Positions 1 through 64,000 of a stretch of 64,000 bases of DNA are shown here, in pieces. Under the pieces are notes generated by a model that saw nothing but the letters and a program-made list of their open reading frames with translations, was not told the origin of the DNA and searched no databases. Location of the stretch: NCBI GenBank assembly GCA_977020255.1, contig CDROCS010003074.1, positions 248,001-312,000 on the forward strand. The letters are read 5' to 3'. The translations under genes were made by a program, and so were the position numbers. Source of the DNA: Obrimoposthia wandeli. Its lineage: Eukaryota. Numbering within the stretch: the stretch's first letter is position 1; every line of letters starts with the position of its first letter.

Positions 1-2223
1 GAGGTTGGTGTCACATAAGTTTGCAGTTTATGCAAATATAGCTTTCTTCAGCAACAGAGGTGTCAAAAACATACCATATTTTCGAGAATTCAAAGGCTTG
101 TGATAAATTGGGCTGGCTGTTTTGACTCTAAATTAGACATTCATCACAAGATGTTTGGAATGATCAAACTTAACGATGAAAATTAGTTCCCAACCTCTAT
201 TATGTGCTGATAATCTTCTATATCTTCAAGAATGATTCTTTTCCAATATGGTTTTTGTCGTGTAGGGAATACGTTTGCTCAGACTTATCTGACCTTCTTA
301 TACTTGAGTGTGAACACGAATTTTTTATTTAATCTTGTTCTCGCGTTTGTATTGTTTGATGGCTGCCGTTGGTGAAATGTTACAGGTGTGGTAACACTTT
401 AGCAAAAAATAATCTCACATCCAAATGCGTATTTTTTGTAAATAATCTTTAATTGTTTCCCTTGGACGATGAAAAAATAGGAAATTGTTTTGAAAGAAAA
501 GAAACAATTTTTCAGAAGTATGTGGCTAAAGAACCAGTAAACTATTATTTATCAAAAAATATTTTCGTTGGTTTCTGAACCACCTGTGTGTATGTGAATC
601 CAAATTGCAGAATTCATTCATCTGCATCTGTGATGCAATGATAAAAGAGATAGTGACTTCCTTTTGTTAAAATAGCAGAAGAAGCCCATCTCAAAGAAGC
701 ATTCCAGACCAATTAAAATATTTCCCAGAGAAGTGTGTTGCCAACATAAATGTATCGAATCTGGGACGTGGTACAACCATAATCAGATTACCCTATATCT
801 GGAAAAAGAAAGAGAATTAATGATCAGTCTGCTTATTTTTGGCACATTCCTCTCACATGGAGCCGTGCAATTTCTATTCTCTGGAAGAGGTTGGGAATCA
901 TCGCTCGAAGTCGTTGCTCCAACTCAAACTTCTTTTTTCTATATCAGACAAACAAGCAAACGTTTAAGACTCGAAATTACCATTATTTTGTTAATTCGTG
1001 CAATAAAATTATTTTAATTTTAAAGAACTTCTCACTTATAATAGTTTTAACCGCTTTTCAAAATAATCTTATTTTGAATATGTTAAAAATTGTTATATTA
1101 TGAGCGTATTTTAATTCATAGTCTCATGCTTAAGTTTAACTATTTTATTATTTTTCTGGGTACCTATATCAAATTAACTATAATTTCTGAAAATAATCAG
1201 TATCAGTTATGTTTATATAATTATTTCTGATATTTCTTCTAAAGTGATTTTTATAATCAACTGAAAAAATATTATTTAATAAAGTGATATAGAAATTAAT
1301 CATATGTCTCCGTATCTAAATAAGTAGAAATTAAAAAAAAGTTCTTTAAAAAATTTAAAATATTCTATATATATATATTTATATATCTTAAAATAAATAT
1401 ATTTTAACTTAATGCATATGGGTCTGTAAAATCTTTGCATAAGTTCTTTAAAAGATTTAATAATTTTATTATAGATATAGCAAACAACGCTTAATGCGAA
1501 CAAATTTGACATATTTTTGTTGTTCTCACTATCGATAGTTAACTATATAAATACAAAACAGATTTTTCGTTTTTTCTGTTATTTTGTCATTCCCATGTAC
1601 ATAATATCCCAATAGTTGTTACACAAATAAACGTAGCGAGCATAAAAGCCAAAACACAAATATAACTAATACTATTTTATACAACTATAACATTTATTTC
1701 CTCCCATTGACTCTCTTAGTATCAAAAGCATAGAGAGATAGCGGTGTCTAATTCATCACAAAGATATTACATAAAAAAGGCTACTCCAAGTTCATTTTTT
1801 TGCGTCAATTACCTGGGCACAAGACATGACGCTAAATTCATTATGCTGTTTGACATTGGCATTCATTAAAGCTACTATCTCATTATTATTCTTCTGAACG
1901 ATCTCTGAGAGTCTTCTAGGGACCTTTAACAATGCGGTTTTAAATTTATTTTCCCCCAATTCGTAATATATATTAACCCATTAGTTGTTAAAAAAGTAGA
2001 TGTATTTAGCAAAGACAACAATACAAAAGTTTATTTCATAAATTTTTACACCACCATACAAGCTATAAAACTAACGTAAATAATTAACTAGGAAACATTT
2101 TTAAAGTAAATACTAATGAATAATAATACCAAAAATGGCATAGCTTTAGTAAATAAATTTTGCAGTAAATAGGAAAAGGAATATGTGAACTATGTGTACC
2201 TTAATAGACAGGATATATATGAT

Positions 2224-3830
2224 TGTAGATAGTTTTGTTTTCTATCGTAGATATAATTCCAAAGTTAGATTCCACAACACAATTTATATTATACAGGTTT
2301 AAATATGAAGTTATAAACAAATATTGCCAGTGGGATATTTCCGGTTTCTGATTACATAACACTCCCCCTCACTATTCAAACTTGCACTTCTTCAACCATT
2401 TGGTTCTCCTAGAGAGTAATTCTCTAGAAACTAGTCACTGGTCACTATTCTTGCTTCTTTTAATTGGGTCCCTTTAACAAGCACCTTTTCATTTACTTCA
2501 AATTTTATTTCCCCTCTTCTTTCATTATCTAACTTCTCTAACTTTGCAGCTAAGATTTGTTGGTTCTGCCTTACGTCTTGAATGATATTCTCTTTATGGT
2601 TTGTTGTTGCACTTGATGCTAGAACTTTTCTTTTTCTTCCATAAATGACCTGAAACGGTGAACGTTTTGAAGAACTATTTACTGTTGCATTTATAGAAAA
2701 TTCAATTTGTGACAACAAATCGTACCAGAAATTTCCTGTTTTAGTAGACGCTATCTCTGCTGTGCGTTTAACTCTCTCTGCAGGACCTTTAGCTTGATGT
2801 TGATAAGGTACTGTAAGCTCTTGTTCATTACCAAATTTTCGTAGCCAATTCTGAAAATAATTTCAGTAAATATTCGTCTTATCTATGTTAAAATGCTCTT
2901 AGCTTTCCAAAATTTATATATTGAATTTGTGCTCTAGTACTTGTAATTTCATTTTCTTTGTAGTTGCTGATAGTGATACCAGTTTACAAAATCGATAGAT
3001 TGCTATCAACTTATATTTATTTTTAGATCTTACTTCCTTCATGCGGGCTATATTGACAATCATTTGATCTAAAAAAATTCTTTGACTATAGGAATTTACA
3101 TTTATTTTGTTCTGCTTGTTTTAATTTTTCTTTTGGCACAATGAATGAATTTTGATATACATTCTTTTATTTCTTGAAACATTCCTTTGAAATATAAGTA
3201 ATCTTTCATATAGTTATAAACCTTTTACCTTCCTAGATGACAAAGATATTGGTGGATTTCATTAATTATTTCATTAGAGTTCTTCAGAGATATGACAATT
3301 AAATCTTTTTTTTTTTTCAAAAAAAGGATATTATCGCAGAGTTTATGTTTTTCTTTAATCTGATAAATCCACCATATTTCGTATTATTCTGATAAATTAT
3401 TACTTTCTAGTTAGACATTTCCTTCAGGTGAATATCTTCATTTCTTTCACGTGAATATCTCCATGTTTTATTTTTCGTATCTTACTCAAGAAGTTGTCTT
3501 CATTTAGTGAGTGAATATATCGCATTTTATATCTATCTCAGTTTCACACTGAGCACAGACAGTTTCATTCAATCTTGGCATGCCTTTGGCATTACCACAG
3601 TCAATATCTTTATTATGTTCTAAATTAAAATTAAATTCTGATAAATTTGCTAGCCAAGTTTTGAATTGAGGACTAATTGTTTTTTTCGTTGTTCTTAAAA
3701 ACACCAATGTTTTGGGATCTGTTCTTGCCAAAAATTCTGTTTCAATAAATATTTTTTGAAATGTAAAGTAAATTTGAATACTGATTTAAGTTTTTTGTTG
3801 TAACATAATAGCCTTTTTCATGAGAAAACA
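2224..3830 (-). mobile_element. Degenerate Ty3/Gypsy LTR retrotransposon remnant (RNase H/integrase fragments, PPT, short 3' LTR ~2224-2361)
   Basis: Minus-strand fragments SKRSPFQVIYGRK and LANLSEFNFNLEH...CGNAKGMPRL; PPT gagggggag abuts tgttatgt; a paralogous copy lies at 8279-9680. Confidence 0.8.
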
Positions 3831-3839
3831 AATGTCTTG

Positions 3840-4700
3840 AAGAGTATGCAATCAATTTTTCGGTTCTCATTTCATTCAATTTGCATAATACTGACTCAAT
3901 CGCACCAAAGCTTGTGTCTGTATCAATTATTTATTTTTTATTTCGACTGGGAAAGTCAAATATGGGAACTGTTGTTAATTTTTCTTTCAGAAGTGCAAAA
4001 CTTGCTTTACAATTCAGTGATCATATAGCGGTAATAGTTTTCCGCTACCTTGAATTTACCCCATTTTTACAGTTTGTCAATAAATCTGCAGTCATACTTG
4101 TTGCTCCTAACATGGATATGTATGCTCGCTTCACCAAGCTCGACAAGATAATTAGCTTTTGTGAGGAAGAATTTTGATAATAAGCAGTTACCTTAAATTC
4201 AATTCGGGTTTTAAAAGCTTTATCAAATGTTCACTTGTATTAGCACCTTTCTTTATTTTCAGTATAATTCTGACTTTATTAAAATTTTTTGCAAGCTACT
4301 AAATTGATAAACTAGAATATAAAACAATAAAGAATTTTGAAAATCAAATCTTGATATAATAATCGAATGCATTAGCATTGTAGTTATGTCATTATTAAGG
4401 TATTTTCTTATTAGTAAGTAGGTGGATGTATTCGGTCTAATGCTCCCCCCTCCCCCTCCTCTCGGGGGAGGGGCTACCACTGTCCTTTAAACCGTGCAGG
4501 TGTGTGGAGTGAAACTTAGTGTATGTGTGTAGGGAAAAGATTTGAAAAATTGAAAAAGCATCGAATAGGAGTGGGAGGTGGATTAGACCGGACATATCCA
4601 CCTACTTTAGTAAACTCTTTCTAGTATGATTTTTGCGTGTTTTTAATATTTTGATAATTTGATAATTCATTCTAATGTTTTCAATCAAAGTATTTTATTT
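3840..4700 (-). mobile_element. L2/CR1-clade LINE 3' fragment, interrupted by the 190-bp mini-element
   Basis: IRKYLNNDITTMLMHSIIISRFDFQNSLL resembles the RT C-terminal SRLDYCNSLL region. Related copies lie at about 6370-6860, 12450-12830 (+), 20090-20370, 44330-44560, 48640-49050 and 54480-54760. Confidence 0.75.
4417..4606. mobile_element. 190-bp non-autonomous element with Polinton-type termini
   Basis: 25-bp imperfect TIRs (agtaggtggatgtattcggtctaat / attagaccggacatatccacctact), exact 6-bp TSD ttagta (4411-4416, 4607-4612); other L2 copies lack the insert. Confidence 0.8.
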
Positions 4701-5161
4701 TTATTTTTTAAATTATTATATTTTTCTCGTCATGTCTAAAACACTTTTTTTCTTTTATACGAGTTTTCATTAGGTATTTTAAGTATCAGGATCTGAGACA
4801 GTGTTATCAAATATAACAGTTTGTTTGGACAAAGGCTTGAACTTTTAAACCCCTTCAGCTCCTTTTCAATGATTCCAATAATTTCCAATTATTTAAGAGT
4901 ATTTCATTAATAACAGATCTGGAAGAATCATTAGTACACATTTTCAATTCTTCAAATATGTTCATACAATTTCCTTTACGCTAGGCAATGCCATTTCAGT
5001 TGAATGGTAACTGTATTAGGCTGATTGGGAAATAAGAAGTAAATGATTTATTTCTAAATAACTTCTTCACTGTATCGAAACCAATCTTGCAAGAAATTGT
5101 GACAGAAATGAGCGATTTGAAATCTCAAATATACATTGCCTTTATTTTTATTTTTATTCAG

Positions 5162-5279
5162 ATTGAAAGAAAACGTCACGTTGGTAACGATATCGTCAAT
5201 ATCATTTACATTGACGGTGTTCAAGATGAACCTTTCGAACGATATTGGACTCCATCGATGATGAAGACTCATTTCACTC
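5162..5279 (+). CDS. GARNL3: GARNL3-like exon (RapGAP: IERKRHVGNDIVNIIYIDG...MMKTHFT)
   Basis: ttcag acceptor, gtgagt donor, 118 nt, phase 0 to 1. Confidence 0.92.
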
Positions 5280-8200
5280 GTGAGTTCATTATGTATTCTC
5301 AGTAGGGCAGAATGGGGCTGATGTCAGTAAATGTGAATCTTTGTAATGCATGACATTTTTTAGGACACTCTTTGTTTTTTGATGACAAGTTAATTACGTG
5401 CTATGACCGTTACGATTATAGACTTGGAAGTACAACGAATTTTTAAATTTAATGTTAATGTTCTTATTTTATGAAATAATACATTTGTAATCAAAACTCA
5501 CGAACACATTAGTTTATAATTAGTAAAGAATACGATATATTTATAAAGTGCTGGAATCTAATTCAAATGCTTTTCCCCCAGAATCGTGCCATAATGCTTA
5601 TTTAATAGAAATGCCTTCAACATTATTTACAAAGTATTTAAATATTTTGCAATTTTTAATCAAAGCTATTTGCACCGAAAACTTCAAAAATTGTTCATTT
5701 TCGTTTTTGTTAATTGAAAGTCTTTATTAATAGTTTTTGTATTGTTTCAATTCTTCAAATAACTTAGTTTCTCATATGTTGTGATTTTCTGAATCTTTAG
5801 AAGAACTCGAATGTAATTCTCACTCCAATGAATGTTAATAAGATAATGGGTGCACGGACATTTCCGACTCGAACGTTTCCAACTGGCCTTTTTAAAGTAG
5901 GATGTTTCGGACTTAGTAGTGTTTTGTGGGGTTCTTTCTATTAGTTTTCTTTTTAGTCAAATTAGAAAGAGATAGTTAATTTGCAGAAAAGTTAAGTTTT
6001 GTTTAATTTATAATAAATACAGATTAAAAAGACCACATAGCGGTAGATATTGAACTGTGGCGCCATTCAATGAAAAGCCAACCAAAGACAAACATAATCA
6101 AATTTTCACATTATCTAATGCTACTGCTCCGGACGAGGTCAAAGCCAAGCTCACAGTTGCTGATATAGTTAAAAAGAGTACTCTAAAGCAGCTGACCATT
6201 GCTAATCATTGGTGCCATACCACTAGTGGAAATCCTACCAAATTTCTCGCGTACGATAAAAGCACAGATTCTGACGAACGTGTTATCGTATTTTCCACTG
6301 GCAACGTGTCGCCTCTTGTGACACTAGGTCGGAAACCGGGTGTTATCCGTCTGTGGCGAAAGTTGACTTTAAACGAGGTATATATGTTCATATTCAGTAC
6401 TGTTTCTACTACCTGACTCAGTCAATATGGCGAAAAATATTTGTTAATTGTGAATTTTTTACAAATCTGTTGTCATCATTGCTGCTCCTAAGATGTATAT
6501 ACATGCTCACTGTACCAGGCTTGAGAAGATTATATATCTTTATTTGAACTTTTGTGAGAGAATATATTTTTGATAATAAGTAGAACCTTAAATTCAATTC
6601 TGATATTGATCGACAGCCAATGGAGCTTCATTGAATGTTCACTTGTACTTACACTTTTATTTAATTTGAAAAGAATTCTGGTGGCTTTGTTTAAATTTCT
6701 GTAAGCAATCTAATTGATAAATTGGAATATTAAACAGTAAAGGATTTTGGAAACCGTTTTGATATACTTATCGCAGTTGTTAGCATTGTAATTTTACCAA
6801 AGTTAGGTATTTTCTTATTATATAAATCTTTTTGATATGACTGTTAAATATCCCTATAACTAATTATTTGATAATGTTTTCATCAAGGATGCAACCCATA
6901 TTCTTTAATTTAGTTTTAATAAATACAAACATTTTCCTGACATGTTTACAGCTCTTTTTTCTTAAATACGATTTATATTTATACTTGAATTCAAAAAATA
7001 TAGGTTCAGTTTTATTTCATTCATATTCAATTGTCTTGATTTCGTTCATATAGCTATTTCCACAATAATATTTTCCATTTATAATCCAGTATAAAGGTGA
7101 AAATAAATATTAAATTTCTTAATAATCGCTGCGACCGACAAATTATATTTTGAATATATTTCTCAGATAATAATAGTCAATTTGTATTTTGTTATTTATC
7201 TGCTGAGTCACCGACATACCCTCGCTGAATAAACTAAAACACTTTTAACACTATTGGGCTATGTTTTTAAGGTTTCAAATTGAATCAGATAGAAGGATGT
7301 TGGTTGAACTAGGATCTTAATATTAGTGTAAATGTCGTACTTTTTGGTTATTTTATAATTTTGAACATTTTACAAACATTTATTCCGTTCTTCAAAATTT
7401 TAGTTAATACTCAATTTTCATATTCAGACATATTTGCCATTGTGACCTTCAATAGACCTAAAGGAGTATACAGGTATGTACATCATTTTTTAAAAATAAA
7501 AACAACAATTTAAAACAAATAATGTCAAATATTTCAATATCAGGTTCTTTTAGGATACAGAAAGTCAAAAAGTCATCTACAGACTGTAGCCTTCGTAACC
7601 TGACAAGATTTTACATCTATCGACACAATTTTACTGAATTCCAAAAGATATTTCAGAAATGCAGCATTAGAGAACCCCTTGACCAATCGCCAATCTTAAT
7701 CGAGGCTTGTAAAAGGCATATACAGTCAGACCTCTACATAACGAACACTGTACATAACGAACACTTTATTTTAACGAACGGTAAACCAAAATTCCCTGGA
7801 TTTTTATTGCTTTTTTATTGCTACCCAAGAATTGAAAAACATTTTAGCTTCTAAAAAACCAAAAGACATTACTGACTGTATTTGGTTAGGAAAAAATAAA
7901 TACATGTCTTATTGTAGTTTATTTTGTTTTATAAATAAAAGTTTATTAAATTGTTCGTTCCTTTTTTTAACGAACATGGAATTTTTTGAAAAGTTGGTGT
8001 TCGTTATGTAGAGGTCTGACTGTACTTAGTTTGACACTTCTATAGTCTAATTATTAACTTTTAAACACTTCGTTTTCATAAAAATTAATATTTTTGCGCA
8101 AATATTTTGAATTTAAAAGAGATTTAGTTAAATGAAATGTTATACTATATATGCCTTTATACAGAAGACATTAACTTATCACATTTGACAGACGATATTG

Positions 8201-11200
8201 AACCAATAAAAATCTATGTTGTTTTATTAGTTTTCATTTTAAGGCATTTCGAATGTTTGTAAAGTTGAGTTTTTCAATTGTAGAGTTATGTTTTTTATCG
8301 TAGATATAATTCAAATGAATCAGATTTAAAAAAAAACACAAGATTAATTCAATGTATACAGGAATTTTATGAACGTATATTTTCGGTAAGATATTTCCGG
8401 CTTCTGATTACATAACTCTCACCTTCACTATTCGAACTTGCATTTCTGCAATGATTTGATTCTCTTGTAAACTGAATTAATAACTGTCGTGGACTTAAAA
8501 ATACTATTATCCTATATGGGCATTCATACTGGTCGCTAACTTTGTTTCTTTTAATTGGGTCCCTTTTAACAAGCAACTTTTCATTAACTTAAAATATCCT
8601 TTCGCTCTTCTTTCATTATCTTACTTCTCTAACTTTTCAGCTGCGATTTGTTGGTTCTTTCTTACTTCTTGAATGATTTTTCTTTATTGTTTGTTGTTGC
8701 ACTTGATGTTTGAATTTTTCATTTTCTTCCATAAATGATTTCAAATGGTGAATATTTTGAAGAGTTATTTACTGTTGCATTTACAGAAAATTCAATAAAT
8801 CGTACCAGCATTTTCTTGTTTTAACAATCACAAACACTCTCCCGAAAATATCCCAAACTTTTTTCGGTTTGTTTAAATTTTTCTTTTGGCCCAATAAACG
8901 CATTTTTATATGCATTCTTTTATTTCTTGAAATATTCCATTCAAATAGAAGTTATCTTTGATATAGTTATAAATCTTTTGCATTCCTAAGTGACAAATAT
9001 ATTGGTGAATTTCATTCATAATTTCATAAGTGTTCTTCGGAGGTATGATAATTAAATCTGTAAAGTTTTGTTCAAAATAAAAGATATCATCACAGAGTTT
9101 AAGTTTCTCTCTTATCTGATAAATCCAACTTATTTTGCATTCTTCTGATAAATTCTTACTTTCTAGTTAGAAGAACACTTACATTTCTTTCAAGTGAATA
9201 TATTGAAGTTGTATTTTCTTATCTTACTCAAGAAGTTGTCTTCATTTAGTGAGTGAATATATCGTATTTTAGATATTTTCGCTTCTCCGTTTATATGTTT
9301 AGCTTCACGCTGAGCACAGACTGTTTCATTCCATCTTGATATGCTATCGGTATTACCAGTCAATAACTTTATTATGTTCTAAATTAAAATTAAATTCTGA
9401 TCAATTTTCCAGCCACGTTTGAAATTAAGGACTGAATGGTTTTTGCGTCGTTCTTAAAAACACGTATGTTTTATGATCTTGCCAAAAATTCTGTTCCATA
9501 TAAATATTGTTTGAAATGCATAATAAATTCGTATACTGCTAAAAGTTCTTTTCTGGTAACACAATATCCTTTCTCATGGGAAGTCAGATGTCTTGAAGCG
9601 TATGCAATCGCTTTTTCGTTTCTCATTTCATCCAGTTGGCTCAATACTGCCCCAATCGCACCACAGCTGGCGTATGCATTAATTATAAATACCAACACTA
9701 CTGACATGATTTGCCTAAATAAGAATAATTAATACAATTAACTAGCGTGATCCAAAAGTAATGGGTTATGGAGTTATTTCATGTCGAAAATGATTGGTCT
9801 CTAAAAGAATAAGTTCAGAACTTTAATAATATATACTTGAGTATCAATTACTTATGCCATTCTTTGAAACATTTTTGGTTTACCAACAAGACAATGCACA
9901 AATGCACGTATCTAGGTCAACTTTTGTATGGTTAAATTATATAAATATTCGATATTTGGACTGGCTAACTTTGCTTTCTGATCTATCTGTAATTGAGAAT
10001 ATTTGGGAATTACATCTAAGAAAGTGATTAAAGAAAAATGATAAACTATTAGCACAGACGTTTATCAAATTTAGCTTTAAAATCAGTGTAGTGACCTAAA
10101 TATATTATTAACCCGTCCACATGCGTCTAAATTTGCATTGTATTTGTTCATAATATAAGTGAAACAAATATTTAGTTATTAATAGTTGAAGATTAGAATC
10201 GTGTATAATTTTTAAAAACTTCATTCTTTAAAGTGAGTATAAAAATTGATAAAAAAAGCAAAGTGCTTTAAAGTTAATAATTAGACTTTATATGTATTTA
10301 CAAGACGTACACTTAACAATACCAAACAACTCCATATGACTTTCATAGTGGTGTAAGTTTGAAGTGGTAGGGAAAGTTGAAAATGGATCTTGAACCTGAA
10401 ATATTGCCAACTTCATTAATGATTCTTTCACAGAGTTTAACGTATAAGTATACTCAGCGTTTTGAGACTCACATAAGATATTGAAATACTTAAGAAAATG
10501 TGATACCAGAAGGCCTCAACTTCTTTAAACCCCCTTAACATTCTTTCCTATTTTTGTTGCAATGATAAGTGGTAAAATCTTTGTCTATCCATAGTAAATT
10601 TTCTAGCATTAACTGATCTTGCATGGAAATGTTTGCTCTGTGGGTTTTCCAGATCAAACCACAGTGAAGATAATGGATCGTGGAAGACATATGATCATCA
10701 TGTGTGTGCTTGCTGCCACGTTTCATTCCCAAATTATTCAATCGTACCTTATTGAGTTACTGGTAGAAAGATATTTAGCAATTATGGGGAATTTCCTCTC
10801 ACCTATTTCAACGGGAAGAAGCCTATCCCAATTGGATATTTGTTTACTCCAAATTTCTTTCACATTTAATTGATTTGTTTGCTTGGCTTACATGAAACCC
10901 TGACTTAACTATACTACACTATTTTTACTACTCTGTTTACTACAGATAAGGTTTTTGAAAAGTCTCTTAAATCTATTGAACAACTACGGCTATTTATAAA
11001 TATTGTTCGTCGAAAAATGATTGAAAACTTTTTGAAAATTTATATAAGGGACTTGAGGTGGCGATTGTTTTTTAAGAAATATAGTTTTGTTTCTATAAAT
11101 CTTTCTCATCGTCATTGTTGTTAAAGTTACATTAATAAAGTTGCACAATTATAATGACATCTAGTCAGAACTTAGTACCCACATTTTATAAAAGCATAGT

Positions 11201-14200
11201 TAAATATTTGATGATTGATGGAAAATGTGCCCCAATCAACTTTTGCATGTATTTGTAAACACTGGATAAGACTTGGGGGTAGACTGTGGAGGGTGCAGTT
11301 TTTGTTCTGGAAATAACTGCATCCACTCATGCTGCATCTCTATCTTGATAAATAGTGAACACAATTCAGCTACGTATACATGATAAATGCATAATACACA
11401 TTCATAATTCTTCGTTGAGTTATTGGGAGACATTACGGGCCGCGATAGTTCAGCTGTAGAAAGCAGTTAATTTTCTTCTAAACAAATCATCTACAATATC
11501 TTGTGTGGACTGAGCATGAAAACGGGTATTGTACAATATTTCTCACGGTTAGTATCTCGGCGGCTAATAATCTGTAGTAATCTATGTTGTGTAACATTAT
11601 CAAATAGTGGGGTCCGAGATTCTAAGCGGGCTGCAATGTCAACTGACATCAGGTTATTTTGTGTAACATTATATTCAGACTCAGCGTATTCTCAGAGGAG
11701 TCAGTACCTTTGTTTGGACCTCCTTTGCCATTTCCCGCGGAGTTCACGAATAAATTTGAATTCCGAGAATTCCTACTCGTGAAATGTGAGTTGATATTTT
11801 AACATATTTTTCTTTTCGGTGCCTCAAATTAAATGATCGTTACAATTTGATAAATCGATTTTCAAGCGAGAAATATGGGGAAACATTTTTGAATTTACGC
11901 TATAACAATTTTAACTTTCCATCAGTGATCAATGGAGAAAAGGCCGCATTCCATACGCCGGTGTTTGCAGATAAGCGAGAGAGGACAATGGAAATGCTTC
12001 TCCAGAACATATTGCATCAGAATATCAGCGAAAACGTGAGTATCTCTTCAGATTTGTCTGACCATCCACTAAATCACGATTCGAAAAGTATATATTAACC
12101 CATTTAACAAATTGAAAACCGTCCGTGGAAGCAATTAGCAGTCTTGCATGTGCTTATATCGAATCCAGTATCAAATAAACATTTTCAAACTTTTAATTTG
12201 GATTGTGAGCAAAGAAATGATAAATGATTTTGTATAGAGATTTAAATCATTTAAAATTTAATTGTTTATAAAGTATTTGATGTCTATATTTACGACTGGT
12301 TAATTGCATCTGAAATATATACAAAATGTCGTATAATATTTCAAATATTTAAATAATAGGAAAACTAAAAAGTTATAGAAATCCGTTAATCACTCTTTCA
12401 AATAAAATGGATTATTTATTCAGAAATACAATATTGATTTCCACTTTTATTACAAATGTATGTTGAATTGGATTCAAATGACTATGAAATCACATTTCTA
12501 TATTATTTGGATCTAAGAATAACAGAAAACAGAAAATTCAATTTCATACCTGTCAGTACAAATATAAAAAAGTTCAGTTGTGTCTTCGAAGAAAATGCTA
12601 CAATGAATTGTCAAATTAATAAACATAGCAACAGTAATATCAAAAAGATTTATCTAATAAAAATACTTTAATAAAAGATAACTGCAATGTTAACGTGTGC
12701 AATTTTTGCATCAAGTCTTGAATTTCAAAATGGTTTACTATTTAATATACCAGATAATCAATTAAATCGATTGAAAACAATTTTAAACGAAGTTATCATA
12801 AATTTATTATATATTTGCACTATATTAAATATATTATTGTTGTTTTTGTAAAATTTTCGAATTACCAATTACGATTAAAATTAGCTGATAAAATAAATCT
12901 GAAAAATTTACATTTTAATTGTCTTTTAAAATACAGCAGAGCTACATACTCAATCGAAGAGCGTTCAGCGATATAGTTCTTGATCATGGCAACGGAATTT
13001 CCACTACCAAAGAAATGACAAGAAACGACGCATTCATCAAATTTGGTCAAGTTAGTATAAAGTTTTTGTATTCCAAACTTCTGATAGCTATTGTTACTTT
13101 TTTCTATTAAGTCAAAGTCTATATTAAAATAGGAATCACAAAAAATAAAAGCACAAACAGGGAACTCAAATTTTGAAAACATTGTTGTGGATNNNNNNNN
13201 NNNNNNNNNNNNNNNNNNNNNNNNNNNNNNNNNNNNNNNNNNNNNNNNNNNNNNNNNNNNNNNNNNNNNNNNNNNNNNNNNNNNNNNNNNNNNNNNNNNN
13301 NNNNNNNNNNNNNNNNNNNNNNNNNNNNNNNNNNNNNNNNNNNNNNNNNNNNNNNNNNNNNNNNNNNNNNNNNNNNNNNNNNNNNNNNNNNNNNNNNNNN
13401 NNNNNNNNNNNNNNNNNNNNNNNNNNNNNNNNNNNNNNNNNNNNNNNNNNNNNNNNNNNNNNNNNNNNNNNNNNNNNNNNNNNNNNNNNNNNNNNNNNNN
13501 NNNNNNNNNNNNNNNNNNNNNNNNNNNNNNNNNNNNNNNNNNNNNNNNNNNNNNNNNNNNNNNNNNNNNNNNNNNNNNNNNNNNNNNNNNNNNNNNNNNN
13601 NNNNNNNNNNNNNNNNNNNNNNNNNNNNNNNNNNNNNNNNNNNNNNNNNNNNNNNNNNNNNNGAAGTGGATGTGGATGTGGATGTGGATGTGGATGTGGA
13701 TGTGGATGTGGATGTATCATGGGACTTTGATCGGGTTTCTCATATGAAACCTGACTTAATCTGCCATGGAGATTGATTTAGTTCTGTTCTGACATTATAA
13801 ATTATTTCTCTCTATCTAGTCCATAAATCAGCCAGGCTATGAAGAACACAACTAGTATCCAGTGGTCTTAATCAACCTAATTTGACTCGCTAACCGATAA
13901 CGGCGTTTGAGAAATTCCAGTTATGCTAATGGACTGTAGAAATATTTCTAATATTTTATATGGTTTAAAGCCGAATTTGTTTCTTTTTTATTCTGAACTT
14001 TCTGACAATTTGGGCCTCCATTGGGCCTTCAACAATGTTACCTAAAACCAAAAATCTTAATATCGTATTATAACAAAATGTGTTGCATATTTTACCAATT
14101 TGCTCTCTTAGATGCGTCTGCGACATCGTTCAGGACGTGGATTAAGTGCGTTTTCATACATTTTTCATGTTGATATTCAGTTTTAATTATGGCATTCCTT

Positions 14201-17200
14201 TATGTTCTCCGACCTACATATTACAACTAAAAATACAAAGTCTTCTACTCGTCCATGTAGTTTTATAATTCCTTTATGTTGATTGACAACATTTTATAAC
14301 TGTGTGTTTCATATATACTTCTAATTTTCCATAAGAGATGAAATTCAACTTTCTTCTCATGATATTCGACACTGTCCGAAACAAAAAATATCAATCGAAA
14401 TAATTCCGCGTACAAATATCAAAATATTATTGATTACCATAAATAGAGTTCACAATAAATCGCTGGAAATTGCCAAGCAGAACTTCACGACTTTGTACCG
14501 ATTGTCATTTATGATTTTTACGTATAGCTTTGAAAAATAAACTTAGATGAGCTCAATTGTAATTGCAGATGCTGAAAGTGAACATCATTATCAAAGGAGA
14601 CGCTCCCACCAGCGCAATTACAACGGGAATTGTGAGAAGAATGGTAAGTATACATAAAAATGCTCAATCCATATTAAAGAAAATTATCCGTATTATCTGT
14701 ATTATGTGTAAAATAACAGTAAAATAACAATAAGAGGTACAAGCGAAATAAGTTAATGATGAAGAGACTCAGTCCTTCATTGGTTGCTGTCTTCAATTTT
14801 TGAATGAAGTCCATCATCATGGCAGACTGTTTCTTGTCTATTTTGTTTTCAGGCAATAGTTAACTCTTCTTTTCAGTTGTTCATGATTGTCAGCTTCTCA
14901 GAATGCCAAAAAGTCCTCTACAGGTCTTATCTGAAGTGTATCTGATGGGGTGCAGTCTTTAATCACAACATGCAAGACATTTCTTTCAAAGAGTTCGAGG
15001 GTAACCTCAGCAATGTCACTTGATACTAAGTCTGGCTAAAACAAGAAATCTCCATAGGGATATTTTTCATCAAGAATTGTTGAAGTAATTTTCCTTGGTA
15101 ATTGCTTCACATTTGTGAAGAAAAATGGCTTATACCACGTAAAATGTTTCATCATGCCAGGAATGTATTTTTCAAGCATGATCCTTTTAAGATTTTTACA
15201 TTTTGTTTTCTGGGCAGCATTTTGAGCTTCAGGAACAAGTGGGATTTTCATTTTTCTTATAGTGATCCTAATCTTTGATGATTATTGGTTCTGTAATTTT
15301 ACTTCATTAGCAGCCCTCTAACCAGAAAATCTGCATCAATTTTCTCAGTAGGTTTTCCAGAACCTGAATCGCATGACGTTGTATCAATCTTTCCCTACTG
15401 GGTGCAAATATTGTATACAATGGCCAACTCTGACAACATACTTAGATACTTGATGCTTTGAGTGTGCGGATGACTTATTTGATGACTCACATGTGAAATT
15501 GAGGTGCTTACCCTTCTTCGTGCAATTTTTATATAATCGGAAGTTAATGGGGGTAGAATTTCAAATCTTGCCTAAGAACATTCTGAACAGGCTCTTATTA
15601 ACAATTGACAACTCTAGATGCATTTATTATCGAGGATTTTGGATAATTTTGGAAGTGCTCTTCACTGGTTTCTTATCCTCGTCGTCAAGTGAAGAACGAC
15701 TGGTTTCTGTGCACAATTTATACCTCCAGTACTCTTCAAGCTGTGTCAAATATTTCTGATCGTGTTCTCGTAAGTAATGTTGTTGATGGATAATTGCTTA
15801 TTAACTCAAGTTTTGAATAATTGGCCAATTGGGTCAAATAAATGTTCTGCACCTGAGAGTACTCTGTTTGATCGCACACTCGTATGTATGCGTGCGTGTG
15901 TATGTCAATGAAACATAATGAGATTGCTTATGAATTTAAGTTTTAAATCAAATTTCTTCTAGCTTTGTGACTATAGATTTCCAACTCTACAAAATCTTTA
16001 CAACTTAAAATGAATTAAAATTATTAAAATACGTGAAAAAAGAGTAGGCATCATACAAATACCTTCTTTTTTATCTCATAAAAATATTTTTCGCTTAATT
16101 CGTGTATTATTGAAGCTTAATAAGTTAGTTCTTTAATAATAAACATCCGTGCTTTGGACGGAATTTGCTGTTGTGTAAATAATCTCAAATTATAACTTAT
16201 ATAGATATATTTATTGTTAAGCAATATCTGTATTTCTCAAATTCTTTATTTCACCAAAATTTACAGTTTTTCACAGTAATAGTTCAGAATTGTTTATAAA
16301 CGATGCATCAGTTTATTAGGAAGGTTTATAAACATTGAACATATTTGAATAAAATTTTAAAAATACAGCGTGAGGCCTTCTTTTTTAACACATTTTAGAA
16401 TGCTGATTAAGATTCACCTTCACTCACTCACCACAGCCTTCAAAAATTTGTAATTAAAATATAAGCAACGTTAAAGTATTTTGTATAAATATATCATTTC
16501 ATAAAGGAATTAGCTTTTAATAATTCTGATTTTTCAAACATGAAAGTTGCCTGATTTCAATAAATTGTTTATTTGATTTATCATTGTGGAATTTTGAACA
16601 AAGCAGAAGCCAATTATTTGCGGTAACTCAAAGAAAAGTTTCTTCAGAAGTCGTTTACTGAAACACACATAATCTTTGTCATCTACAAATAAATGAGAAG
16701 TGCTCAGATATTCTGATACAACACAAACATTGGGGAATTGAGTATTGAGTATTTATCTTAGCAAAATTGAAACAGTAGTGTAAATATCGAATATTTATTA
16801 AAAACTAAGACTGAAAAATTAATATAAATATTCTCTAATTGGTTTCTGTTTTTTTCTCAACAAAATCGAGTCTCATCCAGCATTCAATGGTTAGAATCGA
16901 ATGACAATGAAATTTAATCGCTGTTTTTCCTAAGCATCATTCATATTACAATTGTCTTTGTACATGTGTCTTATTCATCAGGGATTATGGACATATATTT
17001 TCTTTATAGTATTTTATTATGTAATTTTCATTAATTTTTTGAGTTTCAAACTTCCACTTTTTTTCTTAATTGCTGTTTATTTTTTAGAGAATTAAGTCTG
17101 TTTTTGTTTCGTAATTAAAAAATGTAATAACAAATACAGCTGAAATATTTTTTATTATTTTTTGTTGTTTATATATTTGAATTAAATTTTCTCTTAAAAT

Positions 17201-20200
17201 AATATAAAAGATTTTTTAAATTTTGCCCAATTTTTGTTGAAAATTAAAAATAAATATATAGTATTTGATAAATTTTTTAGTTAGCGTCATTTTTAGAAAA
17301 TTTAAACAAAATGCTTTTGTAGATCTATTAAAATATTGATTAACTATAGTACATTTAGGAAGTGAATGATATACTATTGAAAATCTCTTGATGTAGTGAT
17401 GATCTGCTGTTCTTGAACCCCTTGTGCCATTCGTTAATTGGAGCCTAATTCAGTAGCATATTTTCTATTAATGTTTCCTTATCTAAATGCTTGGTACACA
17501 TAGGATCGATAATATTCATTTTCTGATTACATATTTAACATATGTACAGCAGAAATTCATTTAGATGAATAAGAGTAAAATATTTAATCTTAGAAAAAAA
17601 AGGGTTCGTTCTGCATAGAATTTTAAATTTGTTAAAGTTAGAAATAATTTTAAAAAGTAAAATATTATGAATTTTGTTTGAATATTTGTTATTAAATTCT
17701 TGAAAAACTATTGACAATAATATTGTCTTGCATGAAAACGTTTTTACAAAGTAAAAAAGGTCGAAAAATCTGATGAAGGTTTATGAATCACTAAGAAAAC
17801 AAAATATAGTTCCATCTTTCTGGGAAAAAACTAGAACACCAACGCAAATAAATAATCTTAAACCTGAAAACTGGGCTTCGCAATTTGACGGGAAAATGGT
17901 AAATTTGGAGAATGGTAAAGGAATAGCCAATCGGAGTTGTGGGATAACATCAAAGTTTAAATATCTGACACTATCAGTGAAAATACAGGAAGAAAGCGTT
18001 GTGCTATATTCATTCTACAGGAAATTTCCAATGAGAAAGAAAAAACCGAGGCAGGTTCCAAGAATTAAATTTAAACAAAAACTTCCAAAATTAAACAATG
18101 TGCGTTGGAATAGTATAGTAACATATGCTTTACTAGGTTACTTCTTTTAGGAGAAGAGAAGAGCTGAAATAAATATGGGAATTTATTGCTTATAAGTGGT
18201 GAGTTTTGGTTTTTACCCCAGTCTCTGAAGAAATCCTTCGTACAATACGCTGGACAGAAGAAACATAGTTGACTTCTTTGAAACTAAGATGTCAGAAACT
18301 ATACCGACGGATTAGAATACATTATCAAATGACCTTTTTGGGAAGGGAGCAAGTACCTTTATGTGTAAAGATGGGGAATCTATTTGAGGGGAATCTTGAC
18401 ATGACTATGAAGATCATGAATAGTAGACTGTACCCTCACCAGAAAATCTTGACTTACAAAAGCTTTGTACACTCCAAATTTGTATTCAGTTTCAGTCAAA
18501 ACAACATATCCTACGACAGATTCACCAATGATAGATGTACTAAAGGAGTAACCAAATACGCTTATGACGGCAAGTGAGGGAAAAATCCCGAGAATTGCAG
18601 GACTGCCTTAAAATACCCCTCTTGGAACTTTGCACCGTCAAAAAGATCATGGAGGATTCGGTATCCCAAGTATCACAGATGAGTATAATATACAGACCAT
18701 AATCCAAGTCTTCAAAATGGTGAATGCAGAACGTGGAGAATTACAACAAGCCTTTAGACTTGAACTTATCTAATTAGTAAACAAACGAATCCCGGAAAGC
18801 AGTAACTTTTGGAGTTTCCTGGCCCAAGCCGTAAATTAAAAAGTCATTCAGACAATGGACAGAAATTAGTGGCCAAATTATACTGAGGCTCACAAAAAAA
18901 TCAAGAAGGAATTGAATCTCCAAATTATAATCTTTAGAGGGGCTACATATGGTAAAAATAATAAAGTAGTAATTATCATTAGGAAAGGTAATATTAATAC
19001 CGTACTCGCGAGCAACGAATACAAAGGAACCAGTGCCAGTCTCTACAACCAGATTGTAATTGCTAGGACTGAGCACGTAAGAATCAATGATAAATCTGAA
19101 TTGGATATTTATGGAAATCTTACATCTGATACGGACATTAACAGGTTTATCTTAAAGGGTAAACTCCCTCATAAAGTATGGTACTTTATACACAAAGCTC
19201 GAATAGGACGCTTGTATGTTAAAGCCCTATATAGTAAGCGTGAAGTTAAATGTTGACAATATGTGTGTAAAAGAAACAACAAACCATCACCCGAGACTGT
19301 ATCCCATGCTATTGTACATAGGGACGATATGGTTGTACGAGAAGCATATACCATACTTAAACGTGTCCTAAACGATACTATTCTCATGCAGGAAGCTACA
19401 TCAGCAATATATATTCAGCGAGAAAAACTAGATATTACGGTAAAAGGTAGAACCTACACCCACTATGTGGAAATTAAAGTTCCCTTTGACAGTAATATGA
19501 TTCAAAATATAAGTTACAACAAAGCAATGGACAAATATCAAAATCTAGGGGAGACTACGCGGAAAGATAATATTGACAAAATGGTAGAACTCTATGTCAT
19601 TAGAGATGGAACCCTCCGGTTCTGGAATACCGAAAACAACCAACTTTTCCAGGCTTACAAATATTCAGCTGCAGAAAGAAATAAGATTAAAATACGAATC
19701 GCAAGTAAAGTCATAAAACATAGTTGTGCCCAGTGGAATTGCTTTAGACTACATGGAGTTTCAGAAACTGTGGATACAATTCCTGATTGAGTAGATGGCC
19801 TGACTACTGACAAATTGGAGAGGATTGAAAAGTGGGTGTATGTATTATAAAAATAAATTTCCAAATTAAAATTTCTGATCAATACTTTTTGGAAGAAATT
19901 GAAATACCAGAATATATAATATTTACCATTACAATACTGAAATACTCAGAAAATGCTGGCACACCCTGGGAAACATCCAAGCAGTGTCATACAAAGAATC
20001 TCATCGGAGATTCATCGGTCCTCCATGAAGTAGAAAACATTTTACGGTGTATTCCTACGGGGAATTTAATTACCGGTATGTGTTTACAATGAATATAGTT
20101 TTCTTATCTTATCTTATCAGAGGCTTCTTAAATTGTTGCAGTTTCATATATTCATCCGTAGATTGTTATAAAGATTCAGAAGATAAATTTCAAATATTCC

Positions 20201-23200
20201 GTCCCTCTGTTTGTTTATTTAAATCCCTTGACTTATCTGCAGTCATCATCTTTGCTCCTAAAATGCATATACATGCTCACTGTACCAATATAAATTTGGC
20301 CTATTGTAAGAAAATACATTTTTTGATACTAAATGGAATCTTGAAATTTAATTTTATAGATATTATGTAAATTCCGTGTAGTAGACGTTATGAATATTTC
20401 ACTAAATTTATCAATTATCTGTTTTGAAGCAATATACGATCTGTCTTTATAGATAAAAGTCATAAAATATATCAGCTAAAAACTAATCAAAAACTCATTT
20501 TAAAAAATATTTTCGTTTATAAAAAATGCCTCTGAAATTGTATTGTTGTAATTTAAACTTCATACAAAGAAAATTTCTTCAAGAAAATGTCGACCTTTAG
20601 AGTAAGATAATATAGGCTCGAAGTTGTGAGTTCTCGCTTAATTGGATTGATTACTACATCTTGCTGAGCTTGTTTTACTGCATTTTCAACATCGACTCAA
20701 AGTTGTGTTTCATTCTGCTGTCTTCTTCTGTATCCTTGACAATCGTAATTTATATTTGATCAAATCACCCATTAAGTTCCGCTGTATCTATTCTCGACGG
20801 CTTTGATGCCCAACGTTGTCATGGAGATTATGCAGCCTCGTAGACATCGATGAGTCGATAACTGAGAGTTTTGATAGATACTTCACTAAGAGAGCACATC
20901 AGAAATAATTGTAAAAACTGCTGATGTTGCTGCTGCTGCTGCTGCTGCTCAAGATTACTATCCTCCTCAGCATCTAAAAAAATAATTGTAATTAGTTACA
21001 TCGTAAAGGACCATATTATTTTTTAAAACTCAAAATTGTCGATATGATTTAAACAATAAAACAATAAATATTAATTCTATTTGAAGTATATTTAAAAAGC
21101 TGTAAATTTCATTACTCGCATTCACCTACTGGGGACCACATAGTGGTTCATTCGTAGTCAGGCAAGGTAAATCTAAATTGTGTCTCATAGGGATTGACAT
21201 AATTATCTCAAATTTTAAATACGCTCTAATGGAAATTTTTACATTGCATAGACTTCAAAATATATCCTTAAACTCTAAATCAATAACAAGAAAGTGAATC
21301 TAACTAGGTTTTTTATTTATATATTTATATAGGCTTTTGTGATAGAAAATATATTTTAATGATAATTAGGATCTTGAATTCAATTCTAACACTGATCGGT
21401 AGCCAATGAAGCGTTAATAACTGTTCACTTATACTAGCACCTGTTATAGGAAAGGTAAACCAAGTCAATATGCTTTTTAGTGCTGACCAAATTGAATTAC
21501 AGCGGTCAATTAGAGAAATCGTTAAAAATCGAGGTGGCCCTATAGCTAGGTTAATTTCCCTGGGATTATTTACTTACTTGTTTTTAAATGACATCGTTTA
21601 TTAAGAACTAACCCACGCCCTGACGCATTTTGAAGGGCTTTGAAACTATTCATATGTAGACGTTGTCGACCAGATACATTTATATCAGATAATGGAAAGA
21701 ATTTTATGGGAACTGTGACTGATTTAGAAGAACTAGAGATTGATGGATTCAAATTACAGAAGGATATGGCGGTCAACAGGATTATATGAATAATTAATTC
21801 ACTCAAAGCACTACATTTGGACGGAATGTTCGAAGCTATGGTAAAGTCGGTAAAGCAAGGCTTGTATAAGATCTTGGACAATATCGAGATGAATGATGAT
21901 AAACTATTTAAATGTTTTGAAATAATTAGAACTGCTGATAAATTCAAGAACACTTAGTTAACTCCCAACTATTTTCTTATAGGTGAACAATTCAAAACTA
22001 GCTCATTTGAAAGCAAAAGAGGACTTATGAGCCTGTGAAGGTTAATTCAAGAGATTTACCAATATTTATGAAATGGAAGGTGGAAGAGGTAGTGCAACAG
22101 AAGTTGTGTGAAGATAAGGATCCCTTGAAAATAAATAATGTTGTTTCAATTTTAACCAATAAAATTGAAAGAGGAACTTGGGACTTAGAAACGGTAATCG
22201 GATTGATGCCAGATAGCGATGGTAAGATTAGGGTTACAAGAATAAGAAGTCAAGGTAAAGAGATAGTTAGGGTAGTTATGTTAACTGCGGATTAAATGTA
22301 GAATTTAGGTAGGTAGATAATTAATAAAAAAAACAGAGCATAATTGAGACTGGTTTTGAGGTGAGTTGTTTGGGAATGTTGCGGGGATCTGTGATTTTGT
22401 ACCTCCATGATTTGTTTGTTTGATCGGGTTTGATCATGGAGGGGGTATGTTCAGGTTCAAACATAATGTGCAAACTTTAATGTACTAATTATTATGTAAA
22501 AATTTGATTCAGAAAATTGCTGAATCATATAATTACGTGTTTGAGGTTTGGCCAATTGGAGGATGGAATAATTGGATTGTTGCACTATATAATAGGCAGA
22601 TATTTTGTAAATTTGTCAGTATGATTTTGATGTTGTAAAAAGAAAAAGAAACATTCAATTGGTCACGAAAAACAAATTTGACCCTGCACTTTTATTCTCG
22701 TAATTTATTCGAATTTGACACCATTTAGATGGTTTATGGTGGTATTATACATTTCAACTTTAACTAATCTAAAAGGACTCCTTTTGCTCCACAACAATAC
22801 CATATCATATTTTTATATAAGCACGATGGAGAAATGAAGGAATACTTACCGGATTAGGTTCCTATCAATTTTCATATTTTCAAGTTTTATCGTATTTTCC
22901 TGGATGAGAAGAAATTTGATAATATAAGAAGTTTAAAGTCGACGTCTTGGAGTCTAGAAATCAAGATTTTTTTCAAATAGAATATTGAATCTCTTTCCAA
23001 ACGTTGAAAAAAATACATAGAATCAGAAGGGTCTATTTTGATAATTTTAGTTCTAATGTTGGAATTTATCTTGTATTTTTATTTGTTAAAAACTGACATT
23101 AATTATGCAACATCCTAATAACTAGATATATAAATTAATAAATATTCATACGATCTAAACTTGATGAAATTTTAATAATAATAATATTGTCATGACATGT

Positions 23201-26200
23201 GGTTTAGTTGGAGAATGAACTAAAATTATGTAAATTACTGCTTTTTATATTTAGAACAGGTTTAGAATATATTTAGATGACGGGGCTGTATAGTCACTTA
23301 TACTGATCTAACTGATTGGCTTCATTGAGCGAGGAGAGATGGTGTGGCGGAGTTTCCGATTAGTGGGGTCAGTCAGGAAACATTAACATCAATTAGGGCG
23401 AGCGTCATAGACAGACCCATCTATGCCCCTAGACTCATCCCTGGAGTTATTTGAGCCTGGGGAGTTGCGAGTGCATTACATATCTGAAATAAAATACATT
23501 ATTGAATATATCATGAAGAATTTTGATCAATAATTGTATTTGGAGATTTTTCGAAACTAATTACAGTTTTAATAAAGGGTTAATTGTTTACAAAATATTT
23601 ATGTATATATGCTTGTTTCGTGTTTAATATATTTACATTTTCGCCGCTCTTTCCTATTGGATGGACGGATATTTGTTTAGATTTCTATACTTATCCTTGT
23701 TGAAATTTTACCTGATTCGATGAAATTGTCTCTACCAAAAAGAATGGAATCTAAATAAATTTTAATTCTATTATAATATATTATGAACAAATATACTGAA
23801 AATTGAACACTTCAAAAGAAATAAAATTTGTTTACCTCAAATCGTATAATTAGAAAAAAAGTAATTTAACTAATATTATGCACGTATCTGTGTAAAATTG
23901 ACTGAATACAGCAGTAAAAATATTCATTTTGAATTAATCATTACATTTCAAATGTTGTCATATGAATATTTTAAAATGTCGGGAATTTTCATCAAAATAT
24001 AATATAACTTTATTCTATAATTGGTAAACTTTTAGACTATCATAATATCCATTAATAAATGCCAATAACTAAAGTAATGTTGTCCAATTGTATAACTTTT
24101 CTTCCTAAACCCTTTAAAGTTTTGCTAAGAAGTTTGTTTAAATTATATATGGGAACTGCTTTCATTATAATTAAACCATATTATAGGCTAATTTATTTTG
24201 TACAAATCAGATTCTCTTATAAAAACATATAAAAACCTTATAATGAGAAACGTTTTTTTAAATAAATGTTGATTTTGTGTGTGACCATTTCTTCCTTCGC
24301 ATAGAGGCCCGGCTAATGTATTTTTAATCTCAAAATATGTTTATAAAATTATTATGCTATAAAAAGAAATTACTATTATATAGAAATAAATTCAAGTAAA
24401 TTCTTTGTATATAAATAGCATATACACACATATATACAGGGTGCGGAGAAAGTTCCCGATCGAATTTTGAAAATTGAATTAAAGATATTATTATTTAACT
24501 AAATTTATCCATTTTTGGCTTATTTTGTTTGTAGATACATATATTTATATGTTTCAGATCCAAATTTCCGAAAATTTAATTTGCATTTGTTTAAAATGAG
24601 TAAACGTGAGGCCATTATCCAACTTCATTGCGCGGGAAAGACGAACCCAGAGATTGTTAAGATCTTAAAAGCTCCAAAATCAACAGTTCGGGATGCAGTA
24701 AACCGATACAAAGAACTTGGGACATTAGACGATCGTCCCAGAAGTGGACGCCCCCGAACTGCTCGCACCCCAGCCAAAATAAAGGCCGTTAGGGAGCGAA
24801 TAAGGAGGAACCCCAAACGAAGAATGAGGAAAATGGCCAAGGACTTCAAATTTGACGAAAAAACTGTCAGAACAATTGTCAAAGATGATCTCAAGTTATC
24901 CCCTTTCAAGATGACCAACAGACAACAACTGACGGAATTGCAAAAACAGAAGAGGGTCGAAAGAGTCAAGATTCTCCTGAACCGAAAGAAGGATGGCACG
25001 GATGCTGGGGTAATTGTCTTTTCTGATGAAAAAATGTTCACTGTTGAGGCCCAAATCAACTCGCAGAACGACAGAATTTTAGCTAAGAGTGCTGATAGCA
25101 TTCCCAGTCGGTAAAATCCGTTTACCGTCGCCAAAAACCTAGCTCGGTAATGGTATGGGCTGCCATCTCTGAGAATTGGAGATCCTCTCTCATTTTTGTT
25201 AAAGAGGGTGCCAAAGTTAACGCAAACTCGTACATCCAGGATATTTTGACTCCAGCCCATGTTGAAATGAAGAAACATTTCAAAAATGACCCTTTCACAT
25301 TCCAACAGGACGGTGCGCCCTCTCACACTGCGAACAAAACTCAGGACTGGTGTGAGAATCACTTTCCAGCTTTCTGGAGGAAGGAATTGTGGCCTCCTTC
25401 ATCACCTGACTTGAACCCTCTGGACTTTTGTGTCTGGTCCATCTTGGAGAGAGAGGCCTGCGCTACAGCCCATGATAATACAGAAGCTTTGAAGAAGTCT
25501 CTTAAGCGGGAATGGGCCAAAATTCCCCAGAGATCCTTTCGTGCCGCAGTGAAGAGCTTCAGGGGGAGACTTGAGCGTGTAATTGAAGCCAAAGGCGGCC
25601 ACATTGAAAAATAGATAGTATAAATGTTAAATAGAGCTCTAACAAATTGTGTGTGTTAATTTTTGTTTAATTTCAACCTTTATTAGTTGTTAAATTTAAC
25701 GTTTTATGAGATCGGGGACTTTCTCCGCACCCTGTATATATATATATATATGATGTATGATAGTTTCGAGCACATGAAAGGAGTATTAGTAAAATTCTAA
25801 CTTATTGAAATCTGAAGTTTTCATTGGACCTTATATCGTAGTCACGTAATCAACAGGCAATGTCACAACATTTTGTTTGAAATTGTATTTCTGTTTCTTA
25901 AACCTTTACCAGCACGAAAGCGTGTTTGTGAGCATCAGTTTATTAAGTATGAAAATATAGTATTTTGAGATGTGAATTGTATACTCTCGATTACCTTTTT
26001 AATATGAGCTTTATTAGAAAAATGGGATATAGGGATAAAAATCGTGCCATAAAATGCGAAAAATGGCTTTGTAATGAATTGATGTTTTCTCAATATTTAA
26101 GTTTTCTAACATTATTTTAATTGGAATTTAGCAAATAACCAACTTCACCTTTCTCCATGCAGCCATGGCAACCAAAAATATTCGCCAACGACCTTCACTA

Positions 26201-29200
26201 TGTCATACATTGTGGCGATACCTGGGCTGAAAGACTGATTCTCTGTACCGAGAGGGGAACTGTTCTTCTAGAAGGTAATTGGCTATTTTATTCCTACATG
26301 TAGGTCAGCTGTTTTCAAGAAAAAAACACATAATTTTTATTTTCCTTTTCAAAATTGTTTTAATATTCTTAAAAATCCGTTTCTGAAACTGGTTTGGGCA
26401 CCATGTCATGTCGATATTTCCACTAAACTTGAGCCCTCTACAAACAGGCCTGTTCATGCAGTTATAGTTTCAGACTTGTTATTCAAAATCCCTGGCTTAT
26501 CAGTCTTTCTAATTAAATATTGAATCGTTTGGAAATAATTCCAAATTATCTCCCCGACATAAAGTAAAGTCAATGTCACCCTATGTTTCATGAAATTGCG
26601 TGGGTTGCATAATTATAACTGCATGGCATATCGTGATATTTGATTACTAACCACAGTTTAAATTACAGCAAATACGATATTCAAATAACTCGAAATACCT
26701 TCGAAGAAATGTCGAAATTTTGAATATTTGGTGAGCGACTTTAACTATTTTAAAAGTGGAAATATTTCAAGTGCTGATGATGTTGATTTCAAAATAGAAG
26801 TATGTCGAATTTAATCAGTAACCGACATCGTCCGGAAAATTCGAATCAAGCAACGACGAGAGTGAAGAAATAAAATCTTTATCTATATTACGACGACATG
26901 TTGAGTCAATTGATACATGCATTGATGTTACAGTTCTTGATTCTCCTGGGGAATATATGTCTCAATGTTTCGAGCAGTAGATTCAAATTCAGTGTAAAAA
27001 CAAATTACTTACTTCTGGTTTGCATTTTAATCTTAATTTCCTTACACTATATTTTTATTTACTATTATGTTATAGCGGGATTATACTGTATATAGTGTGA
27101 ACATGTATATTGAATTGTAATCAAACAGAAGAATTATATAAAAGGATGTTATAGTAGATAAATAAAGTTAAACAAATAACAGGGATTTTATCAGAAAAGC
27201 TTAGATTATTTTATTCTTATATTAATGAAATATGTTATACTTAAAATAGCCAAATTATGTACATTTATAATAAATGTTACAGTAATAGATGATTTGTGCT
27301 AACAGTATATATTCCTTTTTCCCTAGAAAACGTTTAGAGGTATTAGTCATTATCAATCAATATAACAAAGATTGAGTAAATAAATTATGCTATAAATTTA
27401 TGCAAAAAACATGTTGTCCAAAAATTCATTTTATTATTTTTCTGTCTCACAAATTACATCCAATTAAACCTCAAAACCATTTACTAAAAACAAAATATAT
27501 TTTATGAGGATAATATGATTTTTTCGATGTGTCTTCCAGTAGTTTCCAAAAGCATCAAAAGACGGTCAAATGAACTATTTTGGGCATTGCTAACATAATC
27601 AGTGGTCATTTTTGCTACGATCTATTTCTCGTTGTTTCACTTTGTCTTTTAATTAAGGAGAGCTGAAATTGTATGCCATTATAACTCAAAATACTACCTA
27701 ATAATTTTCTCCACTACAAATTCTTCCGTTAATTTTTCTGTGGTATAGTACCATCTTGTTGGAAAATTGTATATGCTACGATTTCTCTGAGATCTTAAAT
27801 AGTGTTATTTTCAGAGGAAAAAATAAAAGAATTATTACAATTCTCAAAAATCTTATTCACACAGGGTTTTGGAGAATGAATCATCTTTTATGCTATTGCA
27901 CGAGGGTTATTTTCATTCCCGTACTAACTTTACCATACTGACCAAATATGCCCCATTGGTCCATAATTTGTTATGAAAATGATTCAATTCTCTCTGAACA
28001 GGATCATCATATTCAAATTTCTGTTATTTTTGTTCTTATATTTATTACTTTTATATTTCTCTCACTGATTTTTTTACTTTTTCCCAATTTTCTTTGTCAA
28101 ATATTGATCTGTTTCCAGATTTTGGCTTATCATACACGCTGTCTGTTTAATAGATTAATTTTGTACAATTTACTAACTGACTGAATAAGATTATTTGTGT
28201 TTATCGAGATAATGCTTCTTTACGGAGCCAGAACACTCAACAAGTACTTTTGAAACCGACTTTAACTACTTTGACCTATATTTAACAAGATTAAAATGGA
28301 TTCCCACATGCAGAAAACACCGCGCCTTTGTTGGTGATCGAGAAAAGCTGGGAGATCAAGCAAATAGCGATTGTAGAGAGTCTTGGAATACTCATATGTC
28401 GCTGCGATAAAGGTGGGATTTTTATCTGAGAAATTATCAATAAACCACAGTTCTCCCACCTAAATACATTTTTAGGAACCACACAATGAGACAGATTTAT
28501 CTGTCTTTTATTTATTTCTCTGTTCATGTGAAAAGTAGATAAAAGCGAAATTTTTGTTACTTTTTATTATTTTATTATGTATATTTTTAAACAAAATAAT
28601 AATTAATGAAACAATAAAAATGTCAATATTTTTAATCAGATGTGTATAAACCTGTCTGTCTAAACTTATTGTTGCAATATAAATTGCATTTTAAAATAAG
28701 ATAGAGCAAACACAATTGTTTAAATGTATTACCGAACTTCCGCAGTTTCGGTTTCAAAATAAACAAATACCAATTTGGTATAAATAATGCAATTGGAAAT
28801 TCACATTAACCAAAAGTTCAATTGATTGTTTATTTTAAGTTTCGGTTTCGGTATTATTTTGTAAAACACTTATAATATATTTTTGTTATAAATATTTTGT
28901 GGTAGTCTTCTTTTGATTTACCAATACATAAACAAATAAACAAAATTTTATTCAAAATATTATTCATTTTAAAAGCGAATTATAATGTCAATATGATAGA
29001 GCAGTGGTTCCCAAAGAAGGTTTCTCAAAGGCCTGTCTGGGTTCCATGCCAAGAGTTCAAAATATTAAATCTTTTGCATAAAACAATTCTCAAGGTTGGT
29101 AAATACTCCCTAAAAAAAAGTTAAGGTTATTATTATTTTTTCTACTACGTAAATTTTGAACATTTTACTATCTTTTATTCGACCAAATAGGAATTTTATC

Positions 29201-32200
29201 AGATTGCATTTCTTTGAGTTAGAAAGTATGTAAGTATATCTACATTATGATTTTTTACAAAGTTTGTAAAAGCCGTTTATAAACTGCGTATTTCTACTGA
29301 TAAATAGTTTGGTTCTTTTCCTTGAGCATTTAATACCTTTTATTGTGGGTCTGTATTTTTGCATTTCTTGAACTTTGCAACCATGGATTGTTGGCTCATA
29401 ATTCCAGTTACACCATTGACAAGATTAATAGGGTCAAATACTTCATTTGCCTCTATTTGGTAGATGATACCTTGAGAAAAGAGCAGTATTGGACAGTTTT
29501 GGAGAACGAGTGAAAATTGGCCTTTTCATGCATGATTCATCCGTCTGCTATACAGCTGATATCATATCTAACTATCTGGAAGACAAGAGTGTAAGGTTGA
29601 TTGACTAGCCTAGGAAAGATTCAGATTCTGGAAATCTTAGGAAGGCAGAAAACAATCGATGGAAACATAAAAATATAATAACAAAACAGTAGCTCATATC
29701 TAGAATCATTTAAAATCGAAATCGGGGCGCTAGTCTCCACTAAACTCTTAACAAACTTATCGAATCAAGATTTTGTTTAAAGTAAGCGCCAAGGAGAGCA
29801 CAAAAATATAATAACAAAACATTATTCAGTCAATTTAATGGAATTACAAGTATATGTTAGCGGAAAAGGGCATAATTATCATTAAGCATATTTTCTAAGC
29901 AGTTAGCATAATTTGTGCTTATTTTGAAAATAAATCAGGCATAAACCCCTAAGTGATTTTTTAAAATAAAATATAGAAGCCATTTTATTATAAATTTTAT
30001 ATAATTATGTATAAATAAATTCCATATGATTACATCACAATTTATTGCTACAAGTAATGAGAAATGATAGTGACTGGTACACAATAATATATTCTTTAGG
30101 CTAGGGGTTCCTCGAGCCGAAATTTGATTTGAAAAAAAAATTACAAAAATTGGTGTTAACGTTACCAGATCATAGGCCCACTATAAATACTTCATTAGTT
30201 AAACTTTAAATTTTTATTCATTTTTCAATGTAAATAATTTTATTTTTCACTTTATGTTTTTAAGTATTTTTAAATATAGGGATTCCAATAATTTTTAAAT
30301 ATTCCCAAAGGATTTCGCGGCCAAAAATGTTTTGGAACCCCTGCTTTAGGCAATTACAGCTGTTGGATTTGCATTATACCACAGCACTACAATTGCACCG
30401 ACTTAAGCCTTGACCTCCAGTGACGTTGCTCTTTGCCACGATTTCTCTGAGGGTTCTTTGACATCTTCAAGATTGAGTAGTCTTCCTTTACATACGGAAT
30501 ATTGACCTCTTTTGACAAAGTGCCGCTTAATTGGTCATATTTTGTTGATTCTTTCACTGATTTCTCTTTTTTCTTGACGACTGCTAAAATATTTTGACCT
30601 TGTTTCCTTAACTTTTTCTCTTTGGATATAAATTATTTTTTACTTCAATGTCTGTCTCGGCATCTACGTCTCTTTTTGTGTCTATGTCTTCTCCAGCATT
30701 ATCTTCATCACCGTCTGCTCCAGCATTTATATCTACTCATCACCGTCTGCTCCAGCATTTATATATATTCATTTGCTGACAATGTCTGATTGATACACCT
30801 TTTTCTTCAGTTTCCATTGTGTCTCGAATATGTTGTGGAAAGGTAGCAAAAGCGCTGGGAGCAATTTTTGCTTGTTGACTAAAAAGAGTTACACATGAAC
30901 TGGTTTTTGTTCCACTTTTAAGCCCAGTATTTGTCTGAAATTGTACGAATTAGCAACTGATTGACAAACGTTTTGAGTTGTTTTTTCTTTCCATGCATTC
31001 AGCATATCTTTAATATCAGTGTTGGATCTTTCAACGTTACTACTGGATGGAAGGTGTAAGACGACCATGAGCTATGTGCAATCCTCACCACATTTGCTTC
31101 AATTCGCCTACCACACAGCAACAAACTCTGCCAATGTTGCTCTGCCAAATGTCTATAGCTCCAAAAATGCTGAAGAGGAATACAACTTGAACTGTGACTT
31201 CAGCAACTCTTTTAGACTTTAGAGACCGTAGTTGTCCCAATTTCATGAAATGATCTTAGTAAACAAGTAAAAGGTTTAATTTATTAGATTGGCCTGACCA
31301 AGGCTATTAAATGTGTTAGTTCGAATCGGTTTACATACCACGGCTTCTACCATGTGCTTCTTTTTCTAGAATATTTTGTAGAATGACAGAAGTGGTCCAA
31401 ACGATTTTTGCGATACATTTGCTAAATAAAGCTCCGTTACTCGATGTAGCATGTGATTGATTCCTCCGTATCCAGTCTCGGAATGTGTAGTTCTATGTAA
31501 ATGAAGATGGCTTGATTCTTCCTGCTGATTATTCTTAACAAACTTCCTACTCTTGAAACGTATTTCTGCTTAATAAGCTCATAGTCACATGTTTTCTTTT
31601 TTCTTTTCTCCTATCAGTTGCTTCAGATACTCAAGGTCTTCGTAATACTTTTTTCTTGGCTTCCATTTTGATTTTTTTAAACATAAGGTTAGCAAATTCC
31701 TCTTCGGTATTCGTCATTATGTTGTGTTTTTAATTTATACAAAAAATTTAAACTTCTTTAATCAAAGTTTTGACAAATCTTTAAAATTAAAATTGTTGGG
31801 GTTTCTATACGAAACTTGGTACAGATCCTCTTAATGTGCGGAGGGCCCCAACGTGAGTTCGAATAGAAGCAGGTCTTAAAGTTGGTCGTGGCCTACTTAG
31901 TTTTATGGTTGCCTAATCTCTTGTACTATCTGAAGGTATTTGATTTGGTGTCTCTTATTCTGAAGGGTGCAAAATAACTTGTTCTAATGTAGGAAATTGT
32001 TTATTGGTAACACACTAAACTAAAACACAACAATACGTTTACGTACGTATTTTCTAAAAAGTATAGTAAAATTCCTAAGACTTCTGTAAGTCTCTACAAC
32101 AAGTGGGGATGAACCACGTATCGATTTTATTTTAGGTTCAATCAATTTCGTAGAGTCTCTACTCAATTTTGGGGTTACGTTCAAGGTTATAATTTTTGTT

Positions 32201-35200
32201 TACTTCCAAAATCTGTTTACTAAAAATCACTAATTCAAATTCACTTTTTGTTTACTTCAAAATCTGTTTACCAAAAATCACTAATTCAAATTCACTTTTT
32301 GTTTACTTCAAAATCTGTTTACTAAAAATCACTAATTCAAATTCACTTTTTGTTTACTTCAAAATCCGTTTATTAAAATCACTAATTCAATTCACTTTTT
32401 GTTTACTTCAAAATCTGTTTATTAAAATCACTAATTCAATTCACTTTTTGTTTACTTCAAAAATCCGTTTATTAAAATCACTAATTCAAATTCACTTTTT
32501 GTTTACTTCAAAATCTGTTTACTAAAAATCACTAATTCAAATTCACTTTTTGTTTACTTCAAAATCTGTTTACTAAAAATCACTAATTCAAATTCACTTT
32601 TTGTTTACTTCAAAATCCGTTTATTAAAATCACTAATTCAATTCACTTTTTGTTTACTTCAAAATCTGTTTACTAAAAATCACTAATTCAAATTCACTTT
32701 TTGTTTACTTCAAAATCCGTTTATTAAAATCACTAATTCAAATTCACTTTTTGTTTACTTCAAAATCTGTTTATTAAAATCACTAATTCAAATTCACTTT
32801 TTGTTTACTTCAAAATCTGTTTACTAAAAATCACTAATTCAAATTCACTTTTTGTTTACTTCAAAATCCGTTTATTAAAATCACTAATTCAATTCACTTT
32901 TTGTTTACTTCAAAAATCCGTTTATTAAAATCACTAATTAAAATCACTTTTTGTTTACTTCAAAATCCGTTTATTAAAATCACTAATTTAATTCACTTTT
33001 TGTTTACTTCAAAATCCTGTTTATTAAAATCACTAATTCAAATTCACTTTTTGTTTACTTCAAAATCCGTTTATTAAAATCACTAATTCAATTCACTTTT
33101 TGTTTACTTCAAAAATCCGTTTATTAAAATCACTAATTAAAATCACTTTTTGTTTACTTCAAAATCTGTTTATTAAAATCACTAATTCAATTCACTTTTT
33201 GTTTACTTCAAAATCTGTTTACTAAAAATCACTAATTCAAATTCACTTTTCTACGACTTTTCGGCTCACCTTCTATTCAATTCCAATTAGAGATTTCCGC
33301 GAGGCGAACTGTCTGCGAACTGTCTGAGTAATTCCCTCAAATATTAATTGCTCTGGCTCGATTCAATTTGGTCGACTCTGAATTCTCCGAGTTTTTGTTC
33401 TCTGGCGAGCTGTCTGAGTAATTTCCTCCTGGCTCGATTCAATTTGGTCGACTCTGAATTCTCCGAGTTATTGTTCTATTAATAAAGGTTAATTCCTTTC
33501 CAATTTATGTATTTTACCTCTGGCGAGCTGTCTGAGTAATTTCCTCAAATATTAATTGCTCTGGCTCGATTCAATTTGGTCGACTCTGAATTCTCCGAGT
33601 TATTGTTCTCTGGCGAGCTGTCTGAGTAATTTCCTCCTGGCTCGATTCAATTTTTTGTGTGTAATTTAGTAAGTAGATCGACTTATATCTACTCCTGGTT
33701 GCCAATCACTTTGCAATCAATTTCTGCAGCACCTGTCTCTTGACTATCGGAGGGACTCTTCACCTGGCTCTTAAAGTCGGTGCAATTAATGCAATGAATA
33801 AAAATATGCTTACTGTCAATTACTTTTCCCTTTCTTCGATTATTCAGACTTTGCTATTTTCTTTGCTTAGTTTTCTTAATTAACTTTTTTCGCTTTGCCT
33901 TTTGCTTTTTTGCACTTTTGGTTAATTAACTCTAAACTTATATACACCTCACACCATACACGACCTTCGTGGTCCTCCTAATTTTTACCCTAAATTCCAC
34001 TAATTTTTAATTCTAAAACTAAAATTAATATTTTAATTTAATTTTCAACCTTGCTTTCAAGGATTTTTATTTTAGTATTTAATCGACTAAAATATTTAAA
34101 TTTCTTAATTCTCAAACCTAACATACCTCGGGGGTTCCAAAAAAGTTACGTCCCCGGAACGTATCGATTTTACTTAAACAAGCCTTTGGCTGTTGATTTT
34201 AGGTTCATCCCTACAAAATCAATCATTCAACTTCAACAAACATGCCCAAAACAAAATTTCTCAAAATCCCGGTTTTTAGTGGGAAACACAATATATGATT
34301 TGGAGCAAGTCTCAAACCATACATTATTATCTATACACAAAACTACACGCATAACTATGATTAGGAAGGAAAGAAGGGAGGAAAGGATCAATTGTCATAT
34401 GTCAGGTCAATTGTAATTGTCGGCTGGTTCCGACTGGCCAGGTAGCGCAGGACCTGCTCCAGGGGTAGGTCGGGAAAGGACGGACTGTCCCCGTTGTACA
34501 GGTGTAGTTGTTGGCTCCGGGTTAGGTGTGGACTCTCGATGAACAGGTCGAAATGCTGCCCGTTCATGGCGTGATTTTCTATCCAGTGACGTCTGGTGAA
34601 CCACGAGTGACAGTCTCGACTAGACCGCCATCTCTCGCGGATGCCCAGTTGTGTGTCACGCCGGCGTGCGAGACACACGTAGCATTGGCAATGTATGCCA
34701 CCAATGCAGCTGGCAGGCGATCGGGTGCCCTTGTGCCTTCCACGGCTCTGGAGCGTCCATTTGGCAAAGGGTGTCCGGCACAGTGGACATGTGATATGGC
34801 CGGGGGGTCGAGCCTTGGCCCACAAATAGAGGCACTCCTCGTGGAATTTGTGACGGCAGCCGACAGGGGATGCTGATACCGCCCAAATCTTCTCCATGCA
34901 TACAGAACACTTCATCTGCATAAGAAAATAACTCCTTTCAATTTGGGGTTCACCGTTCTCATCGTTAATTTAAATTTTATTTCAAAATGAATCCTTAGTT
35001 ATCTAATCCTACCGAGTTTTGTTTCGATTTTAGGCATGTTTACGCATTCACACTAAGCATAAAAAATTGTCTTTTTTAGAAATTCAGTATAATAATTACA
35101 ATTTCAGTTAAACATCATACATAAAAATGGTAATGGTCAATTTACAGTTCACAAGATTATATAATTATGATTACAATTATGGTAGCTAATTTATCGCGGT

Positions 35201-38200
35201 ATGCGATACACAGGGTAGTTCATGATGTCACGTTCAAGTCAGAAAGTTACCTTCGATTATTGTTGGGAATTGGGCTGGCCTGTGCTTCGCTCCTCCACGC
35301 AGAACGAGCACCAGCAATCGCAGATGGTTTTCCAGCAGTGTACGATGGGTACCACTGCTTGGAGGCTGTCCTGGTTGTACACGTAGTGTACTGAGAAGGT
35401 CGCTCTGCACATCGGGCAGGTTGGGAAGTCGAGGGGTTGTTGCTGTTGGTTGGGGGGATCCACGTCTCGAGGCATTCGACGTGGAAGAGGTGGTCGCAGT
35501 TGTTGGGCTTGGTGTAGAAGTCCACGATGCTCTCGTAGCAGATGGAACATTCTCCAGACATTACTGTGGGAGGGTTGATGTTGAATTTGGGCTCGATTGA
35601 GGACTGGTGGTTGTGTGATGTTTACACAAAAGTGGTTTGATTTTGTCGATCTGATAAACAGTAATAACACCAACACTCTCCGAAATTCTTCCAACAGAAT
35701 ACCACCTGTACATATACATCCTCTTGGTTGGGTTCTAACATGATGAATCTTTAATGGGACTAAAATTTTGACCTTTTATTTTGAAAATATTTTTATATAC
35801 TTTTAAAATGAGGTATGTTTTAATATTTAATAGATTAAGATTTTTCTAAACTTTCCAATGTACTTAATTTGAAAGTCAGGGTGTGCATAATATTTTTTTT
35901 GCAATTTTTGCATTGCGACAGAACCCTAAATCGGGGGTGTACACAAGAGTGTATTATACACAACCTTTTACGGTGTATGTATAATATTTTAAAAATAGAA
36001 GTTGCACAGATTTTAGTAATAAACACTTAAATTACATTCGCATCTTTAGAAATTGGAAATTGAAACCAGGTTGTGTTTTTTGAAATATATATTTTCAATT
36101 ATGAATACAGTAGATGAAAAAAAGCTCTTTAGAACTGTTTTTACATGGAATACTTTGATCAAATTGCACAAAATGTTTTCTAGGGAATTTCTAGTGATCA
36201 TATATCTTTGGTATTATGTGTATGACTTAATTATGCAAAAGTTAGACTAATTGTATCGAATTACGAGTAGAAAATCGTGCTTGATTGTTTGAAGATAATA
36301 CTTTAATAATACATAGCCAATTGTTTATCAAATTTGTTTCTTATCGCTAAAAGTTTTATTTTACAATGTAAATCGTAAATTCTTTTCTGGTTCATTTTTC
36401 TATATCTTCAACAAAATATGTTTAATTTATTTTATGCGCACTATTAAAATTTGCTAACAGTAAATGTTTTAAATTGTTTATCAAGAAGCAATTTGTAAGA
36501 TGTACTTGTCAATAAGATTTGATATAAATAAACGATGTTTAATTAGTTAACCTTATTTTTATTGTTAAAGATTTAGTAATTTATGTAATATTTTAAAACG
36601 GCAAATATAAATATTACATAAATATATTATATATAAATAAAAGTAGTAAACTATACATTAAAATAATTTGAATTTTATTTAAGAGTACTCTTTATTCCCA
36701 TTGACATAGTTGTCTTTCAACACCATTGAATGAAACAAATATCGCTAGATAGTCTCCGTAAACCCAAAGAAAAGTAACATTTAAAAATATAATGATGAGA
36801 AAATTTAAATAAATTAATGGTTATGAGGAGCTAATATTTTAACATTGTTTCTGCAATTATCTTCGAAAGTTCTTTGTAAGTATGGTACTGATTTGGGATT
36901 TCCACTTTTAAATTCTAACTTTTTACCAATGCACTAAATTTTAATATGCATATAAATAAAGGATTACAAATTCAAATTATTTTGAGGTGTTATAACCTTC
37001 TCAAATAATTGTATACTTTCGGGAATTTATTGAGACCTTTGCCGACATTACGATAAGGTCATTACATAATTGGAATCCAGTGAATCATTTAAAATCCTCA
37101 CTATGTTTTGTCAAATAATAACATTCCTGCAACGAGAGTGATAATAAATGGAACAATAAGTCACCAACTCCAAAAGACATTGAATCAAATCTAGTACGAA
37201 ACGTCAAGCATCATGAGTACAATACCTTCTACATTGGAGAGTTCGTGTCATCTTTGAACTACATGGGGATCAGGAGATCCTAAAAAATATTTAAAATATC
37301 CTGCTAAAATATTTTTTAAACGCTGCAACTTTACATATATAACTCAAAAATAGGCTAATGTTTTTAACAGATAGAAAATTTGACTTAAAAATTTTATTAT
37401 AGATACACATGGTAATAATATAGTAATTTACATTTCCAGGAAGAAAATTCCGATCATTTCTTAGCTATTTCTTGTATTGATAAAAACTTCTTTCTGCTGC
37501 ACTGGTATGTTAATAAGTTAAACCGTGCCTGTTTGTTTCTAAATATTTCAATAATAATCAATTGCGTACCAAACTATTTAATTATGAATATTTCCTTCAA
37601 TATGAATACATTCTAATAAATAATAAGTTTTTGGCTGATTAATATATCTTGCTAAAATTTTCAAATAGTGGTTTACTTCATTGTACTTTCGTCAGCACAG
37701 ATAAATAATTTTGTTGTAAAATCATTTAAATACTTAGCTTAAGTTTGATAGCTAGCTGTAATAAATTTTGACGACAATTTCTTTCAGAAGGACACTTCTT
37801 ATCTATTTGAGCGAGTAATGTTCAAATCGATTCGTGCTTTAACTCATATAAAGGGATGTCAGCTTCCAAAAAGGCTTTAGTTACTTCTTCAGTATAATTT
37901 GACGTAGGTATAAAAGATTGTGAAGTTATTTTTGTTTCGGAATAAAAACTTATCACTTTTGTGACTGATCAAAGAATCTTTTTCTCACAATATACAATTG
38001 TGGAACATAGATTACGATATAATTCCTCGTTTAGAGATTCGATAAACTCTTCGGAAATTTCCTTCGTATTCAGTCGGACATTACATATATAAAACTTTAC
38101 AACTATTTATGTTGCATTAATTATTTTTTAATGGAAAATGAACCTAATTAAACATTTTGAGATAATTAACCGTAGGCTATAAAATGGTAATTTTGCAAAA

Positions 38201-41200
38201 TTATAGGTATATTTGTAAGCTCGAAAACGTTTAGTTGATTCTTCATTTGCATAACAAAAATTTTAACTAATTATTATCTTGTATTTAAATTCATTGAATT
38301 GAATATCTAAAATTAAAATAGTTTAAAACAAAATCCTAGTTACAGTCTTATAAAAATATTGAATTTAGCACTAATATTTAAAGTGTAAATGTTTGAGCAG
38401 TGTATAAAGCTTGCAGACCATATATTTGGTGATAAATAAATGCTAGTTTTAACAATAATTAATTGAAAGATTTACCAGTCTTTCTGTCTATGTAGGTCGT
38501 GACTCAAAGGTCGCTGTTATGCAGTTGTCTGAGCTACGGAGACAATCGGATATTTTGCCTCTTTCCAAAGCCGACATGAAACGTTTCTGTATGGACCGCA
38601 CAAAAGGTTCGTGTGTCTTTAACTAATCATATATTTTATTTACATATCGATCTTTGCAAATCAAGGGTTTTACATTTTCTTTATTCCACTTACAAATTAT
38701 TTATGAAAATGCTTTTAAATAGCCTATTTTAAAATTATCTTTTGAAAATTGATTTAATTAATTATTGATTACAGATAATTAATTGTCCGTCTTGAATAAT
38801 GCAGGCTGCCACCTGTTTGAGCTGAGTCGCGCTCATATCCAGCCAGTTCGGCTGGTGGTTGCTGTCAATCGCCGCCTCCAGATATACGCCTGGCGATGCA
38901 CAACTGCCTGCAGCTCCCTATCGTCCTGGAACCAGTTCACAAGCAGCGCTATTATTGCTTCCTTCCATTTTGTCAGGGTGAGTCTCTATTGAGCTCTGAA
39001 AGGGTAGCTAGAGAAAGGTTTCATGCCTGTTTAAAGGTTAACTGTGTAAAAGCTGTTGGTGTATATCTGAAGGAGACTTCTGCAGGAGTTGCCGACATTT
39101 GAGATGGCACAAGTCGTATCAGTGCTGGACTCCAACTCAGGTGTTCACTTGTGCATCGGCTACAAGAACCAGTTTGACCTGATACACGAGAAATCCGGCG
39201 ACACGGTGCATCTGTACCGCACTGACATGCTCTCTCGCTCCGCACCCATATCGATCCTGGACCTCTATTCAGAGGAGGAACCGGAGCTGCTGCTTTGCTA
39301 CAACAGTACGTATCGTTCAGACCGACTGTATATCGTCGTCAGAACTCTTGATTTCTTTTGCCATGTACCTACCGAAGTCGTGTTCAGTTTCCTCGACACA
39401 CATTCGACACATGCTATCTTCTGAAGACTTTTCTACTTGTCTACTTGTCCAATCAGATCCAAATAGGTCGGTCCACCCAATTGTTGCTCGAAATCCAAAT
39501 CATCACAACACAATTACTCTTGTTTAGCCTTTTCACCCCCCTTACACCTGAACAAATGCCATTACATTTTATACCAGACTCTGTTCGTCACTATAAACAC
39601 ATTCTTCTAATCGTCACTGTACTAAACTAGCCAACTGGGACAGAAACACAATGGTTATATTTTGTCTTGATTAAACAATCGCATCACGTTTTTATGCATT
39701 TACTTTCAGGCATCGATAATTGAAGCAAACATCCGAAATAGGCACAAATATCCTCCCTACCTTCGATTCTGCCGTAGCCTTAGTTCCTAAATTCACTGTG
39801 TTGCTTGTTTATGTTGAAACCCCAGCTTCCCACATACGCAACGACTGTGCCATGGTTTGTTGTGCTACACACTGAGAAACGAAACATTTGACAAACGATG
39901 ATGGTGTACGTGATAATTTCAACTTTGTTAGATTTAATATACCATTGTTTTGAAGCTAAGATGCCCTATCGTTGAACTTCATATGCATCTTCTAGGTTTA
40001 ACAGATACTACCTTCCACAACGGTTGGTTCCTCTATCACAGTCTATGGACAGTCTTCTCTATCTTTAAACTCATCTTTAATACAGCACAGTATTTTATAA
40101 TGATCCCATCAAACAAAATCGATTACGGGAGAATTTTGTAAAGGAAATTTGGTAAAGATTACTTGGAACCTGACTGATTATCCCCATCCTGAATAATTTC
40201 AGTTGTTGTTGGTTCTTCAGTTTTTGTTCAGTTATTATTATTTTATTCAACAATTCTCTCTACAACAAGTCTTAATTCATATATAATTTCCTATTTAATT
40301 AATTTGAATCTCTTTATGCAGGAACTTGTCACTTTCAAAAAATCCGCAAAGCCAACCAAAGTCCTGATGCGCCTGGAAATACAGAGGCCGATTTCAGTTG
40401 GAACTTTGAGCCTAAAAATATCAGTAAGTACACAATAATTTTTACAAATAAATCATTAAAAAAACTCATTACTCATTATCACAAAATGCTCAAAGAATAA
40501 TAATGCAGTTAAAAGCAACATTTGTCAGTAACAATTAGAAATATGCAAAAGACTCAGTCAAATATCTGGGATTTCTTCTTAATATGTATTCTCTAGTTAA
40601 CAATATTGTTAATAGCTATAACTATCAAAAAAGGCAAATAAGTAAAATCGGAATATATTTCTCAAAATAATGTTCATGAATGCTATCGTCACTTTTAGGT
40701 TTGACTCCCATTGTTAAGTACAGTACAATCTTCTGCAACTCTATCTTAACCGATTACATGTAATAATGGAAAAATCCGTGAGGATAATTTACAAATGATT
40801 CATAAAAAAATGGTCAAAATCTATATAACTACATTAACTTCGGAAAGAATGGTGACATTGAGTAAAAATACTTTTGCTGATTCTTCAGATATATGCAAAT
40901 AAGCAATAAAATAGTTTTCCATTAGCAGTAAGGAAGTGGAATGAGTTAGAAACACTCAGAATACACATAAAGATGTTTCCGTTTAGAGAATACTACAGTT
41001 AACTTTCCAAAGTTGCTGATTTGTGGAGCACCTTTGAATAATAATTATTACACTTTTAAAAAATTAGTGAAATTTTAAATATATGTTTTGTTACAAATCT
41101 CAAAGAAGGAAAAAACTTTATAGATGAAGATTGCTTGGATTGTGTAGTTGGAGACATTTTAGAAAATCGATAGTTAGTTAGCGAGTAAATATAGATCTTC

Positions 41201-44200
41201 ATAGTTATTCCAAATATTTTTCAGCATTTATTTATTTGAATTGGAAATTTTTAAAGTTAATAGTTTTGCGAATAATTTATTTATATATTAGGAATTAATC
41301 TGCAGAAGTTTGAAAAGTTGAATACAAGTGAAGTCTCAACGACGTCTTCGATTTTTACTGTGAAACAAGTTTGAAACCATAATTTGTAAACTGAACTCCA
41401 ATATCTTATATCTAAGAAATTTTAGGTAAATTTTAAATAATCCCTTTAAATGATCCCTTTAATATTACAAAACATTTTTTATTGTTTCTATTGGAATTAT
41501 AGTTTCATTTGAAAAAATTCAATAAAATTATTCTAATATGCTAAAAACTGGAAAACTTCGGATATTTTCAACCAGAATATAAAATTAATTTTGTTTTAAA
41601 GGCTCCTAAATAGTTCATTTTCGGACTCAAGTATTCACGGTATTTTTTTTGTCTAAATTATAAACACATGATTAAAGAAGTAAATTCTATATAGATCTAC
41701 ATATAACACTGTAAATAACAATAATAAAATACAAGAAACGTTTTGCAACAGAGCAGAGGATTCAAAAAAATTATTGCACAATAATACTCTGAATCTAAAG
41801 AGATTTTCATGTCCAAGTAAGGAATTATTAAGGACCATTATTCAAATTTAATAATATATTTATTGTTAAGTAACAAGTACTAAATTATAAATTTCAGGGA
41901 ACGCTTTGCAACACAACAGATGATTCTAAAAAACAATTCACTTAATAATGTATATTAATTTTTATATTAATTTTAATATGACCAATTTCAGATCAAAATG
42001 TTGACAGTGAAAACTCGAGGTTTAATGTCTACAATTATGTATATAAGTTATGATAATAAATTATTTATACCATTTTTTTTCATTCAAATATAACTAATGT
42101 TAATAATATTAAAATTTTTGAATTATTTTAAAGTTAAATTATTTTTTGTAACATATATTTATTTAACAAATAAAATTATTTTTAATGTATTTAATTTATA
42201 TTCAAACTTAACATTAAATTAACCCCAATTAATTATGCAATTTGAAATATTACAAACATCAAACAATACATTTTAGTCTTTTTTATTACTTATTTCCTCT
42301 TTTAATTTATATATATATATATATTTAGCAATATTAAGCATAGCTTTGTCGTCAATTTAACATTAAAAGATTAAAAATAATTAAAATGAAACATGTTAGT
42401 GAATTGTTTTTTAGAAAGTTAAAAATAATTAAAATGATTAGGAATAAATGATACCAAATGGAATTATTCTTTTGTGAGTGAATATTAATTTTATTGTTTA
42501 GGTCATAGTTAATGGTAATTACATTTATAATGCCGGAAATGAACGTTGACAAACATCTACAGATGAAATTATTTTCAGAATTGTAAAAAACTAATAGACA
42601 AGGACTTTTTGGTTCCCTTTGGAAGGTGGTACCGTGAGAAAAGAGCAGTACTCCACAGTTTCAGAGAGTAGCATGAAAAGACCAATGGAGGAGTGGTATA
42701 TCAACGCATGATCGATTTCTCTGCCATACAACCGAAATCATATCTAACTATCTGAAAGATGATAGTGTAAGGCTGCTTGACTGGCATCGGAATAGCCCAG
42801 ATCTAAACGTTTGAAAGTCTTTGGCAAATGGAAACAGACCGAAGAAAACGTGAAAATCTACCAACAGAACAGCAGCTCGTGTCCAGAGTCATTTATTATT
42901 GAAAGCATGACTCTGGTATCAAGAAACTCCTCGCAATATTTTTTGATTTAATATCCCCGTAGAAAGCAAACAGCAAAAGGAGCGTACAAACATGAAGAAT
43001 ATTATGTGTTAATTTAATGTAAATATAAGTCTATATAGTGTAGAGTTTTACTTGCTTTTACCTACCAGGGCATAGGCTCACTATAACTACTTAATAAATA
43101 CTTCATTAGTTTAACTTCTTTTTTTATTCATTTTTCAATATAAATAAATTTTATTTTTATTCTACACTTTATGGTTTTAAGTATTTTAAAATAAGTAGGG
43201 GTTCCAATATTTTTTAAAAAATACCAAAGGGCTCCGCTGCCACAAAACGTTAGAATCCCATTTAGAAATACATTTGTTTCAATAGGATTAATAAAAATAT
43301 ATTATATGATTATGATTTGCAAGCTAGTAGAATTGGTTTAGGACATTGATCATTTTGACCTACATTCTCTGTCCCTCAGTTTTGGCGCTGCCCTACATTC
43401 TTGCCTTCACTCACAATGCCATCGAGATTCGTCTCGTCGTAAATGGCAGTCTCGTTCATACAATGTCCGTCCCCAACTGCAGACTTATAACTTCCAAGGT
43501 TGGTAACTTCATTCCGATCTTTGTTCCAGGGTCATTTACATCCACAGAACGCGCAAACAAAATCACTTTGGCAACAGCACACATGCCTTGTCAGTGACTA
43601 GTATTATCAATTTACTCACAATCTACGTAATGTAATTGAAAATATTATGTTATTTACACAAAATACGCAGAAAAAAGGGTTAATGTTTAAGAAGTTGTCG
43701 GTTTGAAATTCGCTTTATTTAATATAAAAATATGATGAACTAAAACAACTTTCTCGTTCCTTAATCGTATAAATTACAAGAAAATCACCTTGATTTAGAT
43801 TCCTTACATTTTGTATAATTTGTTTTGGTTTAAATTAATCGTCAAAATATTTTTGTGTGAGTTTCCGCTAGAAAATTCTAAACTAAGAAGAAATTTAGAA
43901 GAAAATAATCACTAATAAAATAGGAATTTTAAAGAAAATGTTACAATAAAATTGTCAAAATGTGCAAAAGGTAGACCAACCTATGACATCAGTAAGAATT
44001 ACACAGTGAATTTTTTGTATTTCCAAAAGTTAAATTTCTCAAAAAGGGAGTAAAGTAAATAAAATTACAAATAAATCTCATACTCACAAGTTTTCAATTC
44101 TTAATACAATAATATTATATAATTTAATACATGAAAGCGCTTCCTGTTTTTCAATTTTCTTTGTGATATTTTCTGAACAATAAAGTCTTCAGTTGCTTCT

Positions 44201-47200
44201 TCGATTTTTCAACATTGTTACAGAAGATATTTATTACTTCAAAATTTCTGTAACAATCTATTGTCGTCATAGTTTCTTTTTAAATAACATAATTTTAAAT
44301 AAAAAGAAGAGTTTTGAATTCAGTTCTTCCACTGATCAAATGTACTACCCCGTTTCTTTAACGTGCATTTAATTTTAGTGGTTTTGTTTAAATGTTTTTC
44401 AATCGATTTAATTGTTAAGCTGAAATATTAAACAGTAAAGAAATTTGAAAATCATCTTTATATAATTATGGCATGTGTATGCATTGCAGTTTTCTCAGTA
44501 GTAAGGTATTTTCTTATAATATAAATATTTTGATATGACTGTTGCGTGTTCTTATCACAATTGATTTTATCGTTCATTTTAATATTTTCATCGATATGTA
44601 TAAAATTTATGTCTCTTTGATAATTTTTACATTTTTCTTAGATCCAAATAATATAGCCTCAGTTTAATTTTCATTCATTTTCAATTGTTGTGAATTCATC
44701 CAAAATTTGTTTTATTTCAAAAATGTGATTTCCTAGTCTTCGGAATCAAAATCAACACAAAGAGTGTTATCAGCATGAAAGTGAAAATTATGTTAAATTT
44801 TATTGAAAAGTTTCAAAAAATCAATGGTTAAGTCAATATTACTTTTTATATATATTTTAACTCTGTTAAAGTTACATTTCAATTTATTTAATTTAAGTTC
44901 AGAAGTCAAAAATAGTTATTCAAAGACAATTCAAATATTATTGTACAAGATCTCTAAAACTGAAACTTGTCATCAAAGTGGAATTTACAAACATTCTATT
45001 GTCAGAAGCAATATTAAAATATTAGCTCTCCAAAAAGTTTATTAAAATTTTCCATTTTAAGGTTTCTATCTTTTGTTTCTTAGCTTAAAAGAAATTATAT
45101 TGTAAAACAGGTAATTTTTACATTATCATAACTTTGCGTAGGGATAATTCCTCACAAAAGCGAGCTTAACATGATCATTTAGATTACAAACCTTTAATTT
45201 ACTGATCAGTAACCCTCTAAAGTTACAATTCACCAGTGGGATATTTTTGATTAACCTTACACTTCTGTAAATTAAACTTTTTGATTATGTATGTTTATAA
45301 ATCTCATCAAAACGAAGCTTTCCCCAAAACTCCTTAATATTTATTATTGCCTCTGAGCCATCAAAATAAACCTCCCGGGGCCAACCCAATGATGGATTAC
45401 TAAATCATAGTTTTAAAGAGAGATTATATGAAACATTTCATCAAACAGTTGCAAAATGGAGAAATTATCTATGGTATTAAAGTTGAACCGAAGCAAGCGA
45501 CGATAAAAACTATTATGAATCATATAAAGTGTAGTATTTTGTTATTGTTATAAATTTTGCGCTTCCTTTTAAACTTTTACAATATATAATTATTTTGCTA
45601 CTTATTGACCTTGACTTTAATATATCTCGTAAAATTACGCAAACTTCATTTTATACGGTATTTTTAAATAGAATATATAATAGTCACTTAAGCGTAAACA
45701 AAAGTTGTAAATATGTATTATTACTGATAATGCAACACTTGTAAAGAAATATTTATGAGGTAATTAAACATTTCTATTTGAAAAATGGGGTTGATTCGTT
45801 ACAATTTTAATTTAAACAAGCAAATAAATGAGAATATACATGTATAAATATATTTTAAAATTATAAATAGGGAATACAAAATTTTCCTATTCAAGCATGT
45901 TTTGGATAAAAATGTATTTATTTTAAATTTCTCTGATTTCCACATTCTATAAGTAAGTTGCCTTATCACTATTGTTAGTATTCTTTGCCCAATTTTCTCT
46001 CAAACAAGCTGGAATACTTCAACAAATACTAAATTGAGTTTTTAATGTTCATAATATTCCGAGCAATAATTAAACCTACAAAATGATTAAAAAATAACTA
46101 TATATCATAACAACCTTTCTCGAAAAGCTTTTAACCATTCTACATTTCTGAATATATCTTATATTTCGCAATTTTAGTTTAAATCTTCTTTCATGAATCT
46201 TTTTTTGTCATTTTTACTGCTATTTTTCCGTTCATATCTGTTGTCTGTTTTTACTGAGACTTCATCGTCAACTTTGAATTTTCTTTCAGTTTTAACAATC
46301 AATATTTCCCTTTAATCGGTTATTTTGCCAGCAAATTCTCTGCGTATTTCATTTCCAAACACGATTTCTACTGGAGACTTCCCAAGAGCATTTTACGTAA
46401 GGTATTCAACATAACCTTTAGTTACGGGACTCCTCTTCTTGTGCAATTTATCTTTAAAAATGGGTTCTAGAGTCTGTGGGAAAATAAGTTATCAGTTGAA
46501 CGAAATGCTTTGATTTTTTTGCGTATCATTTGCAACACATGCATGAAAAGGAAAAGTACTTGACTATATATATAGACTAATACCCTAAGAACAGTTTGGA
46601 TTTTCATGGTACGAAATATCCTTTCAATTTAGTCATTGACATTGGATTTAAAAATTGCAAAAACTCCTTACTCAATATTTTCATCAAAGCAAATTCGAAA
46701 CCTCTACCTCTATTTTATATGTTACTCTTGGAGCTCCATTGGATTTTCTGTACTTTTCTAATTCATCTAATTCATTTACTGCTGACACATATTTACACTT
46801 TGGATCAATAATAGCCATGGTGCACTTCTTGTGATAAAAACTGGTTGGGAAAGATGCCCAAATATCCACGAAATTTGAATATCTTCTTGTAGATAGAGTA
46901 AGTAGCTCATTTGAATGTCGAATACACCAATGTCACCAACTATCTCGTTATCTTCTTTAAACTTATTTTTTAAAGTTGTCTTTTTCTGGGAAATATTCAC
47001 AAATACAAACTACAGAAAAATGATTAAAAACAACCAACACGTATCATTCGAGATATTACTTATGTAATGAATCATGGTTAACTATATCAAATGCTGAAAG
47101 TCGTTGTTTGCTTGTGGACGTTTATGATGACAATGATACTTCTGAAAGAAGTCGTAGAGATTGGTCTCGACGATTTAGAAACTATTATTTCGATATGAAA

Positions 47201-49688
47201 GACAAAAACGCTCTGATGCGTCAAAAATTGAAGATGATAAATTGAAAGTACTACTTGACAACCATCAATGTCAAACACTGAAAGAGCTCTTAGATTAATA
47301 AAATGTTGATGAATCAACTCTAAGCAAACGTTTAAAAAGCAAAGTGAATGATTGAAAACATGGAGATTAGCTACTAATTATTTTGAAAGAAATATGCATT
47401 AAAAGGAGTTCACGCACGTGCGAATGTAGCTTCAAAACCAGAAAAGAAAGTCATTTTTGTATCCATATGTCACTGGTCAAAAAAAAAGGGATATTTTTGA
47501 TAAATGAAACAAAAGAAAATCATTAATGAAACCAGGCAAAAAATCAACATGAAAACAGAAATGGAAATCTCATCAAATTAAGCCATGAAAAGGGTTTTGC
47601 ATTTTAAAACTGTCTGAAACTATCACTGATGATCGCTACCGAGAACAATTAGTCAAGTTGAGTCGAGAATTAAGGAAATAAACGTCCAAAATATATAAAA
47701 AAACATATCAAAGTAATTGTTCAGTAAACTTTTTAATGTTATGGTTTATTTTAAAAAAAACGCAGCATTATACTCGATTAATTGAAGAGGTTGTCCTCAT
47801 CATCACCCAGATGGACCTGTTTTTCAGCACGTCGGTAGACAACTTATCGAAGCAGCTGATCGAGAGGACGCGCCCGCCCACAATGGCTGCTACCTCTGCC
47901 ACCTCAGTGCCGGCCCTCAGCTGCTCTCCCACCGAAAGGCAGTCCCCACACATCAGCAATCAACATCAGCAGCAGCATGTGCAGCCCATTAGCAGCATAT
48001 CATTCGATCGGAGTTTTCGGATCACCAGCTCGGTCCAGACAGACCCATCATCCACTGACAGTAAGGGCAGCCCTCCTAACTCTAATTAAATACAAACCAA
48101 CATAGCAACAACAATAATAAAACATTTTTAATATGCAGTGAAATCCCGAAAAAACGAAATTCAGTCAACTACGTCTGTCGTTAAATCCAAATTAAGTTGT
48201 TTCAATCTTTCTTCTACCAATCACAATGTTCTCTTTGCACTACAGGACCCAGATATTTGGTCTAGTCCCAAATTGAAATCGTCGGTGTGGTTGTGCACAT
48301 TTCAATTCAAATAACGCCTGTTTTTATACTAGTTCACCTATCCAATGTGAGAGTGAATTTTTCACCTTTTTGCTGAAAAGAATCAATGCATTTTATAGTT
48401 TCCAGTTTGGCTTTTTAAGAAAATGTGTGAACGAGCTTCCAGCTTTTTTCGAAATTCCAGTAGATGGCGAAAGCGTCTTTTTATTCTAATAAATATCACC
48501 AGAGTATTAATTAAATACCTAAAAATCTAAGCTAATATTTTGATTTTGAAAACCGGTTTTCAGTTATTCAAAATATTTAAAACAAAAATAGTTTCCTTAA
48601 GCACTTCTATCTAATAAATCTACTAATTAGCTGTTTTCCATTATTCTTCCTAATATTTTCTAAATAGTAACGTCTCTTACAGTTTCTTATATTCATCTGT
48701 ACATTGTTAAGATTAATAGCATAAATTTCAAATAATACCTCACTATGTTTGATAGTGGAGGATTTATTAACTAATCTGCAGTTATCACATGTTCACTGCA
48801 CCAGCCTCGAGAAGATCATATCTCAATTTTAGATTTTACAAAAGAATACATTTTTGGATAATATGTAGGATCTGAAATTCAATTCTGGTATTGATCGATA
48901 GCCAATGGAACCTTATTAATTTTTCATTTTTACTAGTACTTTTATGTATTTTGAATTTAACCTTGACGGCTTTATTTAATTATTTTTGCAAGCATTTTAA
49001 TTGTTAAACAATAAAGGCTTTTGAAAATCAAATCTTGATGTAATAATCGCACCAAGAAAACAAAACAGTTTTTTTGTAATAGCTCCACGACTTATTTAAA
49101 TATTTTAGATATATGTATTCATATTAAATATTGAAATTTAATTTAAAATATATAAATGAGGGTTCTTGAGTTTCATATCAATTTAATCAAAATTTCATAT
49201 TGAAATTAAAATAAATCAAGTTTTATTTTTTTAATTGCTGCTGTTCACCAGGCACAAGGTTCTCAATAGATAAATCGCATAAATTAAGTTGTTTAAGTAC
49301 ATTTATTTATTTCATTTTCGAAAGGGGCGCCATGTCAAATTATAATATAAAAACTAATGAAAAAGAGCATTAGAATATAAAAGGTTGAAGACCCCTGATA
49401 TAGATAAAGGCTTTTTTCGATTCGGAATCTGTGGTGAACTGTTCGTCCAACTGTTCAGCGTCCTGCTCCAGCCCACGCCACTCCTTGCCTCTGGATCGTC
49501 AGCACATCTACCGTATCCCACTGTCTTCACTGTCTGGCTGTGGACCCAACGAGGACTCTCACACCTCCCCCTTGTCTTCCGACACATGTGTCCCTGGCAA
49601 CCAATGGCAGCAGCTCTCTCCTCAGTCGGACTCGCTTTCTTCCCATGCTCCCTACTTCTACCCCACTGCAGATTCGACCACCCCATAA
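5162..49688 (+). CDS. GARNL3: GARNL3-like RapGAP/CNH-domain protein (15 coding exons in window, 5' part missing)
   Basis: All exons have AG/GT boundaries and compatible phases, summing to 1986 nt (661 aa + stop). Motifs follow vertebrate GARNL3 in order: ERKRHVGNDIV, FSEESVPLFGPPLP, LINGEKA, LNRRAFSD, KGDAPTS, PWQP, TKGCHL, ELLLCYN, EIRLVVNGSLVHT, IYRIPL. Confidence 0.92.
5848..6360 (+). mobile_element. MULE-like DNA transposon fragment
   Basis: FLAYDKSTDSDERVIVFST resembles the pre-catalytic FLxYDxG..RIIIF motif of animal MULE transposases. Confidence 0.5.
7428..7473 (+). CDS. GARNL3: GARNL3-like exon (HIFAIVTFNRPKGVYR)
   Basis: ttcag / gtatgt, 46 nt, phase 1 to 2; bridges the neighbouring exons in frame. 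Confidence 0.88.
8279..9680 (-). mobile_element. Second Ty3/Gypsy remnant of the same family
   Basis: RNase H motif AIAYASRHLTSHEKGYCVTRKELLAV; colinear similarity to 2224-3830 including the LTR edge. Confidence 0.85.
9735..10100 (+). mobile_element. Tc1-like transposase remnant
   Basis: Degenerate QQDNA...LDW...SDLSVIENIW motifs. Confidence 0.65.
11679..11785 (+). CDS. GARNL3: GARNL3-like exon (LSVFSEESVPLFGPPLPFPAEFTNKFEFREFLLVK)
   Basis: ttcag / gtgagt, 107 nt; RapGAP motif. Confidence 0.93.
11926..12035 (+). CDS. GARNL3: GARNL3-like exon (LINGEKAAFHTPVFADKRERTMEMLL...)
   Basis: atcag / gtgagt, 110 nt; RapGAP C-terminal motif. Confidence 0.93.
12937..13050 (+). CDS. GARNL3: GARNL3-like exon (QSYILNRRAFSDIV...FIKFGQ)
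   Basis: tacagcag tandem (NAGNAG) acceptor, so the start could be 12940; gttagt donor; phase 0-0. Confidence 0.88.
13193..13662. other. Assembly gap (470 N)
   Basis: Run of N. Confidence 1.
13666..13715 (+). repeat. (GTGGAT)n microsatellite, ~8 units, abutting the gap
   Basis: Direct reading; one unit also precedes the gap (13187-13192). Confidence 0.95.
14569..14643 (+). CDS. GARNL3: GARNL3-like exon (MLKVNIIIKGDAPTSAITTGIVRRM)
   Basis: ttgcag / gtaagt, 75 nt, phase 0-0. Confidence 0.9.
15490..15790 (-). mobile_element. Tc1/mariner transposase N-terminal remnant
   Basis: Minus-strand YPKSSIINASR...VQNVLRQDLKFYPH matches the HTH-linker region. Confidence 0.5.
17710..19857 (+). mobile_element. 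5'-truncated, degenerate RLE-type (R2/NeSL/Utopia-like) non-LTR retrotransposon
   Basis: RT remnants (FKYL, DHGGFGIP), CCHC-like knuckle (C..VC...ETVSHAIVH) and restriction-like endonuclease motif (LDITVK...YVEIKVPFD), followed by an A-rich 3' end; multiple frameshifts. Confidence 0.75.
21430..22660 (+). mobile_element. BEL/Pao LTR retrotransposon remnant (integrase, C-terminal domain, PPT, LTR start at 22448)
   Basis: HLDGMFEAMVKSVKQ (xHFGGxWExxVKSxK-like), RGTWDLETVIGLMPDSDGKIRV; PPT ggaggggg followed by tgttcagg. Confidence 0.8.
24437..25734 (+). mobile_element. Full-length DD37D (maT) Tc1/mariner transposon, 1298 bp
   Basis: 25-bp TIRs cagggtgcggagaaagt(t/c)cccgatc with 1 mismatch; TA on both sides. 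Confidence 0.96.
24596..25614 (+). pseudogene. maT transposase with a single 1-nt-deletion frameshift near 25110
   Basis: FSDEK...QQDGAP-(37 aa)-SPDLNPLD; the two ORF-track halves join as IPSR/VKSVYRRQKPSSVMVW. Confidence 0.92.
26163..26274 (+). CDS. GARNL3: GARNL3-like exon, start of CNH domain (PWQPKIFANDLHY...GTVLLE)
   Basis: tgcag / gtaatt, 112 nt. Confidence 0.9.
28314..28412 (+). CDS. GARNL3: GARNL3-like exon (ENTAPLLVIEKSWEIKQIAIVESLGILICRCDK)
   Basis: tgcag / gtggga, 99 nt, phase 1-1. Confidence 0.88.
29002..30344. mobile_element. hAT(Charlie)-like non-autonomous element carrying a Tc1 catalytic fragment
   Basis: Ends cagtggttcccaaa / tttggaacccctg; TA-centred but non-identical 8-bp flanks; a paralogous segment lies at ~42630-43260 and a partial one at 54236-54449. 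Confidence 0.5.
30350..31720 (-). mobile_element. Degenerate Ginger/KRBA2(SCAND3)-like rve-integrase DNA transposon
   Basis: Minus-strand LKSKRVAEV..IFGA.DIWQS..GR, HGR...Q...VER and C-terminal GGQGLSRCNC...CKSNSC cysteine cluster; ATG near 31718. Confidence 0.75.
32193..33250. repeat. Tandem array of a 50-51-bp unit, ~20 copies
   Basis: Unit ttcactttttgtttacttcaaaatc(t/c)gttta(c/t)taaaa(a)tcactaattcaa(a). Confidence 0.97.
33318..33650. repeat. ~4 imperfect tandem copies of a 74-89-bp unit
   Basis: Core gctgtctgagtaatttcctc...ctggctcgattcaatttggtcgactctgaattctccgagtt. Confidence 0.9.
34388..34915 (-). CDS. Intronless RING-H2 (C3H2C3) zinc-finger protein, putative E3 ligase
   Basis: CSVC...CRHKFHEEC...CPLC plus a second cluster CIGGIHCQCYVC; ATG directly follows ttattttcttatgcag. 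Confidence 0.8.
   Translation of the reverse strand: MKCSVCMEKIWAVSASPVGCRHKFHEECLYLWAKARPPGHITCPLCRTPFAKWTLQSRGRHKGTRSPASCIGGIHCQCYVCLARRRDTQLGIRERWRSSRDCHSWFTRRHWIENHAMNGQHFDLFIESPHLTRSQQLHLYNGDSPSFPDLPLEQVLRYLASRNQPTITIDLTYDN
35257..35561 (-). pseudogene. Paralogous RING-H2 ORF with a 1-nt frameshift in a C-run at ~35452-35457
   Basis: CSIC...CDHLFHVEC in one frame continues as CPMC...CWKTICDCWCSFC in the next; adding one C restores the full RING. Confidence 0.75.
38496..38606 (+). CDS. GARNL3: GARNL3-like exon (GRDSKVAVMQLSEL...MDRTK)
   Basis: tgtag / gttcgt, 111 nt, phase 1-1. Confidence 0.88.
38805..38977 (+). CDS. GARNL3: GARNL3-like exon (GCHLFELSR...FHFVR)
   Basis: tgcag / gtgagt, 173 nt. 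Confidence 0.92.
39086..39305 (+). CDS. GARNL3: GARNL3-like exon (ELPTFEMAQ...EPELLLCYN)
   Basis: tgcag / gtacgt, 220 nt; CNH motif. Confidence 0.92.
40322..40423 (+). CDS. GARNL3: GARNL3-like exon (RTCHFQKI...DFSWNFEPKNI)
   Basis: tgcag / gtaagt, 102 nt, phase 1-1. Confidence 0.88.
43380..43498 (+). CDS. GARNL3: GARNL3-like exon (ILALPYILAFTHNAIEIRLVVNGSLVHTMSVPNCRLITSK)
   Basis: ctcag / gttggt, 119 nt; end of CNH domain. Confidence 0.92.
46190..46600 (-). mobile_element. Short Gypsy integrase remnant
   Basis: Resembles the integrase C-terminal parts of the two copies above (KSPVEIVFG-like, KFKVDDEV-like). Confidence 0.45.
47040..47700 (+). mobile_element. Mariner (Mos1-like) transposase remnant
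   Basis: DVYDDNDTSERSRRDWSRRFRN..FDMKDK...IEDDKLKVLLDNHQCQTLKEL. Confidence 0.75.
47811..48060 (+). CDS. GARNL3: GARNL3-like exon (MDLFFSTSVD... S/T/Q-rich)
   Basis: cccag / gtaagg, 250 nt. Confidence 0.82.
49459..49688 (+). CDS. GARNL3: GARNL3-like probable last coding exon (...RQHIYRIPLSSLSG...STTP*)
   Basis: ttcag at 49454-49458 is the phase-compatible acceptor after the in-frame stop at 49401; IYRIPL resembles GARNL3 LYKIPL. Acceptor choice is inferred. Confidence 0.65.
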
Positions 49689-52600
49689 CTATAGAGATTG
49701 AGGGTTATGGTGTGTGTGTCACGTCACCAACTTTCTTCACCACAACTTTATCACAGTTTTCAAAAATGGAAATCACAGACGTTTAAAATATTTTAAAATT
49801 TACTTATTTATTCTTAAACAACTTGGTTAGCAAATGCATAAAATTCAATAAATTCAATAAACTTGATAAAATAATTTATTAGTGTTTTGTAATTTTGAAG
49901 TCTATTTGTGATTTCCAGATTGATTACTTAACTTTGATAAAAATCACAAGCACACACAGGTGTGTATAATAAAATGAGTCAAAATATTTTTCAATATATT
50001 TTAAAATAATCTGTAACTAGTGGCTTAGTTAAATTAAAGCTGTTAAAATTGCTTAAGATCCAGGGTGATCCAGCTCGTCTTGCCAATCTTTCATTTTTAT
50101 AAGAGCATAAACCTTTAGACAACTTGGCAAGTAGATTAACACGATATAATTGATACAAAATATGCATTACCGATCACTATTCGTTTGAATCATAAAAGCC
50201 ATTGTAGCTATTTATTGTGCCATTTAGAAGCATTTCTGACAACTTAATGAAATTCAATTCTATTTTGTGCATCCCTGTTTTTACCCTTTGAACCATTTGT
50301 ACTTGAATGGACACACATGATCTGATGTCAAGTTTTCCGGTGTCTAATCGTACTGTCAGAGGATCGTTGTCCGGTTTCTTTAAAGTTTCGGATCAACACA
50401 GTTTGAGCACCAATCTCTGTATTTTGATCATGTGTGTAGCCGTACGGCAAAAAGCAGGATCGCCAGTACATAGTTGGAAACATTATTTGAAGCTAAAATA
50501 AGGTAAACGACAATTTCCTAATTTTATCCACTGAAAACATTATTAGCTAATTTTCTAAACATGCTCATTAGAAATTGTTGGAACTTTTACCGTTTTTTTC
50601 GTTTAACTCAAACATTAACATGTACACTAGTATTGTGTTGACCTTTTAAACCATAACATCCACCTTAACATGCACCTGGATCGTACTTTAGTTACCTTGT
50701 GGATCGCACAAGCAACAGCAATTCGATCCTTTATTTGAAAAATAACCTCGGTAAGCTCTTTCAAATTATTTAGTTTGTTCTCGAAAATAATCGATAAAAG
50801 CAAAGTTTTATACTATTTTACAAATCAGTGTCACTTTTAAAATATGTTTGTTAGTTCAACTTGACAACGTGTGTGTTCTTGTGTGTTGCTTCTAGATCCC
50901 TCCTCCGCATTTGTTTGCACATATACAATTTTTGTATCGGTTGTTACTCAGATACCTATCTTTAGGATCACTCTTTGTAGGTCTCTGGAACTATACAGTT
51001 TAGATATAAATGTTGTTGTTTTTAATTTCAATGACCCTTGTAGAGAATTAAATTAAAATTATTAATCACACGACAATTCAGAATCGATATAGATAAAACA
51101 TTGAGATAAATCCATCAATAAAAAAAGATTTTTATAACAAAAGTTGAAAGAAATTAGATAAAAATAAAAAGGTACGAAATTTAAAAATTGTTTCGATATG
51201 AAAACTATCATCAGTACTGGGTAAAATGTAAACGTCTTTCATTAAATATGTTGACTGTAGCATAGCGCAACATCCCAAAAATGACATTTTTTTAATTGAA
51301 AACTGTGACACATGAAAAAAGTTACTTTTGCCGAGAGACAATAGCAAATGTATTTGATAGAACAAACAGGGTCCGTTTTTACGGGGGAGTCTTTGTACGC
51401 GGAAAGTATAATAACTTCAAAATATAATTTTATTTTAATGTAAAATATGAAAAAAATCATAAGTCAATTATTTGACATAAGGGAAAAAGCGAAGTGTGAT
51501 TTGACATGCTGAAAGATGTTAAATGAAACAATTAGTAAAATGAATGCTATGCAACAAAAATGTCATGAAGAAAATACGTGAAGAAATCAAACAAGGTGGT
51601 ATATGCCGAAAAAGAAAAGGATTCATTTAATTTCTGAATCAATTTTTCAAACAAAACAATTACGTTAGCTTAATTTGTTTCAACATTTTTCATCATATTA
51701 AAAATTGAGTTTCTTATCGTAACTTAACTGACTATAATTTCAGTTTAAACACAAATTTATTGAATTTTATTTACCTTTCTGAAAGATGATTTTAACTATT
51801 TTCATAAATTTTCTTCAATATACTTAGAATAGTATTAGATTGGTTTAATTACCGTACTTTCCACAATTAAGACCTACAGCCTCACGAAACAGAACCTTAA
51901 TTCACACTCTGGAATAATCCCATCGGTATCCTTTGATTTAAATCAATTTTATTTTAAAGATGACCATTAAATTGACGACAAATCTATGCTTAGTATTTTT
52001 TGCTAAACATATATTCAAAGAGAAAATAAGTAATAAATTATATGCTTCGGAAAAATATGATTTCAAGCTTGAATATAAAATAAACCATTTTAAAAGCTAC
52101 TTGTTAAACAAATAAAGGTTATAAAAATAATTTAAACTTCAAAATAATTCACTATAATCTATTTTATTAGCTTTAGTTTAAATTATATGAAAAAATTAGT
52201 TTTAATAGTAGAAAATAATTCTTTCGAAACAAGTTTTTCTAAATGTTGCCTGTTTAAGATGTTTTAGTTAAAATGTTCTCAGTTTTTACCATTAATTAGC
52301 AATTATGAATGGTAGAAGTGAAAAGTTAGAAATATTTTCATTTTTAATGGGGTTATTCTCGTGTTAACATAACTTAACTCTTTTTATTTATATTTTGATA
52401 CATCAAAGTAAAATAGCATGAACTTGTTTAATAATCATTTTACTACATATTAATACACAGTAAGCTATAATCTATACCCAGTTTAAAAAAACATCATAAA
52501 CCATTTTTACAGCCTTAATTGTAAGCTGGTTATTATGAACGACTTTGACAGAATATCTTTGCGTATATAAATATGTAAATTGTGACAATAAACGATATTT

Positions 52601-52756
52601 TGTATGTGCATCAAACGAATTTTTGGACGAAAATAAAATGAATTATATCGATGATTGATGATTTATTATTAGAGTGCACAATCCAACACAATTCGAAAAT
52701 AGATCAATACAATTAATTGCATAATTTTACAATTAGTTTAATTCGTGTCATTTACA

Positions 52757-53720
52757 CAGGGTGGCTGTTAAATTATTGCTGAAAAAGTAAAATAGGTAGA
52801 AAAGTTATATTTTTGAAAATCTAATGCATGGATATAATAATTCCCCGCGAGAAGAAGAACATGCATAAACAAAGTTTAATATTAACAATTGACGATAGGA
52901 AAAAGGGGGAAATTTACACAAAATTACCCAAATACATCGTTAAGAAATGCATCCAGTTCATACCAATTGTTTATTTAGGTCTATTCAGAACGTTCTCAAA
53001 CACGACTTGAAATTCTATCCCTATAAACTGTAGGAAAAGAAGGAACAATTGTATTTTTACACTTATTTTCCCGATGAAGCCATATTCCCGTTAGATGGTG
53101 TTGTCATTTGACACAACTGTCGAATTTGTGCACTGAAACAACCTGTGAGATATACAAGAGGTACCATTCAAGTCCAAAAGAAAATATCAATCGAGTCAAC
53201 TACGTGAACATTTTACGGCGTTGTTTTATTCCAACACCGACAGATCATACGATCAACAGTTTTTAACATGTCCCATCAGCATATTTCCCGTGCGCAGTAA
53301 GAGAGTTTCTAAACATGAACTGTTATGCACAGTGGTAAGGGAGAACTGGACCAATGGTTTGGACTACAAGATCTCCTGATCTACTTTCTTTGGACTTTTT
53401 GTGTGGAGATATTTTAAGAAAATGGTTTTCCAATATAAATAAAAATATATTCAAGAACTGAAAGAATCATTTCACTTGAAGCACAAATGCTACTTTTGCT
53501 TTTCAAGGATGTCGTTAGAAATGTACACTGTTTTTCAATTTTTAATGACCATCAACGTATGCTCAATAGGAAAAACGTCTAATAAATTTGGAAGTATTTA
53601 AAAATAGTCAGCTGATAAATAAGTTTGACAAAATAATAAGGGAGTTCAGACTGAAAAATTCAAATTTTGTTAGTCGCTGAAAATTGACTTTTATGAAAGT
53701 TTAACGTTGTAAAAATTCAT
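52757..53720 (+). mobile_element. Tc1/mariner-type remnant
   Basis: Begins cagggtggc; DEAIFPLDG and RSPDL..LDF motifs. Confidence 0.6.
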
Positions 53721-54760
53721 CCGTCTATCTGGTAGACAAAATTTGTTTTTGTTCATATATTTGTGAAAAATAACTTTAAAAGGTTTTTGTATATGAAAAA
53801 TAATAATAGCTATTAACCATAATAATAATAATTTAAATATACATTATTATGAATCGGTAAACGAGTCTTCTATGCTGTTTAGCATATTTAAACAAATATA
53901 TTTGGTCAGGCTTTCTTTTGATTGAGACTTATTGAAAATCATAATAATATAACATATGAAGAGTTATTGTTGAAAGGTTCTTTACAAATAAGCCACTTTG
54001 AACAGTTAAGTGCAGTATATTCTAAACAAAAATTACTTAATGTGTTTTCTGAATTCTTAAATATTAGTACACTATTTTAGTGCTAATGGAAAACTGTCTT
54101 CTTTTTTCAATTTAGATATTTGGATTGCCAGTTCTCTATTATTGTCACTTCATTTCAATTAATTGCATATTGAATTTCAATTTCTAGAAGTTTTCACAAA
54201 TATGGAGATGGCTTTTAAACTGGACATTGTATACTCTATTGTAGGGGTTCCGCTACCTTTTTAAAAATACTTAAAACCATAAAGTGAAAAATGAATAAAA
54301 CATTTAAAGTTAAACTACTGAAGTATTTATTAAGTATTTATTGTAGGCCTATGCTCTGGTAGGTTAAGGCGAGTAGAGTTAATGCCAATTTTTGTAAATT
54401 TATTTTTTATTAAATTTCGGCTAGCGGAACCCATTTTGTGAACCCCTGCTCTATTGGAACATTTATTGGAAGTCAATGTAGTTCAAATGTATAGTTCTTT
54501 TACCATCTTTCCTTTATAGATAATTTCTATGTTATCGCCGTTGCTTTGTTCATGAATATTTGTCATCTCTCTAGATATAACTGTGAAAGATTGTACAATA
54601 CTGAGTCATGGAAGTCTAGCCTAGAAGTGTCAATATCGTTCATAGACATTGTAATGATTTCCTTTGATAAATATATTCTGAATTTACTTATTTTTCGTAT
54701 CTGTTAGCTACAGCTTTTAGCAATATTGTCAAACTGAGAATCCATATCCAGTGTATTATC

Positions 54761-55317
54761 AGTAGGTAGAAGGATGGAGTCTAGATCACTTGACCCCCCC
54801 CCTAAAGGGTGTCACACCATAAGGATGTCTTGCCACACCATAAGAGTATATGTTGCCTCACCTCTGGTCTAGTCTCCACCCTTCTTTTTGTGGTCTAGTC
54901 TCCACCCTTCTTTAGGCTAACCACTATGATCGTCCATAATTCAAAGAGTCAAGTGGTCTAGTCTCCACCCTTCTTTTTGGCTAATCACTATGATTGTCCA
55001 TAATTCAAAGGGTCAAGGTCAGTTTTGACTTGAAACTTTGAAGGTATAATTAAGATCATGTGAAAGTTCACACTTAAAAGTTAAGGAATGTATGACGTAA
55101 TCATACACACACTATTCTATGTGAAAATTTAGGCTAAAGTTCACTCTTATCAGTTAAGGAATGTGGTTTTTAACACACACACACTATTCTATGTGAAAAT
55201 TTAGACTAAAGTTCACTCTTATCAGTTAAGGAATGTATTACGTAATCACACACATACTATTCTATGTGAAAATTTAGATCAAAGTTTTTCCCAGGCTTAC
55301 ACATCTAAAGAATTATG
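54761..55317. repeat. Left TIR (~557 bp) with 3 subterminal aagaagggtggagact motifs (reverse complement) and 3 ~72-bp repeats
   Basis: Reverse complement of segments of 63121-64000. Confidence 0.95.
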
Positions 55318-55386
55318 TTAAATTTGTATTAAATCAAAAAAAAAAAATAAGAAAGAAGTCAGAGAATAATACAAAATTAAACACAT

Positions 55387-56394
55387 TTAATATGTAATTT
55401 CATAATGTCCATAAGCGCGGCTTCTATTTTTCTCGATCCAATAGCGTTTGTCATCTGATGAGCTGAGAGCAGTCTTTTGTATTATGATTGTGTATAGTTG
55501 ATGATTTATTGTTCCAAACTTCTTTTGTGGTATAGTATATGCATTACCGTTTTCATACACGTCTAAATATGTTTGATGTACAACCGTTGAACCCTTAAGA
55601 TTTACTCCTTTTGCTTTATTATTTTCAAAGTCATCTTCAAACTTAAGTGAATAACATTTACAAAGTAAGAAAATCCATTCTTTATACATTCTTCCTTCCG
55701 ATTCATCTTTAAATAAACCTATTTTACTATTAAATTTATTAGAATATAATGGAACATTCACATTATAATTTGACGTATCTAATAATCCATCTGTAATCAT
55801 TTTTGGTAACAACTGTTTTCTTAAATTAACGTTTTTACATTCCAAAAAGAATGAGTCGGTATCACCGGCAACTATATTAATTGAACAATTGAATAAATTA
55901 CGATATATTTGCAAATCATGATACTGAAGAGTATACATTCGTAATTTGCTAAGGTCTAGTACAGCTTGGCCTATATAATTTGGTCGATCGAGACAAATAA
56001 AGTCTTTTCTTAATAAAACAGCTATTAAATTATCATGAATTTCTAACGATGTTTTAGTATGTATATTGTCATTTATTTTACGTTTTCGTGACGGAGTAGG
56101 AGCTGAAATTACTATGTTTGATGGTTCGTTAATTATATCAGTTCTTTTGCTTAAAGCCGGTACTTTAAATAATTTTTTCTTACTATCATTTTCATATTCT
56201 TTTAAATGACTAACATGTCGACTATAAAATAAGTTGTAATCAACATTTTCAGTGCTTAAACATTGTGGACATATGAAATAATTTATCCTTTTGTATGAAT
56301 AACCAAAATATTTTTTCATTATATCATGACATACTTGAGGATTAAAATGTGTATCCGAATAACAAAAATTTGAATAAGTTTTACATATACTCAT
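55387..56394 (-). pseudogene. Internally deleted protein-primed family B DNA polymerase (C-terminal part only)
   Basis: LDRPNYIGQAVLDLSK, GDTDS, IGLFKDE, KAKGV, DDKRY and YGHY are present; no exonuclease, motif A or motif B. Confidence 0.9.
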
Positions 56395-56454
56395 CTGATG
56401 ATATGATTGATTTGATTGGACTTGAGATATTGGTTGATTTGTATACTGAATAAA

Positions 56455-56480
56455 AAAAATATATATATATATATAAATAC
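56455..56480. promoter_or_regulatory. (TA)n/TATAAA tract between the divergent polB and TBP-like genes (candidate bidirectional promoter)
   Basis: atatatatatatataaata within the 110-bp divergent intergenic region. Confidence 0.4.
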
Positions 56481-56504
56481 AATAATTTAATTATTTTACT
56501 TACA

Positions 56505-57059
56505 ATGTTAACAAATATTAATTATAAAGGAATTTGCTTAGATGATGTATCCAAATTAAAATTTCGAACACGACCAGAACAATACGTTTATAAAGCCAAA
56601 GATTATACAATACTTATTTTTAGAAATAAGAAATGCAGGATTATGGGATGTAAGGTACCTATTAAAAATATTTCTTACCCTTTAAGAATAAATATACTTG
56701 GTATTCAATCAATTACGGTATGTGAAAATTTAGATCAAAGTATCAATCTATTTAAATTATGGAATGTATTACGTAATGCATGTTCATTTGACCCTGAGGT
56801 TTTCCCAGGCTTAAGATTAAATATTTTCAATCCATTGTGTGTAAATATTTTCACATCTGGAAAGGTCGTAATTTTAGGTCTTAGAAATTTAGATTTTCAA
56901 AATCAAGTTAACGATATCATGACATACATTAAAAAAAATTATATAAATACGAAACAATTTCTAATTAAATCATTCAATTTTAAATGTCTTATAAAGCCGT
57001 TCAAAAGTATTACGAGTATGATATGTTCTTCTTGGCATCTGCATGGATTCATCCAATGA
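56505..57059 (+). CDS. TATA-binding-protein (TBP)-like protein
   Basis: FDPEVFPGL..IFNPLCVNIFTSGKVVILG matches TBP repeat 2; TILIFRNKKCRIMG matches repeat 1. The natural stop may be near 56946 if the A8 run has one extra A. Confidence 0.8.
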   Translation: MLTNINYKGICLDDVSKLKFRTRPEQYVYKAKDYTILIFRNKKCRIMGCKVPIKNISYPLRINILGIQSITVCENLDQSINLFKLWNVLRNACSFDPEVFPGLRLNIFNPLCVNIFTSGKVVILGLRNLDFQNQVNDIMTYIKKNYINTKQFLIKSFNFKCLIKPFKSITSMICSSWHLHGFIQ

Positions 57060-57130
57060 CTATGCCAGTAACATTATCGAAAACTTCGTACAATTACCGA
57101 GTCTCTGATTTTGACGACCGAATATTTTGA
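56984..57130 (+). CDS. 48-aa small ORF (MSYKAVQKYYEYDMFF...), unknown function
   Basis: ATG in an A-rich context, below the ORF-track cutoff, fills the gap before the ATPase. Confidence 0.35.
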   Translation: MSYKAVQKYYEYDMFFLASAWIHPMTMPVTLSKTSYNYRVSDFDDRIF

Positions 57131-57218
57131 TGTTTAATAAATATTTAATAAAATGTTGTTATTGTTATAAACATGTACTTATTCTGATATATTTATTTTA
57201 TATTAATATTTATATATA

Positions 57219-57848
57219 ATGTTATTAACAAACAATTCGACTTTTCAAGTAGTAGGACCAAGTGGTAGTGGAAAAACTTTATTTGTTTGTAAATTATTAA
57301 ATTCAAAAATGTTTAAAAATAAATTTAATAAAATATATTGGCATCAAGGTGGTGACGGAGAAGCTGGTTTAACAAACCAAGAATTTAATAAAATAAAAAA
57401 CATTAAGATTATTAACGGTTTTGATGAAAATTGGACGACAAGACTCGTAAAAGGTGATGTAATTGTTATTGATGACTTATATCAAGAGGCTAACAAAGAA
57501 TCTGATTTTAATGATTTATTTACAAAAATTGCAAGACATAGAGAAGTTACTGTAATTTTTATAACTCAAAATTTATTTCATCAAGGAGGAAATCATCGTA
57601 CTCGTAATCTTAATGTACATTATTTGATTTTATTCAAAAATCCTAGAGATCAAACAGTGATAGATTTTATTGCTCGTCAAGCATTTCCTCATAACAGGAG
57701 TTATTTAATTGATGCGTTTCATGATGCTACATCTTTACCTCATGGTTATTTATTTTTAAATTTTACTCAATCATGTCCTGATGATTTAAGAATTGTTACT
57801 GATATATTTAACCGTAATGGTATTACAGTCTATAAACAAAATAAATAA
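57219..57848 (+). CDS. A32/FtsK-like genome packaging ATPase
   Basis: Walker A GPSGSGKT, Walker B VIVIDD, ARHR...ITQN motif. Confidence 0.93.
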   Translation: MLLTNNSTFQVVGPSGSGKTLFVCKLLNSKMFKNKFNKIYWHQGGDGEAGLTNQEFNKIKNIKIINGFDENWTTRLVKGDVIVIDDLYQEANKESDFNDLFTKIARHREVTVIFITQNLFHQGGNHRTRNLNVHYLILFKNPRDQTVIDFIARQAFPHNRSYLIDAFHDATSLPHGYLFLNFTQSCPDDLRIVTDIFNRNGITVYKQNK

Positions 57849-57868
57849 TAATAATGTTTTAAAATAAA

Positions 57869-58282
57869 ATGAATTTTAAAAAGAGTATTCTTAAACATAG
57901 TAAAAGGACAGATAAAGATGAAGTTAAAAAATTAATAAACACTGTATTATATGATCGTAATAATATTGAATTTTCAAAAAGTTTACCTTATTTTAAAACC
58001 TTAATTGACGTACCAAAAACGAATAAAATGAAAATGTTGAAATCATTTCCAATTTATGTAGTTGATGATTTAATAAAAATTTTAAATAAAATAATTTATG
58101 GTAAAATTAAACCTGATGATAATATTTTAAAATATAAAAATTCATTAATAAATTTAGCAAATTCACGTGGTAAAATTAATAAAAGAAACATTATTTATAA
58201 TCAAAATGGCGGATTCATATTGGCCCTACTGCCCGCTATAGCATCAGTAATAGCTAGTGTTATAACTTCAAGATGGGGATAG
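57869..58282 (+). CDS. Polinton conserved small protein with a C-terminal QNGG|FILALLPAIASVIASVI peptide (candidate virion membrane-lytic/core precursor)
   Basis: Basic protein with an adenain-type xGG site preceding a hydrophobic tail. Confidence 0.65.
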   Translation: MNFKKSILKHSKRTDKDEVKKLINTVLYDRNNIEFSKSLPYFKTLIDVPKTNKMKMLKSFPIYVVDDLIKILNKIIYGKIKPDDNILKYKNSLINLANSRGKINKRNIIYNQNGGFILALLPAIASVIASVITSRWG

Positions 58283-58504
58283 TTCTGCCGTAGTCTGGAA
58301 AAACCTAGTATGTCACTTTTAGCCTATTGTGAAAATAAACACATATGAATGGTCGACTTGCTATAGCCTTAAATCAATTATGGTATTCTTTCGTTTTATA
58401 CAAACATATAAACATTCTTTCGATTAAAATATATTTAACTTTTATAATAATGGGGATAAACAATACAAAGTTGTCTAACTTATTTATAAATTCTTCATGA
58501 TGCA

Positions 58505-59530
58505 ATGGAAAAGATTTGGAACAATCCAGAAGATCCAGACGGGTATACAGGGTTAGAAAAATTGACAAAAAGAGTCAAACAATCAAAAACAAACACACAA
58601 AAATGGTTAAGAAATGAATTATCATATAGTCTGAATAAACCTTTAAGACGTAAATTCCCTACTAGATCATATAAAACTAATGGTATTAATTCGTTATGGC
58701 AGATGGATTTAATGGAAATGATTCCTTATTCTTCAGTAAATAACGGATTCAAGTATATTTTAACTTGTATTGATGTATTTAGTCGTTTTGCAAGGGCAGT
58801 TGGTGTTAAATCAAAATCGGGTATTGATTTATTACATGCAATAGAATCTTTAATTGTTGATGATGTACCAGTAAATATCCAAACCGATGAAGGTAAAGAA
58901 TTTTTTAATTCACATGTTAAGAAATTATTTAAAACTGAAAATATCAATCATTATTCAGTATATTCTCAATATAAAGCTGCAGTAGTTGAAAGATTTAATA
59001 GAACGTTAAGAGAACGGTTAAATAAATATTTTACTAAACAAGGTAATAAGAAATGGGTGAATGTATTACCAAAAATTATTTATGCTTATACTAATTCTAA
59101 ACATAGAGGTTTAGATGGTTTAAAACCTGTAGATGTAAATAATAAAAATGAATTTGATATTTTGTTGAAACAAAATCTAAAAGAAAAGAAAGTTAAATCT
59201 AAATCTAAAATTGATGATTATGTTCGAATATCAAAAATAAGTACAAGTCCATTTATTAAAAATTTTAATCAAAATTGGAGTGATGAGGTTTTTCAAATTC
59301 ATGATATTAATTATAAACAAAATCCAATAATGTATATTTTAAAAGATATTGATAACGTCATCATCAAAGGAAAATTTTATAAACAAGAGTTACAATTAAT
59401 TGATAAACCTAAACTATATCGAATACAAGAAATTTTAGAAACTAAAGGTCGTGGTAAGAATAAACAATATTACGTAAAGTGGCACGGATACTCTGAACCT
59501 TCTTGGATATTTGCTTCTCAAATTGAATAA
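58505..59530 (+). CDS. Retroviral-like (rve) DDE integrase with C-terminal chromodomain
   Basis: WQMDL, QTDEGKEF, VVERFNRTL, YYVKWHGY; uninterrupted 341 aa. Confidence 0.96.
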   Translation: MEKIWNNPEDPDGYTGLEKLTKRVKQSKTNTQKWLRNELSYSLNKPLRRKFPTRSYKTNGINSLWQMDLMEMIPYSSVNNGFKYILTCIDVFSRFARAVGVKSKSGIDLLHAIESLIVDDVPVNIQTDEGKEFFNSHVKKLFKTENINHYSVYSQYKAAVVERFNRTLRERLNKYFTKQGNKKWVNVLPKIIYAYTNSKHRGLDGLKPVDVNNKNEFDILLKQNLKEKKVKSKSKIDDYVRISKISTSPFIKNFNQNWSDEVFQIHDINYKQNPIMYILKDIDNVIIKGKFYKQELQLIDKPKLYRIQEILETKGRGKNKQYYVKWHGYSEPSWIFASQIE

Positions 59531-60543
59531 TGTCAAAATATATTATTTTACCTAGTAATAGTTGTCCAAGTACTCAACCTAACAATACAGCCAATCAATT
59601 TACTGTAGATTGGGAAAACTCTCTAAATTTAGATGGTGAATGGGAGGTTGCCTTGACTGAATTTGTATTTAATTATACTCCTTTAACAATACAAACTAAT
59701 TCAAAAATACTTTATAAAACGGAAAAGATAGAAATGAAAACTTTCGATGTATCTTTTGCAATTTTAAATGGATTAATTTTTAATAATTTAAATACTGTTT
59801 TCAATTTCAAAATTACAAAGGATCAAAAATTAGAAATAAGTACAATTAACAGTATTCATCGAATGTTGTTAAAATTCGAAACTTTAGAAGAATCAAAAAT
59901 TATAGGTTTTAATGAAATACAAAAAATTTCTAGTCATGTTATAACAAGTGATGAAATTGTTGACATAAATAAAAATATTCATGCTAAAATGAGAATTACA
60001 ATTTATTCTTTAGCTGAATATGAATACGAAATAAAATTTAATCAAAATTATTTGATACAAGATAGTTCTTCATTATGTAATATTATAGCCAGTAAATGTA
60101 ATGAAATTTTTAAAAGCTGTAATATAGATTCAAACGGATTATTTGATATTTTAATAAAGAAAAATGTAAAATCAGTTTTATTTGACGAAAAACTTGCATC
60201 TTTATTAGGTTTAAATAATGTTTTCTTTGAGAAACGAATTAAAGGTTTTCAAAAACCAACACTTTCTAGCTCATATAATCAAATGTATATTTATACTAGT
60301 TTAACAGATTCTGTCTTAGTAGGATCTGATTATGTTCCACTGTTAAAGTCTATTTGGTTAAAATCATTAAAATATCGATATGGAGATGTAGTAAATGTTA
60401 AAATTGATAATCCAATGTACTTGAAAATGAGAGATTCAAGTATTAATAGAATCGAGGTAAATATACGTGATGATTCTGGTAATTTAATTCCATTTTCATA
60501 TGAAGCAAAAACTAGTTTAACTCTTCATTTACGTAAAGTATAA
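59530..60543 (+). CDS. Minor capsid (penton-like) protein
   Basis: ILPSNS...NTANQFTV...GEWEVALTE N-terminus and IEVNIRDDSG...TLHLR C-terminus; position next to the MCP. Confidence 0.85.
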   Translation: MSKYIILPSNSCPSTQPNNTANQFTVDWENSLNLDGEWEVALTEFVFNYTPLTIQTNSKILYKTEKIEMKTFDVSFAILNGLIFNNLNTVFNFKITKDQKLEISTINSIHRMLLKFETLEESKIIGFNEIQKISSHVITSDEIVDINKNIHAKMRITIYSLAEYEYEIKFNQNYLIQDSSSLCNIIASKCNEIFKSCNIDSNGLFDILIKKNVKSVLFDEKLASLLGLNNVFFEKRIKGFQKPTLSSSYNQMYIYTSLTDSVLVGSDYVPLLKSIWLKSLKYRYGDVVNVKIDNPMYLKMRDSSINRIEVNIRDDSGNLIPFSYEAKTSLTLHLRKV

Positions 60544-60580
60544 ACAATATAAATATATTTAAAATATAAACATATATAAA

Positions 60581-60970
60581 ATGAATACATCAATTATAAA
60601 ATTTTATAGCAAAAGTCAACAGGGCGGTGAACTTCCCTATTTCATTGGTAAACAATATGGATCTGGTTGGTATCAAACTATTTCTAGATTAGCTATTCCA
60701 TTTATTAAAAAAGCTACAAGTGCTGCCAATGTAATTGGTGAAACGGTAGGAACTGCGTTAACAAATCCAAAAAACATAATTTCATCTCTCAAAGAAAATA
60801 CAATCAAAGAAGTCAAAACTTTGATTCCAAAATTAAAAAATAATGCTGTTGAGAGTTTAAATAAAGTCGCAAATTGTGTTGAACAAAATGGAAAGGGTTT
60901 TAAACGTAAAAGAAATAATTTAAATAGTATAAACAAACGTCTTAAAGGTACTATTTTCCAAAATGACTAG
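60581..60970 (+). CDS. Basic core-protein-like precursor with adenain-type sites
   Basis: QQGG|E, QYGSG|W and QNGKG|F sites; KRKR tail. Confidence 0.6.
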   Translation: MNTSIIKFYSKSQQGGELPYFIGKQYGSGWYQTISRLAIPFIKKATSAANVIGETVGTALTNPKNIISSLKENTIKEVKTLIPKLKNNAVESLNKVANCVEQNGKGFKRKRNNLNSINKRLKGTIFQND

Positions 60971-62183
60971 TATAAAATCTGAATTGTGTATTTTCGATAG
61001 ACCACTACCTCAAGTAGTGATTGAAAATTCAAGTTTTGAAGAAATATTTCCAATCAATTCAATTACTGGAAAAAATTTAAATGACATAGAATTTAATATT
61101 CATGCATCTGAAGAAGATTATCTGGATTTGAATGATACTTTGTTAAATATTAAATTAAAAGTTGTAAATGAAGATGGTACTGATTTAATGAAAGATAGCG
61201 ATGTAACTCCAGAGAATTACATGTTTCAAACTTTGTTTAGAGATGTTATTCTAACACTTAATAATGTAAAGGTTGAAGGAGGAAATGGAACGTATACTCA
61301 TAAGGCTATATTCGATACTCTTTTGAATTTTAGTAGTGATACCAAGTATACTAACCTTGAATGTTCCGGGTATGATGATGATGCAGAAAATCGTAAACAA
61401 TGGATTAGTGAATCTAAAATATTTTCATTGTGTAATTCAATTAGATTAGATTTCTTTGATCAACCAAAATATTTGATTCCAGGGATTAATGTTCATTTGA
61501 GATTTATGAGAAATCAGCATAATCTTTCGCTCTATTCAGAAACTTCAAAACCAATTATTCAAATTCTAGATGCTAGATTGTATGTTAGAAGAGTAAAAGT
61601 TGATTCTTCAGTAATGATTGGACATCAGTTAGGTTTGCAAAGTCAGAATGCAGTTTACCCAATTAGAAAAACTCAGTTAGTAACATATTCAATTCCTCAG
61701 GGTTCTTTAGAACTTAATAAAGATCAAATATTCGGAGACTATCGTTTACCCAAGTTCATTTTGATTGCTTTCAAAGATACACCTCAGGGTGGTAAGGAAT
61801 ACAAAGTTAAATCTTCTACGTTCAATACATTTAATGTTTCAACAATATCATTAGCTAGAAATACAGATTATCGAGAAACTTATAATCTAGATAATAACAA
61901 TTTTTCATTAGCATATATGCAGTCAATTATTCGAAATATGAATATTTTAGATAAAAACGTGAATAATGGTATCAGATTTTCTGATTTTAAATCAGGAAGT
62001 TCGATTTTCACTTTTCTATTAGCACCAGATTTTGATATAAACACTACTCAAGTGCCTAAAACTGGTAATTTAAGACTTGAAATTAGATTTAATTCTCCTT
62101 TGACCCTTCTAACAAGTGTTTTGATTTACGGAATATTTGATTCCGAAATTCAGATTACGAAAAATAAAACTGTGATTGAATGA
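60963..62183 (+). CDS. Major capsid protein (double jelly-roll)
   Basis: KSELCIF, IEFNI...YLDL..TLL, AVYPI, GNLRLEIRF motifs; 406 aa, uninterrupted. Confidence 0.9.
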   Translation: MTSIKSELCIFDRPLPQVVIENSSFEEIFPINSITGKNLNDIEFNIHASEEDYLDLNDTLLNIKLKVVNEDGTDLMKDSDVTPENYMFQTLFRDVILTLNNVKVEGGNGTYTHKAIFDTLLNFSSDTKYTNLECSGYDDDAENRKQWISESKIFSLCNSIRLDFFDQPKYLIPGINVHLRFMRNQHNLSLYSETSKPIIQILDARLYVRRVKVDSSVMIGHQLGLQSQNAVYPIRKTQLVTYSIPQGSLELNKDQIFGDYRLPKFILIAFKDTPQGGKEYKVKSSTFNTFNVSTISLARNTDYRETYNLDNNNFSLAYMQSIIRNMNILDKNVNNGIRFSDFKSGSSIFTFLLAPDFDINTTQVPKTGNLRLEIRFNSPLTLLTSVLIYGIFDSEIQITKNKTVIE

Positions 62184-62217
62184 AGTAAGCTTATTGTATA
62201 TTATATTCTTTATTTAA

Positions 62218-62556
62218 ATTAGTACTTTAGAAATTCATAAATCCGGAAAAATATTATTGAATAACAAATTTAATGGAGTATATTCATTGGATAAAATTCC
62301 ATCATTAAAACCCGGAGGCTACATTATCAATACTCATACTTCAAATCTACCAGGCGAACATTGGATAGCAATATTCGTTGACAGATTCGAGATTCGAGTG
62401 TTTGACCCTTTTGGATTCTATTATCCTTCAAAGTTGGTGTCTACACTTGAAAAAGAAAACATTCCAGTCTACTATAATCGAGTTAAATGTCAGAATCCAT
62501 TAACTAAAAACTGCAGGCCTCTGAGTCTTTTATGGTTGAAACTTCAACACAAATAA
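62218..62556 (+). CDS. Adenain-like cysteine maturation protease, start codon apparently ATT
   Basis: INT...GEHW, FDPFG, Q......C; the frame is open from att-agt-act-tta-gaa (xSTLEI) at 62218 with no ATG. Confidence 0.8.
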   Translation: MSTLEIHKSGKILLNNKFNGVYSLDKIPSLKPGGYIINTHTSNLPGEHWIAIFVDRFEIRVFDPFGFYYPSKLVSTLEKENIPVYYNRVKCQNPLTKNCRPLSLLWLKLQHK

Positions 62557-62607
62557 TTTTAAGTATAAACAAATATATCATTATAGTATTTCATTTTATT
62601 TTTTCAA

Positions 62608-63059
62608 ATGGCTTTTATTGATTTAGAATGTTTTATTGATAATAATGGAGAATTTATTCCAAAGAATTATGTATAATGTATGTGAATGATATGACTTGTC
62701 CATTTCATTACGTGTTTAAAAATCAAATACCATGGAGTAGTTTATCATTTACAGTTAAAAGAAAAAATCTATATTTGATAAATCATCATCATCAGTTATC
62801 CTGGTTTGAAGGTGAAAGCTCTGATATTCATATTGATGATGTTGAAACAATATTCTATGTTATGGATTCTATTGATGGAAAGAAAATTAATTTAGTGAAA
62901 CGAATGTTTCCAAATTTGAGAATTGTGAATTATAATAAAAGTTTCAAAAATTTAAAGAAAATGCCAAAAAATATTCGATGTCCGTTTAGAAAACACGGAA
63001 AACATTGTGCTTATTTGAAATGTTTTTCTCTATGTATTGATTATGTAAATTGTATATAA
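62608..63059 (+). pseudogene. DEDD-exonuclease-like ORF with a frameshift near 62661
   Basis: MAFIDLECF...FIP / KELCIMYVND...HYVFK...W; one extra A joins the frames. Confidence 0.55.
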
Positions 63060-63120
63060 ATATATTTATTAAGGATATTTTATTTTAATATATAATTTAT
63101 GTTATTTAAATAAATTTTAC

Positions 63121-64000
63121 CATAATTCTTTAGATGTGTAAGCCTGAGAAAAACTTTGATCTAAATTTTCACATAGAATAGTGTGTGTATGATTACGTAA
63201 TACATTCCTTAACTGATAAGAGTGAACTTTAGTCTAAATTTTCACATAGAATAGTGTGTGTGTGTGTTAAAAACCACATTCCTTAACTGATAAGAGTGAA
63301 CTTTAGCCTAAATTTTCATTATGGACGATCATAGTGGTATACCAAAGAAGGGTGGAGACTAGACTACTTGACTCTTTGAATTATGGACGAACATAGTGGT
63401 ATACCAAAGAAGGGTGGAGACTAGACCACAAAAAGAAGGGTGGAGACTAGATCACAAAAAGAAGGGTGGAGACTAGACCACTTGACCCTTTGAATTATGG
63501 ACGATCATAGTGGTTAGCCAAAAAGAAGGGTGGAGACTAGACCACAAAAAGAAGGGTGGAGACTAGATCACAAAAAGAAGGGTGGAGACTAAGCCACTTG
63601 ACCCTTTCATAGTGGTATATCAAAGAAGGGTGGAGACTAGATCACAAAAAGAAGGGTGGAGACTAGATCACAAAAAGAAGGGTGGAGACTAAGCCACTTG
63701 ACCCTTTCATAGTGGTATATCAAAGAAGGGTGGAGACTAGATCACAAAAAGAAGGGTGGAGACTAAGCCACTTGACCCTTTCATAGTGGTATATCAAAGA
63801 AGGGTGGAGTCTAGATCGCTTGACCTCCTCCCCCTCCCCCCTAAAGGGTGTCACACCATAAGGGTGTCTTGCCACACCATAAGGGTATATGTTGCCTCAC
63901 CAGAGGTGAGGCAACATATACTCTTATGGTGTGGCAAGACATCCTTATGGTGTGACACCCTTTAGGGGGGGTCAAGTGATCTAGACTCCATCCTTCTACC
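63121..64000. repeat. Right TIR (>=880 bp) with 12-13 aagaagggtggagact motifs and a terminal palindrome
   Basis: cataattctttagatgtg at 63121 mirrors 55300-55317; the last 101 nt mirror 54765-54867 apart from a shorter C/G run. Confidence 0.95.

Follow-up and report, generated by a model that had tools for sequence, protein, structure and literature searches.

How does a transposable element come to carry pieces of one of its own genes in its terminal inverted repeats (TIRs), and what could keep them there? This question is raised by a Polinton/Maverick copy found in a 64,000-nt stretch of the Obrimoposthia wandeli genome (contig CDROCS010003074.1), which was analysed as a whole and is called the window here. 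Short exact copies of parts of the TBP-like gene of this element are present in its TIRs. We describe these copies, trace them through the family and through other lineages of the same genome, and weigh the explanations of their origin and possible function.

The element and the gene blocks in its TIRs

The window's element is a Polinton/Maverick, as identified by its termini, target-site duplication (TSD), integrase and ATPase (Table 1). Its TIRs start with AG and the 6-bp TSD ATTATC flanks both ends. Full-length relatives with TSDs are present too. The TBP-like protein matches Pfam PF00352 (E 7e-12) and TBP entries of the PDB (down to E 1e-20), and its structure model (pLDDT 87) has the TBP-repeat fold and the motifs. 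The capsid candidate reaches an Atlas score of 0.98 to DJR-labelled clusters with its recognition below threshold. A DJR-like family is found on 15-65% of the members of the matched Atlas clusters, and no Pfam match is obtained. The protease frame matches Peptidase_C5 (PF00770) at E 0.004, below the curated cutoff, and S273R of the PDB at E 0.057. The last gene, labelled exonuclease-like in the preliminary description, has no Pfam match. Searches of the polB-like frame against Pfam, PHROGs and PDB gave Endonuclease VII or nothing. A long polB-like frame of 1,145 aa in another copy (L065:3555-6992), a candidate protein-primed family-B polymerase with polB-type motifs, carries an Endonuclease VII domain at approximately residues 555-596. 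Since the polB-like gene of the window's copy has lost about 2.6 kb internally, this copy is non-autonomous, a deletion derivative of a parent family of about 12.8 kb. At its right end a 66-bp near-perfect hairpin (63836-63970) repeats terminal sequence once more in inverted orientation, which the left end does not do. Elsewhere in the window (32193-33250), and unrelated to the TIRs, a 50-51-bp unit is repeated about 21 times as a satellite array.

Table 1. Positions of the element, its genes, the TIR blocks and the predicted bZIP sites in the window
Feature	Position	Strand	Remarks
Polinton/Maverick copy, about 9.2 kb	54761..64000	+	right terminus at window-equivalent 64004
Left TIR	54761..55354	+	internal deletions make it shorter than the about 1.1-kb TIRs of full-length copies
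Tandem array, three 72-73-bp units	55063..55286	+	gene-colinear A-spacer-B stretch in each unit
TGACGTAA, half-CRE/C-EBP-type bZIP site	55093..55100	+	predicted
Block B, 17 nt	55230..55246	+	equals 56761-56777; contains the palindrome TTACGTAA
TTACGTAA palindrome in block B	55238-55245	+	predicted PAR/NFIL3/C-EBP bZIP site
Block A, 23 nt	55263..55285	+	equals 56719-56741
Block C, 14 nt	55286..55299	+	equals 56800-56813; FPGL codons
Block D, 7 nt	55300..55306	+	equals 56852-56858; probably native TIR sequence, not gene-derived
polB-like gene	55387..56394	-	about 2.6 kb of internal sequence lost in frame at 56040-56043
TBP-like gene	56505..57059	+	two-repeat TBP-type fold, approximately residues 1-145
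Donor segment of the TIR blocks, E-A-spacer-B-C	56702..56813	+	within the TBP-like gene, about 110 nt
Packaging ATPase (A32-like)	57219..57848	+	Pfam Pox_A32 PF04665, E 8e-6, above cutoff
rve integrase with C-terminal chromodomain	58505..59530	+	PF00665, E 4e-10, above cutoff
Putative double-jelly-roll major capsid protein	60963..62183	+	Atlas feature matches 0.98; a lead only
Adenain-like protease reading frame	62218..62556	+	no in-frame ATG start in the window's copy
Last gene	62609..63059	+	frameshift near its start in the window's copy
Right TIR	63084..64000	-	blocks at 63132-63208, TTACGTAA at 63193

The preliminary description reported four matches between the innermost TIR repeat and the TBP-like gene, and all four are exact. 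They are beyond chance. When the left TIR was shuffled 500 times with its dinucleotides preserved and matched to the element interior on both strands, no match was longer than 16 nt, compared with 23 nt observed, and matches of at least 14 nt had a mean of 0.10 against 5 observed. All blocks were likewise said to be present at the right end. There the blocks of 23, 17 and 7 nt are exact (63153, 63192 and 63132, respectively), but the 14-nt block has one substitution. The idea that the 17-mer was moved ahead of the other blocks is not correct: positions 55190-55246 are colinear with 56719-56777 of the gene (85% over 59 nt by BLAST). Because the units are colinear as A-spacer-B, block B follows block A of the previous unit, and the apparent shift is a matter of tandem phase. 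Block D matches the gene exactly, but its origin from the gene is improbable. Its 7-mer is part of an 11-mer with three copies in a single full-length left TIR, and the two extra copies are located in outer 99-bp repeats that are deleted in the window's copy. Since the 11-mer recurs in these outer repeats, block D has probably not come from the gene.

A fifth block, E, is found in fuller TIRs upstream of the others. It matches 56702-56716 and extends to at least 27 nt in a form with 144 exact matches. In the TIR of the copy L197, E and A are contiguous (37 nt with one mismatch) and are followed by the spacer and B, and the TIR of L283 has E-A-C without B. Judged by their sequence, the blocks together trace one gene segment, 56702-56813. 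They encode Q68, S69, T71 and F100, which are invariant in 17 aligned TBP-like proteins, and the gene is thus the donor. The matches to the gene are confined to the inner approximately 250 nt, and no gene-derived signal is found in the outer 868 nt of the full TIR. A gene origin of the outer TIR was considered and rejected, as its 10-11-nt matches to the 3' side of the gene were unremarkable. The last gene, too, gives a 12-nt match, which is inside the shuffle range. A further type of end was observed in L139, L141 and L197, with approximately 450-500 nt of AT-rich sequence between the outer TIR and the gene-derived blocks.

Distribution within the family and limits among other lineages

The TIR-unit pattern has 8,209 matches genome-wide and the 26-nt gene pattern has 1,768 exact matches. 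Sixty gene copies were taken in contig order (listed matches 31-91 of the gene pattern, minus one already in the set), and the TIR inner end is located upstream of the gene in 47 of them. Among these 47 elements block B less its first base is exact in 42, block A in 15 and block C in 21. The gene-TIR region is also covered by contigs of four runs from one sample. Two trivial explanations had been named beforehand. A one-off rearrangement of the window's copy is excluded by the family-wide occurrence of the feature, and a misassembly by the agreement of the 47 copies together with the run contigs. The TIR units are variable in number (1-4) and in sequence, and the left and right ends of the elements are not always homogenised. 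The gene varies as well: copies taken in contig order keep the 17-mer B exact in 6 of 90 cases and the 23-mer A in 33 of 90, and the gene haplotype of the window is found in none of 85 fully typed copies. The window's gene is unusually close to its TIR. The host genome carries a very heavy Polinton load, with at least five TBP-bearing families, three of them with thousands of first-look candidates, and its Polintons are often nested inside one another.

Five other groups were sampled, namely lineage X and the families W, F2, Y and Y2. Lineage X has the module from the ATPase to the last gene as in the window's family, mostly at 85-99% aa, together with a different polB and a different TBP (TBP-X), which is 77% nt identical to the family's TBP. 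The polB and TBP pair appears to have been exchanged as one unit. These elements (L102-L111; C202, C2136, C223, C1632 and C5672 of G000) are recombinant and have the same outer TIR as the window's family. The right end of lineage X has the blocks, and its left end breaks off immediately ahead of them. At this point a short stretch was seen by eye to resemble the gene at the entry point, and it is possibly the microhomology for a template switch. Since blocks E, A and C are closer to the gene of the window's family than to TBP-X, the capture likely postdates the split from lineage X.

In the families W, F2, Y and Y2 none of 16 elements, with ends located in part, has its own TBP sequence in the terminal repeat, and own-TBP matches of at least 14 nt are scattered only. 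These four families encode a TBP-like protein without the feature, which excludes the TIR blocks as a general Polinton trait. The gene capture by the TIR can thus be taken as lineage-specific, though family-wide. Only six TBP loci, all distant, were found in the viral contigs searched. In metagenomes the 13 closest of 80 loci gave no informative self-match; these loci of 1-5.8 kb show no termini and cannot test the question. Family W (L138:1497-9901 with L177; L178-L181) differs in gene order, with its capsid module on the polB strand and TBP near the right end, and in one of its copies (C4902) the inverted repeat extends over approximately 2 kb and takes in the polB 3' end. A diverged copy of the TBP-like gene, with 84% nt identity to the window's gene, was observed in L317, and some letters of its spacer region are common to the TIR rather than to the current gene.

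The homology between TIR and gene is a substrate for recombination which deletes or duplicates the polB unit, as observed in two natural copies. In L257 (1 of 90) the 5' part of the gene is joined to the TIR inner end across block A and the polB unit is duplicated. In L141 a TIR-type unit is joined to the TBP-X gene across block B; this copy has no polB and its TSDs are intact. A genome-wide search with exact junction probes for TIR-to-gene joins found none at A, no true one at C and one at B. Eight of the nine matches of the block-B probe are TIR variants and were discarded, and so was the single match of the block-C probe, which is the diverged gene copy in L317. These recombination events are real but rare.

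Origin, predicted bZIP sites and rival readings

Self-capture from the element's own TBP-like gene is well supported as the origin of the TIR blocks, and we consider it very probable. The preliminary description had offered template switching of gene pieces into the TIR with subsequent amplification and homogenisation. Copying followed by amplification fits, given the gene as donor and the near-contiguous copy that survives in L197; the parts that do not fit are the TIRs, which do not track the gene, and the ends, which are not always homogenised. We propose that about 110 nt of the gene would have been captured into the TIR inner end, presumably once, by microhomology-guided template switching during replication or repair. 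The captured unit would then have been tandem-duplicated and may have spread to both ends through TIR pairing. Selection for bZIP sites could have followed, with the units serving as a putative enhancer. For the full reading, in which the TIR holds an abbreviated gene copy, likely captured once and duplicated, and the unit is likely a host bZIP (CRE/PAR-type) site array, we see about an even chance.

A predicted bZIP site array is the most likely function of the units, a view that we hold with evenly divided confidence, and the captured piece is likely kept for its predicted host bZIP binding site. The palindrome TTACGTAA is bound by NFIL3 with a Kd of 0.042 uM and by C/EBPbeta with a Kd of 0.018 uM, and an A-to-G change in its flank is tolerated, according to the available part of PMC10941009. 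This tolerated change is the same as the synonymous flank variant common in the TBP-like gene. The 8-mer TGACGTAA is present in an EMSA probe of PMC8674125. Among 108 units in the 47 left TIRs, 53 have TTACGTAA, 29 have TGACGTAA and 20 have lost the site outright, and 46 of the 47 left TIRs keep at least one predicted site. Two consensus bZIP sites were observed against 0.01-0.10 expected at three of three block-bearing ends. Common variants affect 0 of 8 columns in the core of the innermost unit, 5 of 23 in block A and 3 of 10 in block C. In the gene itself, 76 of 90 copies have an intact core, which is common to TBP-X. In the unrelated family W (polB fragment at approximately 54% aa), 12 of the 16 ends found carry T[TG]ACGT[AC]A sites close to the terminus; they are located within 420 nt of it (20 loci) and are above shuffle expectation in all four cases tested. 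AP-1-type sites are present in families Y and Y2, with a significant excess in one of four ends, and no bZIP site is present in one F2 end or in the lineage X left end. Since unrelated families have similar sites at their ends, a putative reuse as enhancer is the best functional reading. Two more TTACGTAA palindromes are located inside the element, at window positions 59470 (integrase 3' end) and 60529 (end of the 337-aa ORF).

Several observations stand against the bZIP reading. The heterozygosity of the core is no lower than that of the non-gene spacer (0.056 vs 0.045), and statistics do not distinguish the conservation of the core from drift, the family being young. The 20 units that have lost the site, the F2 end without one and the AP-1 excess in no more than one of four Y and Y2 ends weigh in the same direction. 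The left end of lineage X is without the whole segment, yet lineage X has spread. In addition, the enhancer model leaves the retention of A and C and the gene polymorphism cluster unexplained. Nor are the 18 nt that block B has in common with TBP-X exceptional, as a 26-nt run is present elsewhere in the gene. The blocks might instead be a neutral passenger, that is, a one-time self-capture followed by slippage duplication in a repeat-prone TIR and spread by the success of the family, with the palindrome being incidental. The free variation of the units, the decay of A and C to the low exact counts given above, the absence of the feature from four other families and from the lineage X left end, and the unstable repeats which make up the whole TIR would all be expected under such a history. 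It accounts less well for the commonest core variant (29 of 108 units), which still forms a bZIP site, and for the bZIP sites at the ends of unrelated families, and we consider it possible but on the unlikely side. Shared cis-elements or protein-binding sites had also been suggested. This suggestion fits the 17-mer alone, as a predicted host bZIP site, and nothing indicates that the TBP-like protein binds there. Autoregulation, in which the TBP-like or another element protein would bind the shared sequence in gene and TIRs, could explain why block B is common to both TBP alleles and the TIR. It is nevertheless highly improbable, with blocks that are not TATA-like, four other families that encode the protein without any shared block, and a gene and a TIR that diverge independently.

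An antisense silencing circuit, proposed in the preliminary description as a result of read-through from the two outermost genes, finds no support. In 44 of 47 left ends the polB stop is followed by a polyA signal ahead of the blocks (in the ATTAAA form in the window's copy). All 10 right ends checked have such a signal as well, approximately 25 nt ahead of the blocks, so that antisense RNA would arise only through leaky termination. The RNA of the repeats has no unusual fold (z -0.54). The suggested check on whether the TIR follows the substitutions of its cognate gene gave no such co-variation, either in the 47 elements typed for both or in the three full-length ones. The TIRs hold the same states whatever the gene haplotype, and they retain an older state while the gene alleles differ. 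A guide kept complementary to its own target was therefore not found in this comparison of TIRs with gene alleles.

The gene alleles do differ in a conspicuous cluster, which spans 56718-56778. In 90 copies the 77-nt E-A-B stretch has seven common variants and the remaining 352 nt have two (Fisher p 1.3e-4), and divergence from TBP-X is not higher in the matched stretch (13/77 vs 79/352; polymorphism against divergence, p 1.3e-4); as the sites are linked in a few lineages, these p values are only indicative. The run contigs show the same cluster at six of the seven sites. The match to the TIR is reduced by five of the seven variants and raised by one, and one is ambiguous. One variant changes K84, which is conserved in 15 of 16 homologs. 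The longest TIR-gene match averages 16.7 nt with the own gene vs 18.4 nt with the window's gene. Such a cluster would fit an escape of the gene from silencing or recombination directed by the TIR. Self-targeting of this kind would mean that TIR-derived RNA, proposed to come from read-through or from host small RNAs of the thousands of copies, or else costly recombination hits the matching part of the gene, and that match-breaking alleles are favoured. The cluster, its match-cutting variants, the K84 change, the shorter match with the own gene and the recombinants L257 and L141 would agree with it. On the other hand, five of the seven changes are non-synonymous and fall in a loop and a helix which are variable among homologs (column identity 0.57 vs 0.65), so a protein-level cause is possible, and the polB N-terminus and orf137 have variant windows just as dense. 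Matches of 16 nt persist in most elements, block C has no common gene variant, and a perfect B match is kept by seven of eight TBP-X copies in a biased sample. With the polyA signals ahead of the blocks and the rarity of true junctions also against it, self-targeting with escape seems improbable to us. The stronger picture, in which thousands of TIR units act as a self-directed guide against the element's own TBP-like gene in an intra-element arms race of more than 1,700 copies, is doubtful to a like degree.

Comparison with known systems

For the role of Polinton TIR interiors and the activation of these elements, the window's family offers a traceable case. In the bZIP reading, regulatory DNA was likely born here from the element's own coding sequence. 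Host bZIP factors would be a candidate activation input, with predicted sites that recur in unrelated families of the same genome. Lineage X provides a natural control with the segment missing at one end, and the polymorphism cluster makes the self-targeting hypothesis directly testable with small-RNA data.

ATF sites are present in the adenovirus ITR and E4 promoter. The regulatory DNA of dsDNA viruses is more generally alike in having bZIP motifs near the ends and regulatory elements overlapping coding sequence, as described in the available part of 10.1101/2025.07.20.665756. In this comparison with dsDNA-virus bZIP sites, limited to the available parts of the sources, we found no report of an end-repeat site array arising from a virus's own coding sequence.

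With animal Polintons/Mavericks (adintoviruses; PMC8097293, PMC8502044), as far as these accounts are available, the window's family has in common the TIRs, the AG-starting termini and the 6-bp TSD, and likewise the integrase and ATPase, together with candidates for the polB-like gene, the protease and the capsid. Its TIR is within the range of 46-1,447 bp reported there, and the module swapping between Polinton lineages described in the same accounts is also seen here in lineage X. The copy number is different: the 1,768 exact matches of the gene pattern exceed the maxima of less than 300 given there for vertebrate Polintons. The available parts of both accounts describe no gene-derived TIR sequence, unlike the situation in the window's family. 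In searches of open papers (subscription journals and Repbase reports being outside the scope) we found no description of gene-derived Polinton TIRs.

Pack-TIRs and Pack-MULEs arise by gap-filling or FoSTeS-type template switching, according to the available text of PMC8277862. Pack-TIRs are alike, in the same text, in the capture of nearby sequence, in the favouring of repetitive TIRs and in the subsequent amplification, and their microhomology at the breakpoints may have a counterpart in the short stretch seen at the left end of lineage X. They differ in that host sequence is placed between the TIRs, whereas here the element's own gene has entered the TIR itself, at both ends. Membership in the Pack-TIRs was accordingly rejected, the donor being the element's own gene and the acceptor the TIR. 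The Polinton TIR-derived repeats at eri-6/7 of C. elegans, as far as covered by the available part of 10.1101/2024.01.15.575659, are similar in that TIR sequence is reused and drives rearrangements. There, however, the TIR acts on a host gene, while in the window's family gene sequence has entered the TIR.

Follow-up and report, generated by a model that had tools for sequence, protein, structure and literature searches.

Nucleocytoplasmic large DNA viruses encode diverged proteins of the TBP fold, and they carry their own RNA polymerase. Beta- and gammaherpesviruses encode a TBP mimic that recognises TATT late promoters and works with host Pol II, as described in the available text of PMC4893493. 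According to the available text of PMC12529657, the herpesvirus mimics (EBV BcRF1, KSHV ORF24 and HCMV UL87) are large proteins that keep four intercalating Phe, are missing the acidic TFIIB residues and operate within a six-protein complex; the acidic stirrup residues are needed for contact with TFIIB and are missing in KSHV ORF24, and a polar DNA face marks the KSHV mimic as well. Polintons (Mavericks) are characterized, in the main texts of PMC8097293 and PMC11161782, by pPolB, an ATPase, an rve integrase, an adenain protease, terminal inverted repeats and a 6-bp target-site duplication; intact vertebrate members are described there as intron-free, and neither main text contains the words "TBP" or "TATA". 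Polintons lack an RNA polymerase, and how they control their virion genes is an open question; it has also long been asked whether a regulated virus phase exists in them.

A TBP-like gene in a Polinton-type element is indicated by the label "TBP" in the Fig. 5 legend of Starrett et al. 2021 (PMC8502044; preprint 10.1101/697771), given for MELD viruses with adintovirus-like PolB, and the gene so labelled could belong to the family described below. In the portion of PMC8502044 available, however, this is a legend label, without text on family, structure, motif or function, and one supplement of that paper holds no match to TBP or TATA. The same work, in its available parts (PMC8502044 / 10.1101/697771), separates Alpha from Beta adintoviruses by pfam03175-type or divergent PolB. 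Whether such ORFs had already been reported in other Polintons, a point that the initial annotation of this locus left undecided, is partly answered by that label. A cestode TBP paper (PMC13134418) offers, in its available text, general surface maps only, and, subscription papers, Repbase and preprint supplements aside, we found no literature on the present family of small TBP-like proteins (mini-TBPs) or on the TATAAACA box discussed here.

The element and its genes

The window analysed here is the whole stretch of 64,000 nt, from an AT-rich animal with very short introns. The TBP-like ORF (56505..57059, plus strand, 184 aa) and the motifs quoted for it in the initial annotation are present, and its assignment to a Polinton is borne out, the gene lying within an element that has terminal inverted repeats and a 6-bp target-site duplication and that extends from 54761 to 4 nt beyond the window. 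The left duplication, ATTATC (54755..54760, plus strand), recurs past the right end, which lies 4 nt outside the window. The left terminal inverted repeat region (54761..55354, plus strand) begins AGTAG, and the right one (63084..64000, plus strand) comprises tandem repeats and an internal hairpin (63836-63970), which is near-perfect, with 66-nt arms and a 3-nt loop, and is absent from the left terminal repeat of the window copy. Sister copies are mostly 11-14 kb long, and the 6-bp duplication was detected in eight of nine fetched copies.

The gene order is pPolB on the minus strand followed, on the plus strand, by the TBP-like gene, a 128-aa ORF, the ATPase, a 137-aa ORF, the integrase, a putative minor capsid gene, a 129-aa ORF, a putative major capsid gene, the protease and a 150-aa ORF. 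In the window copy, pPolB (55387..56394) is internally deleted at about 56040 and is about 2.6 kb shorter than in sister copies, two of nine of which carry it as a frame of 1212-1221 aa; a genome search with PF03175 matched copies adjoining the TBP-like gene, and hmmscan of one copy gave only Endonuclease_7, so that the two disagree on whether the polymerase is of pfam03175 type. The 128-aa ORF, which has no Pfam family, persists as a 5' remnant (56984..57130), about 230 bp having been deleted at 57115-57118. The A32-like packaging ATPase (57219..57848) matches PF04665 and the rve integrase (58505..59530), which bears a chromodomain, matches PF00665. Between them lies a basic 137-aa ORF with a hydrophobic C-terminus and no family match (57869..58282), which we take to be pX-like. 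Neither the 337-aa ORF (59530..60543) nor the 406-aa ORF (60963..62183) has a Pfam match; from position for the former, and from size and position for the latter, we take them to be the putative minor and major capsid proteins. The conserved 129-aa ORF (60581..60970) lies between them, and downstream are the adenain-like protease gene (62180..62556), for which PF00770 scored below the cut-off in the window copy and above it in a relative, and the 150-aa ORF (ATG at 62608), frameshifted in the window copy. The element thus carries each of the six Polinton/Maverick features listed above.

Two side observations concern the surroundings of these genes. In most lineages and metagenome loci, the TBP-like gene is found together with a fast-evolving ORF of 115-130 aa without a Pfam family (for example at 56984-57130 of the window, L111:441-824 and L029:659-1012), which may resemble an OB-fold single-strand DNA-binding protein. 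On the host side, the window contains a CNH-domain exon (39104-39424) and a RING-finger ORF (35247-35561).

The host genome (1.35 Gb) holds at least 150 copies of the TBP-like gene at 96-100% protein identity; among the best 150, a sample biased by being ranked by score, 134 are without a stop and 16 have one. Four further lineages share 39-58% identity, and in most cases the gene adjoins the same ATPase and integrase. When a distant capsid protein was the query, 101 rows of the host genome matched at 33-35% identity; IMG/VR searched with the ATPase and capsid profiles yielded no Polinton relative, and its six TBP matches were distant, giant-virus or archaeal-like.

No RNA polymerase gene was found among the ORFs of the element. 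In three of the five host lineages (loci compared: L141:4142-4182, L146, L145, L142 and L157), the TBP-like gene has a predicted GT-AG intron of 35-40 nt, each time at one and the same Gly codon, a pattern matched in five of eight copies tested; the lineage of the window and one other have no predicted intron in this gene. The protease gene has a predicted GT-AG intron of 38 nt after a 5-nt first exon (window 62180-62222), with 39 nt in a second lineage. Such predicted mini-introns, which distinguish the TBP-bearing group from vertebrate Mavericks, point to Pol II and the spliceosome, and from them we infer that Pol II would be the polymerase of the element. One intron of a host TBP measures 47 nt. 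The host has at least five TBP-family loci (L126-L134; G000 C238, C968, C60 and C1092), two of them head-to-head on one contig and two intronless and strongly diverged.

Fold, residues and relatives of the TBP-like protein

The Pfam profile PF00352 matches only residues 67-130 of the ORF, corresponding to the C-lobe, with an E value of 7.3e-12 and 45.4 bits against a cut-off of 22.9. Residues 1-66 searched alone gave no TBP match with the Pfam profile, so that the first half-repeat is unrecognisable by a sequence profile. Among PDB sequence matches at E<=1, 35 of 36 are TBPs. Seventeen close relatives of the ORF were found, and an AlphaFold2 model built on a 17-sequence alignment has a mean pLDDT of 86.9, with values above 85 in every block to residue 150 and below 70 beyond, and forms a two-lobed saddle across both lobes. 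Foldseek gave 44 matches to this model at E<=0.001 (best 1.7e-9), all of them TBPs among those listed. With an independent aligner, model residues 1-150 were superposed on residues 66-240 of yeast TBP at Z 13.1 (rmsd 2.6, 148 aligned), the top five rows of the ranking being TBPs and the next unrelated fold following at Z 6.5. Profile search and structure prediction therefore both uphold the TBP assignment of the initial annotation; its statement that both half-repeats are recognisable holds for the second by profile and for the first by fold only, as seen in the predicted model.

Relatives of the ORF stop at about 146-160 residues, and the conserved protein ends near residue 150, leaving a low-confidence tail that overlaps the next gene. 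When aligned profile to profile with single host TBPs, the protein was covered only in part, and the ESM Atlas, queried with one relative, returned generic TBP clusters only. A complex prediction pairing residues 1-150 with host TFIIB, represented by an exon-encoded piece of 93 residues, scored 0.02, in a setting where the fold of the partner is uncertain and DNA is absent.

The ORF encodes a member of the TBP fold family, yet not a canonical TBP. In common with cellular TBPs (yeast 7o4i_O, human 29vf_O and Sulfolobus 1mp9), it has the saddle fold in both lobes, three intercalating Phe, the C-lobe helices, a Pro after the third-lobe Phe and the E-P-E stirrup; it differs from them in length (about 150 versus about 180 residues), in having no helix predicted in residues 1-60, in the loss of the first Phe, in its polar DNA face and in belonging to a separate clade.

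Residues were counted over 144 family rows, with the rows filled at each column as denominators; human TBP numbering was taken from chain 29vf_O, and the mapping of N-lobe residues rests on a multiple alignment across gaps. For yeast TBP, we assumed a numbering offset of 98. This value agrees with the residues tabulated in the available part of PMC12529657. Three of the four DNA-kinking Phe are retained, as had been read from the sequence at the outset (F39 in 121/122 rows, F100 in 139/140 and F116 in 136/138). The first N-lobe Phe is absent family-wide, with Pro in the aligned column in 111 of 115 rows, leaving the canonical set of four incomplete, and this loss could weaken DNA bending by the mini-TBP. 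The acidic TFIIB stirrup, E/D-P-E, is kept as a sequence feature, with E or D in 134/140 rows at its first position and E in 136/140 at its last.

Compared with canonical TBP, the N-lobe is trimmed by 12 residues before F39 and by 13 after G48 (N4-F39 spans 35 residues versus 47, and G48-Q68 spans 20 versus 33), and the model, in which residues 1-60 form no helix, lacks both N-lobe helices, as opposed to the two helices per lobe of the canonical fold. In canonical TBP, the N-lobe helices dock TFIIA, TAF1, Mot1 and Brf1. Longer, "intermediate" family members (P0087-P0164) retain N-lobe helical segments, so that the family grades from near-canonical length down to the compact form.

The DNA face carries N6, R45, M47, S69, T71, R104, C112 and N114 in place of V, V, T, N, V, I, V and L, respectively. 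Positions that are hydrophobic in canonical TBP are thus occupied across the mini-TBP family by Arg, Asn, Met and Cys, and of the two central Asn one is kept while the other is Ser or Thr. The equivalents of yeast I194, V203 and L205 are R (112/140), C (112/139) and N (138/139), and the N-lobe equivalents of yeast V122 and T124 are R (121/123) and M (139/139). According to the available text of PMC1636458, mutations of I194, V203 and L205 in yeast TBP alter TATA specificity, and the 3' half of the box is read by the N-lobe, with C at positions 6-8 selected against. Judged from the alignment, the DNA face of the mini-TBP is remodelled, polar and invariantly different from that of canonical TBP.

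A profile search over 1.84 billion representatives of clusters at 50% identity gave 52 matches at E<=1e-30, and the best 150 profile matches were classed as 129 members of the mini-TBP family and 21 canonical two-repeat TBPs. A survey for syntenic homologues, suggested in the initial annotation, located Polinton core genes (ATPase, integrase, capsid or protease) beside the homologue at five of 15 metagenome loci with close matches; of the other loci, three show a homologue of the 150-aa ORF and the remainder are too short to tell.

Two kinds of promoter box

A (TA)n run ending in the canonical TATA box TATATAAAT (56460..56478, plus strand) lies in the space from which pPolB and the TBP-like gene diverge; the box is 35 nt upstream of the TBP-like ATG. 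This run corresponds to the (TA)n-TATAAA tract first noted just upstream of the gene. The TATATAAAT core is constant among the 12 copies listed of 20. The length of the TA run differs between copies, and a long run was rejected as a meaningful feature since it varies in this way. In ten of 16 rows the TBP-like gene has a canonical TATA[AT]A[AT] at -33 to -47; the five host lineages are all among these, with the box at about -35. In the 70 nt before this gene, none of the 16 rows contains ATAAACA. The TATA tract looks like an ordinary host-TBP site.

The word TATAAACA occurs ten times on the plus strand and never on the minus strand of the 6.7-kb core of the element, where 0.7 would be expected and none of 200 simulations reached as high a count. 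Outside this core, the window has ten more matches, dispersed through 54.8 kb of host DNA; the terminal repeats contain no TATAAACA. Six of the ten core boxes, all on the plus strand, stand 35-53 nt before a start codon: an intergenic one at 57166..57173 (53 nt before the ATPase ATG), and those at 57831..57838 (38 nt before the 137-aa ORF), 58407..58414 (43 nt ahead of a short Met-Gly frame at 58450; the integrase ATG follows at 98 nt), 60539..60546 (42 nt before the 129-aa ORF), 60928..60935 (within the 129-aa ORF, 35 nt before the putative capsid ATG) and 62564..62571 (44 nt before the ATG of the 150-aa ORF). Four of the ten are not at this distance from any start codon, namely a second copy at 60565, two inside the integrase gene (59312 and 59378) without an assigned start and one at 62036, 144 nt upstream of the protease gene. 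The short Met-Gly frame (window 58450-58500; also L031 and L032) overlaps the integrase start and, in several lineages, follows a box of its own at 31-43 nt; it is possibly a myristoylated virion peptide.

The arrangement recurs beyond the window copy. ATAAACA precedes the ATPase in all eight rows, in the non-coding DNA of seven lineages, and across five lineages the motif precedes 15 of 29 downstream ORF starts, versus 5.6% of random windows. The other 14 starts have no box at that distance, the integrase and putative minor capsid starts being mostly without one. Six metagenome loci (L029, L031, L032, L033, L036 and L041) have the box 31-42 nt before starts, one of them with a capsid protein that is only 31% identical, and ATAAAC[AG] is absent from three GC-richer family loci, which are 1.1-3.0 kb long with the virion genes out of view, and from one 1.1-kb locus. 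Inside the 129-aa ORF, the box before the capsid gene is written ATA-AAC in seven of seven lineages, and in the codon usage AAC accounts for 13-40% of Asn codons and ATA for 20-48% of Ile codons. The recurrence of these rare codons in every lineage argues that the DNA word is kept, beyond the peptide alone.

As in herpesviruses, several of the putative virion genes are preceded by a variant TATA-like box, here TATAAACA; the "late" timing that this would imply is a prediction only. The 128-aa neighbour, which has a canonical TATA at 56940 in the window, shows canonical TATA in two lineages and the box in two others, so that the early/late split is not clean. Because the upstream tract resembles a host-TBP site and TATAAACA precedes the downstream genes, the mini-TBP would have a different target than the TATA tract. 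The initial annotation had offered two functions for a minimal TBP. Redirection of host Pol II is plausible from fold, family and selection, with the modification that its target would be TATAAACA and not the upstream TATA tract. Less support goes to the other function, competition with host TBP on TATA-rich promoters, as TATAAACA points elsewhere.

Candidate readers of the box and history of the family

We propose that the mini-TBP is probably the promoter-specificity factor of the element for its virion genes, predicted to bind TATAAACA and to recruit host TFIIB and Pol II. Host TBP would first transcribe the TBP-like gene from its canonical TATA box. The mini-TBP would then read TATAAACA, which has at position 7 a C disfavoured by cellular TBP, favouring it over TATAAAAG, and once bound would recruit host TFIIB and Pol II at the packaging, capsid and neighbouring genes. 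The missing N-lobe helices may free the mini-TBP from regulators of host TBP, and an early-to-late switch would in this way be built from one 150-residue protein.

A comparison was available within the same genome, in 20 kb around each of 10 partly covered copies of a second Polinton family with a PF21738 capsid. No TBP-like gene of their own was found in these PF21738-type Polintons over the stretches covered, the sole TBP-like match lying within a nested piece of the TBP-bearing family. Their gene-bearing spans contain 14 boxes in 82.0 kb (0.17 per kb), or eight in 72.1 kb minus the nested case, compared with 37 boxes in 30.2 kb (1.23 per kb) for the five TBP-bearing lineages and 0.18 per kb for host flank. 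The motif precedes one of 49 control gene starts and none of 10 capsid starts. This control is one family, of different ancestry from the TBP-bearing group and not a close relative, so that gene and motif may co-occur by descent alone. The PF21738 family (L170-L189) is also more decayed, has a PLA2-like domain on its integrase, often carries nested pieces of the TBP-bearing family and has T-run/A-run sequence before its start codons in place of the box.

With the link between gene and motif resting on this single outgroup family, a host factor, either a forkhead protein or a host TBP paralogue, might read TATAAACA while the mini-TBP acts on ordinary TATA boxes or elsewhere. We consider this unlikely, albeit the strongest of the alternatives. 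ATAAACA matches a forkhead-type consensus site, and the host TBP-family loci, diverged intronless ones among them, would supply candidate paralogues. However, in five host lineages and six metagenome loci the box has a single orientation and stands, much as a TATA box would, about 31-45 nt ahead of start codons, it is at background in host flank and in the co-resident family, which shares the same host factors, and the DNA face of the mini-TBP is invariantly unlike that of canonical TBP.

If the mini-TBP does not activate these genes, it could be a decoy or repressor that titrates TFIIB or occupies TATA-like sites of host or own genes, or an architectural protein that bends DNA in replication or packaging. 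With the acidic stirrup kept, both N-lobe helices missing and one Phe lost, it has features that a dominant-negative TBP might show. A pure TFIIB decoy, however, needs no nearly invariant new residues on its DNA face, the box precedes genes that the virus must switch on, and the terminal repeats are without TATAAACA; we rate this group of roles as somewhat less likely still than a host reader.

The proposed role as a specificity factor also agrees with an old and constrained family. In a quick IQ-TREE analysis of 78 rows (a chosen subset) and 167 columns, in which long branches call for caution, all 49 family rows form one clade with an SH-aLRT of 100 and a stem of 0.91. This clade is apart from three host TBP-family rows, archaeal-like TBPs and three viral-contig TBPs, and its sister group is without resolution. 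The phylogeny against host TBPs proposed in the initial annotation thus separates the two, and a clade that excludes host TBPs indicates that the mini-TBP is not a recent capture from the host. Fold searches in BFVD matched TBP homologues of Heterosigma akashiwo virus, mimiviruses and asfa-like B263R; in the tree, by contrast with the shared viral and diverged character of such proteins, the three viral-contig TBPs fall outside the mini-TBP family.

For the 55 pairs that 11 lineages provide, selection was assessed on the second part of the gene, with a mean pS of 0.79 and a mean pN of 0.30. The dN/dS ratio was 0.02-0.36 in the 21 pairs with estimable dS, and 34 pairs were saturated. By comparison, pN is 0.25-0.38 for the putative capsid gene and 0.17 for the ATPase. 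These substitution patterns indicate that, between lineages, the TBP-like gene is under purifying selection, and functional by evolutionary criteria, as opposed to the neutral evolution that had been raised as a counter-case; young insertions are expected to drift neutrally. A decaying captured fragment of host TBP without function, which would suit a Pfam match to the C-lobe only and stops in 16 of the best 150 copies (as expected after insertion), is already largely refuted and most improbable, given synonymous saturation with pN similar to that of the putative capsid gene, one old clade excluding host TBPs and many invariant positions.

The system resembles the herpesvirus mimics, as far as these are covered by the available text of the papers cited above, in having no RNA polymerase of its own, a polar TBP fold and a variant TATA box before putative structural genes. 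It differs in being a lone domain of 150 residues with the acidic stirrup kept, in a genome of about 13 kb with around ten genes. Homology to ORF24/BcRF1, with their extra domains and five partner proteins, was not found, the fold match of the model to a BcRF1 model is weak (E 1.2e-3), and there is no sign of common descent between the two. By analogy, the mini-TBP likely works like a herpesvirus-type late factor without being one. The evidence is evenly balanced on the broader view, in which one re-specified mini-TBP would give a widespread clade of animal Polintons a genuine early-to-late switch, the smallest viral pre-initiation system so far and one that evolved apart from that of herpesviruses.

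With a defined protein and a defined 8-bp box, the regulation of Polinton virion genes becomes testable. The mini-TBP would reveal the extent to which TBP tolerates trimming and re-specification with its TFIIB surface intact and, if the proposal is true, would form with its box a natural orthogonal TBP-promoter pair. If true, it would also mean that these integrated elements pass through a programmed phase of virion production.
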